Of a DNA stretch of 54,567 nucleotides, positions 1 to 54,567 are shown piece by piece. The DNA is taken from IMG/VR virus record IMGVR_UViG_3300012953_000018; one strand, 5' to 3'. The notes beneath the pieces were generated by a model that saw nothing but the letters and a program-made list of their open reading frames with translations, searched no databases and was not told the origin of the DNA. Position 1 is the stretch's first letter. Each line of letters begins with the position of its first letter. A program made the translations under genes and the position numbers. The DNA comes from an uncultured virus (IMG/VR IMGVR_UViG_3300012953_000018) (Duplodnaviria; Heunggongvirae; Uroviricota; Caudoviricetes).

Positions 1-2
1 GA

Positions 3-2609
3 AACGATAGAATAGTATCAGTATCAATCATACCGTTCATGAGAGCAAGAACAATTGAGATTGATGCAACTAACTTGAAGCCAGGCACAAACCACTTCTT
101 CTTCTTTGATGGAATTAGAGTGGATAAATTTGTAAGACCATTTAATTCAAGTTATTCTGTAGATGGTGGAACAACTGTAACTTCAAATTTAAAATCAGAT
201 GGTAATGGTAGATTGAGAGGATTCTTTGAACTTCCTAACAATAGTGTTCAGAGATTCCCAACAGGTATGAGAGAATTAAGAATTACTTCTTCATTCTATA
301 ACTTATCGAATCCACCTTCAACTGGTTCTGCAACATACCAAGCTCAAGGATTGTTGGCAAGTTCACAAACAGAAATTACTTCTACAAGAAATGGTAGAGT
401 GATAACACAATCAGTATCAGGTACAAGACAATCACAAAGAAGAGGTGAAAGGTTAAATGTAAGTAGAGTAGATACACAGGCACCCGATATCCCAAGAGAT
501 ACCACACCACCTGTAGTTGAAATTACTCCTGCTGAACCCGACCCAGCACCAGTGCAACCAACAGTACCACCAGTAATTTTTATACCGCCTGCACCTCCAG
601 TGCCTTTACCAGTGCCTCCACCTGAGCCACCTGCTATACCGATTCCGCCTGACCCAATAGTCTTCCCTGATCCGATAATCGGAGACCAAATGGACTTAGT
701 AAGAAATTGGGGAGCAATGTCTAGGTTAGAAAGAGGTTGGGGTGACCCATTAGCACAATCATTTATTTGTGAGGCAACAGGTGGAATGATGTTGACTTCG
801 ATAGACTTGTTCTTCCAAGCAAAATCAACTCACATGCCAGTATCAGTAGAGATTAGAAACATGGTGAATGGATATCCAGGCCAAACTGTATTACCATTCT
901 CAACTAAGACATTGAACCCAGCAGATATTAATATATCAGAAGATGGTTCAGCAAAAACAACATTTACATTTGACTCTCCAGTATTTGTAAATGAAAAAGT
1001 AGAATACTGTTTTGTAGTTTACTCAAACTCAAATGATTACGAATGTTTCATTTCAAGAATGGGAGAGCCTGACATACTCACTGGAGAAACAATCTCAGGA
1101 CAACCATACGCAGGTTCATTATTCTTATCACAGAATGCTTCAACATGGACTGCAGAACAAACAGATGACTTGAAATTTAACATGAAGATTTGTAACTTTG
1201 ATAATACTAAAGTTGCATCTGTATATTTCGAGAATGTAGATGTACCTTCACAAAAACTTGCAAAGAATCCAATTCAAACAACTGTAAGTTCTAATACTGT
1301 TAAAATTTCAAGTTACATGCATGGACAATATGATACAAGTTCAAATGTTCAAATATCAGGTATAACTGGAGATAGAGTAGGTTCAGTTATAACCTTAAGT
1401 AGTCCGTCACTTGATACGAGTGGTGGTTCACCAGCAGATGGTACATATACAACTCAATCTGCAACAGGTGGAACAGGTTCAGGATTAATTTTAGACTTTA
1501 CAATTGCAAGTGGTAGTATCACTGATACAAGAATTGTAAACCCAGGCCAAGGATATACAGCTGCTGATAGTGTACGAGTCGACACCTTTAATGGTGGTGC
1601 AGACTTCTTAGTTACTGTCGGATCAGTCGGACAAACACTAGGTGGTATCCCAGTGGATGCAATCGGTGGTTCAAGTACAATCACATATGGTGACACAAAC
1701 ACAGCTGGTATATCAGATATAGGTATCGACTCATATAATGTTGCAGTAGATATGTCCACATATATTGCAAACAATAAATTCAAATCAGGATACACTGCAT
1801 TAGAGTCTACTATCGGTGGTGGAGAGAATGTAATGGAATCAAGAAACTTCTATTACGATACTCTACACACTATGATACCTTCAATAAGTCAAGGTGGTTC
1901 AAAAATTATTGCAAGTACAGAATCAACTGCAATGAAATCACCCGAAGGACATATTGCAACAGGTGATACTGCATATACAAGAAGGTCACAAAATAACTTT
2001 ATCACACTAAATGATAATTCATATTTGGATAACCCAGCCGTAGTTGCATCACCTATAAACGAAACAAACAAAATGTCAAGTGTAAGATCATTTAGATTGT
2101 TACTACAAATGTTTACCTCAAGTAATACTGTTTCACCAGTGTTAGATGTAGGAACAGTGGGTGCAATTGCAATTGCAAACAGACTGAATAACATAGATAG
2201 TGCATCAGATGTGCCTACAGGAGTTGCATATTCGGCCTCTACGGAACCCGAAGGGGATAACAATGCAATGGTCTATGTTACAAGGAAAGTTAACTTAAAA
2301 ACTCCTGCTACGACTTTGAAAGTTATTGCAGATAACTTTAGACCACCAAACACAGAACTTAAGTATATGTTCAAGATTATTAAGAGTGATGAAAATACAC
2401 CTCTTGATGACATAGGATTTGAGTTCTTTAATACAGACGGTTCACCCGATAAAGGTATCGAGGTTGACCAAAGAAACTTTAAGGAATACGAATATACAGC
2501 AGAAGACTTACCTGAATTCACTGCATTTGCAATTAAGATTGTAGGACAAGGTAGTAACACATGTACACCTCCAGCGGTCTCTGCACTTAGATGTATGGCA
2601 CTTGCATAA
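3..2609 (+). CDS. Large virion structural protein (VrlC/DUF4815-like), 5'-truncated
   Basis: Frame is open from position 3 through the ATG at 39. Motifs DPLAQSF, GSLFLSQNASTWT, DLKF and C-terminal YVTRKVNL..EYEY..F.AFAIKIV are typical of VrlC-like proteins of marine T4-like phages. Contains a Pro-rich insert. Confidence 0.75.
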   Translation, partial: NDRIVSVSIIPFMRARTIEIDATNLKPGTNHFFFFDGIRVDKFVRPFNSSYSVDGGTTVTSNLKSDGNGRLRGFFELPNNSVQRFPTGMRELRITSSFYNLSNPPSTGSATYQAQGLLASSQTEITSTRNGRVITQSVSGTRQSQRRGERLNVSRVDTQAPDIPRDTTPPVVEITPAEPDPAPVQPTVPPVIFIPPAPPVPLPVPPPEPPAIPIPPDPIVFPDPIIGDQMDLVRNWGAMSRLERGWGDPLAQSFICEATGGMMLTSIDLFFQAKSTHMPVSVEIRNMVNGYPGQTVLPFSTKTLNPADINISEDGSAKTTFTFDSPVFVNEKVEYCFVVYSNSNDYECFISRMGEPDILTGETISGQPYAGSLFLSQNASTWTAEQTDDLKFNMKICNFDNTKVASVYFENVDVPSQKLAKNPIQTTVSSNTVKISSYMHGQYDTSSNVQISGITGDRVGSVITLSSPSLDTSGGSPADGTYTTQSATGGTGSGLILDFTIASGSITDTRIVNPGQGYTAADSVRVDTFNGGADFLVTVGSVGQTLGGIPVDAIGGSSTITYGDTNTAGISDIGIDSYNVAVDMSTYIANNKFKSGYTALESTIGGGENVMESRNFYYDTLHTMIPSISQGGSKIIASTESTAMKSPEGHIATGDTAYTRRSQNNFITLNDNSYLDNPAVVASPINETNKMSSVRSFRLLLQMFTSSNTVSPVLDVGTVGAIAIANRLNNIDSASDVPTGVAYSASTEPEGDNNAMVYVTRKVNLKTPATTLKVIADNFRPPNTELKYMFKIIKSDENTPLDDIGFEFFNTDGSPDKGIEVDQRNFKEYEYTAEDLPEFTAFAIKIVGQGSNTCTPPAVSALRCMALA

Positions 2610-2815
2610 TGGCTGATATAAAGGTAGAAGGACATACACATTTGATAAGAGACGAAGAGTCTCATGCAATTATCAATACGGATGTTGAGAATTATCGTCT
2701 TACTATGAAAAGAAGACAAATTCTTCGAACACAGCGAGATGAGATAAATAGTTTAAAGAATGATATGAGTGAAATTAAATCATTATTAAAGGAACTAATA
2801 AACAAAGATGGCTAG
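2609..2815 (+). CDS. Small conserved hypothetical protein with C-terminal coiled coil
   Basis: ATG overlaps the upstream TAA (TAATG). KVEGHTHLIRDEESHAIINTD..EINSLKNDMSEIKSLL is the kind of small protein found after VrlC-like genes in marine T4-like phages. Confidence 0.7.
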   Translation: MADIKVEGHTHLIRDEESHAIINTDVENYRLTMKRRQILRTQRDEINSLKNDMSEIKSLLKELINKDG

Positions 2816-4085
2816 AACAGTAAACAGAAATCAAACTCTAGAAGAGTTTAGAGGTAATTACAATAAGTTGGCAAATGATGTCGGGACTATTTCTGGCCTC
2901 AGTGGTAATATCAATAATGGTAACAACTTAGTAGATGCAATTAATGAATTAGAAAATAAGACTTTCTACTTTGATAACTTTACATTTACCGCAACTGCAT
3001 CTCAAACAACATTTAACTCTTCTCATGAAACTGATAGTAAAACAGTAAAGATTAGAGCTGGTAGATTCCAAGTATTCAAAAATGGTAACCACTTAAATGA
3101 AGGTAACGATTTTACTGTATCTGCACCAAGTGCTGGTATATCAAATTCAATAACACTTAACTCAGGTGCAACAGTAGGTGACATTATAAACATCTACACA
3201 TTTACTGGTTCTGCAGTAGGTGATGGTGGTGGTGCTGGTGGCGCAACTGGTCAGTTTACAGAAACAGCTGCAAATACAATTTACAATATTAACTCAAATG
3301 GAGTTATATTAAATGGAGACAGTTCTTCAAGAACTACCGAATTACAATCAGGATTTACAGTTCAATTAGCTGGTGCAACTTACGGTGAAGAAAACTTAAC
3401 ACTTGCAAGTGGTAAAACTTTAACTGCACCAACATATACAGATGGCACTGCAACAATTACAGGTGGTGTTGGAACAGGATTTAGTTCCATAACTTCAACT
3501 GCATTGGTTGGAAATTTAACAGGAAATGTAACTGGAGATGTCACAGGTGATGTCAAACATAGTGGTTCAGTTGTATTAGATGCATCAACAGGTGCATTAA
3601 CAGGAACCGTGTCTAGTATCACAAATCATTCTATCAAATCTTTGAGTGATGTTAGTGGCACTAACCCAACTAACGGACAGATATTAGCATATAATTCAAC
3701 CAGTGGTGATTATGAACCAGTAGATAAACAAACAACTACTACAGTAACAGAAGGAACGAACCTATACTTTACTGATGAGAGAGCAATGGACGCTGCAGCA
3801 ACCATGATAACTTCTGCAACTCATAGTAATATAACAGTTACCTACGATGATGCAACAGATACACTTGCATTCTCGGCTGCATCTCAATATGATAATTCAA
3901 ATGTACAGTCATATTTGACAGGTGGAGCTGGTATCGATTTTAGTAGTTCAGGTGTTATAAGTGCAAACACTTCAAACGGGATAGAAATCAATAGTGACAA
4001 CATTGAACTGGATTATGAAATAGTCTCTTCTGCACCAACAGGTGTCGGCAGTTCTGCGACTGGTCACCTTTGGTTTGTAGTATGA
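2808..4085 (+). CDS. Tail fibre/appendage-like structural protein
   Basis: Gly/Thr/Ser-rich, GNLTGNVTGDVTG repeats, EGTNLYFTDERA motif, ends APTG..GHLWFVV. Confidence 0.65.
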   Translation: MARTVNRNQTLEEFRGNYNKLANDVGTISGLSGNINNGNNLVDAINELENKTFYFDNFTFTATASQTTFNSSHETDSKTVKIRAGRFQVFKNGNHLNEGNDFTVSAPSAGISNSITLNSGATVGDIINIYTFTGSAVGDGGGAGGATGQFTETAANTIYNINSNGVILNGDSSSRTTELQSGFTVQLAGATYGEENLTLASGKTLTAPTYTDGTATITGGVGTGFSSITSTALVGNLTGNVTGDVTGDVKHSGSVVLDASTGALTGTVSSITNHSIKSLSDVSGTNPTNGQILAYNSTSGDYEPVDKQTTTTVTEGTNLYFTDERAMDAAATMITSATHSNITVTYDDATDTLAFSAASQYDNSNVQSYLTGGAGIDFSSSGVISANTSNGIEINSDNIELDYEIVSSAPTGVGSSATGHLWFVV

Positions 4086-4086
4086 T

Positions 4087-5619
4087 ATGTCTGATGAAAT
4101 TTATTTAAACATAGGGACAACATTTCAACAACCTTATCAAGGTCAAATAATAAAGAATGCCCAACAACCGAATATAAGAAATATAGTCGGTACTTATCCT
4201 GCTAACGCTCAGGCACCGTTTACCTATCAGAATAGAAGTCCATTTACATACCAAAATCAGGTAAGCGCACAGGAACCTAACATAAGACAGAGACAGTCTC
4301 CGTTCACTTATCAGAGAACTGGACGAACCCCTTTTACTTATCAACATCCTTTTACATACGCTAGACAGGGACAGACTTCATATACTTATCAACAACAAAG
4401 TCCGTTCACCTATCAGAATCCGTATACTACTAGACAACCTAGTATATACGAATATGCATCACCGTTTACTTATACAAGACAGGGACAAACACCCTATCCA
4501 TATCAGGCGAATATTCAACAACCGAATATTAGAAATGCAACTGGTAGAACACCTACTATCGGAAGTGCTCAGCAACCGTATCCTTATATTGCACAAGCAA
4601 GACAACCATCTAATACTCAGGCAATTGTACAGAGTCCAGTGATTGGGCAAGTGTCAGGCACGGTTCCTGTTATTGGACAAGCTCAGACCCTAGTACAAAT
4701 ACAGATTCCATTTTATTCACCTGATGGTGGGCCGTTTACATATAGACAACCATCTCCGTATCCGTTCCAACAGCCTGGGCAAGTGCCAGGCGGTGTACAA
4801 GCAATTGCATCTCAACAACCTTATCCGTATCTTGCACAAAACAGAACACCTGTAACTGGACAAGGTGGGCCTTATGTTGGGCCATATGCTTTCCAACAAC
4901 CTGCGACTGCACCTTTAATAGGAAGAACTCCTGTTCTCTCAAATATTGGAAATGTGAGAGGGCCTACAACTTATCAACACCCATTCACATATGCAAGACA
5001 GGGTAGAAGTCCTTACGATGTTAATGTACAAAATCCATACCCATACACTTATCATCATAGATCACCATTTACCTATGAAAGACAAGGACAAACACCGTAT
5101 CCGTATATTGCAAATATACAACAACCTAATCCAGGCCGTAGTACACAGACGGTTATAAACCATGCAAACCCAGTGTCAGCACAGGAATCTAACCCGTTGT
5201 CAGCACAAGCAACATATCCGTATATTGCAAATGCAAGACAACCAAGTAATGCACAACAACCGTATCCGTATATTGCAAATGCGAGAGAACCACATAACTA
5301 TGACTATAGGTCACCATTTACATATGCAAATCCAGTAAATGCACAGCAACCTTATATTGCAAATGCAAGACAACCTAGTACATATCAGAATCCTTATCCT
5401 TACACATATGATTACAGGTCACCATTCTTGTATCAACAACCTTATTCATTGACAAGAGAGATAGGGCCACTTGCAAAAGTGAAAGGTGTATTCGTAAACG
5501 AAGGTGGAACTCTAAGAAAAGCACAAGAGGTATATGTAAATGCACCTCAAGGGCCACAACCAACTAATGTTGAAAAAATTCACCAATCAGTGCCTAATGC
5601 ACAGTTCTTAAAAGGATAA
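4087..5619 (+). CDS. Pro/Gln/Tyr-rich repeat protein with internally mirrored repeats (putative hairpin fibre)
   Basis: 510 aa built from [QR]xP-anchored 6/8/10/12-aa units (RSPFTY, QQPYPYIANA, QEPNIR). C-terminal KGVFVNEGGTLRKAQEVYVN module. Confidence 0.8.
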   Translation: MSDEIYLNIGTTFQQPYQGQIIKNAQQPNIRNIVGTYPANAQAPFTYQNRSPFTYQNQVSAQEPNIRQRQSPFTYQRTGRTPFTYQHPFTYARQGQTSYTYQQQSPFTYQNPYTTRQPSIYEYASPFTYTRQGQTPYPYQANIQQPNIRNATGRTPTIGSAQQPYPYIAQARQPSNTQAIVQSPVIGQVSGTVPVIGQAQTLVQIQIPFYSPDGGPFTYRQPSPYPFQQPGQVPGGVQAIASQQPYPYLAQNRTPVTGQGGPYVGPYAFQQPATAPLIGRTPVLSNIGNVRGPTTYQHPFTYARQGRSPYDVNVQNPYPYTYHHRSPFTYERQGQTPYPYIANIQQPNPGRSTQTVINHANPVSAQESNPLSAQATYPYIANARQPSNAQQPYPYIANAREPHNYDYRSPFTYANPVNAQQPYIANARQPSTYQNPYPYTYDYRSPFLYQQPYSLTREIGPLAKVKGVFVNEGGTLRKAQEVYVNAPQGPQPTNVEKIHQSVPNAQFLKG

Positions 5620-5627
5620 ATAGTATT

Positions 5628-5963
5628 ATGGCCATTATAGCAAATTTATTCATCGACCAAGGAACAGACTATGCAATCACTGTAGATTGTACGGATAGTG
5701 CTGGAGAGATACTAGACTTAACTGGTTATACTGCAGCTTCACAAATTAGAAAGACATATAGTTCAACTAATGCAACTCAAACCTTTGCAACATCTATCAA
5801 TGCATCTGCTGGACAAGTTACCTTAACATTAACTGATACTCAAACAAATGCAATGGAAGCTGGTAGATATGTTTATGACCTAAATATAACTAAGACTTCG
5901 ACCTCAGAAACAACCCGTGTTGTTGAAGGTCAAGCAATTCTTACACCAGGCGTGACGAGGTAA
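5628..5963 (+). CDS. Conserved phage structural protein (BppU-like Ig-fold adaptor)
   Basis: NLFIDQG.D, LDLTGYTA.SQIRK, GRYVYD, RVVEG...TPGVTR motifs. Confidence 0.65.
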   Translation: MAIIANLFIDQGTDYAITVDCTDSAGEILDLTGYTAASQIRKTYSSTNATQTFATSINASAGQVTLTLTDTQTNAMEAGRYVYDLNITKTSTSETTRVVEGQAILTPGVTR

Positions 5964-5965
5964 TT

Positions 5966-6184
5966 ATGTCAAATATTAAAGCAAGAGTTCTACAAGGTAA
6001 TCAAATCAGAGCAAAACAGGTTGCAATTGGAAACTCAACTACAGTTCAAGCAGACTTAACACAGAAGTCTATCAACGAACTTCTTGATGTCAACGCAACA
6101 GAAACAGACAACGGTCTACTCTCATACGACCAAGCCACCGATAAGTGGGTCACTAAGACCACTATTGACGGTGGAACATTCTAG
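5966..6184 (+). CDS. Small fibre-associated protein ending IDGGTF
   Basis: 72-aa ORF with L.DV....NG.LL.YD...KW fibre motif and C-terminal IDGGTF. Confidence 0.6.
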   Translation: MSNIKARVLQGNQIRAKQVAIGNSTTVQADLTQKSINELLDVNATETDNGLLSYDQATDKWVTKTTIDGGTF

Positions 6185-6187
6185 TCT

Positions 6188-6195
6188 TATAAATA
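6188..6195 (+). promoter_or_regulatory. T4-type late promoter (TATAAATA)
   Basis: Exact gp55 consensus in the intergenic region upstream of 6334. Confidence 0.75.
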
Positions 6196-6287
6196 CTTAA
6201 ACAAATCAAGGTGTCATTCAGTGAGACACGACCCTCATAGTGAGAGGACTGTTTGTATTATGTTCTTTCTCGGATAGTGAAGAGAAA
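6192..6287 (+). ncRNA. Structured leader with three hairpins sharing AGUGA loops
   Basis: GTGTC-ATTCAGTGA-GACAC (6211-6229), CCTC-ATAGTGA-GAGG (6233-6247), TTTCTC-GGATAGTGAA-GAGAAA (6266-6287). Basal pairing of AATAC..AAACA with TGTTTGTATT. Confidence 0.5.
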
Positions 6288-6333
6288 TAAAAGCTTTTAA
6301 TTAACTAATATTATATTCCTAGGGGGAATAAAA

Positions 6334-7770
6334 ATGTCAACAGTAATTCAGATTAAACGAAGTACAGGTGTGTCAGCACCCTCTGTTAGTAATCTAGCAG
6401 AAGGGGAATTGGCATATGTACAGGACAGGTCTAATTCGGGTGCTGGTGCAAAACTATACATTGAATCAGTAGATTCAGATAACTCTACTGCCCTGATTCA
6501 CGCAATCGGTGGTAAGTATTATACTGATATACTTGCTGGTTCTACGGCTACACCTGCCGACTTTAAAGTTGGTAATGGTGCCTCTACAGGTGGTACATTA
6601 AAACTGATGGAAGATACCGATAACGGTTCTCACTCAGTTGGATTGAAATCACCTAATACATTAGGTGGAGATGTGGTATTCACATTGCCAGGCTCAGATG
6701 GTTCTGCAAACCAAGTTATCCAAACAGACGGTTCAGGAAACCTATCCTTCGCAACTTCAACTTCAACGGTTGCTGGTGCTTCAGATACAAATATTTCAGG
6801 TGCGGGGTCAGGACATATTCTGATTCATGACGGGTCTGATTCATTTGATAACAAACCAGTATCAGGAGACGCAACCCTAGCAGCAAACGGTGCATTAACT
6901 ATCGCAAATGACGCGGTGGATGCAGACAAGTTGGCTGCAAGTTCAGTCGTAATCGGTTCTTTAGCAGCTGCAATGTTGGTAACAGAATCCGAGGGGATTG
7001 GATCAAACGATAACGATACAACAATTGCAACTTCGGCTGCAATTAAAGATTATGTAGATACACAAATCACTGCTCAAGACTTGGATTTCCAAGGTGACTC
7101 AGGTGGTGCATTGTCAATCGATCTAGATAGTGAAACACTTTCAATCGTTGGTACAGCCAACGAAATCGAAACAGCAGGTTCAGGAAATCAAATCACAATT
7201 GGACTTCCTGATAATGTTACAATCGCAGGAAACTTGACAGTTAGTGGTACAACTACAACTGTTAACTCAACTACTGTTTCTATTGCAGACCCAGTTTTCG
7301 AAATTGGTGACGATAGTTCAGATGACAACCTAGATAGAGGTATTAAATTTAAGTACAACTCATCAGGTGCAAAAGTTGGTTTCTTCGGTTTCGATGATTC
7401 AACAGGAAAGTTCGTAGCACTAGGAGCTGCAACAGACTCATCTTCAACATTCTCAGGTACAGCACTTGATGCAGTATTTGGTGGTATAGAAGCAACAGGT
7501 CTTGCACTCTCAGGGTCAATCACATCAGTAGATGGTTCTGCTCCAACAGCAGGTCAAATCCTAATTGGTCACGGTTCAAACGGTGACTTTGCAAAAGGAA
7601 CTCTAACTGCTGGTGAAGGTATCGATGTGACTAATGCAGACGGAAGTATCACAATAGCTGGTGAAGATGCATCAACTTCAAATAAAGGTATAGCCTCATT
7701 TGCAAGTGCAAACTTCACAGTATCAAGTGGTGCCGTTTCAATCACAGCTATAGATGGTGGAACATTTTAA
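6334..7770 (+). CDS. Tail fibre-like protein with Mtd-N-like N-terminus, ends IDGGTF
   Basis: IQIKRS...P..L.EGELAY N-terminus, [27 protein letters not shown] fibre motifs. Confidence 0.7.
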
Positions 7771-7797
7771 TTAAATCATCTTTAGGAGGAGATACCG

Positions 7798-8622
7798 ATG
7801 GCAACAGAGATTAAATTCAAACGAAGTTCGACTCAGAACGATCTTCCCGTAGTCAGTGATCTTGCCCTAGGTGAGATTGCTATTAATACCTATCATGGTC
7901 GTGTTTACACGGAAAAAAATGATGGGTCGGCTGCAGTTGTGGAAGTCGGATCAGTCCCAGCTTCTCTAACAATCAATGATGCAATCACATTTCCGACAAG
8001 TGATGGTTCAAATGGACAAGCCCTAGTCACAAATGGTTCGGGGACTTTATCGTTCTCAACCGTTGGTGGAACAGGTTTGACCATATACACTTACTCTATT
8101 ACAGGTAATACTACAAGTATAACTGGTAATGATGATAACTCAAATTCTTTAACCTACACAGCAGGGACAGAACAAGTTTATCTAAACGGTGTAAAATTAA
8201 TTAGTGGTGGTGCAGATTATACTACTACTAACTCCACAACCATCACTCTCGCTGCGAATGCGATAAGTGGTGATGTCGTACAGGTAGTTGCTTATACAAG
8301 TGCAGACTTGGTACAAGGATACTACACGGCAACATCATTTTCTGCGACAACGGCTGACCAAGTGTTATCGTCAAATGGCATTGCAAATAAAGCAATCAAA
8401 TATGTCATTTGTGCAACTCACGCTTCTGCGGGTACACACGCTGCAGAGGTTTTATTAATCAACAATGGTTCTAACTCATACTTCGTCCAGTACGGTGATG
8501 TGTTTAGTGCCAGTTCTTTGTTCTCGTTGAATTCAGATATTAACTCAGGTAATATGAGATTACTCGTAACACCAGTTAATACGAATACAACGATTGATAC
8601 ATTCCAAATAAGACATTCATAG
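7798..8622 (+). CDS. Tail fibre-associated protein
   Basis: Paralogous N-terminus IKFKRSS..P...DLALGEIAINT. FPTSDGSNGQALVTNGSG and VYLNGVKL..DYT motifs. GGAG RBS. Confidence 0.65.
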   Translation: MATEIKFKRSSTQNDLPVVSDLALGEIAINTYHGRVYTEKNDGSAAVVEVGSVPASLTINDAITFPTSDGSNGQALVTNGSGTLSFSTVGGTGLTIYTYSITGNTTSITGNDDNSNSLTYTAGTEQVYLNGVKLISGGADYTTTNSTTITLAANAISGDVVQVVAYTSADLVQGYYTATSFSATTADQVLSSNGIANKAIKYVICATHASAGTHAAEVLLINNGSNSYFVQYGDVFSASSLFSLNSDINSGNMRLLVTPVNTNTTIDTFQIRHS

Positions 8623-8633
8623 GAGGATGAGAG

Positions 8634-9044
8634 ATGGCTATAAGTAAAGGATTTAAACTTGCAGAACTTATCCGACATATCGAATATGATTCGAGTGACG
8701 ATGTAATCAAAACAAGTAAAGCAACTCAAGATGCAAATACAAAGAGAGGTTCAGCAACTAAAACTGCAACCGATGTATTTAATCTTGATACTTTTGCTCA
8801 TGCAACCTACAGGGCTGCAAGATATATCGTTGCAATGTCTAAAGGAACAGATTTCCATTCAACGGAAATCATGTTGATTCATGATGGAACTACGGTTTCA
8901 TTAACTCAATATGGTGTTTTGCAAGATGCAACACTTGCCACATTTGATGCAGACATCAGTGGTGCAAATGTTAGACTTAGATGCACTCCAGCTTCGGCAG
9001 ACTCGACAGTAATAAAGTTTGACCGAACAGTTGTAGATGCATAA
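8634..9044 (+). CDS. Virion structural protein, paralogous to the C-terminal domain of 7798-8622
   Basis: RAARYIV....FHSTEIMLIHDG....TQYG...ADISG.NVRL aligns by eye with KAIKYVI....HAAEVLLINNG....VQYG...SDINSGNMRL. Confidence 0.65.
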   Translation: MAISKGFKLAELIRHIEYDSSDDVIKTSKATQDANTKRGSATKTATDVFNLDTFAHATYRAARYIVAMSKGTDFHSTEIMLIHDGTTVSLTQYGVLQDATLATFDADISGANVRLRCTPASADSTVIKFDRTVVDA

Positions 9045-9061
9045 GAGAAAACAACTCTAAA

Positions 9062-9092
9062 AAAAAGGGGGTGTATGCCCCCTTTCTTTTTT
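9062..9092 (+). terminator. Rho-independent terminator
   Basis: AAAGGGGG-TGTATG-CCCCCTTT followed by a T tract, with an A tract upstream (possibly bidirectional). Confidence 0.8.
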
Positions 9093-9111
9093 CTTCTAGG
9101 GGTACACATCT

Positions 9112-9119
9112 TATAAATA
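9112..9119 (+). promoter_or_regulatory. T4-type late promoter (TATAAATA)
   Basis: Exact consensus after the terminator and upstream of 9164. Confidence 0.75.
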
Positions 9120-9163
9120 ATCGTATACATTCTTAAACTACACAATTTAGGACACGGAGAAAC

Positions 9164-9397
9164 ATGGCAGATACCAAAAATTTCAGAATCGAACAAGGAA
9201 TTGACATTGGAACTACCGAAGTTGTAAATTCAAGTGGGAAGATACAGGCAACTGCTGTTTCAACATTAGATACTGATAATATTTCCGAAGGTTCATCTAA
9301 CACCTACTTTACAACAACAAGGGTAAACAACCATCTAGCAGATTCAGGTTCGGCAAAGACGATTAATAATGCTACAATAGATGGAGGCACATTCTAA
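9164..9397 (+). CDS. Small fibre-associated protein ending IDGGTF
   Basis: N-terminus KNFRIEQGIDIGTTEVVNSSG is paralogous to that of 9397. GGAG RBS. Confidence 0.65.
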   Translation: MADTKNFRIEQGIDIGTTEVVNSSGKIQATAVSTLDTDNISEGSSNTYFTTTRVNNHLADSGSAKTINNATIDGGTF

Positions 9398-11679
9398 TGG
9401 CAGCCCAAAACTTTAAAATAAAAAACGGATTGACGATTGGTAGTACCGAAGTCATTGATAGTTCAGGTGATTTAACAAATGCAGCCTTTGGTACTGCAGC
9501 TCTAGAAGCAATCGATGACCAAGTAAATTCACTTTTAACAGCAGGCACAGGAATAACATTAACTTATGATGATTCAGCTGGAACTTTAACAGTAGACAGA
9601 GATGCAGAGGTAGGAGATATTGAAGGAGTCACAGCTGGTGACGGACTTTCAGGTGGTGGAACAAGTGGAACAGTATCACTTGCACTTGATCTAAACGAAT
9701 TAACAGCTGCAACAGTAGATGTTGCAAACGACAGTTTACCTTTCATAGATGGTACTGCAACAAGAAAAGAAAGTATTGCAGACTTAGTATCTGCAATGGC
9801 TGGAACAGGTATTACTGCAACTAACGGTGTTCTTTCTGCAACAGTAGGTGATATCACATCAGTTGTTGCTGGAACAAACTTAAGTGGTGGTGGAACATCA
9901 GGAGATGTCACACTTAATGCAGAACAAAAATTAAATAACACAACTGCACCATACTACCATAATGTAGTAGTGACAGTTAGTGGTGGTAAATTCTTATTTG
10001 ACGGACAAACTTCTTCTCAATCTTTGAGATTAATGCCAAGTATCGTCTATAGATTTGACCAATCAGACAGTTCAAACGGTTCACACCCATTAAGATTTTC
10101 TGAATCATCAGACGGTTCAGAAATGTCAGACGGATATACAATTTATAACAAAGTAGGTACACCAGGCTCTGCTGGTTCATACACAGAAGTTGCATTCGAC
10201 CAAGAAGCACCTTCAATCATGTACTTCTACTGTTCAAATCACAGTGGAATGGGGAATTCAGTATACCTTGGAGACGAGAGTGGAGATATCGCAGGAGTCA
10301 CAGCTGGTGACGGTCTCTCAGGTGGTGGTACATCAGGAACAGTAACACTATCACTAAACAGTTCAGTAGCAGGAGATGGTCTTGCACATTCAAGTGGTGT
10401 ATTATCTCTAGACTTAAACGAATTAACAGCAGCCACAGTCGATGTAGCTGCAGATAGTATTCCAATTATTGACGGTACTGCAACTAGAAAAGAAAGTATT
10501 GCAGATGTAGTAACTGCAGTTGCTGGAGATGGTTTATCTTCATCCAGTGGTGTCCTTGCAGTTGGAGTCGATGATAGTTCAATAGAAACAAATTCTGATG
10601 CACTAAGAGTTAAAGCATCAGGTGTTACAAATGCAATGTTGGCTGGTTCGATTGCAAATGCAAAACTATCAAATAGTGCAGTAACAGTTACAGCGGGTGA
10701 CGGTTTATCAGGTGGTGGTTCAGTATCACTTGGTTCATCAGTTGCACTTGCAGTTGGTGTAGATGACAGTTCAATAGAAACAGACTCAGATGTTTTACGA
10801 GTTAAAGCAAGTGGTGTTACAAATTCAATGTTGGCTGGTTCAATTGCAAATGCAAAATTAGCAAACAGTGCAATAACAATCAACTCTAATTCAACTTCAT
10901 TAGGAAGTTCAGTAACTTTAGATACTGGTGATATTGCAGAAAATGGAAACTTATATTACACAAACGAAAGAGTTGACGATAGAGTTGCAGCTCTCATAGT
11001 TGGTGGTTCAAATATCACTGCAACTTATGACGATGCAGCGGGTACATTAACACTTGCTGGTTCGGCTGCATATGGTGATGCAGATGCAAGACAATCGATA
11101 TCAGTCACAGATAATGGTGGAGACGGTTCACTTGCATATAATAACTCTACAGGTGTTATTACATATAACGGCCCAAGTGCATCAGAAGTAAGAGCTCATT
11201 TAAGTGCTGGAACTGGTGTAGGTTATTCAGGTGGTGCAATCAGTATCGGTCAGGCAGTTGCAACATCAAGTAATGTTCAATTTGCAAACTTAACACTATC
11301 AGGTGACTTAACAGTTAACGGAACAACAACAACCGTATCTTCAACCAACTCTGTAATTGCAGATGCATTGATAGAACTAGGAAATGGAACATCAGGTTCA
11401 CCATCAAACGATGCTGGTCTAGTTATCGAAAGAGGAAGTTCAGACAATGTATTCATTGGTTGGGACGAGAGTGCAGATGCAATCACATTCGGTACAGGTT
11501 CATTTACAGGTGCAGATACAGGTAACCTATCGATTACACCAAGTGCAGTTAATACTGGTGCAATCACAATAACCAACGCTACAAACAGTGGTGGTACAGC
11601 AAGGAATGTATATCAATCGACATCAGCTCCGACAGGTTCAGATGGAGCGGTTGGAGATTTATGGATTTTATACTCTTAA
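9397..11679 (+). CDS. Tail fibre-like protein with internal duplications and a cupredoxin-like domain
   Basis: Repeated TAGDGLSGGG, LDLNELTAATVDVA and VDDSSIET..KASGVTN.MLAGSIANAKL blocks. HPLRFS..YFYCSNHSGMG domain. Ends APTGSDGAVGDLWILYS. Confidence 0.7.
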   Translation: MAAQNFKIKNGLTIGSTEVIDSSGDLTNAAFGTAALEAIDDQVNSLLTAGTGITLTYDDSAGTLTVDRDAEVGDIEGVTAGDGLSGGGTSGTVSLALDLNELTAATVDVANDSLPFIDGTATRKESIADLVSAMAGTGITATNGVLSATVGDITSVVAGTNLSGGGTSGDVTLNAEQKLNNTTAPYYHNVVVTVSGGKFLFDGQTSSQSLRLMPSIVYRFDQSDSSNGSHPLRFSESSDGSEMSDGYTIYNKVGTPGSAGSYTEVAFDQEAPSIMYFYCSNHSGMGNSVYLGDESGDIAGVTAGDGLSGGGTSGTVTLSLNSSVAGDGLAHSSGVLSLDLNELTAATVDVAADSIPIIDGTATRKESIADVVTAVAGDGLSSSSGVLAVGVDDSSIETNSDALRVKASGVTNAMLAGSIANAKLSNSAVTVTAGDGLSGGGSVSLGSSVALAVGVDDSSIETDSDVLRVKASGVTNSMLAGSIANAKLANSAITINSNSTSLGSSVTLDTGDIAENGNLYYTNERVDDRVAALIVGGSNITATYDDAAGTLTLAGSAAYGDADARQSISVTDNGGDGSLAYNNSTGVITYNGPSASEVRAHLSAGTGVGYSGGAISIGQAVATSSNVQFANLTLSGDLTVNGTTTTVSSTNSVIADALIELGNGTSGSPSNDAGLVIERGSSDNVFIGWDESADAITFGTGSFTGADTGNLSITPSAVNTGAITITNATNSGGTARNVYQSTSAPTGSDGAVGDLWILYS

Positions 11680-11700
11680 TTGAGTGAGTGAGGAAAATTA

Positions 11701-12678
11701 ATGGCGTCAGGTTCACAGAAGGTTAAAACACCTGCTGGTTGGAATGCAACCCAAGGTGCTTGGGTAAAGACTGCAAGTTCAACTTGGAAGGCAGTAGACC
11801 AAATTTACATAAAGACAGGCCCCGCAACATGGAATAATGCTTCGGGACAAGAAGCTACGCAAATACCTTATCCATATATTGCAAACGCTCAGAACCCAAC
11901 CATTAAACAGACTATTGTAACATATCCGTATATTGCAAATGCACAGGAACCAAATATTAGGAATAGACAAAATCCATATCCTTATATTGCAGATGCTCAG
12001 GAACCTAACATTAGAGATGCAAGACAACCTGCTACATATCAACATAGGTCACCGTTTACATACAGTCACAGGTCACCTTTAACATATGACTACAGGTCTC
12101 CATCTACTTATCAGAATCCAGTGTCAGCACAGGAACCAAACATAAGAGATGCAAGGCAGCCTGCAACTTATCAACATAGGTCACCATATACATATGATTA
12201 CAGGTCTCCATTAACATACAGTTATGGTTCACCTTTTACATATAGGAGTCCAGTAAACGGACAACAACCTAATATTAGGGATGCAAGACAACCTGCGACT
12301 TATCAACATAGAAGTCCTTTTACATACAGTTATGCATCACCTTTCACATATAATTTTAGGTCACCGTTTACATATAGGAGTCCAGTATCAGCACAACAAC
12401 CGAATATCAGGAATTACCAAACACCGTTTACATATCCTGCGAATGCTAGAACACCTGCGACATATCAGGCTCCAGCAAGACAACCGTTCATTGCACAAGG
12501 TAGAAACCCGTTTACTTATCAGGCTCCAGCAAGACAACCATTTATTGCATCGGGAAGAAACCCGTTTACATATCAGGCACCTGCTAGACAACCTAATAAT
12601 GCAAGTTATCAGTCACCGTTTACATATCATGTGAGAACACCGTTTAACCTACCGACGCCAGGTCAACAACAGAAATAA
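11701..12678 (+). CDS. Pro/Gln/Tyr-rich repeat protein, arm 1 of a mirrored pair
   Basis: Trp-rich N-terminal module (WVKT..TWKAVDQIYIKTG..W) followed by 29 [QR]xP units. GAGG RBS. Confidence 0.8.
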   Translation: MASGSQKVKTPAGWNATQGAWVKTASSTWKAVDQIYIKTGPATWNNASGQEATQIPYPYIANAQNPTIKQTIVTYPYIANAQEPNIRNRQNPYPYIADAQEPNIRDARQPATYQHRSPFTYSHRSPLTYDYRSPSTYQNPVSAQEPNIRDARQPATYQHRSPYTYDYRSPLTYSYGSPFTYRSPVNGQQPNIRDARQPATYQHRSPFTYSYASPFTYNFRSPFTYRSPVSAQQPNIRNYQTPFTYPANARTPATYQAPARQPFIAQGRNPFTYQAPARQPFIASGRNPFTYQAPARQPNNASYQSPFTYHVRTPFNLPTPGQQQK

Positions 12679-12696
12679 TGGGGGATATGAAGTAGA

Positions 12697-13545
12697 ATGC
12701 CACAGTTACCTTACATTGCACAAGCGAGACAACCAGTCCCGTTTACAACGCAGACTCCGTTCACATATCCTGCGAACGCACAACAACCGTTTACATATAA
12801 CGCACAGAATCCGTTTACTTATCCAGCAAACGCAAGGCAACCGTTCACCTATAATGCACAGAATCCGTTCACTTATCCAGCGAACTATCAACAACCGTTT
12901 ACTTATCAAGCATCTGCGAGACAACCTAACACATATCATTATAGGTCACCGTTTACATATAGAAACCCAGTAAACGGACAACAACCTCATATTAGAAATG
13001 CACAACAACCTAATATTAGAAGTGCTCAGGAACCTAACATAAGGAACTCTCAGACACCATTTACATATCATTATAGGTCTCCATTTACCTATAGAAATCC
13101 AGTGTCAGCTCAGGAACCTAACATTAGAAACCAACAGGAACCTAATATTAGAAGTATACAGGAACCTAACATAAGGAACAATCAAACTCCGTTCACTTAT
13201 AACTACAGGTCTCCATTCACTTATAGGAATCCAGTAAACGCCCAAGAACCTAATATAAGGAACCAACAGGAACCTAATATCAGAGATAGTCAAGAACCTA
13301 ATATTAGAAATAATCAGACACCGTTTACCTATGACTATAGGTCACCGTTCACTTATCAAAGAACAGGACAAACACCTGATACATATTCATATAGAAGTCC
13401 ATCGACTTATCAGGTGATTGCAAATACGCAGAACCCATATAACTTTAGAAGTCCTTCTACATATGCAAGACAAGGAAGAACTCCTGAACCAAGATGGGAT
13501 GGTGCAGTTCAACAACAGTGGCCAGGGACTCCAATATCCTCATAA
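12697..13545 (+). CDS. Pro/Gln/Tyr-rich repeat protein, arm 2 of a mirrored pair
   Basis: 29 units whose lengths are the exact reverse of those in 11701-12678. Same reading frame, separated by TAA..TGA. Confidence 0.75.
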   Translation: MPQLPYIAQARQPVPFTTQTPFTYPANAQQPFTYNAQNPFTYPANARQPFTYNAQNPFTYPANYQQPFTYQASARQPNTYHYRSPFTYRNPVNGQQPHIRNAQQPNIRSAQEPNIRNSQTPFTYHYRSPFTYRNPVSAQEPNIRNQQEPNIRSIQEPNIRNNQTPFTYNYRSPFTYRNPVNAQEPNIRNQQEPNIRDSQEPNIRNNQTPFTYDYRSPFTYQRTGQTPDTYSYRSPSTYQVIANTQNPYNFRSPSTYARQGRTPEPRWDGAVQQQWPGTPISS

Positions 13546-13566
13546 AATAACACTCTAAATACAAGT

Positions 13567-15129
13567 ATGTTAGAATCAATTAACACACTTGAAAAAGCAC
13601 GCAGAGTTAACTTCAAAAGGACTGCAGAAGAAACCGTTAGGACGCCAGGTACAATAGATGTGGCTGCACTTAATATTGGTCAATATGATTTTGCTAGAGA
13701 AGACACAGAAGCTTCAGTAAACTTCAAAGAAGTATTGACTTATATCATGGGAGAGATGGCACCAATCAGAATAGTCCCATGGAAAAAAATAAAACCACTT
13801 ATGGACTCAGGTGAGTTAATGTCCTTTGGACAATTACATCACAATGCATTTCTATATCACAGATATCTACATGAAGGATGGACTGCCCCATTAAGACCTA
13901 ATCATCCTATCGCTGGTGGATCAATGGATTTCATGAACTCTAAAGGTGAATATCAGAAGTTATCAACTATAAGTGACCATGAAGATTGTAATGAGTTAAA
14001 TGACGAAGAAGAAAACCAAGTTTGTTCAGTATACTATCACGCTGCAAAAGGTCACTGGTTAGTTAATAACATACAGAAAGAAGGATTAAGACATCCTATA
14101 CAAGGTCATACAAACGGTAGTAAACTATCAATACATCCAGGCTCAATTCGTTGTAGAGTATATGAGGTAATGGATGAACCTGAATTTGAAACTGTAGTTA
14201 CTGATTATGAAAACAAGTTTGAAGATGTACCAGCTTTATCTGCAGATGAATTGTTGGAGTATTGGAGAGGTATCGGTAATGGTCAAGGTACACTATCAGC
14301 AATATGGTGTGAACATGAAGGTAAGTTAGAGTTTTCAATATCGACTGTTGCTGGATTAAATTTTAGAGAAGAAGTTTTTGACTTTAATAAAAAGGTTACA
14401 AAACTTTGTAGTGGTAAACCAGTGAACATTTACATTGGTTATGATTCAAATCATCCTGAGTTATTTGATGTATCAGAACGATCCATTCATGCAAGTATTG
14501 AAAGGATGAGGTCAGGGGGAGTTGCATCTGAGTATTTCAATGACTATAAAGTAGAAGTTAAGAAACTTGACATCAATGCAATTTCTGAGTATACTAGAGA
14601 ATATGCAAACCAGTCTACTGAATTTACTTACAGTAGATTCCTAATTCCATATCTAGAAAACTATGAAGGATTTAGTTTTTTCATGGACGATGACTACATA
14701 TGGAGACATAATCCATTAGGATTATTCTATTTCCTAGACCCTGATAATGCAGTAGCTTGTGTTCAATATGATTTTAAAACTCATGCAGAAACAAAATTCA
14801 ACGGAGAGAAGAATGTTTCTTATCCTAAAAAATTATGGTCGAGTATGATGATATTTAATAACTCACATGAAGATTGTAAGAAGTTGACACCTGAAGCAGT
14901 CAATACATGGACGGGTAAACAACTACATCAGTTTGAGTGGACAGATAAGATAAGTAAAATTCCTCATGATAAAATTTGTACTGAGGGATATGAGGAGTCT
15001 TTCAATCAGTCTCACCATGCAATCCATTATACAAGGGGTGGGCCTTGGATAAAAGACATGGATTATTCCCACATAAATATGTTAGAAACATATGACAAAT
15101 ATAAAAACCAATTGCCAAAAGGCAATTAA
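13567..15129 (+). CDS. Two-domain protein: unknown N-terminal domain plus C-terminal GT-A glycosyltransferase
   Basis: IYIGYD, STEFTYSRFLIPYL, FMDDD (DxD), YPKKLWSSMMIFN, LHQFEW, HYTRGGPW are typical of a phage/bacterial GT-A family. Confidence 0.75.
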   Translation: MLESINTLEKARRVNFKRTAEETVRTPGTIDVAALNIGQYDFAREDTEASVNFKEVLTYIMGEMAPIRIVPWKKIKPLMDSGELMSFGQLHHNAFLYHRYLHEGWTAPLRPNHPIAGGSMDFMNSKGEYQKLSTISDHEDCNELNDEEENQVCSVYYHAAKGHWLVNNIQKEGLRHPIQGHTNGSKLSIHPGSIRCRVYEVMDEPEFETVVTDYENKFEDVPALSADELLEYWRGIGNGQGTLSAIWCEHEGKLEFSISTVAGLNFREEVFDFNKKVTKLCSGKPVNIYIGYDSNHPELFDVSERSIHASIERMRSGGVASEYFNDYKVEVKKLDINAISEYTREYANQSTEFTYSRFLIPYLENYEGFSFFMDDDYIWRHNPLGLFYFLDPDNAVACVQYDFKTHAETKFNGEKNVSYPKKLWSSMMIFNNSHEDCKKLTPEAVNTWTGKQLHQFEWTDKISKIPHDKICTEGYEESFNQSHHAIHYTRGGPWIKDMDYSHINMLETYDKYKNQLPKGN

Positions 15130-15140
15130 TATGTTATAAT
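15112..15140 (+). promoter_or_regulatory. Sigma70-type promoter
   Basis: TTGCCA-17 nt-TATAAT with extended TG, upstream of the ATG at 15150. Confidence 0.55.
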
Positions 15141-15149
15141 GAGGATATT

Positions 15150-15707
15150 ATGAATGCATTAATTTATTGTGAAAACGGAAACCTATGGATTAGAAAGCCT
15201 AATGGTTTAGAATGGCAACACGACAATGTCGATAGACCCGAACTTGGGTTTGAATACGAAGTTATTATCTACGATGACATAGAATGTAAAGTAGAAAAGT
15301 GGAATGATGAGGTTCCTTTAGAACAACAAGATAGAATGCCTTTGTCTGAAATAGAGAAAGATGCAATTGAGTCTTACATAGAAAACGCAGAACCACCTCA
15401 CGGTTGTAGTCTCAATCAACAATATGTTGGTAGGATTAGTGAGATAGTTCGTAACAATCAAATACAACAATGTCAGAGATATGGATTCGATGATATGATA
15501 GAAGTATTGATTGCATCTAGAGAGGGTTCAGCACATCCACATAGGTCTAATGCAAGAAGAGCTTTGGAATATATCGATGCAGTAGCGAATGTTGCAGAAG
15601 GTTTATTCAGAGAGATTGCACAAACTAGAGAAGACACTCTCAAAAGTTTAGAAGACTATCTTTTAAATATACCACCACCTTCCGAAGGCCCTGGCTTAGG
15701 TTCATAA
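15150..15707 (+). CDS. Hypothetical protein, possibly tail-fibre assembly chaperone-like
   Basis: C-terminal Q.YGFDD....A.......P....A......D.V pattern resembles phage fibre-assembly proteins. Weak. Confidence 0.4.
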   Translation: MNALIYCENGNLWIRKPNGLEWQHDNVDRPELGFEYEVIIYDDIECKVEKWNDEVPLEQQDRMPLSEIEKDAIESYIENAEPPHGCSLNQQYVGRISEIVRNNQIQQCQRYGFDDMIEVLIASREGSAHPHRSNARRALEYIDAVANVAEGLFREIAQTREDTLKSLEDYLLNIPPPSEGPGLGS

Positions 15708-16394
15708 ATGGAACAGGTCAATGTACATTACATTGATGAGCCTTTCCGTATTGAGGATATGCCACTAGGTAACAATGTTTATGTTGTAGATAACTATCTA
15801 GAAGAAGCAATATTCAAAAAGATAGACCATGAATTGACACATTGTGCATGGCAAAAAACAAATCAAGTCCAAGGTAATAAGAAAGGGAGAGGTGGATTAC
15901 CACAACACTCTTTATGGGGAGCTTGTTTTTTTAATGGTCATGATATGAAAGACGGTCATCTAAGTGGAGAAAATGGATATCGAAATTATTTGTTTAGATA
16001 TCTTGATAGAAAATTAAGAACAGACTTTGGGTTTGATTGGGTTAGATTTCAATACGCTGGAGCAAACTCACAAACTATGGGTCAACATGGAACTTGTCAT
16101 TCAGATTGTCATGAAGATGATGAATGGAATCTTTCTTTTCTATTTTATACCAATCAATTTTGGAATCCAAATTGGGGTGGTAAGTTAAGATTTTATGATG
16201 AAACAATTCAAGGTGGTATAAAAGATTTAATGGATGAACATGAAATAGGTCATGTTGATTTTAAACCTAATAGACTGTTAATGTTTGATGGAAGAATACC
16301 ACATGGTGCAGAAGCACCAACTGAGAAAGCAAGATATATTGATAGGAAATCAATTGTTATTAGAGGTGATGAGATACAATTATGCCAACAATAG
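15708..16394 (+). CDS. 2OG-Fe(II) oxygenase (prolyl-hydroxylase-like)
   Basis: HxD (HSD), WNPNWGGKLRF, FKPNRLLMFDGRIPH, distal R. Confidence 0.8.
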   Translation: MEQVNVHYIDEPFRIEDMPLGNNVYVVDNYLEEAIFKKIDHELTHCAWQKTNQVQGNKKGRGGLPQHSLWGACFFNGHDMKDGHLSGENGYRNYLFRYLDRKLRTDFGFDWVRFQYAGANSQTMGQHGTCHSDCHEDDEWNLSFLFYTNQFWNPNWGGKLRFYDETIQGGIKDLMDEHEIGHVDFKPNRLLMFDGRIPHGAEAPTEKARYIDRKSIVIRGDEIQLCQQ

Positions 16395-17302
16395 AATTTA
16401 GAACATTTAATAAAAAATCCTATCTAGAGTTTAGACCCATTGCAGCCAAACATATGCAACCTGAATGGTGGAAGAAACAAAAGGTTCGTGTAGATCATAG
16501 AGGACGAATGGCACAGACAATTCGTTCTTGTCCATCTATGCAAGACTGGTTGACAATGGGTTACTATATTTGTGCAACAGAAGACATACCAGTAATGAAT
16601 GGAGCCAGTTGGGACTGGCCTGATGGTGGTGAAAGATTTAAAACACTTTGTGAAGAAAAACATTTTTCTCAATCACATCCTTCTGCACAATTACAAGATT
16701 CTATAGAATACTTGGGTGCAGATTCACCAGTAAAAGATGCATTTAAAATATCTTCAAATTGGAATATGAAAACACCCGAAGGGTATTCTGTTTTATTCTT
16801 AGACCCATTTATGTTTGCAAATAAATTCTTTGCATGTTGGCAAGGTGTAATTGATACTGATAGATTCAATATAAATATGGACAATGCTCAGATAATATTT
16901 TATCCGAAGGTAGACCATTCGTTTATAATAGAGGAAGGTACACCTTTAGTCCAAGTCTTTCCTTTTAAAAGAGAAGAATGGTCATCTACATATTATTATC
17001 AGGATGCAGAAATGTGGCATAATAATCATGCAATACATCCTGAGAGTATGCAAAAATGGCAAAGGGAGTTGAAATTGGTTGATACCGAAACAGGTATGCC
17101 GAATGACCAAATTAACATCGGTGGGTATAGAAATGCTAAGATTTGGCAACCCAAATCTAGACTATACTCAAAAGTAGAAGACGGTGGGGAGGAAATGCCA
17201 CCACCTGAATGTCCAGCTCATAAAGACTTTAAAGAAAAGCAGCGTGAGTTAACCGATTTGAATTGGGATGGTTCGGAGTCCAAAAAAATAGATAGAGATT
17301 AG
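16382..17302 (+). CDS. Conserved hypothetical protein of oxygenase clusters (DUF6065-like)
   Basis: PEWWK, CPSMQDWLTMGY, W.MKTPEGYSVLF, GVIDTD, GTPLVQVFPFKRE motifs. Confidence 0.55.
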   Translation: MPTIEFRTFNKKSYLEFRPIAAKHMQPEWWKKQKVRVDHRGRMAQTIRSCPSMQDWLTMGYYICATEDIPVMNGASWDWPDGGERFKTLCEEKHFSQSHPSAQLQDSIEYLGADSPVKDAFKISSNWNMKTPEGYSVLFLDPFMFANKFFACWQGVIDTDRFNINMDNAQIIFYPKVDHSFIIEEGTPLVQVFPFKREEWSSTYYYQDAEMWHNNHAIHPESMQKWQRELKLVDTETGMPNDQINIGGYRNAKIWQPKSRLYSKVEDGGEEMPPPECPAHKDFKEKQRELTDLNWDGSESKKIDRD

Positions 17303-17305
17303 ATT

Positions 17306-17983
17306 ATGTCGTCAGTTAGATTATTGTTTCCCATTCCTCTTTTTGAGTTTAATCTCTTAGAGGAAGGGTTAGTGTCAGAAGAATATCTGCAGTCTTTGAA
17401 GGCAGATATGGATAGACAAAGAAGAAAAGACCCAGTGGGAAGAAAGATATCTAACGCATATACTGGATGGCAGTCCAATGATGGAGTTGAAAGAATTCCA
17501 GTTTGGGGTAAGCTCATGCGTATAATCAAGGACAAATATAATCACGAAGTTTTACCTTGGATGGGTGTTACACAAGCATCCGTTGTAATAGGTAACGCAT
17601 GGGGAAATATAAATGACAGAGGTGCATGGAATAAACCCCATAGACATAATGGATGTTGGATGAGTGGGTCTTTTTATGTTCATGCAGACGGAGATGAAGG
17701 TAACTTTGTTGCAGTAAACAAGAGTGAAAATGTTGTATCAGAGTTCCCACATAACGGTAAAGAAAGGGACATGCATCCAGTCTCACCTATCACAGGAACC
17801 CTGCTATTGTTCCCTAGCGGTCTGCTACATATGGTAGAACCTAATATGACCGATAAAGACCGTTACAGTGTAGCATTCAATACAGAGACATATCGATATA
17901 GTTCAGACCCCCATGCAACCTTCGCTCCATGTGATAATGACTGGAATAAGTTTAGTCTTGATGACCCTAAAGTAAAGGGTTAA
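17306..17983 (+). CDS. Putative 2OG-Fe(II) oxygenase (TIGR02466-like)
   Basis: LFPIP start, SN..GWQS, W.NIN, PHRH, SGSFYV, LLLFPS.L.H.V.PN, RYSVAFN. Confidence 0.8.
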   Translation: MSSVRLLFPIPLFEFNLLEEGLVSEEYLQSLKADMDRQRRKDPVGRKISNAYTGWQSNDGVERIPVWGKLMRIIKDKYNHEVLPWMGVTQASVVIGNAWGNINDRGAWNKPHRHNGCWMSGSFYVHADGDEGNFVAVNKSENVVSEFPHNGKERDMHPVSPITGTLLLFPSGLLHMVEPNMTDKDRYSVAFNTETYRYSSDPHATFAPCDNDWNKFSLDDPKVKG

Positions 17984-18000
17984 ATTACATAAATAATCGT

Positions 18001-18261
18001 ATGGAAATTACGATATCACCCTACATAATTTGGAACCTATTAATGACGGTAATCATTCTCCCACTTGGGTTTCTGATTCGTAATGTATTATCTGAGCAAA
18101 AAAGACTCGACATACTCGTAAATAAAACAAGAGAAGAAATCGCAAGAGATTACGCAACGAGAGAACAAATCGAGGCTGATTTTGAGAGAGTGTTATCTTC
18201 TATTCAGAAGATAGACGAGAAACTAGATAGACTTCAGCACAAAACTTACTTCCAAGAATAG
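18001..18261 (+). CDS. Small membrane-anchored coiled-coil protein
   Basis: N-terminal hydrophobic helix followed by a heptad-rich tail. CATAAATA late-promoter-like element upstream. Confidence 0.6.
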   Translation: MEITISPYIIWNLLMTVIILPLGFLIRNVLSEQKRLDILVNKTREEIARDYATREQIEADFERVLSSIQKIDEKLDRLQHKTYFQE

Positions 18262-18267
18262 AAAAGG

Positions 18268-18275
18268 TATAAATA
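18268..18275 (+). promoter_or_regulatory. T4-type late promoter overlapping a hairpin
   Basis: TATAAATA overlaps the left arm of the 10-bp inverted repeat AATAGTAGTA/TACTACTATT that ends at the gp13 ATG. Confidence 0.75.
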
Positions 18276-18303
18276 GTAGTAACACATATGGAATACTACT
18301 ATT

Positions 18304-19119
18304 ATGGCAAAACCGAACAGTAAAGCAACACTAAAAGATTATATTAAACGAAAACTTGGAGCTCCTGTTCTAGATATCAATGTGGATGATGACCAGTTTG
18401 ACGATAGAATAGACGAAGCATTACAGTATTTCCAAGAGTACCATTACGATGGTTCTATCAGAGTTTATCTCAAGCATCAAGTAACCGATGCCAAAAAGAC
18501 TGCAATGAAAGCCAACGAGACCTTTACAGAGTCAGCAGCTGGTACTCATGCATATGATAACGAACAAGTATTACAACAACAAAACTACATTGTATTACCT
18601 GAGTTTGTTCTTGCAGTAAATAGAATTTTCCCTTTCAATGACAAAAGCAATCTAAACATGTTTGATGTAAGATATCAACTTAGATTGAATGACATATATG
18701 ATCTAACATCTACAAGTATTCTGTACTATGAAATGGTACAACAACATATCAGTATGATGGACAACATACTCGTTGGTCAGGTTCCTATCAGATATAAACA
18801 ACACATGAATAGATTGTATATTGATATGGATATGACAGCAGTAAATGCTAATGAGTATCTAATTATTGAGTGTCATAGAAAGATTGACCCAAATGATTTC
18901 ACAGATATCTATAATGATATGTGGTTGAAAAGATATTCAACTGCATTAGTGAAATATCAATGGGCTGAAAATCTATCAAAGTTTGAAGGGATTGCGTTGC
19001 CTGGCGGGGTAACACTAAACGCTTCAGAAATGAAAGCACAAGCACAAGAGGAAATAACTAAGTTAGAAGAAGAGTCTAGACTGAACTATGAACTACCAGT
19101 CATGGACTTAATGGGGTAA
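18304..19119 (+). CDS. gp13: Neck protein gp13
   Basis: LKDYIKRKLGAPVL.INV, YNDMWLKRY.TAL.K.QW, GIALPGGVTLN. Position in the T4 gene order. Confidence 0.9.
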   Translation: MAKPNSKATLKDYIKRKLGAPVLDINVDDDQFDDRIDEALQYFQEYHYDGSIRVYLKHQVTDAKKTAMKANETFTESAAGTHAYDNEQVLQQQNYIVLPEFVLAVNRIFPFNDKSNLNMFDVRYQLRLNDIYDLTSTSILYYEMVQQHISMMDNILVGQVPIRYKQHMNRLYIDMDMTAVNANEYLIIECHRKIDPNDFTDIYNDMWLKRYSTALVKYQWAENLSKFEGIALPGGVTLNASEMKAQAQEEITKLEEESRLNYELPVMDLMG

Positions 19120-19123
19120 GTGA

Positions 19124-19984
19124 ATGCCTACAAATGTTTATTTTAATCATTCTGTAAAAACAGAACAGCACCTCTATGAGGATTTGGTAGTAGAGTCTTT
19201 AAGATTCTATGGACATGATGTCCTATATCTACCAAGAACCATAGTCGAGCAAGACGGTATACTAAATGACGATGTTCAATCGACATTCGGTGACGCCTAT
19301 TCTGTTGAGATGTATCTTGAAAATGTAGAAGGATTTGAAGGAGAGGGAGACCTTGTATCTAAGTTCGGTGTACAAATCCAAGAAGAAGCAACCTTTATCA
19401 TATCTTTAAGAACATGGGAAAGATTCATTTCTCTAGATTCAAATCTTGCAACATCACTCAGACCTAACGAAGGAGATTTAATTTACTTCCCTCTTACAGG
19501 TTCATTATTTGAAATAAATTTTGTAGAAGACCAAGACCCTTTCTTCCAGTTAGGAAAAATGTTTGTATTCAAGATGAGATGTTCACTCTTCTCATACGGT
19601 GGAGAGGATTTCGATACTGGTACAGCTGCAGACTTGGTAGAAGCAGATTCAGCTTACACAATAGAACTAACTATGAACACTGGTTCAGGAAACTTTATAC
19701 ATGGAGAGAACTTGACTACAGTTATAGATAGTACAACAGTAACAGTTGGAGAGGTGGTTCTATGGCAACCTACTTCAAGAAAACTTACAATTAAGGATAA
19801 CACTAGAACACTACAAGTCGGTGATACACTAACAGGTGCAACATCAACCACTGCAAGAACTATCGGTGCAATAACAGATGTCATGACATTTGGTACAGAC
19901 CATTCAGCACAGAATGTAGAATTTGAATCTCAAGATTCAAATTACCTAGACTTTAGTGAAGTTAATCCGTTTGGTGAACCATAA
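19124..19984 (+). CDS. gp14: Neck protein gp14
   Basis: EQ.LYEDLVVESL..YG.DV.YLPR, SKFG, RPNEGDLIYFP, PFFQLGK, DFSE.NPFG. Confidence 0.9.
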   Translation: MPTNVYFNHSVKTEQHLYEDLVVESLRFYGHDVLYLPRTIVEQDGILNDDVQSTFGDAYSVEMYLENVEGFEGEGDLVSKFGVQIQEEATFIISLRTWERFISLDSNLATSLRPNEGDLIYFPLTGSLFEINFVEDQDPFFQLGKMFVFKMRCSLFSYGGEDFDTGTAADLVEADSAYTIELTMNTGSGNFIHGENLTTVIDSTTVTVGEVVLWQPTSRKLTIKDNTRTLQVGDTLTGATSTTARTIGAITDVMTFGTDHSAQNVEFESQDSNYLDFSEVNPFGEP

Positions 19985-21033
19985 TGTTCGGAACATATTT
20001 TTATAACGAAACAATCAAAAGGTCGATTTCTATTTTCGGTACTTTGTTTAATAACATTGATATTAAGAAAACGAAAGCTGACGGAACTGTACTCACATCA
20101 CAGAAAGTACCCATATCCTATGGCCCTAAACAAAAGTTTCTATTAAGACTTACTGAGGATGCAAAACAAAGAGATGGTGCAGTAACATCTATCTCTCTAC
20201 CTCGTATGGCTTTTGAAATGACAGGATTAGAGTATGATCCGTCAAGACAACAAAACAAAATCATTAGAACACAAAAGACACAATTAGAAACAACTGATGT
20301 TGGTAAAAGAGGATTCCAATATCAACCAGCACCTTACAATATAAACTTTACTCTATCCATACTTGCAAAGAACGCTATCGATGCACTACAAATTGTAGAA
20401 CAAATACTACCATACTTCCAACCTGAGTATACAGTTGCAATGAAAATTGTAGATACTATGAGTGAAGTCAGGGATGTACCAGTCATATTAAACTCAGTTG
20501 CAATGGAAGATATGTATGAAGGTTCATTCGAAGAAAGAAGAGTTATAGAATATACATTAGAGTTCACTATGAAGTTGTATATGTTCGGCCCAGTATATAC
20601 TGGTGAAGTTATTAAGAATGTTATCGAAAGAGAATACATCAGTGATAATGTTCAAGCTGGATTTACATCGTCTCAAATTAATAGTGCTGGACTCGTTAAA
20701 GAAGTTAAACACTATGAACCAGCATTCGCTGCTGTTGCAAATCAAGTGACTAACTCAAATACAGTGACATTTGCTACGGCAATAAATAGTAAGATAAGTA
20801 CAGGAGATGAAGTTTTCGGTACAAATTTAACCACTAATCCTACAGTGAGTAGTATTGCAAGTGATAAATTATCGATTGTATTAAGCAATCAGGTGAATTT
20901 CAATGCAGATACAACACTGAAATTTGTAGGTTCTGTTGACCCAAGTGATACATTTGTGGTTGCAGAGACGGTGACTTTTTATGATGAAGGTGGAGGTAAT
21001 ACATATTCGGAAGACCTCGCTGGTGATGCATAG
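19984..21033 (+). CDS. gp15: Tail sheath stabiliser/terminator gp15
   Basis: YFYNETI, FGTLFNNI, VPISYGPKQKFL, LPRMAFE, QIVEQILPYFQP. Confidence 0.9.
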   Translation: MFGTYFYNETIKRSISIFGTLFNNIDIKKTKADGTVLTSQKVPISYGPKQKFLLRLTEDAKQRDGAVTSISLPRMAFEMTGLEYDPSRQQNKIIRTQKTQLETTDVGKRGFQYQPAPYNINFTLSILAKNAIDALQIVEQILPYFQPEYTVAMKIVDTMSEVRDVPVILNSVAMEDMYEGSFEERRVIEYTLEFTMKLYMFGPVYTGEVIKNVIEREYISDNVQAGFTSSQINSAGLVKEVKHYEPAFAAVANQVTNSNTVTFATAINSKISTGDEVFGTNLTTNPTVSSIASDKLSIVLSNQVNFNADTTLKFVGSVDPSDTFVVAETVTFYDEGGGNTYSEDLAGDA

Positions 21034-21035
21034 TT

Positions 21036-21449
21036 ATGACAAAAGAAATAGACGACAAATTAGATAATCTTCTTGATATCAATTCTGATATTAAAACAGA
21101 GACCAAGTTGGTCAAAGTTCCCACTAGAGAGAAGAACATTGAAACGGACTACAAATATGCCCGTGAGAACCTCTATGACCTCGTAGAACGAGGACAAGAT
21201 GCAATCGACGGCATACTAGAACTATCCAAAGAAACAGAACACCCGCGTGCATACGAGGTTGCTGGTCAATTAATCAAAACAGTATCCGAGACTGCAGAAA
21301 AGTTAATCGATATACAGAAGAAATTAAAAGACCTAGAAAAGGAAGATAGTTCAGTCAGGACACAACACAATCACTTGTATGTAGGTTCAACAAGTGAGTT
21401 GCAGAAGTTCCTGAAAAAGGAGTCCAAGAAAGATGTTAGAGAAGACTAG
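21036..21449 (+). CDS. gp16: Terminase small subunit gp16
   Basis: DYKYARENL, HPRAYEVAGQLIK, VGSTSELQK. Confidence 0.9.
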   Translation: MTKEIDDKLDNLLDINSDIKTETKLVKVPTREKNIETDYKYARENLYDLVERGQDAIDGILELSKETEHPRAYEVAGQLIKTVSETAEKLIDIQKKLKDLEKEDSSVRTQHNHLYVGSTSELQKFLKKESKKDVRED

Positions 21450-22002
21450 CGAATACAAATTACTACCTATACCCGAAGTAAAGGAAGGTGAAGCCTTTTG
21501 GTTAATGTCATTGGGACAATTGACCCGTCACAATACACATTACTTTAAGGATATAGACGAAGTAGAAAATTATAATCCATATGAAGATTGGATTAAAGAA
21601 AATGTCAAAGATAAAGTCGTATGTGATTTAGGAAGTGGAACAGGTGTCTTACTTCATCTTGCAGAATATTACGGTGCAAAGAAATGTATCGGAATCGAAA
21701 AAAATAACTGGGCCTGTGTATATACAAAAGGTATGTACCCACATTGGGATATCATCCATAATGATTTCCTACAAATGGAGGAATGGCCTGAAGCAGATAT
21801 CTACATTCATAAAGGTATTGATGAGATGAAAGCTCTCAACGAAAAAGCACATAAGTTGGGTAAAACTAATTGGCCCAAAGAATGGTTGAATGGATATGGT
21901 GAAGAACAAGAAGGAATGATAGATTATGTTTCAAACAAACATAAAAGAACATTCGAAGAGTTGATAAGACTTGGGTGGATGGAAGAATACTTAAATGGTT
22001 AA
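21433..22002 (+). CDS. Class I SAM-dependent methyltransferase-like protein
   Basis: VVCDLGSGTGVL motif I, GAKKCIGIE. Overlaps both terminase genes. Confidence 0.7.
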   Translation: MLEKTSEYKLLPIPEVKEGEAFWLMSLGQLTRHNTHYFKDIDEVENYNPYEDWIKENVKDKVVCDLGSGTGVLLHLAEYYGAKKCIGIEKNNWACVYTKGMYPHWDIIHNDFLQMEEWPEADIYIHKGIDEMKALNEKAHKLGKTNWPKEWLNGYGEEQEGMIDYVSNKHKRTFEELIRLGWMEEYLNG

Positions 22003-23602
22003 ACCTGTAAACGAAGGATATCTCGGTAACACTCTCATAAAAAGGAGCGGTGTCGAGACGCAGTATACTAAAGAAGAGTTGGCAGAATACATGAAGTGTT
22101 CTAAAGACCCAGTTCATTTTATAGAACAGTATACTCAAATTATATCCCTAGATGAAGGTATGGTTCCTTTCCAACTTCGTGGTTATCAAGAAAACCTTAT
22201 TAACTTCTATGATGAAAATAGATTCAATATTGTTCTTGCATCAAGACAGTCAGGTAAGTCAATCACATCATGTGCATATCTTTTATGGTATCTCTTGTTC
22301 CATCCCGAAGTAACAGTCGCGGTACTTGCAAACAAAGGTGCAATTGCAAGAGAGATGATTGCCAGAATCGTAACCATGTTAGAGTCTGTACCGTTCTTTT
22401 TACAGCCGGGCGTTAAGATTCTCAACAAAGGTTCTATAGAATTTGCAAATGATTCCAAGGTAGTTGCAGCTGCAACATCATCAAGTTCGATTCGTGGTAT
22501 GTCAATTAACTTACTATACCTCGATGAGTTTGCATTCGTAGATGATGCAGATACATTCTATACTGCAACATATCCCGTTATTACATCAGGTAAAGATTCT
22601 AAGGTTATAATTACATCTACTGCAAACGGTGTAGGTAATATGTTCCATAGAATATACGAATCTGCAGTTCATGAACAGTCAGAATACAAGCACTTCATAA
22701 TAAACTGGTATGATGTGCCGGGCCGTGATGATAAATGGAAAGAGATGACCATTGCTAACACCTCAGAGGCACAGTTTGAACAAGAGTATGGTAATAGTTT
22801 CTTAGGTACAGGTAACACTTTGATTAACTCAGACACCTTACTAGGAATGAAAGCTTGGGAACCTGAGTGGAATAAGGACAATATTCAGGTCTATAAAAGA
22901 CCGAAGGAAGGACACGACTATATATGTACAGTAGATGTTGCAAAAGGTAGAGGAATGGATTATTCCACCTTCTCCGTGTTTGATGTATCTACGCAACCGT
23001 TTGAACAGGTTTGTACCTATCGGGATAGTATGGTAAGTCCCATGCTGTTTCCTGATATTATAAATAAGTATGTACGAGCTTACAATGAAGCATTAGTAAT
23101 CATTGAGAATAATGCAGAAGGTGGAATGGTTGCAACACAGTTGCATTACGATATTGAATATCCAAATGTCTTTGTACAAGGACAATTAAAGGCAGACGAT
23201 ATTGGAGTAACCGTTAACAAAAAGATTAAACGGATAGGCTGTTCTACACTTAAAGAGTTGTTAGAAGAGAAAAGATTACATCTTGTAGATCGTGCAACTA
23301 TAACGGAGTTAATGACTTTTGTCACTAAGGGTAATTCCTATGAGGCAGATAGAGGTTACCATGATGATATGGTAATGAATTTAGTGTTATTCAGTTGGTT
23401 TATTACGACTGAATACTTCTATCACATGACTGATAAACAAGTGAAAGACTTGTTATATGCAGAACAACAAAAGATGATAGAAGATGACATATTACCCGCG
23501 GGGGTATTTGGTGCAGAACAAGGGACAACGGAAACAACCTTTGTAGACGACCAAGGAGACCGTTGGTTTACTAAAGATATGTCAGTAGGAAACGAATGGT
23601 AG
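21995..23602 (+). CDS. gp17: Terminase large subunit gp17
   Basis: Walker A SRQSGKS, Walker B LLYLDEFAF, ITSTANG, nuclease VDVAKG.G.DYS and HDDMVM. Confidence 0.95.
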   Translation: MVKPVNEGYLGNTLIKRSGVETQYTKEELAEYMKCSKDPVHFIEQYTQIISLDEGMVPFQLRGYQENLINFYDENRFNIVLASRQSGKSITSCAYLLWYLLFHPEVTVAVLANKGAIAREMIARIVTMLESVPFFLQPGVKILNKGSIEFANDSKVVAAATSSSSIRGMSINLLYLDEFAFVDDADTFYTATYPVITSGKDSKVIITSTANGVGNMFHRIYESAVHEQSEYKHFIINWYDVPGRDDKWKEMTIANTSEAQFEQEYGNSFLGTGNTLINSDTLLGMKAWEPEWNKDNIQVYKRPKEGHDYICTVDVAKGRGMDYSTFSVFDVSTQPFEQVCTYRDSMVSPMLFPDIINKYVRAYNEALVIIENNAEGGMVATQLHYDIEYPNVFVQGQLKADDIGVTVNKKIKRIGCSTLKELLEEKRLHLVDRATITELMTFVTKGNSYEADRGYHDDMVMNLVLFSWFITTEYFYHMTDKQVKDLLYAEQQKMIEDDILPAGVFGAEQGTTETTFVDDQGDRWFTKDMSVGNEW

Positions 23603-23622
23603 TTCTTTAGAGAACGCAAAGT

Positions 23623-23630
23623 TATAAATA
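23623..23630 (+). promoter_or_regulatory. T4-type late promoter
   Basis: TATAAATA upstream of gp18, with an AGGAG RBS. Confidence 0.8.
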
Positions 23631-23668
23631 AAACAGTAAACAACTTTTTACATTAACAGGAGAAAAAT

Positions 23669-25642
23669 ATGGCATTTCAAGTATCACCAGGCGTACAAGT
23701 CAAAGAAGTTGACTTGACAAATGTTGTGCCTGCAGTTTCCTCTACGGTAGGAGCATTCGCGGGTTCATTTAGATGGGGCCCTGTTGATGAAGTAGTATCA
23801 GTTTCAGATAGCAAAGGTTTAGTAGATCACTTCTATAGTCCAGCAGACACAGACGCTGCTGCAGAAGACTTCTATTCTGCAGAGGCTTTCTTAAGATATG
23901 GTTCATCATTAAAAGTTGTTCGTGTTGCAAGTTCAACAGCCTATAATGCAAACAACGGTGGTGACACTGATGCAAGCATTAAAAATCTAGATGCATACCA
24001 GTCAGGTTTCGAAGACGGTGGTGCAGCTGGAACAATAGGTCAATGGGCTGCAAAATACCCAGGCGCAATTGGAAACTCACTGAAAGTTAGTGTTTGTGCA
24101 TCTCCCGATGCATATTTCAATGACAATGTGACTACTCTAGATGCAGAAGAAGCTGCTGGTCAAACAGTGATTTCCGTTACATCTGAAGCAGGTTTCAGCA
24201 TCAGGGATATAGTAAGATTCGGTACTGATACTCAGGAATACCGAGTTACTGCTACTGCAACAGGAACAATAACTGTAGAAGCCCTAAACCAACCAGCTGG
24301 AACAGGTCTAGTTAGCACAGTTGCTAACTCAACTCAAGTTCACAGATATTGGGAGTTTTATAATCAATTTGATAAAGCCCCAGGCACATCTGCATCTGCA
24401 ACCGCAGCTTCAGGTAGTGCAGACGAAATTCATGTAGTAGTCGTAGACGAAGATGGAGCAATCTCAGGTAAACAACACGAAGTTCTAGAAACTTACGGGT
24501 TCGTTTCATGTGCATCAGACAGTAAAGATGCATCAGGTTCTTCTAACTACTATAAATCAAAAATCAATAACCAATCCGACTGGATATGGTGGACAGGTCA
24601 TAGCACCTCGACTCATGCAGCTGCAAACAGTATAACAACTCACGCAGGTTCAGGGTCAGTTGCTTTCGGAAGACCTTCTGCACCAATCAACTCATCTCTA
24701 GCAAATGGAGCTGACGGAGGTTTACCAACACCAGCAGTTAAGTATGCTGGATATGTTGATAACTTCGGTGATGCAGAAACTCAAGATGTCTCATTCTTAA
24801 TCGTAGGTTCAACTAGAACTTCGAATGGTGACCTTCTTACAGACCACAATTCAATCGTGAATCAATTAATCCAAGTTGCAGAAAATCGTAAAGATTGTAT
24901 GGTAATTGCTTCTCCAAGGAGAGCATCAGTGGTTAATGTCTCATCCGAGTCAACTCAAAGTTCAAATGTTATTGCAGACTACGCGTCTGTAACATCAAGT
25001 TCTTATGCAGTATTAGACTCAGGTTGGGTTTACCAATACGACAGATACAACGACAAATACTGTTGGGTGCCCGGCAACGGACATACAGCAGGTATCATGG
25101 CAAGGTCAGACTTGTTAAGAGACCCATGGTTCTCACCAGCGGGATTCTCTAGAGGTCAGTACCTAGGAATAACTAAACTTGCTTTCAACCCATCACAAGG
25201 GTCAAGAGATGACCTTTATCAAGCAAGGATTAATCCTATCGTAACATTCCCAGGCCAAGGTACAGTATTATTTGGAGATAAAACTGCACTAAGTACACCA
25301 TCTGCATTCGATAGAATCAATGTCAGAAGGTTATTCATCGTATTAGAAAAGGCAATTGCAGTTGCAGCTAAATCACAACTCTTTGAATTCAATGATGCAT
25401 TCACTAGAGCACAATTTAGAGCTGCAGTAGAACCTTTCCTAAGAGATGTTAAGAACAGAAGGGGTCTAACAGACTTCACAGTATTATGTGATGAAACTAA
25501 CAACACAGATACAGTTATAGATAGAAACGAATTTGTATGTTCTATCTTTGTGAAACCTGCTAGAAGTATTAACTTTATCACTCTTAACTTCGTGGCTGCA
25601 AGGTCAGGGGTTGAGTTTGAAGAAATCTACGGAGCAGTTTAA
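23669..25642 (+). CDS. gp18: Tail sheath protein gp18
   Basis: SPGVQVKEVDLT, F.WGP, PWFSPAG..RG, FDRINVRRLF, KPARSINFITLNFVA. Confidence 0.95.
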   Translation: MAFQVSPGVQVKEVDLTNVVPAVSSTVGAFAGSFRWGPVDEVVSVSDSKGLVDHFYSPADTDAAAEDFYSAEAFLRYGSSLKVVRVASSTAYNANNGGDTDASIKNLDAYQSGFEDGGAAGTIGQWAAKYPGAIGNSLKVSVCASPDAYFNDNVTTLDAEEAAGQTVISVTSEAGFSIRDIVRFGTDTQEYRVTATATGTITVEALNQPAGTGLVSTVANSTQVHRYWEFYNQFDKAPGTSASATAASGSADEIHVVVVDEDGAISGKQHEVLETYGFVSCASDSKDASGSSNYYKSKINNQSDWIWWTGHSTSTHAAANSITTHAGSGSVAFGRPSAPINSSLANGADGGLPTPAVKYAGYVDNFGDAETQDVSFLIVGSTRTSNGDLLTDHNSIVNQLIQVAENRKDCMVIASPRRASVVNVSSESTQSSNVIADYASVTSSSYAVLDSGWVYQYDRYNDKYCWVPGNGHTAGIMARSDLLRDPWFSPAGFSRGQYLGITKLAFNPSQGSRDDLYQARINPIVTFPGQGTVLFGDKTALSTPSAFDRINVRRLFIVLEKAIAVAAKSQLFEFNDAFTRAQFRAAVEPFLRDVKNRRGLTDFTVLCDETNNTDTVIDRNEFVCSIFVKPARSINFITLNFVAARSGVEFEEIYGAV

Positions 25643-25652
25643 GGAGTAAAGA

Positions 25653-26150
25653 ATGGCAACAATAGACGAATTTAAAGCACAACTGATTGGTGGTGGCCCG
25701 AGACCTAACCGATTTAGAGTCTTTATTCCTAGAGCAGGAAACCGTATTGAGTTCCTTTGTAAAGGAGCTGCAATACCCGCTGCTACCCTAGGTGAGATTC
25801 CAATCAACTTTAGAGGTCACATTCTAAAGTTAGCAGGAGATAGAACATTTGAAGATTGGTCAGTAACCATCATCAATGATTCAGAATTTTCTGCGAGGTC
25901 AGGACTAGAAGCTTGGCAACAAGACATTCAGGAACTTGATTCAGGTGTAGGTATGGCATCTAATGACTACTTACTTTCAAGAGCCTTTGTCGAACAATTA
26001 GGTAAAGACGACGCTGTCCTTGCGAGATATGAATTTTTCAACATGTTCCCGAAAAACATTGCTGCTATCGAATTAAACTACGAAACGGTAGATGCATTGG
26101 AGGAATTCACAGTTGACTTCACATATTCTCACTGGGAAAGAGTCAAGTAA
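25653..26150 (+). CDS. gp19: Tail tube protein gp19
   Basis: GG.RPNRF, FRG..LKLAGDRTFEDW.VT..ND, EEFTVDF.Y..W. Confidence 0.93.
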   Translation: MATIDEFKAQLIGGGPRPNRFRVFIPRAGNRIEFLCKGAAIPAATLGEIPINFRGHILKLAGDRTFEDWSVTIINDSEFSARSGLEAWQQDIQELDSGVGMASNDYLLSRAFVEQLGKDDAVLARYEFFNMFPKNIAAIELNYETVDALEEFTVDFTYSHWERVK

Positions 26151-26179
26151 TAATAGTGAAATGACCTCTTTAATAGGGG

Positions 26180-26187
26180 TATAAATA
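26180..26187 (+). promoter_or_regulatory. T4-type late promoter
   Basis: TATAAATA 5 nt upstream of the gp20 ATG. Confidence 0.75.
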
Positions 26188-26192
26188 TAGTT

Positions 26193-27725
26193 ATGGAATT
26201 ATTTGGGTTTGAAATAACTCGTAAGAAAGACGAGTTACGAGTCAAGGAAGCACAGAATGCTAAGTCATTCGTGCCTCCTGTTGACGATGATGGCACTCCC
26301 GTCATTCAACAACAAGCTGGATATATATCTGGCGGAGCATATGGTGCGTATGTTGATATGGAAGGTGGTATCAAGAATGAGTCTGAACTCATTCGAAGAT
26401 ATAGAGAGACATCATTAGTACCCGAATGTGATTCGGCAATAGAAGATATTGTCAATGAGTGTATTACTTCTGATATATCAGATAGGATTGTTGCACTCGA
26501 TCTCAGAGATGTTAAGCTCTCTGATAGCATCAAGAATAAGATGCAAGACGAGTTTGCACACATCTTATCTCTAATGAAGTTCAATCAGAACTCTCATGAA
26601 TTATTCAGAAAGTGGTATGTCGATGGAAGGATTTACTTCCATAAGGTCGTTGATAGCAAACGCCCTAAGTTAGGTATAGTAGACCTAAGAAACATTGACC
26701 CTCTTAAAATTAAGAAGGTTAGGAATGTTGAGAAGGACAAAGACCCTAAGACTAAGATTGAGAGGGTTACTAAGATTGAAGAATTCTATATGTTTAACGA
26801 CAAAGGATTCGACAAGTCCAGTGCAACTGATGGTAATGTTGTAAGAATTGCACCCGAGGCGGTGACTTATACTACATCAGGATTATTGGATTACAGTAGA
26901 AATGTTGTAATCGGATACTTGCACAAAGCATTGAAGACTGCAAATCAGTTAGCAATGATGGAGGATGCACTTGTTATCTATAGGATTTCAAGGGCTCCTG
27001 AGAGAAGGATATTCTACATTGATGTAGGTAACCTTCCAAAGGCAAAGGCAGAACAGTACCTTGCCGATGTTATGCACAAATATAGAAATAAATTAGTGTA
27101 TAATGCAGAGACAGGTGAAATCAAAGATGATAGAAAACACATGTCAATGCTTGAAGATTTTTGGTTACCAAGAAGAGAAGGTGGTAGAGGAACAGAGATT
27201 ACCACACTTCCAGGCGGACAAAACTTAGCAGATATAGATGATATCGAATACTTCAAGAAGAAGTTATATCAGTCTCTAAATGTACCGTCAACTAGATTAG
27301 AAGCTGACAATGGATTTAACATGGGTAGAGCTTCAGAGATATCTAGAGATGAACTTAAGTTTAATAAGTTCACAAACAGACTTCAAAAGAAGTTTGCAAG
27401 AGTTTTTACAGACATTCTTAAGACTCATATGATTCTTAAGGAGATAGTAACTGGAGAAGAGTTTGACAAGATCAAAGACTTCATCCAGTATGAATTTGCA
27501 ACCGACAACCATTTTACAGAGTTGAAGGAAGCAGAGATTCTAAGGGAGAGATTAGATACCCTTGGAGGAATAGCAGACTATATTGGTAAATACTATTCAA
27601 ACGAATATGTTAGAAAGTATGTACTAAGACAGACTGAGGAAGACATCAAAATCATTGATGCCCAAATACAAGATGAGGGTGGAGATGAGGAAGGTGGAGA
27701 AGATGACAGCTTTGGAGGATTTTAG
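26193..27725 (+). CDS. gp20: Portal protein gp20
   Basis: WYVDGR, YRISRAPERRIFYIDVGNLPK.KAEQY, EDFWLPRREGGRGTEITTLPGGQNL. Confidence 0.97.
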   Translation: MELFGFEITRKKDELRVKEAQNAKSFVPPVDDDGTPVIQQQAGYISGGAYGAYVDMEGGIKNESELIRRYRETSLVPECDSAIEDIVNECITSDISDRIVALDLRDVKLSDSIKNKMQDEFAHILSLMKFNQNSHELFRKWYVDGRIYFHKVVDSKRPKLGIVDLRNIDPLKIKKVRNVEKDKDPKTKIERVTKIEEFYMFNDKGFDKSSATDGNVVRIAPEAVTYTTSGLLDYSRNVVIGYLHKALKTANQLAMMEDALVIYRISRAPERRIFYIDVGNLPKAKAEQYLADVMHKYRNKLVYNAETGEIKDDRKHMSMLEDFWLPRREGGRGTEITTLPGGQNLADIDDIEYFKKKLYQSLNVPSTRLEADNGFNMGRASEISRDELKFNKFTNRLQKKFARVFTDILKTHMILKEIVTGEEFDKIKDFIQYEFATDNHFTELKEAEILRERLDTLGGIADYIGKYYSNEYVRKYVLRQTEEDIKIIDAQIQDEGGDEEGGEDDSFGGF

Positions 27726-27727
27726 TA

Positions 27728-27910
27728 ATGAGTGAAGACATCAGTAGAAAGATAGTCGATGAGATAGAAGCAGGTAAACTTGAACAAGCCAAACAAACAG
27801 TGTTTGATGGTATCAAGGGAAAGGCTGCAGAAGTAGTCGACATGAAGAGGGTCGAAAAGTCAGTTAACTGGTTAGAGACACCCTCAAATGAAGGTGCAAC
27901 AGAAGAGTGA
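27728..27910 (+). CDS. Small prohead core protein (gp67-like position)
   Basis: Acidic 60-aa ORF between the portal and protease genes. Confidence 0.5.
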   Translation: MSEDISRKIVDEIEAGKLEQAKQTVFDGIKGKAAEVVDMKRVEKSVNWLETPSNEGATEE

Positions 27911-28206
27911 AAACCTTCCAAGATGTAGCTCAGGAACTTCATGAGGCAAAATTTATTTGCCCCGAAGGTCATGAGGTCATCAAAAGAGAAAAGCTAATAT
28001 TCGGTGAGGAAACAATAAATATAATATACACCGAATGTGAAGAAGGTATAACAGTATTCTTAAACGGACAGGATATACAGGAAACCTTCGAGGATGAAGA
28101 GTCCTTAAAAATTGGTATGCAATCAGTGAAGAAAATGTTAAAAGACATGTCCGAAGAAGGTATATCAATAGAGGGAATAGTAAATGAAATTAATATCGGA
28201 ATTTAA
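27907..28206 (+). CDS. Hypothetical acidic protein (gp68-like position)
   Basis: GTG start overlapping the upstream TGA. Lies just before gp21. Confidence 0.45.
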   Translation: MKTFQDVAQELHEAKFICPEGHEVIKREKLIFGEETINIIYTECEEGITVFLNGQDIQETFEDEESLKIGMQSVKKMLKDMSEEGISIEGIVNEINIGI

Positions 28207-28837
28207 CGACTACGCGGTCGAACCAGTTATAGTCGAGTCAAACGAGAACGGTAAGAAAGATTACTTTATCGAAGGTATCTTTATGCAATCCGAAATTAAA
28301 AACCGTAATGGTAGGATATACCCTAAAGAAGTTATACAGAAAGAAGTAAAAAGGTATAACAAAGAGTTCGTAGAACAAGATAGAGCATTCGGAGAGTTAG
28401 GACATCCCGAAGGGCCTACAATTAATTTAGACAAAGTGTCCCATATGATTACCACATTAAAAGAAGATGGTAACAATTTTGTGGGACGAGCAAAGATTTT
28501 GAGTACACCAAACGGTCAAATAGTTAAAAATTTGATAGATGATGGTGCCAAACTGGGTGTTTCTTCTAGAGGTCTAGGTTCACTAGAATCTAAAGGGGAT
28601 GCACAGTATGTAAAAGACGATTTTCAACTTGCTACGGCGGGTGATATCGTTGCTGACCCATCTGCACCTGAGGCCTTCGTTGAAGGTATCATGGAAGGAG
28701 TAGAGTGGGTATATGAGAGTGGTATCTTGAAAGCAAGAGATATTGATGAAATGCAGAGAGAATTAAAGACTGCTAGACTCAATTCCCTTGAAGAAACCAA
28801 ATTGAAACTATGGAAAAGGTTCGTTAGAAACCTTTAA
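28184..28837 (+). CDS. gp21: Prohead protease gp21
   Basis: IEGIFMQ, NRNGRIYP, GELGHP, GVSSRGLGS, DIVADPSAP.AFV.GIME. Confidence 0.95.
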   Translation: MKLISEFNDYAVEPVIVESNENGKKDYFIEGIFMQSEIKNRNGRIYPKEVIQKEVKRYNKEFVEQDRAFGELGHPEGPTINLDKVSHMITTLKEDGNNFVGRAKILSTPNGQIVKNLIDDGAKLGVSSRGLGSLESKGDAQYVKDDFQLATAGDIVADPSAPEAFVEGIMEGVEWVYESGILKARDIDEMQRELKTARLNSLEETKLKLWKRFVRNL

Positions 28838-28839
28838 CA

Positions 28840-28847
28840 TATAAATA
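28840..28847 (+). promoter_or_regulatory. T4-type late promoter
   Basis: TATAAATA upstream of gp22, with an AGGAG RBS. Confidence 0.8.
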
Positions 28848-28876
28848 AAAAAGTAATCTTTAAACAGGAGAAATTT

Positions 28877-30250
28877 ATGTCAGATTTAGATAACCAAGTA
28901 GAAACTGCTGAAGAGTTAGTTGCTGAAAAGGCACCTACCGATATGGCAGAGAAAGGTGACAAATCTGCTCACAAGCAAGGTTCCAGCTCTGAGGAAAGTA
29001 TTGAATCAGGAAAAGCTGAAGTCGTCAAACCCGAAGAAAATCCTGTTGACAAGGCTGTTGCAAGTGTTTCTAAAGCAGAAAAAGGTACTAAACCAGTATC
29101 AGATGCTGTTAATAAGAACGCAGAAAAAGGAGACAGCAAAGCAGACAAAATAAAAGAAGATGAAGATTCCAATGAAGAAGACACAATCGCAGAGAAAGGT
29201 GTCTCTAAAATGGAAAACATCAAGGCTGCAGTCGACAGTATGAAAGGTCTAACAAAAGAAGAAATAACTAAGTTGTTCTCTTCTTTGTCAGAGGACGAAG
29301 TCGATGAAACCTTGACTAAAGCAGAAGTTGCACGAAACATAGTAGAAGCTTTAAAAGCATTATCCCAAGAGGAAGTTCAGAAGTTCGTTGACTCTTTAAA
29401 AGAGTATGGAATGGAAGATGAGGAAGAGGATGATGACGATGATGAGGACGAAAAAGAAGAGTCCGTAAAAGAAGAAGCTGAAGCTGAAGTCGAATCTTCA
29501 TTAGTTGAGATTGAAATAGATGACGACCTATCAAAAATCTCTGAATCATTAGAATTATCAGAAGAGAATGCTGAGAAAGCGAAGACTATTTTCAAAGCTG
29601 CAGTATCAAGTAAAGTTGCAGAAGTTGAGAAAGAGCTTAAAGAGCATTACGAAACAGAATTAAAATCCCAAGTAGAAACTGTCAAGGAAGAATTAACTTC
29701 TTCTGTAGATAAGTATCTAACATATTGTGCTGAAGAGTGGACGAAAGAAAACGAACTCGCAATCGAAAGGGGTTTAAGGTCAGAAATGACAGAAAACTTT
29801 ATCCAAGGTTTGAAAACATTGTTCGTAGAACATTATGTTGAAGTGCCAGAAGATAAGTACGATGTCATGGATGAACTTGCAAATCGTCTTGACGAGATGG
29901 AATCCAAACTCGACGCAGAAGTTTCCAAGAACATGGAAATTAACGAAGAGTTAGGTGGTCTTAAAAGACAAAATGTCGTGAACAAGGCATGTGTAGACTT
30001 GTCTGAATCACAAAAAGAAAAAATGGTTTCACTCGCTAACGGTGTAGACTTCACAGACGAAGCAGATTTCGAAGAGAAAGTTGCAGAAATCAAAGAAGCT
30101 TACTTCGGTGTTGAAGGTGAGTCCATTGCTGAAGAAACAGTGCAAGAAGAAGGAACTGGAGAGTTCGAAGTCGAAGGACAAGAGAAAGTTCTAGACCCTT
30201 CAATTGCAAGGTATTCTGAAGCTTTATCAAAACTAAAACCATTAGGTTAA
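28877..30250 (+). CDS. gp22: Prohead scaffold protein gp22
   Basis: Very acidic and coiled-coil. KAKTIFKAAV, VDKYL.Y..EEW..EN.LAIE.G, GLK.LF.EHY. Confidence 0.9.
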   Translation: MSDLDNQVETAEELVAEKAPTDMAEKGDKSAHKQGSSSEESIESGKAEVVKPEENPVDKAVASVSKAEKGTKPVSDAVNKNAEKGDSKADKIKEDEDSNEEDTIAEKGVSKMENIKAAVDSMKGLTKEEITKLFSSLSEDEVDETLTKAEVARNIVEALKALSQEEVQKFVDSLKEYGMEDEEEDDDDDEDEKEESVKEEAEAEVESSLVEIEIDDDLSKISESLELSEENAEKAKTIFKAAVSSKVAEVEKELKEHYETELKSQVETVKEELTSSVDKYLTYCAEEWTKENELAIERGLRSEMTENFIQGLKTLFVEHYVEVPEDKYDVMDELANRLDEMESKLDAEVSKNMEINEELGGLKRQNVVNKACVDLSESQKEKMVSLANGVDFTDEADFEEKVAEIKEAYFGVEGESIAEETVQEEGTGEFEVEGQEKVLDPSIARYSEALSKLKPLG

Positions 30251-30268
30251 AATAGAGGAAATTGTAAA

Positions 30269-31585
30269 ATGTTTTTATCAGAAAACTTACAAGAGAAATG
30301 GGAGCCTATTCTAGAGCACTCCGATCTTCCTAAGATCGAAGACAACTACAAGAAGGCTGTCACAGCAGTGATACTCGAAAACCAAGAGAAAGCTCTTAAC
30401 GAAGACAGAGCAACTCTTGAGGAAGCTGCACCCTTAAACTCTACTGGCACTGGAATAAGTAACTGGGATCCAATCCTAATTTCACTTGTTTGAAGAGCTA
30501 TGCCAAATCTCGTTGCATACGACATTTGCGGTGTTCAACCAATGACTGGCCCAACAGGTCTTATCTTTGCTATGAAAGCAAGATATCAAGACGATGCAAA
30601 CGCAGACAGATTAGGACAATCTGAAGCGTTGTTTAACGAAGCTCGTTCAAAATTCTCAGCAGGGAATTCTGACGACATCGATAACACTGCAGACGCTGAC
30701 CCTGTAGGTGACCCATTCGACGCATCAGGCCCTGAAACTTATGCAGGCGATACAGTGGCAGGAATGTCAACTGCAGCCTCAGAAGCTTTAGGTGACGGAA
30801 GTGGTTCAGGTAACCATTTCAATGAAATGTCTTTCACAATTGAAAAGGCAACTGTTACTGCGAAGTCAAGAGCACTCAAAGCAGAGTACACTTTAGAATT
30901 AGCACAAGACCTCAAAGCAATCCACGGTCTTGACGCAGAATCAGAACTTGCAAATATTTTGTCAAGTGAGATTCTAGCTGAAATCAACAGAGAAGTTGTC
31001 AGAAATGTCAACATCCAAGCCAAAACAGGTGCATCCGCAACTGCTTCCAGTGGTACATTCAACTTAGATGTTGATGCCAACGGTAGATGGTCTGTTGAGA
31101 AATTCAAAGGTCTATTGTTCCAAATCGAAAGAGAGAGCAATGTAATTGCAAAAGAAACTAGAAGAGGAAAAGGTAACTTTATCCTATGTTCTAGTGATGT
31201 TGCATCTGCACTTTCTATGGCTGGTGTATTGGATTACACACCTGCGTTAAATACTAACATCAATGTTGATGACACTGGCAATACATTTGCTGGAGTTCTT
31301 AACGGAAGAGTTAAAGTCTACATCGACCCATATGCTGGTGTTGATTACATGACTGTTGGTTACAGAGGGTCTAACCCTTATGACGCTGGTATGTTCTATT
31401 GCCCATATGTTCCACTACAAATGGTGAGAGCAGTTGGTGAGAATACATTCCAACCAAAAATCGGATTCAAAACTAGATACGGAATGGTATCTAACCCATT
31501 CGTAGGTGCTACACCTGCTGATGGACTTGCATCTGCTGGAACAAACCAATACTACAGAAAAATGGCAGTGTCCAACATTCTGTAA
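30269..31585 (+). CDS. gp23: Major capsid protein gp23, interrupted by one in-frame TGA at 30491-30493
   Basis: ORFs 30269-30493 and 30500-31585 are in the same frame. WDPILISLV*RAMPNL corresponds to conserved LISLVRRAMP. Also GVQPMTGPTGLIFA, KSRALKAEYT.ELAQDLKAIHGLDAE, FQPKIGFKTRYG. Confidence 0.93.
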
Positions 31586-31604
31586 ACGGAATTTCGTTTC
31601 GATT

Positions 31605-31632
31605 AAAACCCCTCTTTTGAGGGGTTTTTTTT
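31605..31632 (+). terminator. Rho-independent terminator after gp23
   Basis: AAAACCCCTC-TTTT-GAGGGGTTTT followed by a T run. Confidence 0.9.
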
Positions 31633-31648
31633 GTCTAAATATATTGTA

Positions 31649-31710
31649 ATCGTTCATTCACTCTAAATGTAGCAGTGGACGGAAGTAGGCATGGGGCCGA
31701 AGGAACGCAT
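31649..31710 (+). ncRNA. glnA-type (glutamine-I) riboswitch
   Basis: ATCGTTCA..GACGGAAGTAGG..CCGAAGGAACGC. P1 CGTTC/GAACG, P2 TTCACT/AGTGGA, P3 GGC/GCC. Matches the glnA RNA motif consensus as I recall it. Confidence 0.8.
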
Positions 31711-31740
31711 TTTTGTTCAACCTTAAAACGGAGAATGGAA

Positions 31741-31860
31741 ATGACCAAGAAGAAGGCTGACCTCAAGTTAGTATACCGTGGCACTCGTCACAATGGTGAA
31801 TCTACAAAGTCAAAACCACAGACCAAGGGTGTATACCGTGGTCAAAAGTGGTCGGCTTAA
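31741..31860 (+). CDS. Small basic DUF4278-like peptide (two YRG motifs)
   Basis: MTKKKADLKLVYRGTRH..KGVYRGQKWSA, GGAG RBS 7 nt upstream, directly downstream of the riboswitch. Confidence 0.7.
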   Translation: MTKKKADLKLVYRGTRHNGESTKSKPQTKGVYRGQKWSA

Positions 31861-31935
31861 GATAACCTATATACTATAGATGAAGGGGGTATTCTAAATA
31901 CCCCCGACTATAATACACATACACACGGAGGAATT

Positions 31936-32151
31936 ATGTCAACATCAAAATCAGGGTTCGAAATCCGAGCCGACTTACTAAACCAAGCTCAAGGTCTATT
32001 AGAAGGAAACATCTATAGATCAAACGAAAGCATTCAAAATCATAACGATAATTATCCAAACGATAAGAAATCTTATGGTGACCAATTCGTTTCTACGGAA
32101 GATGTTATTGCAACTGCAAGACAATTGAATGAGTTTGTTAACGAGAAATAA
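31936..32151 (+). CDS. Conserved hypothetical phage protein
   Basis: SGFEIRADLL.QAQ..L and DVI..A..LNEFV pattern. GGAGG RBS. Confidence 0.65.
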   Translation: MSTSKSGFEIRADLLNQAQGLLEGNIYRSNESIQNHNDNYPNDKKSYGDQFVSTEDVIATARQLNEFVNEK

Positions 32152-32165
32152 CCATAAATAATACT

Positions 32166-32384
32166 ATGAAAGAATATGACAAAAGTATCACAATGAGTGA
32201 AGGGCCATTTGAGAGAATTGCATTCCCAAACGGTACAGAAACAAAAGATGTATTAAATCGTAAAATTATTACAACTTATATACAAGACGGTTACTTATGT
32301 GAATCAATAGTAACTAGAGAGTATAGAGACGGTGACTATCACGATACTACATCTTCTAAGAGGATAATCAAAGTAAATGGCTGA
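32166..32384 (+). CDS. Hypothetical protein
   Basis: 72-aa ORF preceded by CATAAATA, overlapping gp3. Confidence 0.55.
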   Translation: MKEYDKSITMSEGPFERIAFPNGTETKDVLNRKIITTYIQDGYLCESIVTREYRDGDYHDTTSSKRIIKVNG

Positions 32385-32922
32385 CCCCATCATTAATAAA
32401 TCTCTATTGTCTAAAAATAATTTTAGATTACTAATAGACAAAGTTCCTAATACAGAATTCTTTGTGAAGACTGTAAACATTCCAGGCTTGCAGTTTACTG
32501 AAACAATTCAAGCTGCTGGTATAGGACTGGATGCATTCTTCCCTGGCGACAAGATTTCATTCGACACATTGAGTGTTGGATTCTTAGTCGATGAAGACTT
32601 AGGAAACTTTAAAGAGATATATGATTGGATGGACAACATTGTACCAGTATCCGACCCTTCTGCATTTGCAGCTTATGTCGGTTCAGTAAAAACTGCAGAT
32701 GGTCAACTGTCTGCAGTTGATAATGACCTGAATCAATATTCAGATATTACTCTAGTAACTAACACAAACAAAAACATCCCTAATAAATTCTTTAGATTCC
32801 ATGATGCATTCCCAATATCGTTGAGTGGGATAGAATTAGAATCAGGTGCAGATGTTAATGACCCAGTTGTTGCAACTGTAGAATTTAGGTTTACATATTA
32901 CGAAATCAAAGCCACTTCCTAA
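32377..32922 (+). CDS. gp3: Tail completion/tube terminator gp3
   Basis: NIPG, PGDK..F..L...FLVDEDL.N..EI..W, F.DAFP.SLSG. Located upstream of uvsY. Confidence 0.8.
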   Translation: MADPIINKSLLSKNNFRLLIDKVPNTEFFVKTVNIPGLQFTETIQAAGIGLDAFFPGDKISFDTLSVGFLVDEDLGNFKEIYDWMDNIVPVSDPSAFAAYVGSVKTADGQLSAVDNDLNQYSDITLVTNTNKNIPNKFFRFHDAFPISLSGIELESGADVNDPVVATVEFRFTYYEIKATS

Positions 32923-32952
32923 AATACCATAAATATGGTATAATGGTACATT

Positions 32953-33396
32953 ATGACACTCGATGAATTGAAAGCAGAGTGGAAAAAGGATTGTGAAATA
33001 GATGATATCGAACTAGATAAATCATCATTAGAAGTTCCTAGACTCCACGCAAAATACTCAGAATACTTGACAGATGCAATCGTCAAGCATAAATCCCTAC
33101 AACTTAAATATCAGACACTATTGAAAGATAAGTGGATGTGGTTTAATGGTAAGATGGATGAAGGAAGAATCAGAGAACTTGGATGGGAAGATGATCCATT
33201 TGACGGACTTAAGATTATGAAGAATGATATGACTGTATTCTTTGATGCAGATAAAGATTTACAGAAGCTGAATGCACAAAACGAATATCAAAAAGCAACC
33301 ATCGATTTTCTAAAAAGATGTATGGAGAATATAACATGGAGACACCAAACGATTAAGAACACAATCGATTGGAGAAAGTTCATGGCGGGTTCATAA
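32953..33396 (+). CDS. uvsY: Recombination mediator UvsY
   Basis: W.KD..ID..ELD..S...P.LH.KY, I..R...IKN.I.W.KF..G. Confidence 0.9.
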   Translation: MTLDELKAEWKKDCEIDDIELDKSSLEVPRLHAKYSEYLTDAIVKHKSLQLKYQTLLKDKWMWFNGKMDEGRIRELGWEDDPFDGLKIMKNDMTVFFDADKDLQKLNAQNEYQKATIDFLKRCMENITWRHQTIKNTIDWRKFMAGS

Positions 33397-34079
33397 TGAT
33401 ATATCATAATTATGCATGTATACTTGAGAAGTATCTATCGAAAACAGAGGTAGATTATATACATTCATATGCACATAGTCTTGAAGTACACGGTTCAAGA
33501 ATTGGTCACAATACTGGTTCAGATGTAGATAAGGCAACAAAAGAGAGTGGTACTACAGATAGTGTCATTAGACAGTCTACTAACAAATGGATAGACCACC
33601 AAGACCCTAAATTTGACCAAACAATCAAACAGAAAATATTTGATGGTATGGTTCAAGCCAACATACAAAGTGGTTGGAACTATGACATTCAAGATATGGA
33701 AAACTGGCAGTACACTCATTACGAAGCTCAACCTGATAAACCAACTGGTGACTTTTATACATGGCATACAGATTCAGGTGCAGACCCATATCCTAGTGGA
33801 ATGATTAGAAAGATATCTTGTTCCGTCCAGTTATCAGACCCCGATGATTATGAGGGTGGTCATTTTCAATGGATAGAATCACAAAAACATTTTGACCGTA
33901 TTAAACAGAAAGACGGTACGATAAGAATAGAAGAGTTAGTACACACTGCACCTTTCAGTGGACAAGAATTAGGTTCTCTAATTGTTTTCCCTTCATGGTT
34001 ACATCATCAGGTGACACCCGTTACACAGGGTATCAGAAAATCCTTAGTGGTATGGAATACAGGATGGCCTCTGAGATAA
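33396..34079 (+). CDS. 2OG-Fe(II) oxygenase (PKHD-type)
   Basis: FYTWHTD, RKISCSVQLSDP.DYEGG, LIVFPSWLHHQVTPVTQG.RKSLV.W. ATG overlaps the uvsY TAA. Confidence 0.85.
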   Translation: MIYHNYACILEKYLSKTEVDYIHSYAHSLEVHGSRIGHNTGSDVDKATKESGTTDSVIRQSTNKWIDHQDPKFDQTIKQKIFDGMVQANIQSGWNYDIQDMENWQYTHYEAQPDKPTGDFYTWHTDSGADPYPSGMIRKISCSVQLSDPDDYEGGHFQWIESQKHFDRIKQKDGTIRIEELVHTAPFSGQELGSLIVFPSWLHHQVTPVTQGIRKSLVVWNTGWPLR

Positions 34080-35485
34080 CACTTAAGAAGGTCGATGAGG
34101 TCTTCATGCAAGTACAATGTGATGATGGTCTGGCAAGAGACTTGTTTGACTTCTTCTCATTCACAGTTCCCAACGCAAAGTTCATGCCCTCAGTTAAGAA
34201 TAGATACTGGGATGGTAAGGTTCGTCTATTCTCAATCAAAACAAATAAAATTTATATCGGATTACTTCCTTATGTAGATGAGTTCTGCAGAGAAAGAGGA
34301 TATGATATTGTAGGTATAAACGATATCATTGGTGATAAAGAGAGACAGCCTGATGAAGAGTTTATAAAAGAACTAGGTTTACCTTTTGAACCTAGAGACT
34401 ATCAGTTAGATGCATTTAGAACTGCAGTACAATATGGTAGACAACTATTACTCTCACCAACTGCAAGTGGTAAGTCTCTTATCATTTATTTACTTGCAAG
34501 ATATTATAATAAGAAAACTGTTATCATAGTTCCTACAACATCACTTGTAGAACAGATGGCAAAGGATTTTAAAGACTATGGATATGATAAAGAAATTTGT
34601 AAGATTTATAGTGGTCAGCCTGTATTTGATTCAGACATCACGATTACAACATGGCAGTCATTTAGTAAGGCTCCTAAAGATGTCATGGAAAAATTCGAGG
34701 TTGTCGTTGGAGACGAAGCCCACCTCTTCAAAGCAAATGTCCTCAAAGGAATCCTCGAAAAAATGAGGAAGACTGCAATTAGATTTGGAACTACTGGTAC
34801 ACTAGATGGTTCTGAATGTCATAGATTGCAACTAGAGGGAATGTTCGGCCCAGTCAAAAAGGTCATAAGCACAAAAGAATTGATAGATGACGGAACTATT
34901 GCAGATTTAAAAATAGATTGTGTCATACTTCGTCATACTAAACAGAAGAAAATGACTTACCAAGAAGAGATGGATTACCTTGTTTCTAACGATGCAAGAA
35001 ATATTTTTATAGTAAATCTTGTTAGAAGTTTGAAAGGTAATACACTTGTATTGTTTCAGTATGTAGAGAAACATGGAGTCATACTTCATAGTATGATGTC
35101 ACATACAGACATGGGTGGAAACTTACATTATGTTTATGGTGGAACAGACACAGAAGACAGAGAAGCCGTTAGAGAGATTGTAGAAAATAATAAAGAAGAT
35201 ACTATACTTGCATCCTATGGTACATTCTCTACTGGTGTAAACATTAAAAGAATAGACAATATTGTTTTTGCAAGTCCTTCTAAATCTAGAATACGAAACC
35301 TACAGTCGATTGGTAGGGGTCTTCGTAAGGTAGAAGGTAAAGATAGTATGAGATTATTCGATATTGCTGATGATTTACAATGTGATAATTATACGCTTAG
35401 TCACCTAAAAGATCGTATAAATATTTACAACGAAGAAAGATTTTCATATGAAATTAAGCAGTTCGAATTAAATGACAAGTCCTAA
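34064..35485 (+). CDS. uvsW: DNA helicase UvsW
   Basis: WDGK.RLF, PRDYQ, SPTASGKS, DEAH, GTTGT, STGVNI, LQSIGRGLR. Confidence 0.93.
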   Translation: MASEITLKKVDEVFMQVQCDDGLARDLFDFFSFTVPNAKFMPSVKNRYWDGKVRLFSIKTNKIYIGLLPYVDEFCRERGYDIVGINDIIGDKERQPDEEFIKELGLPFEPRDYQLDAFRTAVQYGRQLLLSPTASGKSLIIYLLARYYNKKTVIIVPTTSLVEQMAKDFKDYGYDKEICKIYSGQPVFDSDITITTWQSFSKAPKDVMEKFEVVVGDEAHLFKANVLKGILEKMRKTAIRFGTTGTLDGSECHRLQLEGMFGPVKKVISTKELIDDGTIADLKIDCVILRHTKQKKMTYQEEMDYLVSNDARNIFIVNLVRSLKGNTLVLFQYVEKHGVILHSMMSHTDMGGNLHYVYGGTDTEDREAVREIVENNKEDTILASYGTFSTGVNIKRIDNIVFASPSKSRIRNLQSIGRGLRKVEGKDSMRLFDIADDLQCDNYTLSHLKDRINIYNEERFSYEIKQFELNDKS

Positions 35486-35999
35486 AGATATAATCCCAAA
35501 TCAGTACGAAGTATTAAAGCTTCGAAGTGGTTCTGAGGTTGTTGGTATGACTAGAGATACACATGATGCAGTAGAGATTACTCTACCCATGATTTGCAAA
35601 CTAGAAGTTATCAACCCCGAAGGTACACATACCCTTGCAACATTTTTCCCGTATGCACCTATGTCTGCAGACACCACCGTCAGAATTCCAACTGATATGA
35701 TTGCACATAGAAATACATTACAAGAACAATTCATTCCCTACTACGACCAAGCATCAGCAAGATGGTTTGAGATGGTGGAGAATAAAGCTATACCATTAAC
35801 AGGTGACAGAAAAGAAATCAGAAAACAATATCTCGACAGAATTGTTAATGGTTTGATGGAAGCAACAGGTGGGCCAATCACTGAACAAGAAGAAAGAATG
35901 CTTCGAAGGATAGAAGAAGAAGAGTGGGATGAGTGGGATGAAACTCTTGCCGACTTCGAAACTGCTGTCGCACCAAAAGATAAGAAAAAAATTCATTAA
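35472..35999 (+). CDS. Conserved hypothetical protein downstream of uvsW
   Basis: N-terminal LKL.SG.EVVG beta motif (Sm-like pattern) and an acidic tail. Confidence 0.55.
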   Translation: MTSPKDIIPNQYEVLKLRSGSEVVGMTRDTHDAVEITLPMICKLEVINPEGTHTLATFFPYAPMSADTTVRIPTDMIAHRNTLQEQFIPYYDQASARWFEMVENKAIPLTGDRKEIRKQYLDRIVNGLMEATGGPITEQEERMLRRIEEEEWDEWDETLADFETAVAPKDKKKIH

Positions 36000-36107
36000 T
36001 TATTACATTCGTGTTACAATGGGTAACGCGTTTGTATATATACTATCGAATAAATGAGATTTATATCTAATTATTCAGGTGTCTTATAATTAACTAGGAA
36101 ACTAACC

Positions 36108-36281
36108 ATGACCACAGCAACTCTAAAATGTGTTGTGAAGAACATGGTGAATGAAGTTGAAAACTTGAGAAGATCAGAGATTGTATCAAAGCTAATCGAT
36201 GGTGTAGAATTTCTAACACTATTAACTCTTCCAATACTCATCCCTTTAGGGATTATATATCTAGGAACCCAAGGTCTCTAG
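36108..36281 (+). CDS. Small membrane protein (57 aa, absent from the ORF track)
   Basis: MTTATLKCVVKNMVNEVENLRRSEIVSKLIDGVEFLTLLTLPILIPLGIIYLGTQGL. AGGA RBS and C-terminal TM helix. Confidence 0.55.
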   Translation: MTTATLKCVVKNMVNEVENLRRSEIVSKLIDGVEFLTLLTLPILIPLGIIYLGTQGL

Positions 36282-36308
36282 AGGTTGACTTGTGGCATAT
36301 GTAAAAAT

Positions 36309-36410
36309 ATGTCAAACGAAAAGATCGAAAAATTCAAAGAGAACGCAGAACTAACTTGTTTAGTTGTAATCTTTATGCTTTCGATTTGGGGGGTCTCTCC
36401 AAATGTCTAA
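36309..36410 (+). CDS. Small membrane protein (33 aa, absent from the ORF track)
   Basis: MSNEKIEKFKENAELTCLVVIFMLSIWGVSPNV. Overlaps the next start. Confidence 0.4.
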   Translation: MSNEKIEKFKENAELTCLVVIFMLSIWGVSPNV

Positions 36411-36672
36411 CTACGACCCAGTATGGAAACGCAACCTTCCATCTGCAGTAGAAGACGCTGCCAATGTAATGAGTGGATACGAACAACAATTAGAACTTCA
36501 TTTTAAACCACGCGATGCAACTCCACAGGAAGCGCAAGAGTGGCAAGAAAAAGAATTAGCATGGTGGGGAGACCGTCAACTTCATATCGTTGCAATCGCA
36601 GTAGTCGTTCAGATGGCTGCATTAGGAATGATGGGTGCAGTAATGTACCTCAATCAAATCGCCTTCTCATGA
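36403..36672 (+). CDS. Small membrane protein
   Basis: 89 aa with a C-terminal hydrophobic helix. Confidence 0.6.
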   Translation: MSNYDPVWKRNLPSAVEDAANVMSGYEQQLELHFKPRDATPQEAQEWQEKELAWWGDRQLHIVAIAVVVQMAALGMMGAVMYLNQIAFS

Positions 36673-36806
36673 AACACTATATAGTATACTCTATGATAAT
36701 AATGTCGTTTACTTATATGGTAATCGGTGAGGTTGACCGTTTGGGACGAGGGGTAGAAATGAAGTTTGCTAGAATTGAAACACTGAATAAATCCCTTATT
36801 AGCTAA
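36669..36806 (+). CDS. Small protein with N-terminal hydrophobic segment (45 aa)
   Basis: ATGA overlap. MKHYIVYSMIIMSFTYMVIGEVDRLGRG... Confidence 0.45.
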   Translation: MKHYIVYSMIIMSFTYMVIGEVDRLGRGVEMKFARIETLNKSLIS

Positions 36807-36934
36807 TTCCCCTGCGGTACATAATTATCATATCATAGATTTCCCATCTGTAAAGGTGGTTTTGCCAAAAAAGTAAATTAAATAAATACTAAAAAGCCCC
36901 TTCCAATACGAGGAAAATCTAGTATAATAGATAC

Positions 36935-37492
36935 ATGACTACTAAAAAAGACCCTAAAAAAGCAGAACACTATGTTAACAACAAAGAGTTCACACTAGCA
37001 GTCTCCGAGTTCAATGCAAAAGTAAAACTCGCAGAATCCAAGGGGAAGAAACCCCCAAGAATGCCAGAATACATTGGTGAATGTATCTATAAAATTGCTA
37101 CTCGACTATCGACTAGACCTAATTTTATCAACTACACATACCGAGATGAAATGATTTGTGATGCAATTGAAAACTGTATCCAATACATCGGTAACTTCAA
37201 TACAGAAAAATCAAATAATGCATTTGCATATGTAACACAGATTTGTTATTACGCCTTCCTACGAAGGATACAGAAGGAGAAGAAACAAGTCTTTATCAAA
37301 CAACAAGCAACTGACGCTACAAACATTACTATGGATGCATTCACAACAATCGATGGGACACATGATCCGTCTCTTACAAACACTAATATAGAGTGGATGC
37401 AAGAACATATGAATCGTGTTGAATACAACCCACGAAAATCCAAAAGACAAAAGAAAGTAAAAGAAACAGCATTAGATAAATTTACTGAATGA
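36935..37492 (+). CDS. gp55: Late-transcription sigma factor gp55
   Basis: HYVNNKEF, YIGEC..KIA..LS.RPNF.NYTYRDEMI.D.IENC, NAFAY.TQI.YYAFLRRIQKEKKQ. Confidence 0.95.
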   Translation: MTTKKDPKKAEHYVNNKEFTLAVSEFNAKVKLAESKGKKPPRMPEYIGECIYKIATRLSTRPNFINYTYRDEMICDAIENCIQYIGNFNTEKSNNAFAYVTQICYYAFLRRIQKEKKQVFIKQQATDATNITMDAFTTIDGTHDPSLTNTNIEWMQEHMNRVEYNPRKSKRQKKVKETALDKFTE

Positions 37493-38556
37493 AAATAGCA
37501 ATACTTAACGACACACACGCAGGTGTCCGTGGTGATATGGTTGCAATGGCCGATTACCAAGGACGATTCTATAATGAGATATTCTTCCCTTATCTAGTGG
37601 AGAATGAGATTACTCACATCTTGCATTTGGGTGATTACTTTGATAGAAGAAAGTATGTAAACTTTTCTACATTAAAAGCTAATCGTGAACACTTTATAAA
37701 ACCAATGTTAGAAGCTGGTATCAGTATGGACTTGGTGATTGGTAATCACGATACTTATTATAAGAATACTAATGAAGTAAATTCTCCCGACCTTTTATTG
37801 TTTGAATCAGATAACATAAATGTAATTACAGAACCCATGGTAAAAGAATATGATGGATTGAATATTGCATTGAGTCCATGGATTAACAGTGACAATTATG
37901 CAGACTCAGTAGAGTTTTTAACAACTGCAAATGCACCTATTTGTATGGGACATTTTGAGTTTGAAGGTGCATTAATGATGCCCGGCATGACATGTCAACA
38001 TGGACTAGACCATTCTTATGTAAGTAGATTTGAAAAAGTATACAGTGGTCACTTTCATCAGAAATCAGAATTTGCAAACATAAAATATCTAGGTTCTCAA
38101 ATGCAGTTTACATGGTCAGACTTTGGAGATAACAAATACTTCCATGTCTTTGATACAGCTACAAGAGAAATGACACCAGTAAATAATCCTCTTACAATCT
38201 TTGAAAAAGTATTTTACGATGATACAAAAGAAACATTTGAGACACTTGTAAATAAAGACTATTCAAATGTAACAGGAAAATTCACAAAGGTTATTGTTGT
38301 CAATAAAGACAATCCATATTGGTTCGATGCATTCTTAGATAAGATTCATTCTGCATCACCAATACATCTACATGTCGTTGATGACCATAAACATATGGAC
38401 TTGATGGACGATGCAGATGTTGAGAATGTCGAAGACACACTTTCCATACTCAATAGTTATGTTGAAAGTATGGACATCCAAGGTAAGAAAAAGCCTCTTA
38501 CAGATTTAATGACTTCGTTGTATAATGAAGCACTGGATGAACATACATTTATATGA
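37489..38556 (+). CDS. gp47: Recombination endonuclease subunit gp47 (Mre11/SbcD-like)
   Basis: DTH.G, LGDYFDRRK, GNHD, GHFE, SGHFH. Confidence 0.93.
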   Translation: MKIAILNDTHAGVRGDMVAMADYQGRFYNEIFFPYLVENEITHILHLGDYFDRRKYVNFSTLKANREHFIKPMLEAGISMDLVIGNHDTYYKNTNEVNSPDLLLFESDNINVITEPMVKEYDGLNIALSPWINSDNYADSVEFLTTANAPICMGHFEFEGALMMPGMTCQHGLDHSYVSRFEKVYSGHFHQKSEFANIKYLGSQMQFTWSDFGDNKYFHVFDTATREMTPVNNPLTIFEKVFYDDTKETFETLVNKDYSNVTGKFTKVIVVNKDNPYWFDAFLDKIHSASPIHLHVVDDHKHMDLMDDADVENVEDTLSILNSYVESMDIQGKKKPLTDLMTSLYNEALDEHTFI

Positions 38557-40268
38557 TAATATTTAAAGAAGTAAGATACAAGAATTTACTATCATCGGGA
38601 AACAAATTTACTAAAATCCCTTTGAACTCGCATCAGACAACCTTAATCTTAGGAGAGAATGGTGCTGGTAAATCTACGATGTTGGATGCATTATGTTATG
38701 CATTGTATGGTCGTGGATTCCGTAATCTAAAGAAAGACCTTCTAGTAAATTCAGTCAATCAAAAAGAATTAGTAGTCGAACTTGATTTCACAATCGGTAA
38801 TAAAGACTACAAATTAATCCGTGGTACTAAACCAAATAAATTTGAAATTTGGTGTAATGATATTCTGATTAATCAGGATGCAAGTGTTAGGGATTATCAA
38901 GACCATCTAGAATCGAACATACTCAAAATGAGTTATCGTTCTTTTACTCAGGTGGCAATCCTAGGTTCAGCAAACTTTACTCCGTTCATGCAGCTTCGTG
39001 CAAAGGACAGAAGGAAGTTGGTAGAAGACCTTTTGGATATCACAATATTTACAACTATGATGCAGTTGTTGAGGAAACGAAAGTCTAACCATCAGTTAGA
39101 TATTAAAGAGAATCAACATGAGATTGCAATTCTTGAAGAAAGGATTAATGGTCTTAACAGCCAACTGGATGCACTTCGTGAAAATCGTGATGAAAAAATA
39201 TTGAAATTCGAATCGACCATTAGTCAAACTCAAACAAATATCGACAAACTATTAGGAGAGGTTGATGAAAAGACGAAAAATGTGGTGGAGAAAACACGAC
39301 TTATCGAGGATAAAGGTTCTACGGAAACTAGATTACAACAAACGGTTGAGTTGGAGAAACAACTCGAAGGAGCTCGAAAGAAAGCAATTGCAGATATTGA
39401 ATTCTACGAGAACAATGATAACTGTCCCACATGCAAACAAGGTTTAGATGAAGAGCACAAGAAGAAACATATTCAGGAAAAGACTGCAAAAGCAAATGAA
39501 ATCAAGGAGGCGGTTGCAACACTCGAAAGCCAAATCGGAGAATGCCATGACAGAATTGCAACCATCAATGGAATACAGTCTGAAATAGAAACTGTCCAAA
39601 GAGAGATTGGTTTATCACAGACAGAGATTGTTTCTAATCAAAAGTATATCGGAAAGTTACAGAAAGAGATTGAAGAATTAAATCTAGAACAAGAAGGTAA
39701 TACTGATGCACATGATCAAGTCGAAAAGGCTGAGGATGATTTGCATATATTGACTAAGAAGAAACAACATCTTGCTGACCATGGTCACTATCTAGAGATT
39801 GCAACATTACTTCTCAGAGACCAAGGTGTAAAAGAAAAAATCATCAAACAATATGTACCCATAATGAATAAACTAATTAACAAGTATCTTGCACAATTAG
39901 AATTCTATGTTGGGTTTGAACTAGACGAAAGTTTCGATGAGACTATCAAGTCTAGATTCAGGGATGTATTCAAGTATGAAAACTTCTCTCAAGGTGAAAA
40001 GATGAGAATCGACTTGGCACTTCTGTTTACATGGAGAGCTGTTGCAAGGATGAAGAACTCAGTGAACACTAATCTATTAGTATTGGATGAAGTGTTTGAT
40101 AGTTCACTAGATGCATCAGGTACAGATGAATTCATGAAGATGTTGAATACACTTACAGAGAAAACAAATGCATTCATTATATCTCACAAAGGAGACATAT
40201 TGTATGATAAATTTGAACAGGTTCTTAGGTTTGAGAAGTATAAAAACTTTTCAAGGATAGCAGAATAA
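38553..40268 (+). CDS. gp46: Recombination ATPase subunit gp46 (Rad50/SbcC-like)
   Basis: GENGAGKST, CPTC zinc hook, FSQGEKMRIDLA, LDEVFDSSLD, ISHK. Confidence 0.95.
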   Translation: MIIFKEVRYKNLLSSGNKFTKIPLNSHQTTLILGENGAGKSTMLDALCYALYGRGFRNLKKDLLVNSVNQKELVVELDFTIGNKDYKLIRGTKPNKFEIWCNDILINQDASVRDYQDHLESNILKMSYRSFTQVAILGSANFTPFMQLRAKDRRKLVEDLLDITIFTTMMQLLRKRKSNHQLDIKENQHEIAILEERINGLNSQLDALRENRDEKILKFESTISQTQTNIDKLLGEVDEKTKNVVEKTRLIEDKGSTETRLQQTVELEKQLEGARKKAIADIEFYENNDNCPTCKQGLDEEHKKKHIQEKTAKANEIKEAVATLESQIGECHDRIATINGIQSEIETVQREIGLSQTEIVSNQKYIGKLQKEIEELNLEQEGNTDAHDQVEKAEDDLHILTKKKQHLADHGHYLEIATLLLRDQGVKEKIIKQYVPIMNKLINKYLAQLEFYVGFELDESFDETIKSRFRDVFKYENFSQGEKMRIDLALLFTWRAVARMKNSVNTNLLVLDEVFDSSLDASGTDEFMKMLNTLTEKTNAFIISHKGDILYDKFEQVLRFEKYKNFSRIAE

Positions 40269-40276
40269 TATAAATA
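40269..40276 (+). promoter_or_regulatory. T4-type late promoter
   Basis: TATAAATA 5 nt upstream of the ATG at 40282. Confidence 0.7.
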
Positions 40277-40281
40277 GTATT

Positions 40282-41754
40282 ATGAAAAGCTTTGCAGAAG
40301 TCACAGGAAACAAAATCGTATATAGAAAACCTTCTCTATCAGAAGCTTCTATTCTTAAACCTGATTATGTTATAGGGCATAAGTTCTTATATAAAGGTGG
40401 AATAAAAGAGTTCGACAACGAAGGATTCAAACACGGTGATGTATTTACTGCAGTCAAACCTACTAAGAATGCAATCTTTATCGGTGATGAAGAAGGTGCA
40501 AATGAAAAATGGTTAGAGAGTGGTAAAAAAACCTTCCATATAAAAGGTGGTGCTGGATATAAATCTGCATACTTTAATCATGTAAGAGAAGGTGGTGATG
40601 TTCCAAGTGGAGCTCAGTGGGAAGAACTTATCATCTATGAGTACAATAAACTCAACAAACAAAAGAATGATGCAGACACAATTAAAACTGCAGAATCATT
40701 TCCCTTACATTTGGACATGGCAAAGTCTATTGCAAAAAACTTCAATACAAAACTCAAAGAGAATCAATTAGTATCTACTGGTAGGGGTGGTCTTAATAAT
40801 CCTATATCAAAAATCTACAAAGAAAGTGGTGCAAGTAATACTACACCTAAAACAGATATCGCTGGTTCAACTTTCAAAGAAAAAATATCACTTAAGAAAG
40901 AAGGTGGTTCACAACTTATGTCGGGTGCAAGAGGTGAAGCCATTGCAACTGTAAGAGCTGCACTTGAACAGATGGGTGAAAATAAAAACTTTGCAAAAGG
41001 ATTGACTAAGGCAATGGAAGACAAAATGGATTCATTGATGACAGTTGAAACTGTTACATCTTTGAACAAGAGAGCTAAAGCTGGAGAGACAGATGATGCT
41101 CTAATAGACTTCCAAAAGAAAGATAAAGACAACAGAGAATTATCTGCAATCTTAGAATCATATCTAAACACTAATTCAAAAGTCAATGAACTATTCTCAC
41201 AGAATGTGGTATTAGAAGCATCAACTGGTAATGTTAAATTCAGTGAAGGAAAAGCAGCTGCAAATCTTTTAGGTAAGTTTGATGTTAAGAATGGTGCAGT
41301 TGTAGTTGAACCTATCACATCCATCAACGATGGTATCATCAAGAAGTATGCAAGTCAGATTAAACCTTATGTTGCATTTAAGAAAGGTGGTGGTAACTCA
41401 CCCGCTTATTCTGCAATGAGAATAAGTCTTAAAGAGAACTATGGTATAGACGATGTTAGAACTATACTATTAAACGAATTACAAGAACTGGATGGGTATC
41501 AATCATTACTTACAGAAGATTTCTTAGATGAAGGATTCTTCCAAATGGTAAACAAGGCTGCAAACTGGTCAAAAGAATTAGGTAGAAATGTTTGGAACAA
41601 ATTCCAAAAGGTATTAAAGAAAGTCATGGAAGCAGTGAAGAAACAATTGAAGAAGATTGCAAACATGGGTAAGAAAATGTTTGAAGCTGTAATGGCCTTC
41701 TTTAATGTTGAGATAAGTAATACTAGAGGAATAGTAACCGATATAAGTTTATAA
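40282..41754 (+). CDS. Hypothetical late protein (possibly head-packaged, possible PD-(D/E)xK-like core)
   Basis: Lys-rich 490 aa. TPKTDI...ISLKK pattern, N-terminal MKSF..LSE and internal L.E motifs. Confidence 0.55.
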   Translation: MKSFAEVTGNKIVYRKPSLSEASILKPDYVIGHKFLYKGGIKEFDNEGFKHGDVFTAVKPTKNAIFIGDEEGANEKWLESGKKTFHIKGGAGYKSAYFNHVREGGDVPSGAQWEELIIYEYNKLNKQKNDADTIKTAESFPLHLDMAKSIAKNFNTKLKENQLVSTGRGGLNNPISKIYKESGASNTTPKTDIAGSTFKEKISLKKEGGSQLMSGARGEAIATVRAALEQMGENKNFAKGLTKAMEDKMDSLMTVETVTSLNKRAKAGETDDALIDFQKKDKDNRELSAILESYLNTNSKVNELFSQNVVLEASTGNVKFSEGKAAANLLGKFDVKNGAVVVEPITSINDGIIKKYASQIKPYVAFKKGGGNSPAYSAMRISLKENYGIDDVRTILLNELQELDGYQSLLTEDFLDEGFFQMVNKAANWSKELGRNVWNKFQKVLKKVMEAVKKQLKKIANMGKKMFEAVMAFFNVEISNTRGIVTDISL

Positions 41755-41755
41755 T

Positions 41756-42370
41756 ATGTATGAATTAGTTGAAGAGGCCACCAAGGTCTTAAGAGAACCG
41801 ACAAGTCATTTTGATTTTGAAAATCCACCTGAATGTCCTAAAGAGATTGAAAAGAATTTAAGTCAAGCCATGGAACGGTTTGGTGGCATAGGTTTATCTG
41901 CAAATCAATTAGGATTAGATTACAGAGTGTTTGTAATGAGGACTGCAGATAGTGGTATCAAAGCATTCTTCAATCCCGAAGTAACCAAGTTATCCCAAGA
42001 GACAGAAATGATGAAAGAAGGTTGCCTTTCTTTCCCCGATATATACTTAATGATAAAAAGACCAAAAGCCATAGAGTTTGAATACTCAGACTCAGAAGGT
42101 GAAAGGCATACATTACAATTGGAAGGAATAGGTTCTAGATGTGTCCAACATGAGTTAGACCATTTGAACGGAATCATATTCCTACAAAGAGCTTCTAGGT
42201 TTAAAATAGAAAGAGCTTTAAAAGCAAGACCTAAAGAAAGAAGAAAGAGATTAGATTATGAGCAAAGAATGGAAATTGCTAGACAACTCCAAAGTCTTCA
42301 ATCACAAAGTGATTCCGATACTGACGAAGGAAGAGTGCAAGAACCTGATAGGGTGGCATCAGAGTCATAA
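41756..42370 (+). CDS. def: Peptide deformylase
   Basis: GIGLSANQLG, EGCLS, QHELDHLNG. Confidence 0.95.
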   Translation: MYELVEEATKVLREPTSHFDFENPPECPKEIEKNLSQAMERFGGIGLSANQLGLDYRVFVMRTADSGIKAFFNPEVTKLSQETEMMKEGCLSFPDIYLMIKRPKAIEFEYSDSEGERHTLQLEGIGSRCVQHELDHLNGIIFLQRASRFKIERALKARPKERRKRLDYEQRMEIARQLQSLQSQSDSDTDEGRVQEPDRVASES

Positions 42371-43007
42371 ACATTTAATATCCGTAGGGTCAGGAAAAGA
42401 CTATCTCGGTATCAGGAAAATGCACATTTCGAATGAATACATTCGGTTGTTATTTCAAAAAGTAGAAACACACTGCACTGCAGAAATTTATAAGGCAACA
42501 GGCAAAGTCTTTTATCCTGAAATGTCTACTATGACTGAATGGCCCATCGGTGGAATCCAAGAACCACATTTAGATACATACTCAAACCAAGAACATGAAG
42601 ACCCTGATTTCGATGAAGAAGAGCGTAAGAAATCACCTAGACGAGAATGGACAGTTATAGTATACTTGAACAATAACTACACAGGTGGTGAGACTTATTT
42701 CCCACCAAGTGATTACTACCCATTCGGAACTCAGATAGAAAAGGAAATTGGTGATGGATTATTATTCCAAGGTATACATCATCCACATGGAGTATTCAAA
42801 GTTAGAAGAGCTCCAAGACATACACTTGCAATATGGTTCTCAGAAGATATGGATAATGCAATGACTCAAAGACCAATTCAAAATGTCGATCACAATGAGA
42901 ATTCAATAAGGAAAGAACTACAATATCGTGTAGATGATGTCCTATTCACAGAAAAAAGACTAGAAGGCCCTGACTGGGTCAACTGGAAACAACAAGCAAA
43001 GTCTTAA
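42258..43007 (+). CDS. 2OG-Fe(II) oxygenase (prolyl 4-hydroxylase-like)
   Basis: PHLD, VYLNNNYTGGETYF, HPHGV..V....RHTLAIWF. The start may be further downstream. Confidence 0.8.
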   Translation: MSKEWKLLDNSKVFNHKVIPILTKEECKNLIGWHQSHKHLISVGSGKDYLGIRKMHISNEYIRLLFQKVETHCTAEIYKATGKVFYPEMSTMTEWPIGGIQEPHLDTYSNQEHEDPDFDEEERKKSPRREWTVIVYLNNNYTGGETYFPPSDYYPFGTQIEKEIGDGLLFQGIHHPHGVFKVRRAPRHTLAIWFSEDMDNAMTQRPIQNVDHNENSIRKELQYRVDDVLFTEKRLEGPDWVNWKQQAKS

Positions 43008-43015
43008 ACCCTTCC

Positions 43016-43092
43016 CTCCCAATAGTTCAACTGGATAGAACAACGGCCTTCTAAGCCGTAGGTTGTAGGTTCGAATCCTACTTGGGAGGCCA
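43016..43092 (+). tRNA. tRNA-Arg (anticodon UCU)
   Basis: Acceptor stem CTCCCAA/TTGGGAG, D arm GTTC/GAAC, anticodon arm ACGGC-CTTCTAA-GCCGT, T arm GTAGG-TTCGAAT-CCTAC, encoded CCA. Confidence 0.95.
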
Positions 43093-43097
43093 AATCA

Positions 43098-43131
43098 GGC
43101 CTTGACAATGACCCAGCATTCGTGTTAGCAT
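43098..43131 (+). promoter_or_regulatory. Early sigma70-type promoter (copy 1)
   Basis: GGCCTTGACAATGAC; TTGACA-18 nt-TAGCAT. Confidence 0.55.
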
Positions 43132-43261
43132 ATATGCATGATGTGTTTTAAAGGTTATGACCCTTTAGTAATAGGGGGTCTCAATCGGATGCTCGGAGTA
43201 TGCAAACCCTACTGCCCTGACCTTACCTCATCCCAAGCCCCTGTATTTAAAGGGTAAATCA

Positions 43262-43295
43262 GGCCTTGACTATGACTTCGGCTTTTTAGTATAAT
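43262..43295 (+). promoter_or_regulatory. Early sigma70-type promoter (copy 2)
   Basis: GGCCTTGACTATGAC; TTGACT-18 nt-TATAAT, with an ATG 7 nt downstream. Confidence 0.75.
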
Positions 43296-43301
43296 ATAAA
43301 C

Positions 43302-45713
43302 ATGACTGAGAGATTACAAAACCAAAAAGACAACCTTGCAAGATTGATGGCAGGGGAAAATCTTACTGTTGTGCATAGGAAAACTCCTACTGCATACTTT
43401 GACCTAAAGAACAGGTTACTATGTTGCCCTATTTTCAAGGAAGACATTTCACCTGAACTTTATGACCTATTCATGGGTCACGAAGTTGGTCATGCATTAT
43501 GGACTCCATATGAAGGTGTTCACTCTGCTGTAACTAAGAACAAAACTCTCAAAGGATATCTCAATGTTATTGAGGATGTCAGGATTGAGAAAAATATCAG
43601 AAACAAATATCAAGGATTGAGAAGGTCTTTCTTCACTGCATATAATGAGTTGATGGAAATGGACTTCTTTGGTGTTAAAGATAAGAACCTTCAAGAACTT
43701 TCTTTGATTGACAAAATCAACCTAGTCACTAAGTGTGGTTCTAGGATTGCAATTCAGTTTACTAAAGAAGAACAATTCTTTCTTGATTGGGCTAACAAGT
43801 GTGAGTCTTGGGAAGAAGTCGAAGAATGTGCAACTGCAATCTACGAATGGTCTAAAGATAACGAAACAAGAACTGAGACTGATGAACAATTAGTTCCTCA
43901 AATGTTTGACATCGGTGACGATGAAGAAGATGAGGACGGTGAAGAAGAACAACAAGAAGGTGAATCTTGGGAAGATTCATACGATGATTCTGATGAAGAA
44001 GAGCAAGAAGACAATCTTCCTGAAGCTCCTTCAACTGGTGAAGGTGATGAAGAAACCGAAGAATCAGAAGAAGAAGGTGAAGAGGAAGAATCAGAACAAG
44101 GTGAGGAAAGAAAACAAACTGGTGGTTCAGGTATCAATGAAGGTGCTTCTCCCGACCAGTATGATGATGAAGACGGTGCAAGAGAGTCTATTACAGAACA
44201 CAATGCACATAACAATGAAGAACAATTCATTTCTGACACTAACATGGTCAGGACTCAAATTGATCTAAAAACAACTGACTTCGAACAGTATTGTAAAGAT
44301 GTTCACTACGGTTACAAACTTGTCCTAGAAGATTGGAGAGAGTATTACACAAACCCTGATTCTCATGCAGTAAAATATTACTCTGAGAGAATCGACATGA
44401 ACAAGAAGATGGCAGCTCATTCTGCAAAGAAAATTGAGACTAAGAACAAAGCCATCGTCAATCACATGGCAAAAGAATTTGAAATGAGACAAACTGCAAT
44501 GTCTTCCAAGTATGCATTTACTGGTAAGACTGGTAAGTTGGATATGAACAGACTTGCAAAGTATCAGATTGTCGATGATGTTTTCAAAAGAGTTACTTAC
44601 ATGCCTGATGGTAAAAACCATGGTGTCAACATTTTGATTGACTGGAGTGGTTCCATCTGCAATGAGGTGAGAGACTTACTAGAACAAGCAGTTATCCTAA
44701 CTCAGTTCTGCAGAAAAGTTTCAATCCCTCACAGAGTTTATCTCTTCTCAGACAACATCAAAAAGAATGCAGCTGTTGATTCTGAGCAAGACTACTGGAG
44801 AAACAGAGAAGGACACTTGGTTGAGATTTTCTCAAACGAAATGACCAACAAAGAATACAAAGAAATGTCTGAGTATGTCATGACACTTTGGAACAACTAC
44901 TTTGTCGAAAGTATCAAGTATGGTAGAAGACATTTTGAAAAGGGTCTTAACTCTTACAATGAGTGGTTCCAAGGTCTTCACTACATCGACCCTAATCAAG
45001 GTGGATGGATTGAAGTTCCTGATGTGATGTACCCTGAAAACAAATACAGACTTGGTGGTACTCCACTGGATGCTACACTGGTTGCAATGAGAGGATTACT
45101 TCCTAAGTTCAACAAAGCTTACGGGATTGAGAAATCAATCATGACTGTAATCACGGATGGTTACTCTCACTCAGCTAACATTCTTGATATGACTGAAGCT
45201 GAAAGAGAAGACCAAAAAGAGCAGATGGGTGATGAGTGGAGAACTAAAAAAGAGAGAGACTTGATTGACCCTATCAATGGAAGAGTCTACCCTTATGCAG
45301 AAGCTGATGAAGGTTACTACAGAAATGATTTCAAACAGACTCAGAATCTTTTAGACTGGGTATCAAGAACTACTGGTGTGACTGTTACAGGTTACTTTGT
45401 TTTGAGTAAGAAATCAGACATGGTCGATTTACTTGGGAACCTCAAACACGAAACTGCAACTGGTTACCAGTATGAGAAACAAGGTGAAATGTGGAGAGAG
45501 GCAAGAAAAGAAGGTGTTGTAATTCAGACTCATGGATACAACAAACTATTCTTGACCGCTGCATCAAACCTCGGAACTGAGGGTGAAGAAACTTTGGATG
45601 ATGATCTAATCGGTGCAAAGAAATCTACACTGACTGCAAGGTTCAAGAAGAATCAAAGAAGTAAATCAACTTCAAGGTTCTTAACTAATGAGTTTATAAA
45701 GGAGATAGCATAA
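43302..45713 (+). CDS. CobT-like protein: HExxH metallopeptidase-like domain, acidic linker, vWA domain
   Basis: HEVGH, NVIEDVRIE, long Glu/Asp tract, TGKLDM, MIDAS DWSGS, GGTPL, ITDG. Confidence 0.8.
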   Translation: MTERLQNQKDNLARLMAGENLTVVHRKTPTAYFDLKNRLLCCPIFKEDISPELYDLFMGHEVGHALWTPYEGVHSAVTKNKTLKGYLNVIEDVRIEKNIRNKYQGLRRSFFTAYNELMEMDFFGVKDKNLQELSLIDKINLVTKCGSRIAIQFTKEEQFFLDWANKCESWEEVEECATAIYEWSKDNETRTETDEQLVPQMFDIGDDEEDEDGEEEQQEGESWEDSYDDSDEEEQEDNLPEAPSTGEGDEETEESEEEGEEEESEQGEERKQTGGSGINEGASPDQYDDEDGARESITEHNAHNNEEQFISDTNMVRTQIDLKTTDFEQYCKDVHYGYKLVLEDWREYYTNPDSHAVKYYSERIDMNKKMAAHSAKKIETKNKAIVNHMAKEFEMRQTAMSSKYAFTGKTGKLDMNRLAKYQIVDDVFKRVTYMPDGKNHGVNILIDWSGSICNEVRDLLEQAVILTQFCRKVSIPHRVYLFSDNIKKNAAVDSEQDYWRNREGHLVEIFSNEMTNKEYKEMSEYVMTLWNNYFVESIKYGRRHFEKGLNSYNEWFQGLHYIDPNQGGWIEVPDVMYPENKYRLGGTPLDATLVAMRGLLPKFNKAYGIEKSIMTVITDGYSHSANILDMTEAEREDQKEQMGDEWRTKKERDLIDPINGRVYPYAEADEGYYRNDFKQTQNLLDWVSRTTGVTVTGYFVLSKKSDMVDLLGNLKHETATGYQYEKQGEMWREARKEGVVIQTHGYNKLFLTAASNLGTEGEETLDDDLIGAKKSTLTARFKKNQRSKSTSRFLTNEFIKEIA

Positions 45714-45907
45714 TGGCTGAAATAAAAGTAAACGAAGATACTTTTGATGTCGAAGAATTCTTTTGGGTTCTAGACAGCATCAGGGAATCGGGAAGAATGA
45801 ATATGTTTGGGGCTCCCAAATGGTTAGAAGAAAACATGGACTTGTCTAAGGCACAAGCAAAGCAAGTGTTCATGGCATGGACGGAGACTTTCAATGCCAC
45901 ATCTTAG
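45713..45907 (+). CDS. Small conserved phage protein
   Basis: F..LD.IRESG.MNMFGAPKWL motif. AGGAG RBS. Confidence 0.65.
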   Translation: MAEIKVNEDTFDVEEFFWVLDSIRESGRMNMFGAPKWLEENMDLSKAQAKQVFMAWTETFNATS

Positions 45908-46163
45908 AGTTGACCCAGCGTATTACGAGAGGATTCCAACACATGATCTCAGCAAGTTCGCTGACGCAATCAATGATGTTGGGCCTGCCCCATGCACTTT
46001 TCACAACTGTGAAAGAATTGAAAAGTGTGCAAGTGAAGAAGTTGAATGTTTTGCTTTCAGAGCATGGGTCAATAACGGTGAGAAGTATTTGACTCAAAAG
46101 AATGCAAAAGGTGAGATAAAATGTCTCAATAAGATAGGAAGGTTACTTGAACCCCTTAAGTAA
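45894..46163 (+). CDS. Hypothetical Cys-rich protein (possible metal binding)
   Basis: PCTFHNCERIEKCASEEVECFAF (Cx4Cx5Cx6C). Confidence 0.55.
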   Translation: MPHLRVDPAYYERIPTHDLSKFADAINDVGPAPCTFHNCERIEKCASEEVECFAFRAWVNNGEKYLTQKNAKGEIKCLNKIGRLLEPLK

Positions 46164-46175
46164 CAGTGGCTTATG

Positions 46176-46209
46176 GGCCTTGACAATGCCCCTGGCTTTT
46201 TGAGATAAT
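46176..46209 (+). promoter_or_regulatory. Early sigma70-type promoter (copy 3)
   Basis: GGCCTTGACAATGCC; TTGACA-18 nt-GATAAT, upstream of the cobS-like gene. Confidence 0.65.
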
Positions 46210-46240
46210 ATAGGTATAGATTGATGAATAAGGAGACTTT

Positions 46241-47491
46241 ATGGAAAAATCAGTAACAGTAAATGGTAAAGACTTTGCCATTACTCCCGATAAGGGTGAG
46301 GTGTTGGATACCCTCATTAAATCGTATCCAAATCAGACTGCCTTTTCTAGGGCAGAAATCAAAGAGGCACTAGATGGATATCTTCCATACTGGATTAAAT
46401 CCTCTAGGTTCCCGTTCAAAGAGAAGAATCCCGAAGGTGGGGTTATCTTCAACCTTGAACAGGTTATCACTGGATACAACGGTGGGTATTCCCACGGTGG
46501 TGAAACTCCAGTGAAGGTGGCACCAGTTCCAGCAGCTGTTCCTTCGAACATGCCTGTTGCAGCTGCAACTGCTTCAGTTAATCTCTTGGACGATGGTGTC
46601 AAAATCATTCCTGAGAAGATGTCAAACTATGTACCGTTTGGTCACTTCAAAGATGTCAAGAACATTATCAAGTCTAAAATTTTCTTCCCAGTTTTTGTAA
46701 CTGGTCTTTCAGGAAATGGTAAGACTCTGATGATTGAACAAACTTGTGCTCAATTGAAGAGAGAACTTTACAGGGTCAACATCACCATCGAAACTGATGA
46801 AGATGATTTGATGGGTGGACATTCTCTTGAGGGTGGAAACATCGTGTTCAGGGAAGGCCCTGTTATCAAAGCAATGAGGAAAGGAGCAGTCCTTCTTCTT
46901 GATGAAGTTGACTTGGGTTCAAACAAGTTGATGTGTCTTCAATCAGTTCTTGAAGGTAAAGGTTACCTAATCAAGAAAACTGGTGAGTGGGTGACTCCTA
47001 AAGAAGGGTTCACTATTCTTGCTACTGCAAACACTAAAGGACAAGGTTCCGAAGATGGTAAGTTCATTGGAACTCAAATCATGAACGAAGCCATGTTGGA
47101 AAGGTTTGCAATCACAATGCAACAAGAATATCCTCCAGTGAAAACTGAGAGAAGCATTCTTGCTAAAGAAATGGGTTTGACTGGTGATATCGACCAAGAC
47201 TTCTGTGACAAACTTGTTGACTGGGCTGATATAATCAGGAAGACTTACTACGAAGGTGGTATCGATGATGTCGTTACTACTAGAAGGTTGGTTCACATCG
47301 TGAATGCTTACAGAATGTTTGGTGACAAACTCAAGTCAATCACAATGTGTATTTCAAGATTCGATGAGGAAACAAGGAATTCTATCCTTGACCTCTACAC
47401 CAAAGTGGACGAAGGTGTCCACTTGGGTGAGGAATCAGAAGGTTCAGAAGAATCTTCTGAAAACCCTGTTGACGATTCAGACTACTCATAG
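46241..47491 (+). CDS. cobS: CobS-like/MoxR AAA+ ATPase
   Basis: GLSGNGKT, ETDEDDL.GG, LLLDEVD, ATANTKG.G..DG.F, NEA.LERF, TRRLVHI. Confidence 0.85.
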   Translation: MEKSVTVNGKDFAITPDKGEVLDTLIKSYPNQTAFSRAEIKEALDGYLPYWIKSSRFPFKEKNPEGGVIFNLEQVITGYNGGYSHGGETPVKVAPVPAAVPSNMPVAAATASVNLLDDGVKIIPEKMSNYVPFGHFKDVKNIIKSKIFFPVFVTGLSGNGKTLMIEQTCAQLKRELYRVNITIETDEDDLMGGHSLEGGNIVFREGPVIKAMRKGAVLLLDEVDLGSNKLMCLQSVLEGKGYLIKKTGEWVTPKEGFTILATANTKGQGSEDGKFIGTQIMNEAMLERFAITMQQEYPPVKTERSILAKEMGLTGDIDQDFCDKLVDWADIIRKTYYEGGIDDVVTTRRLVHIVNAYRMFGDKLKSITMCISRFDEETRNSILDLYTKVDEGVHLGEESEGSEESSENPVDDSDYS

Positions 47492-47497
47492 TAAAAT
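47469..47497 (+). promoter_or_regulatory. Sigma70-type promoter
   Basis: TTGACG-17 nt-TAAAAT, upstream of the ATG at 47505. Confidence 0.55.
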
Positions 47498-47504
47498 AGT
47501 AGGT

Positions 47505-47801
47505 ATGTCAGAAATCAATTACAAATATAATGAAGAGGAGCTCCTAAAGGAGTTCTCTTCTTATGTTGACAACACATATGATCTACACTATTCCAAAGAT
47601 AAGTTTCAGGCAACTGAGTTTATTATGGATGGTGGACACGGAGAGGGATTCTGTATTGGAAACATTCTTAAGTATGCCCAAAGGTATGGTAAGAAGGATG
47701 GTTACAATCGTGCTGACTTGTTTAAAGTTATTCACTACGGGTTCCTTGCTTTATATAATCACGACACACACATAAAGGAGGCTGGAAGTGATGAAAATTA
47801 G
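47505..47801 (+). CDS. DUF3310-like protein
   Basis: YKYNE, TY..HYS, GHGEGFCIGNILKYAQRYGKKDG. Confidence 0.75.
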   Translation: MSEINYKYNEEELLKEFSSYVDNTYDLHYSKDKFQATEFIMDGGHGEGFCIGNILKYAQRYGKKDGYNRADLFKVIHYGFLALYNHDTHIKEAGSDEN

Positions 47802-48456
47802 TACAGATACGAGGAATGTCTTAAAAAATTTCTCAACTATTAACTCAGGTATTAGAGTTAAGAGTGGTAACAAGTTGGAGACTATCTCTAACATGAAAAA
47901 TATTCTTGCAGTGGCAACGGTAGATGAATCGTTCCCTCAAGATTTTAGTATATATAACTTGCCTGAATTTTTGGGTGCAACATCTTTGATGTCTGACCCT
48001 GATTTCCAATTTGGTGATGCAAGTTTAACTGTTGCAGACGACAATTCAAGTCTTGCATATTTCTATGCAAGTGAAGGTATGGTTGTTGCACCTGATAAAA
48101 TGATTACAATGCCTGAGGCAGAAATCAATATTGAGATATCATCAGCACTTCTTTCTGAGTTACAGAAAGCTGCAAGTGTACTTGGAGTGAACGATTTAGT
48201 TCTATCCTCAGATGGTAACACAATCAAACTAGATGTTACTGATAAGAAGAATCCTACATCAAATACATTCTCAAGAATCGTAGGTGAAGGAAATGGTTCT
48301 ACTTATACTATGAACTTCAAAATTGAAAACCTTAAAGTCCTTGATGGGAACTATAGGGTTGCAGTATCATCAAAAGGTATTTCTAACTTTGTCAATACAG
48401 ACATCGATTTAGAATATTTTATTGCATTGGAGCCTGACTCAAATTACAATGCTTAA
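47791..48456 (+). CDS. gp45: Sliding clamp gp45
   Basis: LKNFSTIN.GI, F.IY.L.EFL, F.IENLK...G.Y, YFIALEPDS. Confidence 0.92.
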   Translation: MKISTDTRNVLKNFSTINSGIRVKSGNKLETISNMKNILAVATVDESFPQDFSIYNLPEFLGATSLMSDPDFQFGDASLTVADDNSSLAYFYASEGMVVAPDKMITMPEAEINIEISSALLSELQKAASVLGVNDLVLSSDGNTIKLDVTDKKNPTSNTFSRIVGEGNGSTYTMNFKIENLKVLDGNYRVAVSSKGISNFVNTDIDLEYFIALEPDSNYNA

Positions 48457-48572
48457 CCTATATAATAGTGTAAGTATTGTGCCAGTCTCTGCAATAGTTA
48501 CGGGAGTAATTCAATCTCATCAATCTTCAAGGGTGAATTGCACTGTTAATTCGGAGGGGTTTTAACATCCAT

Positions 48573-49514
48573 ATGAATCAAGAATATTTATTTGTAGAAA
48601 AGTATCGTCCTCAAAACATTGAGGACACCATACTTCCCGCTAGTCTTAAATCCACATTTCAAGAATTCGTAAAACAAGGTGAGATTCCAAATCTCATGTT
48701 ATGTGGTTCTGCTGGTGTGGGTAAGACAACGGTTGCAAAAGCACTCTGTAATGAACTGGGTGCAGACTTTATTGTCATCAATGGTTCTGATGAAGGGAGA
48801 CTCATAGACACTCTCAGGACTAAGATTAAAAACTTTGCATCTACTGTATCATTATCTGATTCACCAAAGGTTGTAATACTGGACGAGGCTGATTACATAT
48901 CTGCTGACTCAGTACAACCAGCTTTGAGAAACTTCATAGAAGAGTTCTCAAGTAACTGTAGATTCATATTCACATGTAACTACAAGAACAGAATCATACC
49001 ACCGCTCCATTCTAGGACAACGGTAATCGATTTCACAATGACACCTGATGAGAGACAAAGACTTGCATCAGTTTTCCTTGCAAGACTCATGGAGATTTGT
49101 GATACTGAGAATATTAAGTATGACCAAAAAGTTTTAGTTGAACTTGTAATCAAGTTCTTCCCCGATTTCAGAAGATGTATTAATGAGGTTCAAAGGTATG
49201 GAGTCTCAGGAGAGATTGATAGTGGATTACTATCTACACTTTCCGAAGAGAAACTTACACCTCTCATTGATATGTTGGCTGATAAGAATTGGAAAGGTAT
49301 GAGAAAATGGGTTGGTAAGAATTCAGATAATGATTTCAATACCCTCTATCGAAAACTTTTCAATGCATTGGAGCTTCGATTGGAACCTCAATCTATTCCA
49401 GCTGCAGTTTTGTTTATCGCTGATTATCAGTACAAGTCTGCTTTTGCTATGGATTCTGAGATTAATTTCGTTGCATGTTTAACTGAAATAATGTCGGAGT
49501 GTAAATTCAAATGA
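48573..49514 (+). CDS. gp44: Clamp loader large subunit gp44
   Basis: EKYRP, GSAGVGKTT, INGSDE, ILDEAD, FPDFRR. Confidence 0.95.
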   Translation: MNQEYLFVEKYRPQNIEDTILPASLKSTFQEFVKQGEIPNLMLCGSAGVGKTTVAKALCNELGADFIVINGSDEGRLIDTLRTKIKNFASTVSLSDSPKVVILDEADYISADSVQPALRNFIEEFSSNCRFIFTCNYKNRIIPPLHSRTTVIDFTMTPDERQRLASVFLARLMEICDTENIKYDQKVLVELVIKFFPDFRRCINEVQRYGVSGEIDSGLLSTLSEEKLTPLIDMLADKNWKGMRKWVGKNSDNDFNTLYRKLFNALELRLEPQSIPAAVLFIADYQYKSAFAMDSEINFVACLTEIMSECKFK

Positions 49515-49783
49515 CACAATATGATGAAACAGTATCGGCACAAAGACTTTTACTAGAAGCAGAAGAATGGTCTAAAAATATCAAGTCGATCCACGGACAT
49601 TCATTAGATTCTATGTGGTACGATACAAGACCACAAGATACTGCAGATGGTCAAACAGTCATGGATGTGCATTACAATAATGGAACCGTAGTCAGGACAC
49701 TGGAAAACGGTCAGATATTTGTGTTCGGTAAGCCACTAAGTGGAGAAGCTTTAGTGGATGCTTACAGAGCAAATACTGCGTAA
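49511..49783 (+). CDS. Hypothetical protein inserted between gp44 and gp62
   Basis: ATGA overlap upstream and TAATG overlap downstream. Confidence 0.6.
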   Translation: MTQYDETVSAQRLLLEAEEWSKNIKSIHGHSLDSMWYDTRPQDTADGQTVMDVHYNNGTVVRTLENGQIFVFGKPLSGEALVDAYRANTA

Positions 49784-50175
49784 TGGCAAAACGAAATCCA
49801 TTCGATTTTGTAAAGTCGGTCTCTTACGACAAAAAAGACCTCATGGTTGATGAGGTCGAAGAGAAAGCATATCAACCATTCCTAATAAACAGAGCATTAT
49901 CCTATCATCAGGATTCTGTTTTTCTTACTAACGAAATGAATGTCAGACATGGAGTAGACAACCGTCTTCAATACATGTTTTTCCTAAATACTCTTAGAAA
50001 ACGACAAAGATTTTCACAATGGCAAAAGCCGTATGTTAGTAAAAAACTTGACACTGTAAAAGAATATTATCAGGTATCTACAAAAGAAGCAAAAGACTAT
50101 GTGGAATTATTGTCTGATAAACAGTTACGAGAATTGAAAAACAGAATGAAAACTGGTGGTAAGGATAATGGATAA
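49783..50175 (+). CDS. gp62: Clamp loader small subunit gp62
   Basis: Y.PFLINRALS...D.V...NEMN, QY.F.LN..RKR.RFS.W.K, VKEYY. Confidence 0.9.
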   Translation: MAKRNPFDFVKSVSYDKKDLMVDEVEEKAYQPFLINRALSYHQDSVFLTNEMNVRHGVDNRLQYMFFLNTLRKRQRFSQWQKPYVSKKLDTVKEYYQVSTKEAKDYVELLSDKQLRELKNRMKTGGKDNG

Positions 50176-50578
50176 CCAAGAAGAAATAATCAAAGACCTT
50201 GTAGAGGTCACCTTCCCTGAAAAAGACGACTTCCTAAAGATACGGGAAACACTCTCACGCATAGGTGTTGCAAGTCGTAGGGAACAAGAACTATTCCAGT
50301 CGTGTCACATACTACATAAGCGTGGTAAGTATTACATCACGCACTTTAAAGAACTATTTAAACTAGATGGTAAACCTTCTAACATCGATGAGTCAGATAT
50401 CGGTAGAAGAAACACTATCGTTGGCCTATTAGAACAGTGGAATCTAGTATCAGTTGTCAACAAACAACAAATAGTTGAACCCAAAGCACCACTCTCACAG
50501 ATAAAAATCATCCCGTTCAAGGAGAAAAACGAGTGGAAATTAACAACAAAATACTCAATCGGCAGTAATAATTCCTAA
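50168..50578 (+). CDS. regA: Translational repressor RegA
   Basis: DDFLKIRETLSRIGVASR, QSCHILHKRGKYYI.HFKELF.LDG, RRNTI..LL..W. Confidence 0.95.
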   Translation: MDNQEEIIKDLVEVTFPEKDDFLKIRETLSRIGVASRREQELFQSCHILHKRGKYYITHFKELFKLDGKPSNIDESDIGRRNTIVGLLEQWNLVSVVNKQQIVEPKAPLSQIKIIPFKEKNEWKLTTKYSIGSNNS

Positions 50579-50620
50579 ATATAACCACGGATACCACTTA
50601 TGGTATTTGGAGGAGAATAT

Positions 50621-50794
50621 ATGCTAGAAGTCCTACAATGGATTATAGGATGGATTCAAGTGATACCTTGGTTAGTTATGGGTGCATCTTTCGTTGCAGC
50701 CTTAACACCTACACCAGTTGATGACGGTCTCGTCAAAAAAGCCTATAAGGTGCTTGACTGGGTTGCATTAAATGTCGGTAAAGCTAAGGACTAA
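50621..50794 (+). CDS. Small membrane protein (holin-like)
   Basis: AS.VAALTPTP.DD....K.YK.LD..ALN motif. GGAGG RBS. Confidence 0.55.
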   Translation: MLEVLQWIIGWIQVIPWLVMGASFVAALTPTPVDDGLVKKAYKVLDWVALNVGKAKD

Positions 50795-50831
50795 ATAAGA
50801 TAGTATAAAACTTATAAGTGAGGAATACATT

Positions 50832-51104
50832 ATGGAAATAATCGCAATAGTAATTGCAGTCGCTTTGATTGGATTATTTGTTTGGAGTTATAGAGATACA
50901 ACTAATAACACTCCGAGTGTCGTAGTCGATACTAAGAGTGAGGTTGTTGCAGATGCAAATGACAATGGTGTTGTCTCTAAAGCTGAGTTAAACAAGTTAA
51001 CCAAAGTACAGCTTTTTGAATATGCAGAGAAAAATTCTTTGAAAGTCAAAAAAAGTGGTACTAAAGCTGCAGTCGTGAATGAAATTTGGTCTCAGTCGAG
51101 ATAA
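50832..51104 (+). CDS. Membrane-anchored protein with EF-hand-like and Rho-N/HeH-like tail
   Basis: N-terminal TM helix, DANDNGVVSKAEL, LTK.QL..YA....LKV....TKA. Confidence 0.55.
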   Translation: MEIIAIVIAVALIGLFVWSYRDTTNNTPSVVVDTKSEVVADANDNGVVSKAELNKLTKVQLFEYAEKNSLKVKKSGTKAAVVNEIWSQSR

Positions 51105-51125
51105 GTCTTATTTACAAGAATAACT

Positions 51126-51151
51126 AAAGGGTGCTACGGCACCCTTTTTTT
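51126..51151 (+). terminator. Rho-independent terminator
   Basis: AAAGGGTGC-TACG-GCACCCTTT followed by a T run. Confidence 0.85.
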
Positions 51152-51185
51152 GGCCCATAGTAAGTTCAAAATCATAAATAATTGC

Positions 51186-51482
51186 ATGGAAGATTTGTTT
51201 ATTTTGATAGGTGAAGTGGGAGCTCCGATTGCTGGTGCAATCGTAATGGGCTTTTTTATATTCATAGTCATAAAACAAATCTTAGAAGGTGTGATAGACG
51301 ATATAAAAACACTAACAATGTTCTGTAAATCATTAGAGAATCGTGCAAGGACGATGACGAATGAACTGGTTAAGATAGACATGTTAGTATCAAGTGCATT
51401 AGAGTTAAGACCTGACATTGAAAGAGTCGCAAGGACAGAGAATTTCATAGAGGATGGTAAGGTCGACGCTAGGAGAGATTGA
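51186..51482 (+). CDS. Small membrane protein of the curli cassette
   Basis: I.EVG.PIAGA..MG.FI TM segment plus coiled coil. CATAAATA upstream. Confidence 0.65.
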   Translation: MEDLFILIGEVGAPIAGAIVMGFFIFIVIKQILEGVIDDIKTLTMFCKSLENRARTMTNELVKIDMLVSSALELRPDIERVARTENFIEDGKVDARRD

Positions 51483-51751
51483 CGGTGTCCGATTTAGCAA
51501 CTCTAATAAATGAGTATGGTTTTCCCATAGTCATGATGGTAGGTCTTGGATATTTCATATACTACATTTGGTGGTTTGTGGGTGAGAAACTTGAACCCGA
51601 AATCGAAAAACAGCACATGGCTTTGATTAGAGTAATCGATCAAGTCCGAATGTTAGACCAAGACCTCATAAGATTACAGCAAAAGGTTGATGTAGTCTTA
51701 GAATATAAGGAAAATGAAAAGAAAAAGAAGGGCAAGGATGAACAATTATAA
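51479..51751 (+). CDS. Small membrane protein of the curli cassette (paralogue of the previous gene)
   Basis: I.EYGFPIV...GLGYFIYYIW TM segment, LIDQVRMLDQDLIRLQQK. TTG start is uncertain. Confidence 0.65.
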   Translation: MTVSDLATLINEYGFPIVMMVGLGYFIYYIWWFVGEKLEPEIEKQHMALIRVIDQVRMLDQDLIRLQQKVDVVLEYKENEKKKKGKDEQL

Positions 51752-52256
51752 GATAACATTTATACTTTTTAGTTTTATAGTCTTACTAGGACTTTCAAGT
51801 ACAGTTCTAGGAGACGAGATAGTACACAAATTTAAAAACCCTAGCTTCTCAGGGATAGGCACTGGAGCTCATTATTTGACAATTGAGAATCAGGAACATA
51901 GCAGAAAGAAATCAATAGAGGATGCTTTGGATGCAGCGAGAAAGGCTGCAGAAAGAGAGGCAGAGAACACCACGCTTGCAAAATTTATTAGAAACTTGGA
52001 GTCGCGTATTTACGCTCAGTTTGCAAAACAGTTAGTAGAATCAATGTTTGCAAATGATAATCCAGTTGGATTTGGTTCATTCATATTAGAAGGTAACACT
52101 ATTACATGGGAAGTTATCACAGATGAATCAGGTGCAGAATTTATTAGATTAACAATCGTTGCTGAGGATGGTTCAGAAACCGTAGTTGAAATACCAGTTG
52201 GTACTGGTAACTTCGGTCAAGACCCTGATACAGGTGGCGGTGATGGAGGCGGTTAA
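51738..52256 (+). CDS. csgF: Curli assembly protein CsgF-like
   Basis: Signal peptide followed by EIVHKFKNPSFSG (CsgF N-terminal F.NP.F.G motif). Adjacent to csgG. Confidence 0.75.
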   Translation: MNNYKITFILFSFIVLLGLSSTVLGDEIVHKFKNPSFSGIGTGAHYLTIENQEHSRKKSIEDALDAARKAAEREAENTTLAKFIRNLESRIYAQFAKQLVESMFANDNPVGFGSFILEGNTITWEVITDESGAEFIRLTIVAEDGSETVVEIPVGTGNFGQDPDTGGGDGGG

Positions 52257-53158
52257 TGTTAAAGGCTATAGGACTTACACTCTTACTTGTTCTGAGTGGA
52301 TGTGCTTCTTTTCCTCAGTGGTCAGATAAACCACAGGATTGTGGAAGATGGGATGATGGTTTCAGTAAAGACCTGTACTCAGGTGTAAAGAAACAACTCT
52401 CACGGAAGTATATTTGTGTAGAGAATCCCGAAGTAGTTAAGTTACCTGCTTACTTAGAATTATTAAATTTACCACCAGCAAAAGACAAACCAGTTGTTGC
52501 AGTCTATAATTTCTTAGACAAAACTGGACAGAGAAAGTCAGTACAAAACATTGCATCTTTCTCTACTGCTGTTACTCAGGGTGCAACCGAAATGGTAATC
52601 GATGCACTTAAGACTGCTGGAGGTGGGACTTGGTTTAGGGTCGTTGAAAGAAACGGTATAGACCACTTAGTCCGAGAAAGGCAAATCATTCGTTCTGCAA
52701 GGTCAGATTTTGCAAAGAAGACTGAACAAACGGATGAAGGCATACAACCCCTGCTCTTCGCTGGAATTTTAATTGAGGGGGGTGTAATTGGTTATGACTC
52801 TAACATCCAAACTGGAGGCCGAGGCGCACGGACTTTAGGAATTGGATTTAGTAAACAGTATCGACAAGATGCTGTCACTATCTCTATGAGAGCTGTATCA
52901 GTTCTTACTGGAGAAGTTTTATTAAATGTCCAAACTCGAAAGACGATATTGAGTTATGGTTCAGGTGGGGATGTCTTCCGATTCATCGAGGAAGGAACTC
53001 AGCTGATTGAAATCGAGGATGGAGTGGGTAATAATGAATCAGTGACTTACGCAACACGGTCAGCAATTGAAGCTGCAGTGTTGGAATTAGTATACCAAGG
53101 ACACGATAGAGGTTTTTGGACAATAAAAGAGGTAAACGAAAATGAAGAAATTAATTAG
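52256..53158 (+). CDS. csgG: Curli secretion channel CsgG (lipoprotein)
   Basis: Lipobox LSGC, VAVY.F.DKTGQRK, STAVTQG, WFRVVER.G...L..ERQIIR, EGG.IGYD.N..TGG.GAR. Confidence 0.92.
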   Translation: MLKAIGLTLLLVLSGCASFPQWSDKPQDCGRWDDGFSKDLYSGVKKQLSRKYICVENPEVVKLPAYLELLNLPPAKDKPVVAVYNFLDKTGQRKSVQNIASFSTAVTQGATEMVIDALKTAGGGTWFRVVERNGIDHLVRERQIIRSARSDFAKKTEQTDEGIQPLLFAGILIEGGVIGYDSNIQTGGRGARTLGIGFSKQYRQDAVTISMRAVSVLTGEVLLNVQTRKTILSYGSGGDVFRFIEEGTQLIEIEDGVGNNESVTYATRSAIEAAVLELVYQGHDRGFWTIKEVNENEEIN

Positions 53159-53885
53159 TTTATGCATTGTTGCATTACTGTCGACAAATATTCTTTTCGC
53201 ACAAGCCACTGATGATAACGAAATTAAGATAACTCAAACTGGTGACACACTGAAATTATACATCGACCAAATAGGTTTTGGTAACAAAATCGGTGGTGAT
53301 GATGCAAGTGGTGGTTCATTGTCTAACATGGCAATAACTGGTTCAGGTTTAGAGTTTGATCTTGACTTTACAGGAAACCAAAATGTTCTGTTTGGCCCAG
53401 TGATATCTGATAACACAGATATAACTTTGAATTTTACTGGAGACTCAAACGAAGTAGATTGGAATCTTGGATACATTGGTAGCACAGATGACTCAAATTA
53501 TAACTTTGCAGTTACAGGTTCAAGTAATACATTTGACCTAGACCAAGGTTATGCTTTTAGTGCAGAGAGATTAGATGCAGACTTGATACTAATCGGTGAC
53601 TCAAATATTTTTGACATCGATTGGGAGAGTGATGATTTAACATGGGATTGGGAAATCACAGGTGATTCTAATAACATTAACACACTACAAAAAGACGGGG
53701 AGCAATCCATGGTCGTAGAGTTAACTGGAGATTCAGCAGATGTTGATATCAATCAGTTATCAGGAACATGTGTTGGTGGAGCTGGAAACAGTTGTTCATC
53801 ACCCGATGCTAATATCGTGTTAGATATTACAAGTGATAATGCAATTATTCAAATCAATCAGAAAGATTCAGCTAACGATAGTTAG
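53142..53885 (+). CDS. Secreted acidic curlin-like beta-repeat protein
   Basis: Signal peptide, DNEI.I.Q.GD, repeated xGDSNx motifs at about 22-24 aa spacing. Confidence 0.65.
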   Translation: MKKLISLCIVALLSTNILFAQATDDNEIKITQTGDTLKLYIDQIGFGNKIGGDDASGGSLSNMAITGSGLEFDLDFTGNQNVLFGPVISDNTDITLNFTGDSNEVDWNLGYIGSTDDSNYNFAVTGSSNTFDLDQGYAFSAERLDADLILIGDSNIFDIDWESDDLTWDWEITGDSNNINTLQKDGEQSMVVELTGDSADVDINQLSGTCVGGAGNSCSSPDANIVLDITSDNAIIQINQKDSANDS

Positions 53886-54567
53886 TCTTTTATTATTCAT
53901 CAGTGGGGTCACATATGCTGACCCCATTGGAGATATAGTAGAGTCTACTGGTATCGGAAAGATAGTCCGTAACAATGAGGAAACAACTCATTCAGTTGGT
54001 TATGGTATAGAATTATATGATGTAGCAGAGACCGTCAATGGTCGAATGAAAATAGAGTTCTTAGATTCAGAAGAACTTGACTTAATAGAACACACCGAAG
54101 TATACATTGATGAAGTATACTATGATCCAAATCCATCCCTATCAAAGATGTCGTTAAGGATGGTACAAGGAACCGCCCGTTTTGCTTCGGGCAAAGGTAA
54201 TAAAATCAAGAAAGCAAACATAGACATCACCACGCCGACAGCACAAATTGCTATCAACGGTACAGATTTCACAACAACAATAGATGAGCTGGGTAGAACA
54301 CTCGTTATTCTGCTACCTGATGAGGATGGAGTTACACCATCAGGGGAGATAGTAGTATCAAATGAGGGTGGAAGTGTCACTCTCAATCAGGCATATCAGG
54401 CAACCATGGTATCTACAATAGAGACACCACCTACAGGTTCAGTAGTAATCAACAACTTAACAACATCCATGATAGACAATATGTTCATCGTATCACCGCC
54501 TACAGAGGTAGCAGAGGCCGTAGAAGAACAGGCAAGAGAAGATATGAACGATGACCAAGGGGTATTA
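53839..54567 (+). CDS. FecR-domain protein, 3'-truncated (absent from the ORF track)
   Basis: Manual translation MQLFKSIRKIQLTIVSLLLFISGVTYADPIG...GTARFASG...ITTPTAQIAINGTDFTTT, open to the window end. TPTA.I...GT.F is the FecR signature. Confidence 0.75.
   Translation, partial: MQLFKSIRKIQLTIVSLLLFISGVTYADPIGDIVESTGIGKIVRNNEETTHSVGYGIELYDVAETVNGRMKIEFLDSEELDLIEHTEVYIDEVYYDPNPSLSKMSLRMVQGTARFASGKGNKIKKANIDITTPTAQIAINGTDFTTTIDELGRTLVILLPDEDGVTPSGEIVVSNEGGSVTLNQAYQATMVSTIETPPTGSVVINNLTTSMIDNMFIVSPPTEVAEAVEEQAREDMNDDQGVL

Follow-up and report, generated by a model that had tools for sequence, protein, structure and literature searches.

As a rule, the fibres of phages are built as parallel homotrimers of proteins arranged in series, and the triple-stranded beta-helix of T4 gp5, a fibre-like element, is marked by the octapeptide motif VxGxxxxx. 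Among rods whose different chains are kept in defined register by a repeat code are antiparallel heterodimeric coiled coils and register-specific collagen heterotrimers, the code being written in heptads of alpha-helices in the former and in Gly-X-Y triplets in the latter. In the stalk of the streptococcal antigen I/II, a single chain pairs an Ala-rich alpha-helix with a Pro-rich polyproline-II helix running in the opposite direction. The needle of T4 gp37 (D10-D11) is described as a long thin trimeric beta structure with antiparallel strands running out and back, the core of which contains histidines, in HxH motifs, holding seven iron atoms (PMC6957217). In the T4 gp5 beta-helix, three identical chains run parallel as a homotrimer (PMC4576200).

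Here we analyse two adjacent genes, A and B, in a 54,567-nt stretch of DNA from an uncultured virus (the window, meaning this whole stretch), which probably encode late structural proteins of a marine T4-like myovirus that form an antiparallel, in-register A:B beta duplex within a long fibre. Full-text searching of the published literature returned no description of the A/B family or of its architecture. Like the gp37 needle, A and B are proposed from sequence statistics to pair antiparallel strands along the fibre axis; also, where the needle core is lined by His, histidine occupies position 8 of one of their two unit classes, the T unit, more often than any other residue (276 of 466 unique unit pairs). 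In gp37, however, a single chain per subunit provides both strands over a short stretch, whereas in A/B the out and back strands would be two gene products extending over hundreds of residues. Unlike the needle, A/B possess a two-class unit code, and HxH motifs number zero in A and zero in B. A phmmer search against PDB sequences gave best E-values of 0.34 (A) and 0.81 (B), all to unrelated proteins.

With the C-terminal triple-stranded beta-helix of gp5, the pair shares an 8-residue period, eight being the commonest spacing between the Q/R-x-P anchors of A (1107 of 2258). The A/B signal is antiparallel and heterotypic, unlike that of gp5 (1.69 bits, against at most 0.31 bits for parallel arrangements), and V.G sites number only one each in A and B. 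As in coiled coils and collagen heterotrimers, different chains are proposed to be held in register along a rod by a repeat code, but that of A/B has a period of two residues, units of 6-12 residues, heterotypic unit classes and mirror-matched insertions and deletions; runs of at least three G-x-x triplets, searched for as a mark of collagen-like or polyproline-II structure, do not occur in A or B. The antigen I/II stalk resembles A/B in having two different repeat regions, one of them proline-rich, that pair over a long distance in opposite directions (proposed in the case of A/B). It differs from A/B in that the latter consist of two chains, each punctuated by prolines, whose period-2 parity misfits polyproline II.

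Layout and genomic setting of the gene pair

Gene A corresponds to an open reading frame at 11701-12678 (325 aa; this and the following features of the pair lie on the plus strand), comprising an N-terminal domain, a repeat arm and a short tail, and gene B to one at 12697-13545 (282 aa), comprising a repeat arm and a conserved C-terminal tail. The N-terminal domain of A (11701..11859, aa 1-53) is Trp-rich and is the most conserved part of the protein, with invariant or near-invariant columns within aa 1-50 in an alignment of 43 sequences (alignment A1). The repeat arm of A (11860..12633, aa 54-311) is made up of 29 units of 6-12 residues and includes a central block (11998..12393, aa 100-231) of three copies of a 44-aa super-repeat (NIR, xTY, xTY, xTY, FTY+PVSA), and the tail (12634..12675, aa 312-325) consists of the 14 aa past the residue that faces the first residues of B. 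An 18-nt spacer (12679..12696), in which GGGGGA can be read 5' of the ATG of B, separates the two genes, which abut or overlap in some relatives and are 0-66 nt apart in relatives of the short-tail class. The repeat arm of B (12703..13476, aa 3-260) also consists of 29 units, with the lengths of A reversed about a mirror constant c = 313, and its central block (12943..13338, aa 83-214) comprises three copies of the 44-aa super-repeat FTY+PVSA, NIR, NIR, NIR, xTY. The C-terminal tail of B (13477..13542, aa 261-282, RTPEPRWDG...QWPGTPISS) is conserved family-wide, with R113, W114, D115, W122 and P123 invariant (numbering of alignment A2, 44 sequences). In the mirror register this tail adjoins the N-terminal domain of A, which may represent the virion-proximal attachment end. 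The tail motif of B was located by pattern in 53 pairs, and its offset from the first anchor of A is the same in all of these except 5.

Both proteins are rich in P, Q, N, T, Y and R, devoid of Cys and poor in Leu, and both are strongly basic, with net charges of +21 (A) and +13 (B) in the window and family means of +21.5 (A) and +25.6 (B). Neither A nor B matched a Pfam or PHROG family. We identified 298 relatives of A in IMG/VR, of which the best 80 were used, and 78 relatives of B. Among cultured phages, a tblastn search of 50,697 phage records found none carrying A, the one weak match being to a Vibrio phage at 33% identity, and the same records gave no tblastn match to the A N-terminal domain; Mosig and Melnitz likewise showed no match to the family.

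A 760-aa tail-fibre-like gene (9397..11679) lies upstream of A in the same orientation, with matches to phrog_30742 (tail fibre protein; 2.3e-14) and phrog_697, and is syntenic with A/B in 54 of the 54 loci compared below. Neighbours of A/B match tail-fibre PHROGs, and downstream genes match Pfams for the T4 neck, sheath stabiliser, sheath and portal. Genes for a 2OG oxygenase and a GT8-like protein also lie nearby. The motif TATAAATA, which we take to be the T4 late-promoter consensus, has ten matches, all on the plus strand, where 4.28 were expected and ten were reached in 0 of 100 shuffles. The nearest one upstream of the operon formed by the 9164-ORF, the 760-aa gene, A and B is located at 9112..9119, just after a terminator-like hairpin (9064-9085). 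This position among tail-fibre, baseplate and neck genes, together with the late-promoter-like motif, is that of a generic tail-fibre or host-recognition module, and the tail-fibre/neck module holding A/B lies inside what is termed the "host recognition cluster" in PMC7029224. RNA libraries contained three small identical contigs on the locus (11530-11790, 12671-12834 and 13356-13507), which give a weak hint of its expression, DNA carry-over being possible.

Mirror order in the window and among relatives

The original prediction was that the unit lengths of A, read in order, exactly reverse those of B. With the parse on which it was based this was reproduced, A (aa 54-311) and B (aa 3-260) each giving 29 units over 258 aa, with one list of lengths the exact reverse of the other; the ribbon length of 85 nm given with it is plain arithmetic (258 x 0.33 nm). 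The lists were said to arise from a split at [QR]xP, which a strict split at every such site does not bear out: the first parse merges 6+6 to 12 and 6+4 to 10, cuts an 18-residue piece into 6+12, and leaves nine internal [QR]xP sites (six in A, three in B) unused as boundaries. Further, three units of A start without [QR]xP (QTI..., GSP... and ASP...), rather than the single anchor without Pro that had been reported. Using a second, merge-free parser, written after the sequences had been inspected, we found that 29 boundaries coincide under the mirror mapping, of 33 in A and 34 in B, against 19 at the best parallel offset and a mean of 12.3 (maximum 19) in 300 shuffles of the unit order of B. 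The central block of 3 x (8,8,8,8,12) is trivially palindromic; both flanks alone permit 60 x 126 = 7560 orders. Unit complementarity was found as described, QEPNIRxx standing opposite xxPFTYxY and PYPYIANA opposite xxPxTYxRxG, with the FTY+PVSA unit opposite itself in the mirror order. The proposed facing of RSP with QEP or QQP implies anchors opposite anchors, which is the arrangement in the best register, 3 residues off the unit mirror; the facing of RQP with QTP was imprecise at the level of units, where the RQPATYQH units of A are opposite QEPNIR units of B.

The DNA units are, as had been claimed, not reverse complements of one another, and the inverted arms found measure no more than 16-18 nt. 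In blastn, the minus strand gave at best a match of 11 nt (E 0.35) and the plus strand one of 209 nt at 70% identity, and antisense translations of A showed no match to B (best E 0.11). Inverted DNA duplication and antisense coding are ruled out as sources of the mirror order by these blastn and antisense translation comparisons. The array is also no assembly artefact. It was recovered on contigs of two other sequencing runs, each from a different study; a 2891-nt contig covers 11500-13700 in full and differs by 16 substitutions and two 1-nt indels that offset each other, and a 1954-nt contig differs from the window by 1 substitution. This stretch of the window is present in 17 DNA runs of marine metagenomes.

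For comparison across relatives we assembled 54 unique A/B pairs from marine viral contigs, comprising 43 A and 40 B architectures, with A ranging from 308 to 774 aa. The mirror register is kept in these homologues, boundary coincidence being at least 90% in 39 of the 54 pairs and at least 80% in 51, counts which, like the information values below, are inflated by relatedness, all 54 loci forming one syntenic lineage whose repeats co-descended. For 49 of the 54 A proteins, the cognate B was the best fit among the 40 B architectures (the fit averaged 0.894 for cognates and 0.389 where the partners were non-cognate and differed in architecture). Relatives span more than a two-fold range of arm length, and the total lengths of both arms are equal across approximately 250 to 590 residues. 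The expectation that unit indels occur in matched pairs was partly borne out: among ten sister pairs with a length change, placed on a tree of neighbouring genes, six had changed jointly (e.g. A/B changes of +164/+160, +21/+20 and -25/-26) and four had not, three of these four unmatched changes falling at zero branch length. The rule is broken in 5 of the 54 pairs, with A and B off by 44 or 88 aa in L015, L016 and L034, and with L023 and L027 each fitting the partner of the other better; such mismatched pairs exist either in nature or in assemblies. In one extra pair, L131 (700/489 aa), just 41 of 57 boundaries coincide.

Thirteen further pairs, a non-random sample hand-picked from 17 inspected loci, comprised six of a sister family, two with the gene order B-A and five divergent A/B pairs. 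All thirteen gave the antiparallel signal, with z of 5.9-8.9 and scores about twice the best parallel one; strict end-motif patterns applied to loci L081-L157 yielded just one new pair. We also identified a natural single-chain fusion of 682 aa (L155, ORF 3783-5831), with the N-terminal domain of A at its start and the tail of B at its end, which pairs with itself antiparallel at c' = 712 (score 63, where the mean is 14.5, sd 7.2, and the best parallel alignment scores 31). The ORF at 4087-5619 of the window is a further natural single-chain form. The L155 fusion was encountered by chance, outside a profile search of 1.84 billion representatives, in which no A-B fusion was present among the 16 longest matches, most of these being unrelated low-complexity proteins.

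The tail position of A is occupied in relatives by a Hint-like domain or by another domain of approximately 150 aa, defining tail classes among the 54 pairs. Four of four class-2 A proteins tested matched PF14890 (E 2e-8 to 1.5e-5) at 25-35 bits, against a cut-off of 35.8, together with PF01079 and PF14623, the Hint families scoring below the curated cut-off. By eye, Hint-like tails display a G-rich linker and C...HN. The A protein of the window lacks the domain, its tail being only 14 aa.

Unit classes, parity and pairing register

Units fall into two classes, T units (xxPxTY..), which carry F, Y or H, and I units (xxPNIR.., xxPYIA.., xxPYPYIA.. and xxPVSA). Among the 2041 matched units of the 54-pair set, NIR8 units of A are opposite xTY8 of B in 319 of 324 cases, and xTY8 units of A are opposite NIR8 in 418, xIA8 in 138 and another xTY8 in 1 of 572; PYPYIA10 is opposite xTY10 in 214 of 215. 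Anchor spacings are even in 2242 of 2258 instances in A (99.3%) and 2002 of 2050 in B (97.7%), and just 796 of the 2258 in A are divisible by 3, nearly all of them 6 or 12. Proline parity is one-sided (2587 against 16 in A; 2155 against 48 in B), and aromatic and aliphatic residues are weighted to the same face in 1683 of 1685 windows. At an odd register offset, one duplex face would contain 27.8% Pro and 0% aromatic residues, and the other 33.1% aromatic residues and 0% Pro.

The anti-diagonal signal called for by the original prediction is present, with pair information peaking at one antiparallel register (1.69 bits at offset +3; 39 pairs), against 1.12 bits at offset 0, 1.45 bits at the next best offset and no more than 0.31 bits in any parallel arrangement. 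In the window, a parser-free statistic, the number of prolines opposite Q or R, is 66 at c' = 316 and 39 at the register ranking second; a sliding-window analysis of local register was too noisy, owing to the periodicity. The best residue register is displaced by 3 residues from the unit-boundary mirror and places anchors opposite anchors and bulky residues opposite small ones. Since anchors are opposed in this register, with Arg facing Tyr and bulky facing small, the units, through their order and length, would appear to encode the register itself, and the +3 offset and two-face arrangement are the likely geometry of the pair. Volume compensation was evident among the 466 unique unit pairs: I4 = N is opposite T8 = H/Y in 269 of 276, I4 = Y opposite T8 = A/N in 80 of 102, I8 = A/G opposite T4 = F in 254 of 299, and I8 = Q opposite T4 = L/T in 33 of 40 and opposite F once. 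The mirror rule, the type rule, the parity and the covariation are features of these sequences, and are conserved. Charge complementarity between the chains or unit classes was considered and rejected, both chains being basic and the classes averaging +0.18 (I) and +0.43 (T).

Proposed assembly and competing explanations

In the proposed assembly, A and B would join side by side in opposite directions to yield one long thin fibre, each arm being an extended strand with a strict two-residue period that presents prolines on one face and aromatics on the other. A T unit would always lie opposite an I unit of equal length, with the Q/R-x-P anchors of both chains opposed, Arg opposite Tyr and bulky opposite small residues, and the gain or loss of a unit in one chain would need a match at the mirror position of the other. 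The N-terminal domain of A and the C-terminal tail of B would meet at one end, presumably virion-proximal, and the variable tail of A and the variable N-terminus of B at the opposite, presumably distal, end. A aa 54-63 would thereby adjoin B aa 251-260, and A aa 304-311 would adjoin B aa 3-10. We infer that the two chains pair physically as a beta duplex and that the fibre serves in host recognition. The aromatic face might be buried in a higher oligomer, for example of three duplexes, a suggestion that we hold tentatively and at somewhat below even chances.

Both chains are strongly basic, and A and B should therefore repel each other electrostatically, which counts against a duplex. A proline every 6-12 residues is unusual in a regular beta sheet. 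Structure prediction of a complex of three copies of A aa 1-160 with three of B aa 154-282 (ESMFold2, alignments A1 and A2) gave an ipSAE of 0.00 in both runs, a result neutral on binding. AlphaFold2 models of B alone made without an alignment (pLDDT 48.2, short strands) and of A aa 1-160 (43 sequences; pLDDT 34.5, repeats without strands) were too poor to judge lone folding, and the A N-terminal domain showed weak short strands at a pLDDT of only approximately 50-56.

The alternative that survives best, although we consider it unlikely, is that A and B each form a parallel homotrimeric segment, with the C-terminus of A joined end to end to the N-terminus of B and the mirror order devoid of inter-chain meaning. 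Serial fibre proteins have a precedent in the gp34-gp37 long tail fibre of T4 (PMC6957217), and octapeptide periodicity is known in the parallel triple beta-helix of T4 gp5 (PMC4576200); an end-to-end join would accord just as well with the L155 fusion and with the adjacency of the two genes. Such homotrimers, however, leave the equal unit lengths in mirror order (39-51 of 54 pairs) unexplained, and offer no reason for the avoidance of T opposite T (1 of 572), for the volume compensation between facing residues, for the best fit of cognates in 49 of 54 pairs, or for arm totals that stay equal from about 250 to 590 residues.

Highly unlikely, in our estimation, is an arrangement in which A and B have no mutual contact and a third periodic partner, for example a fibre or tail protein along which the two run in opposite directions, dictates the order of their units. 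The 760-aa fibre-like gene, syntenic in 54 of 54 loci, is a candidate for this role, and direct contact between A and B is proposed from sequence statistics. A common template would, however, favour like-with-like units, contrary to the strict T-versus-I complementarity; it would also leave the compensation of residue volumes between A and B unexplained, and would have to accommodate arms that vary more than two-fold in length among relatives.

Their composition would also suit low-complexity, largely disordered Q/N/P/Y-rich proteins, for example of a sticky or coating kind, whose mirror order is a by-product of repeat evolution. We find this scarcely credible, as tandem duplication cannot produce a mirror order, inverted DNA duplication is excluded, and disorder does not predict even spacing (2242 of 2258), a fixed register to both conserved termini or cognate specificity. 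That a tuned parse (the first contains merges and three irregular anchors) or short-read assembly, which can collapse or swap tandem repeats and may account for the five mismatched pairs, has created the pattern is extremely improbable given that a different parser and the parser-free Pro-Q/R statistic yield the same register, that contigs from two other runs in different studies reproduce the window array, and that 43 distinct A architectures obey the rule.

If A and B do form a duplex, they may be a natural protein analogue of the nucleic-acid duplex, in which two unit classes, the aromatic xTY class and the NIR/YIA/PVSA class, pair heterotypically, residue by residue. The unit order of two genes would then specify both the length and the register of the fibre, and indels would be compensated as in an RNA stem, with the Hint-like tail of relatives perhaps cutting or even ligating chains at the hairpin end. 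The same pairing code would serve separate chains (A/B and the sister pair), whichever order their genes take, and a single-chain hairpin; we give this reading as a whole even chances. The A:B duplex would, if true, represent a new way to build a long protein rod, in which a unit code with indel compensation zips two distinct chains together head to tail, whereas the phage fibres known are parallel homotrimers. Structural biology would gain a beta-duplex architecture not yet explored, one face of it proline and the other aromatic, and protein design a natural heterotypic pairing code; were the code direct and sufficient, it could be rewritten to obtain protein fibres of chosen length and register. 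For marine virology, the duplex would give access to the apparatus by which an abundant, uncultured lineage of T4-like phages recognises its hosts.

Mirror-image repeat arrays in adjacent genes and their relatives

Gene A (11701-12678, + strand, 325 aa), lying 3' of a 760-aa fibre-like gene, and gene B (12697-13545, + strand, 282 aa), directly 3' of A, encode repeat proteins whose arms (aa 54-311 and aa 3-260, respectively) probably pair as an antiparallel beta duplex forming a phage fibre. Under the parse of the original prediction each arm comprises 29 units and 258 residues, and the unit list of B is the exact reverse of that of A; a strict split at [QR]xP unit-start anchors, however, does not yield these lists, which need 6+6 and 6+4 merges and one 6+12 cut. 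This parse also leaves nine internal anchors of A and B unused, and three units of A are irregular where one irregular anchor had been reported. Because the mirror is trivial within the central 3 x (8,8,8,8,12) block, whole arms were tested with a separate parser. When the B arm was read backwards against A, 29 of 33 boundaries coincided, compared with 19 at the best parallel offset and at most 19 in 300 shuffles. As had been claimed, the DNA units are not reverse complements: comparison of the DNA and antisense sequences found neither an inverted repeat nor an antisense relation, ruling out both as the source of the mirror. Mirror partners were likewise complementary, with the super-repeat [NIR, xTY, xTY, xTY, 12] of A lying opposite [xTY, NIR, NIR, NIR, 12] of B. 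The same array was present on contigs of two further public runs, each from a different study.

Searches of IMG/VR gave 298 relatives for A, the best 80 of them being retained, and 78 for B. A and B were adjacent in all of these first 80 loci, which yielded 54 unique pairs (A 308-774 aa, B 222-562 aa). The gene order fibre-like, A, B, 520-aa, 185-aa is common to 54/54 loci, which therefore represent one lineage. Mirror-boundary coincidence reached at least 90% in 39 of the 54 pairs and at least 80% in 51, and in every pair was higher than at any parallel offset or in any of that pair's 300 shuffles; one pair found later (L131) had only 41 of 57 boundaries mirrored. Furthermore, the distance between the mapped position of A's first anchor and the conserved RWDG tail of B is constant, with five exceptions among the 53 pairs in which this tail was found by pattern.

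When 43 architectures of A were compared with 40 of B, 49 of 54 A proteins fitted their cognate B best (mean fit 0.894 for cognate vs 0.389 for non-cognate partners). Three of the mismatched pairs (L015, L016 and L034) were off by one or two 44-aa super-repeats (44 or 88 aa), each A fitting the B of a sister type, and the partners of L023 and L027 fitted better when swapped between them. These five pairs may have arisen by natural recombination of types that occur together or by chimeric assembly. The compensated indels predicted for homologues were borne out in part. Ten of the 16 sister pairs on a tree built from the adjacent 520-aa gene differ in length; A and B shift together in six (164/160, 21/20, -25/-26, -151/-144, 14/18 and 13/20), and the change is unmatched in four, three of them at zero branch length.

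Facing units and probable register of the two chains

Facing unit types were almost perfectly complementary over 2041 length-matched facing units, aromatic T units (xxPxTY) lying opposite I units of the NIR, YIA or PVSA types. NIR8 faced xTY8 in 319/324 cases and PYPYIA10 faced xTY10 in 214/215, while the 572 xTY8 units of the A chain lay opposite NIR8 in 418 instances, xIA8 in 138 and xTY8 in one; in 12-units, the FTY half lies opposite the partner's PVSA half. Volumes compensated at both directly facing variable pairs (466 unique unit pairs): N lay opposite H/Y in 269/276 and Y opposite A/N in 80/102, A/G opposite F in 254/299, and Q opposite L/T in 33/40 and opposite F once. This compensation suggests that aromatic knobs set opposite small or flexible residues are the reason T must pair with I.

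Anchor spacings were even in 2242/2258 cases in A and 2002/2050 in B, and nearly all prolines kept the same parity within each chain (2587 vs 16 in A, 2155 vs 48 in B). This two-residue period, persisting across hundreds of residues in both chains, is consistent with an extended beta-like strand and not with a three-residue polyproline helix. At an odd offset from the unit mirror, one duplex face is 27.8% Pro with no aromatic residues and the other 33.1% F/Y/W/H with no Pro, and the aromatic and aliphatic majority occupies one constant face in 1683/1685 windows; at an even offset, the unit mirror included, both faces are mixed. The anti-diagonal covariation anticipated for paired arms was recovered as a single antiparallel peak at offset +3, where residue-pair information over 39 pairs reached 1.69 bits, against 1.12 at offset 0, 1.45 at the next best register and at most 0.31 in parallel alignments; shared ancestry of the repeats inflates both these values and the volume counts above, and the offsets are compared on identical data throughout. 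At +3, Q/R-x-P anchors oppose anchors, Arg6 opposes Tyr6, and I position 8 opposes T position 4. In the window alone, Pro lay opposite Q/R 66 times at c' = 316 (c' being the antiparallel register constant), compared with 39 at the next best register. From these sequence patterns we infer a duplex geometry with segregated faces and a +3 register. AlphaFold2 of each chain alone gave no confident model. Both chains are strongly basic (net charge +21 for A and +13 for B in the window; means of +21.5 and +25.6 over 54 pairs), which rejects charge complementarity between them, and the A and B proteins of the window contain no Cys.

Chain ends, single-chain forms and known systems

The conserved ends, namely the A N-domain and the B C-tail, adjoin in mirror register, and the N-terminal residues of B always lie opposite A's last repeat unit. 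Past the point opposite the start of B, the A tails fall into three types: a short tail, mostly of 11-20 residues (range 0-30; 12-14 in the window), a Gly-rich linker with a Hint-like domain whose Pfam scores lie just below cut-off, or a different ~150-aa domain with a small ORF after it. Because the conserved ends meet at the other end and the A tails vary here, the A-tail/B-N-terminus end is probably distal. The Hint/intein-like Cys...His-Asn domain (~170-200 aa) ends many A homologues (L037, L025, L063, L050 and others), beginning ~10 residues past the residue opposite the B N-terminus; self-cleavage or A-B ligation at the hairpin end by this putative domain is conceivable. With the non-Hint tail (L020; L068 and L073 types), A and B are separated by 284-317 nt containing the small ORF (92 aa in L020, 6377-6655), a position typically occupied by fibre assembly chaperone genes; no small ORF lies between A and B in the window.

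Thirteen additional pairs, hand-picked from 17 inspected loci, comprised six of a sister family with different terminal domains, two in B-then-A order and five divergent A/B pairs. All 13 were antiparallel by Pro:Q/R (z 5.9-8.9, roughly double the best parallel score), the signal being kept in the B-then-A loci (L102, 1391-2918, z 5.9; L126, 4968-6390, z 6.8). A further contig (L155) carries a 682-aa fusion ORF (3783-5831) with the A N-domain at its start and the B tail at its end, a single instance for which a gene-joining sequencing error is possible. Its halves scored 63 antiparallel at c' = 712 (mean 14.5, sd 7.2; best parallel 31), with the fold-back point inside a non-repeat linker. Such a fusion would be consistent with a hairpin and also with an end-to-end rod, and it excludes parallel side-by-side pairing.

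The window encodes a third repeat protein (4087-5619, + strand, 510 aa, 25 P-x-[TI]-[YRAK] motifs), whose start resembles that of the first gene of the sister family (MSDEIY...QQPY) and whose end resembles that of the second (...EKIHQSVPNAQF); the sister pair appears to be present here as one chain. By Pro:Q/R its N- and C-arms scored 29 antiparallel at c' = 471 (mean 9.0, sd 4.6), which is suggestive only because the best parallel score was 25. Three distant relatives (P0128, P0115 and P0195; 600-660 aa), starting MSDDIFIK... or similar, have a short NIR/xTY arm and, at the C terminus, a Hint-like stretch (...NNFYANG...), with a large middle part free of repeats.

Neither A nor B matched Pfam, PHROG or PDB sequences, and their family was not found in cultured phages (50,697 records searched) or in phages Mosig and Melnitz. 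Homologues of the A N-terminal part (106) were all unnamed or hypothetical, and searching 1.84 billion representatives with a profile gave 159 matches. HxH motifs and Gly-X-Y runs are absent from A and B, which have one V.G site each and are therefore not members of the gp37-needle, collagen-like or T4 gp5 beta-helix families, although they may act in a manner resembling the T4 gp37 needle (PMC6957217). Full-text literature searches returned no description of this architecture, in keeping with the claim that no described phage fibre family was known to have it.

Genomic setting and possible roles

Pfam and PHROG matches of neighbouring genes identify the window as the structural region of a marine myovirus of T4-like type, with genes resembling tail-fibre and baseplate genes 5' of A/B, and T4-type neck protein, sheath stabiliser gp15, large terminase, sheath, portal and scaffold genes 3'. 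The portal shares 56% identity with its counterparts in Methylophilales phage Melnitz and Pelagibacter phage Mosig (Kyanoviridae), and ~54% with cyanomyovirus portals. Ten copies of the motif TATAAATA, which we take to be the T4 late-promoter consensus, lie in the window, all on the + strand (4.28 expected; 0/100 shuffles reach 10) and mostly just 5' of structural genes (e.g. 18268, 23623, 26180 and 28840); the copy at 9112 lies just 3' of a terminator-like hairpin, upstream of the A/B operon. PMC7029224 describes a hypervariable "host recognition cluster" of tail fibres and glycosyltransferases upstream of the neck gene gp14 in pelagimyophages and cyanomyophages.

Two 2OG-Fe(II) oxygenase genes (15708-16394, + strand, PF13640, 2.6e-9, syntenic in 49/54 loci; 17306-17983, + strand, PF13759, 5.7e-19) sit just downstream of A/B, whose proteins have one invariant proline per unit; either product might be a candidate for hydroxylating these anchor prolines. 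The 520-aa gene (13567-15129, + strand), next after B and present in 54/54 related loci, had no Pfam match. In the ESM Atlas, its C-terminal half (~aa 281-520) is similar to family-8 glycosyltransferases (feature score 0.89, TM by row 0.87-0.88), a likeness that we treat as a lead only. A fibre with so much positive charge might attach to anionic polymers on the cell surface, and modification of the fibre or of the host surface is a possible role of the 520-aa gene product.
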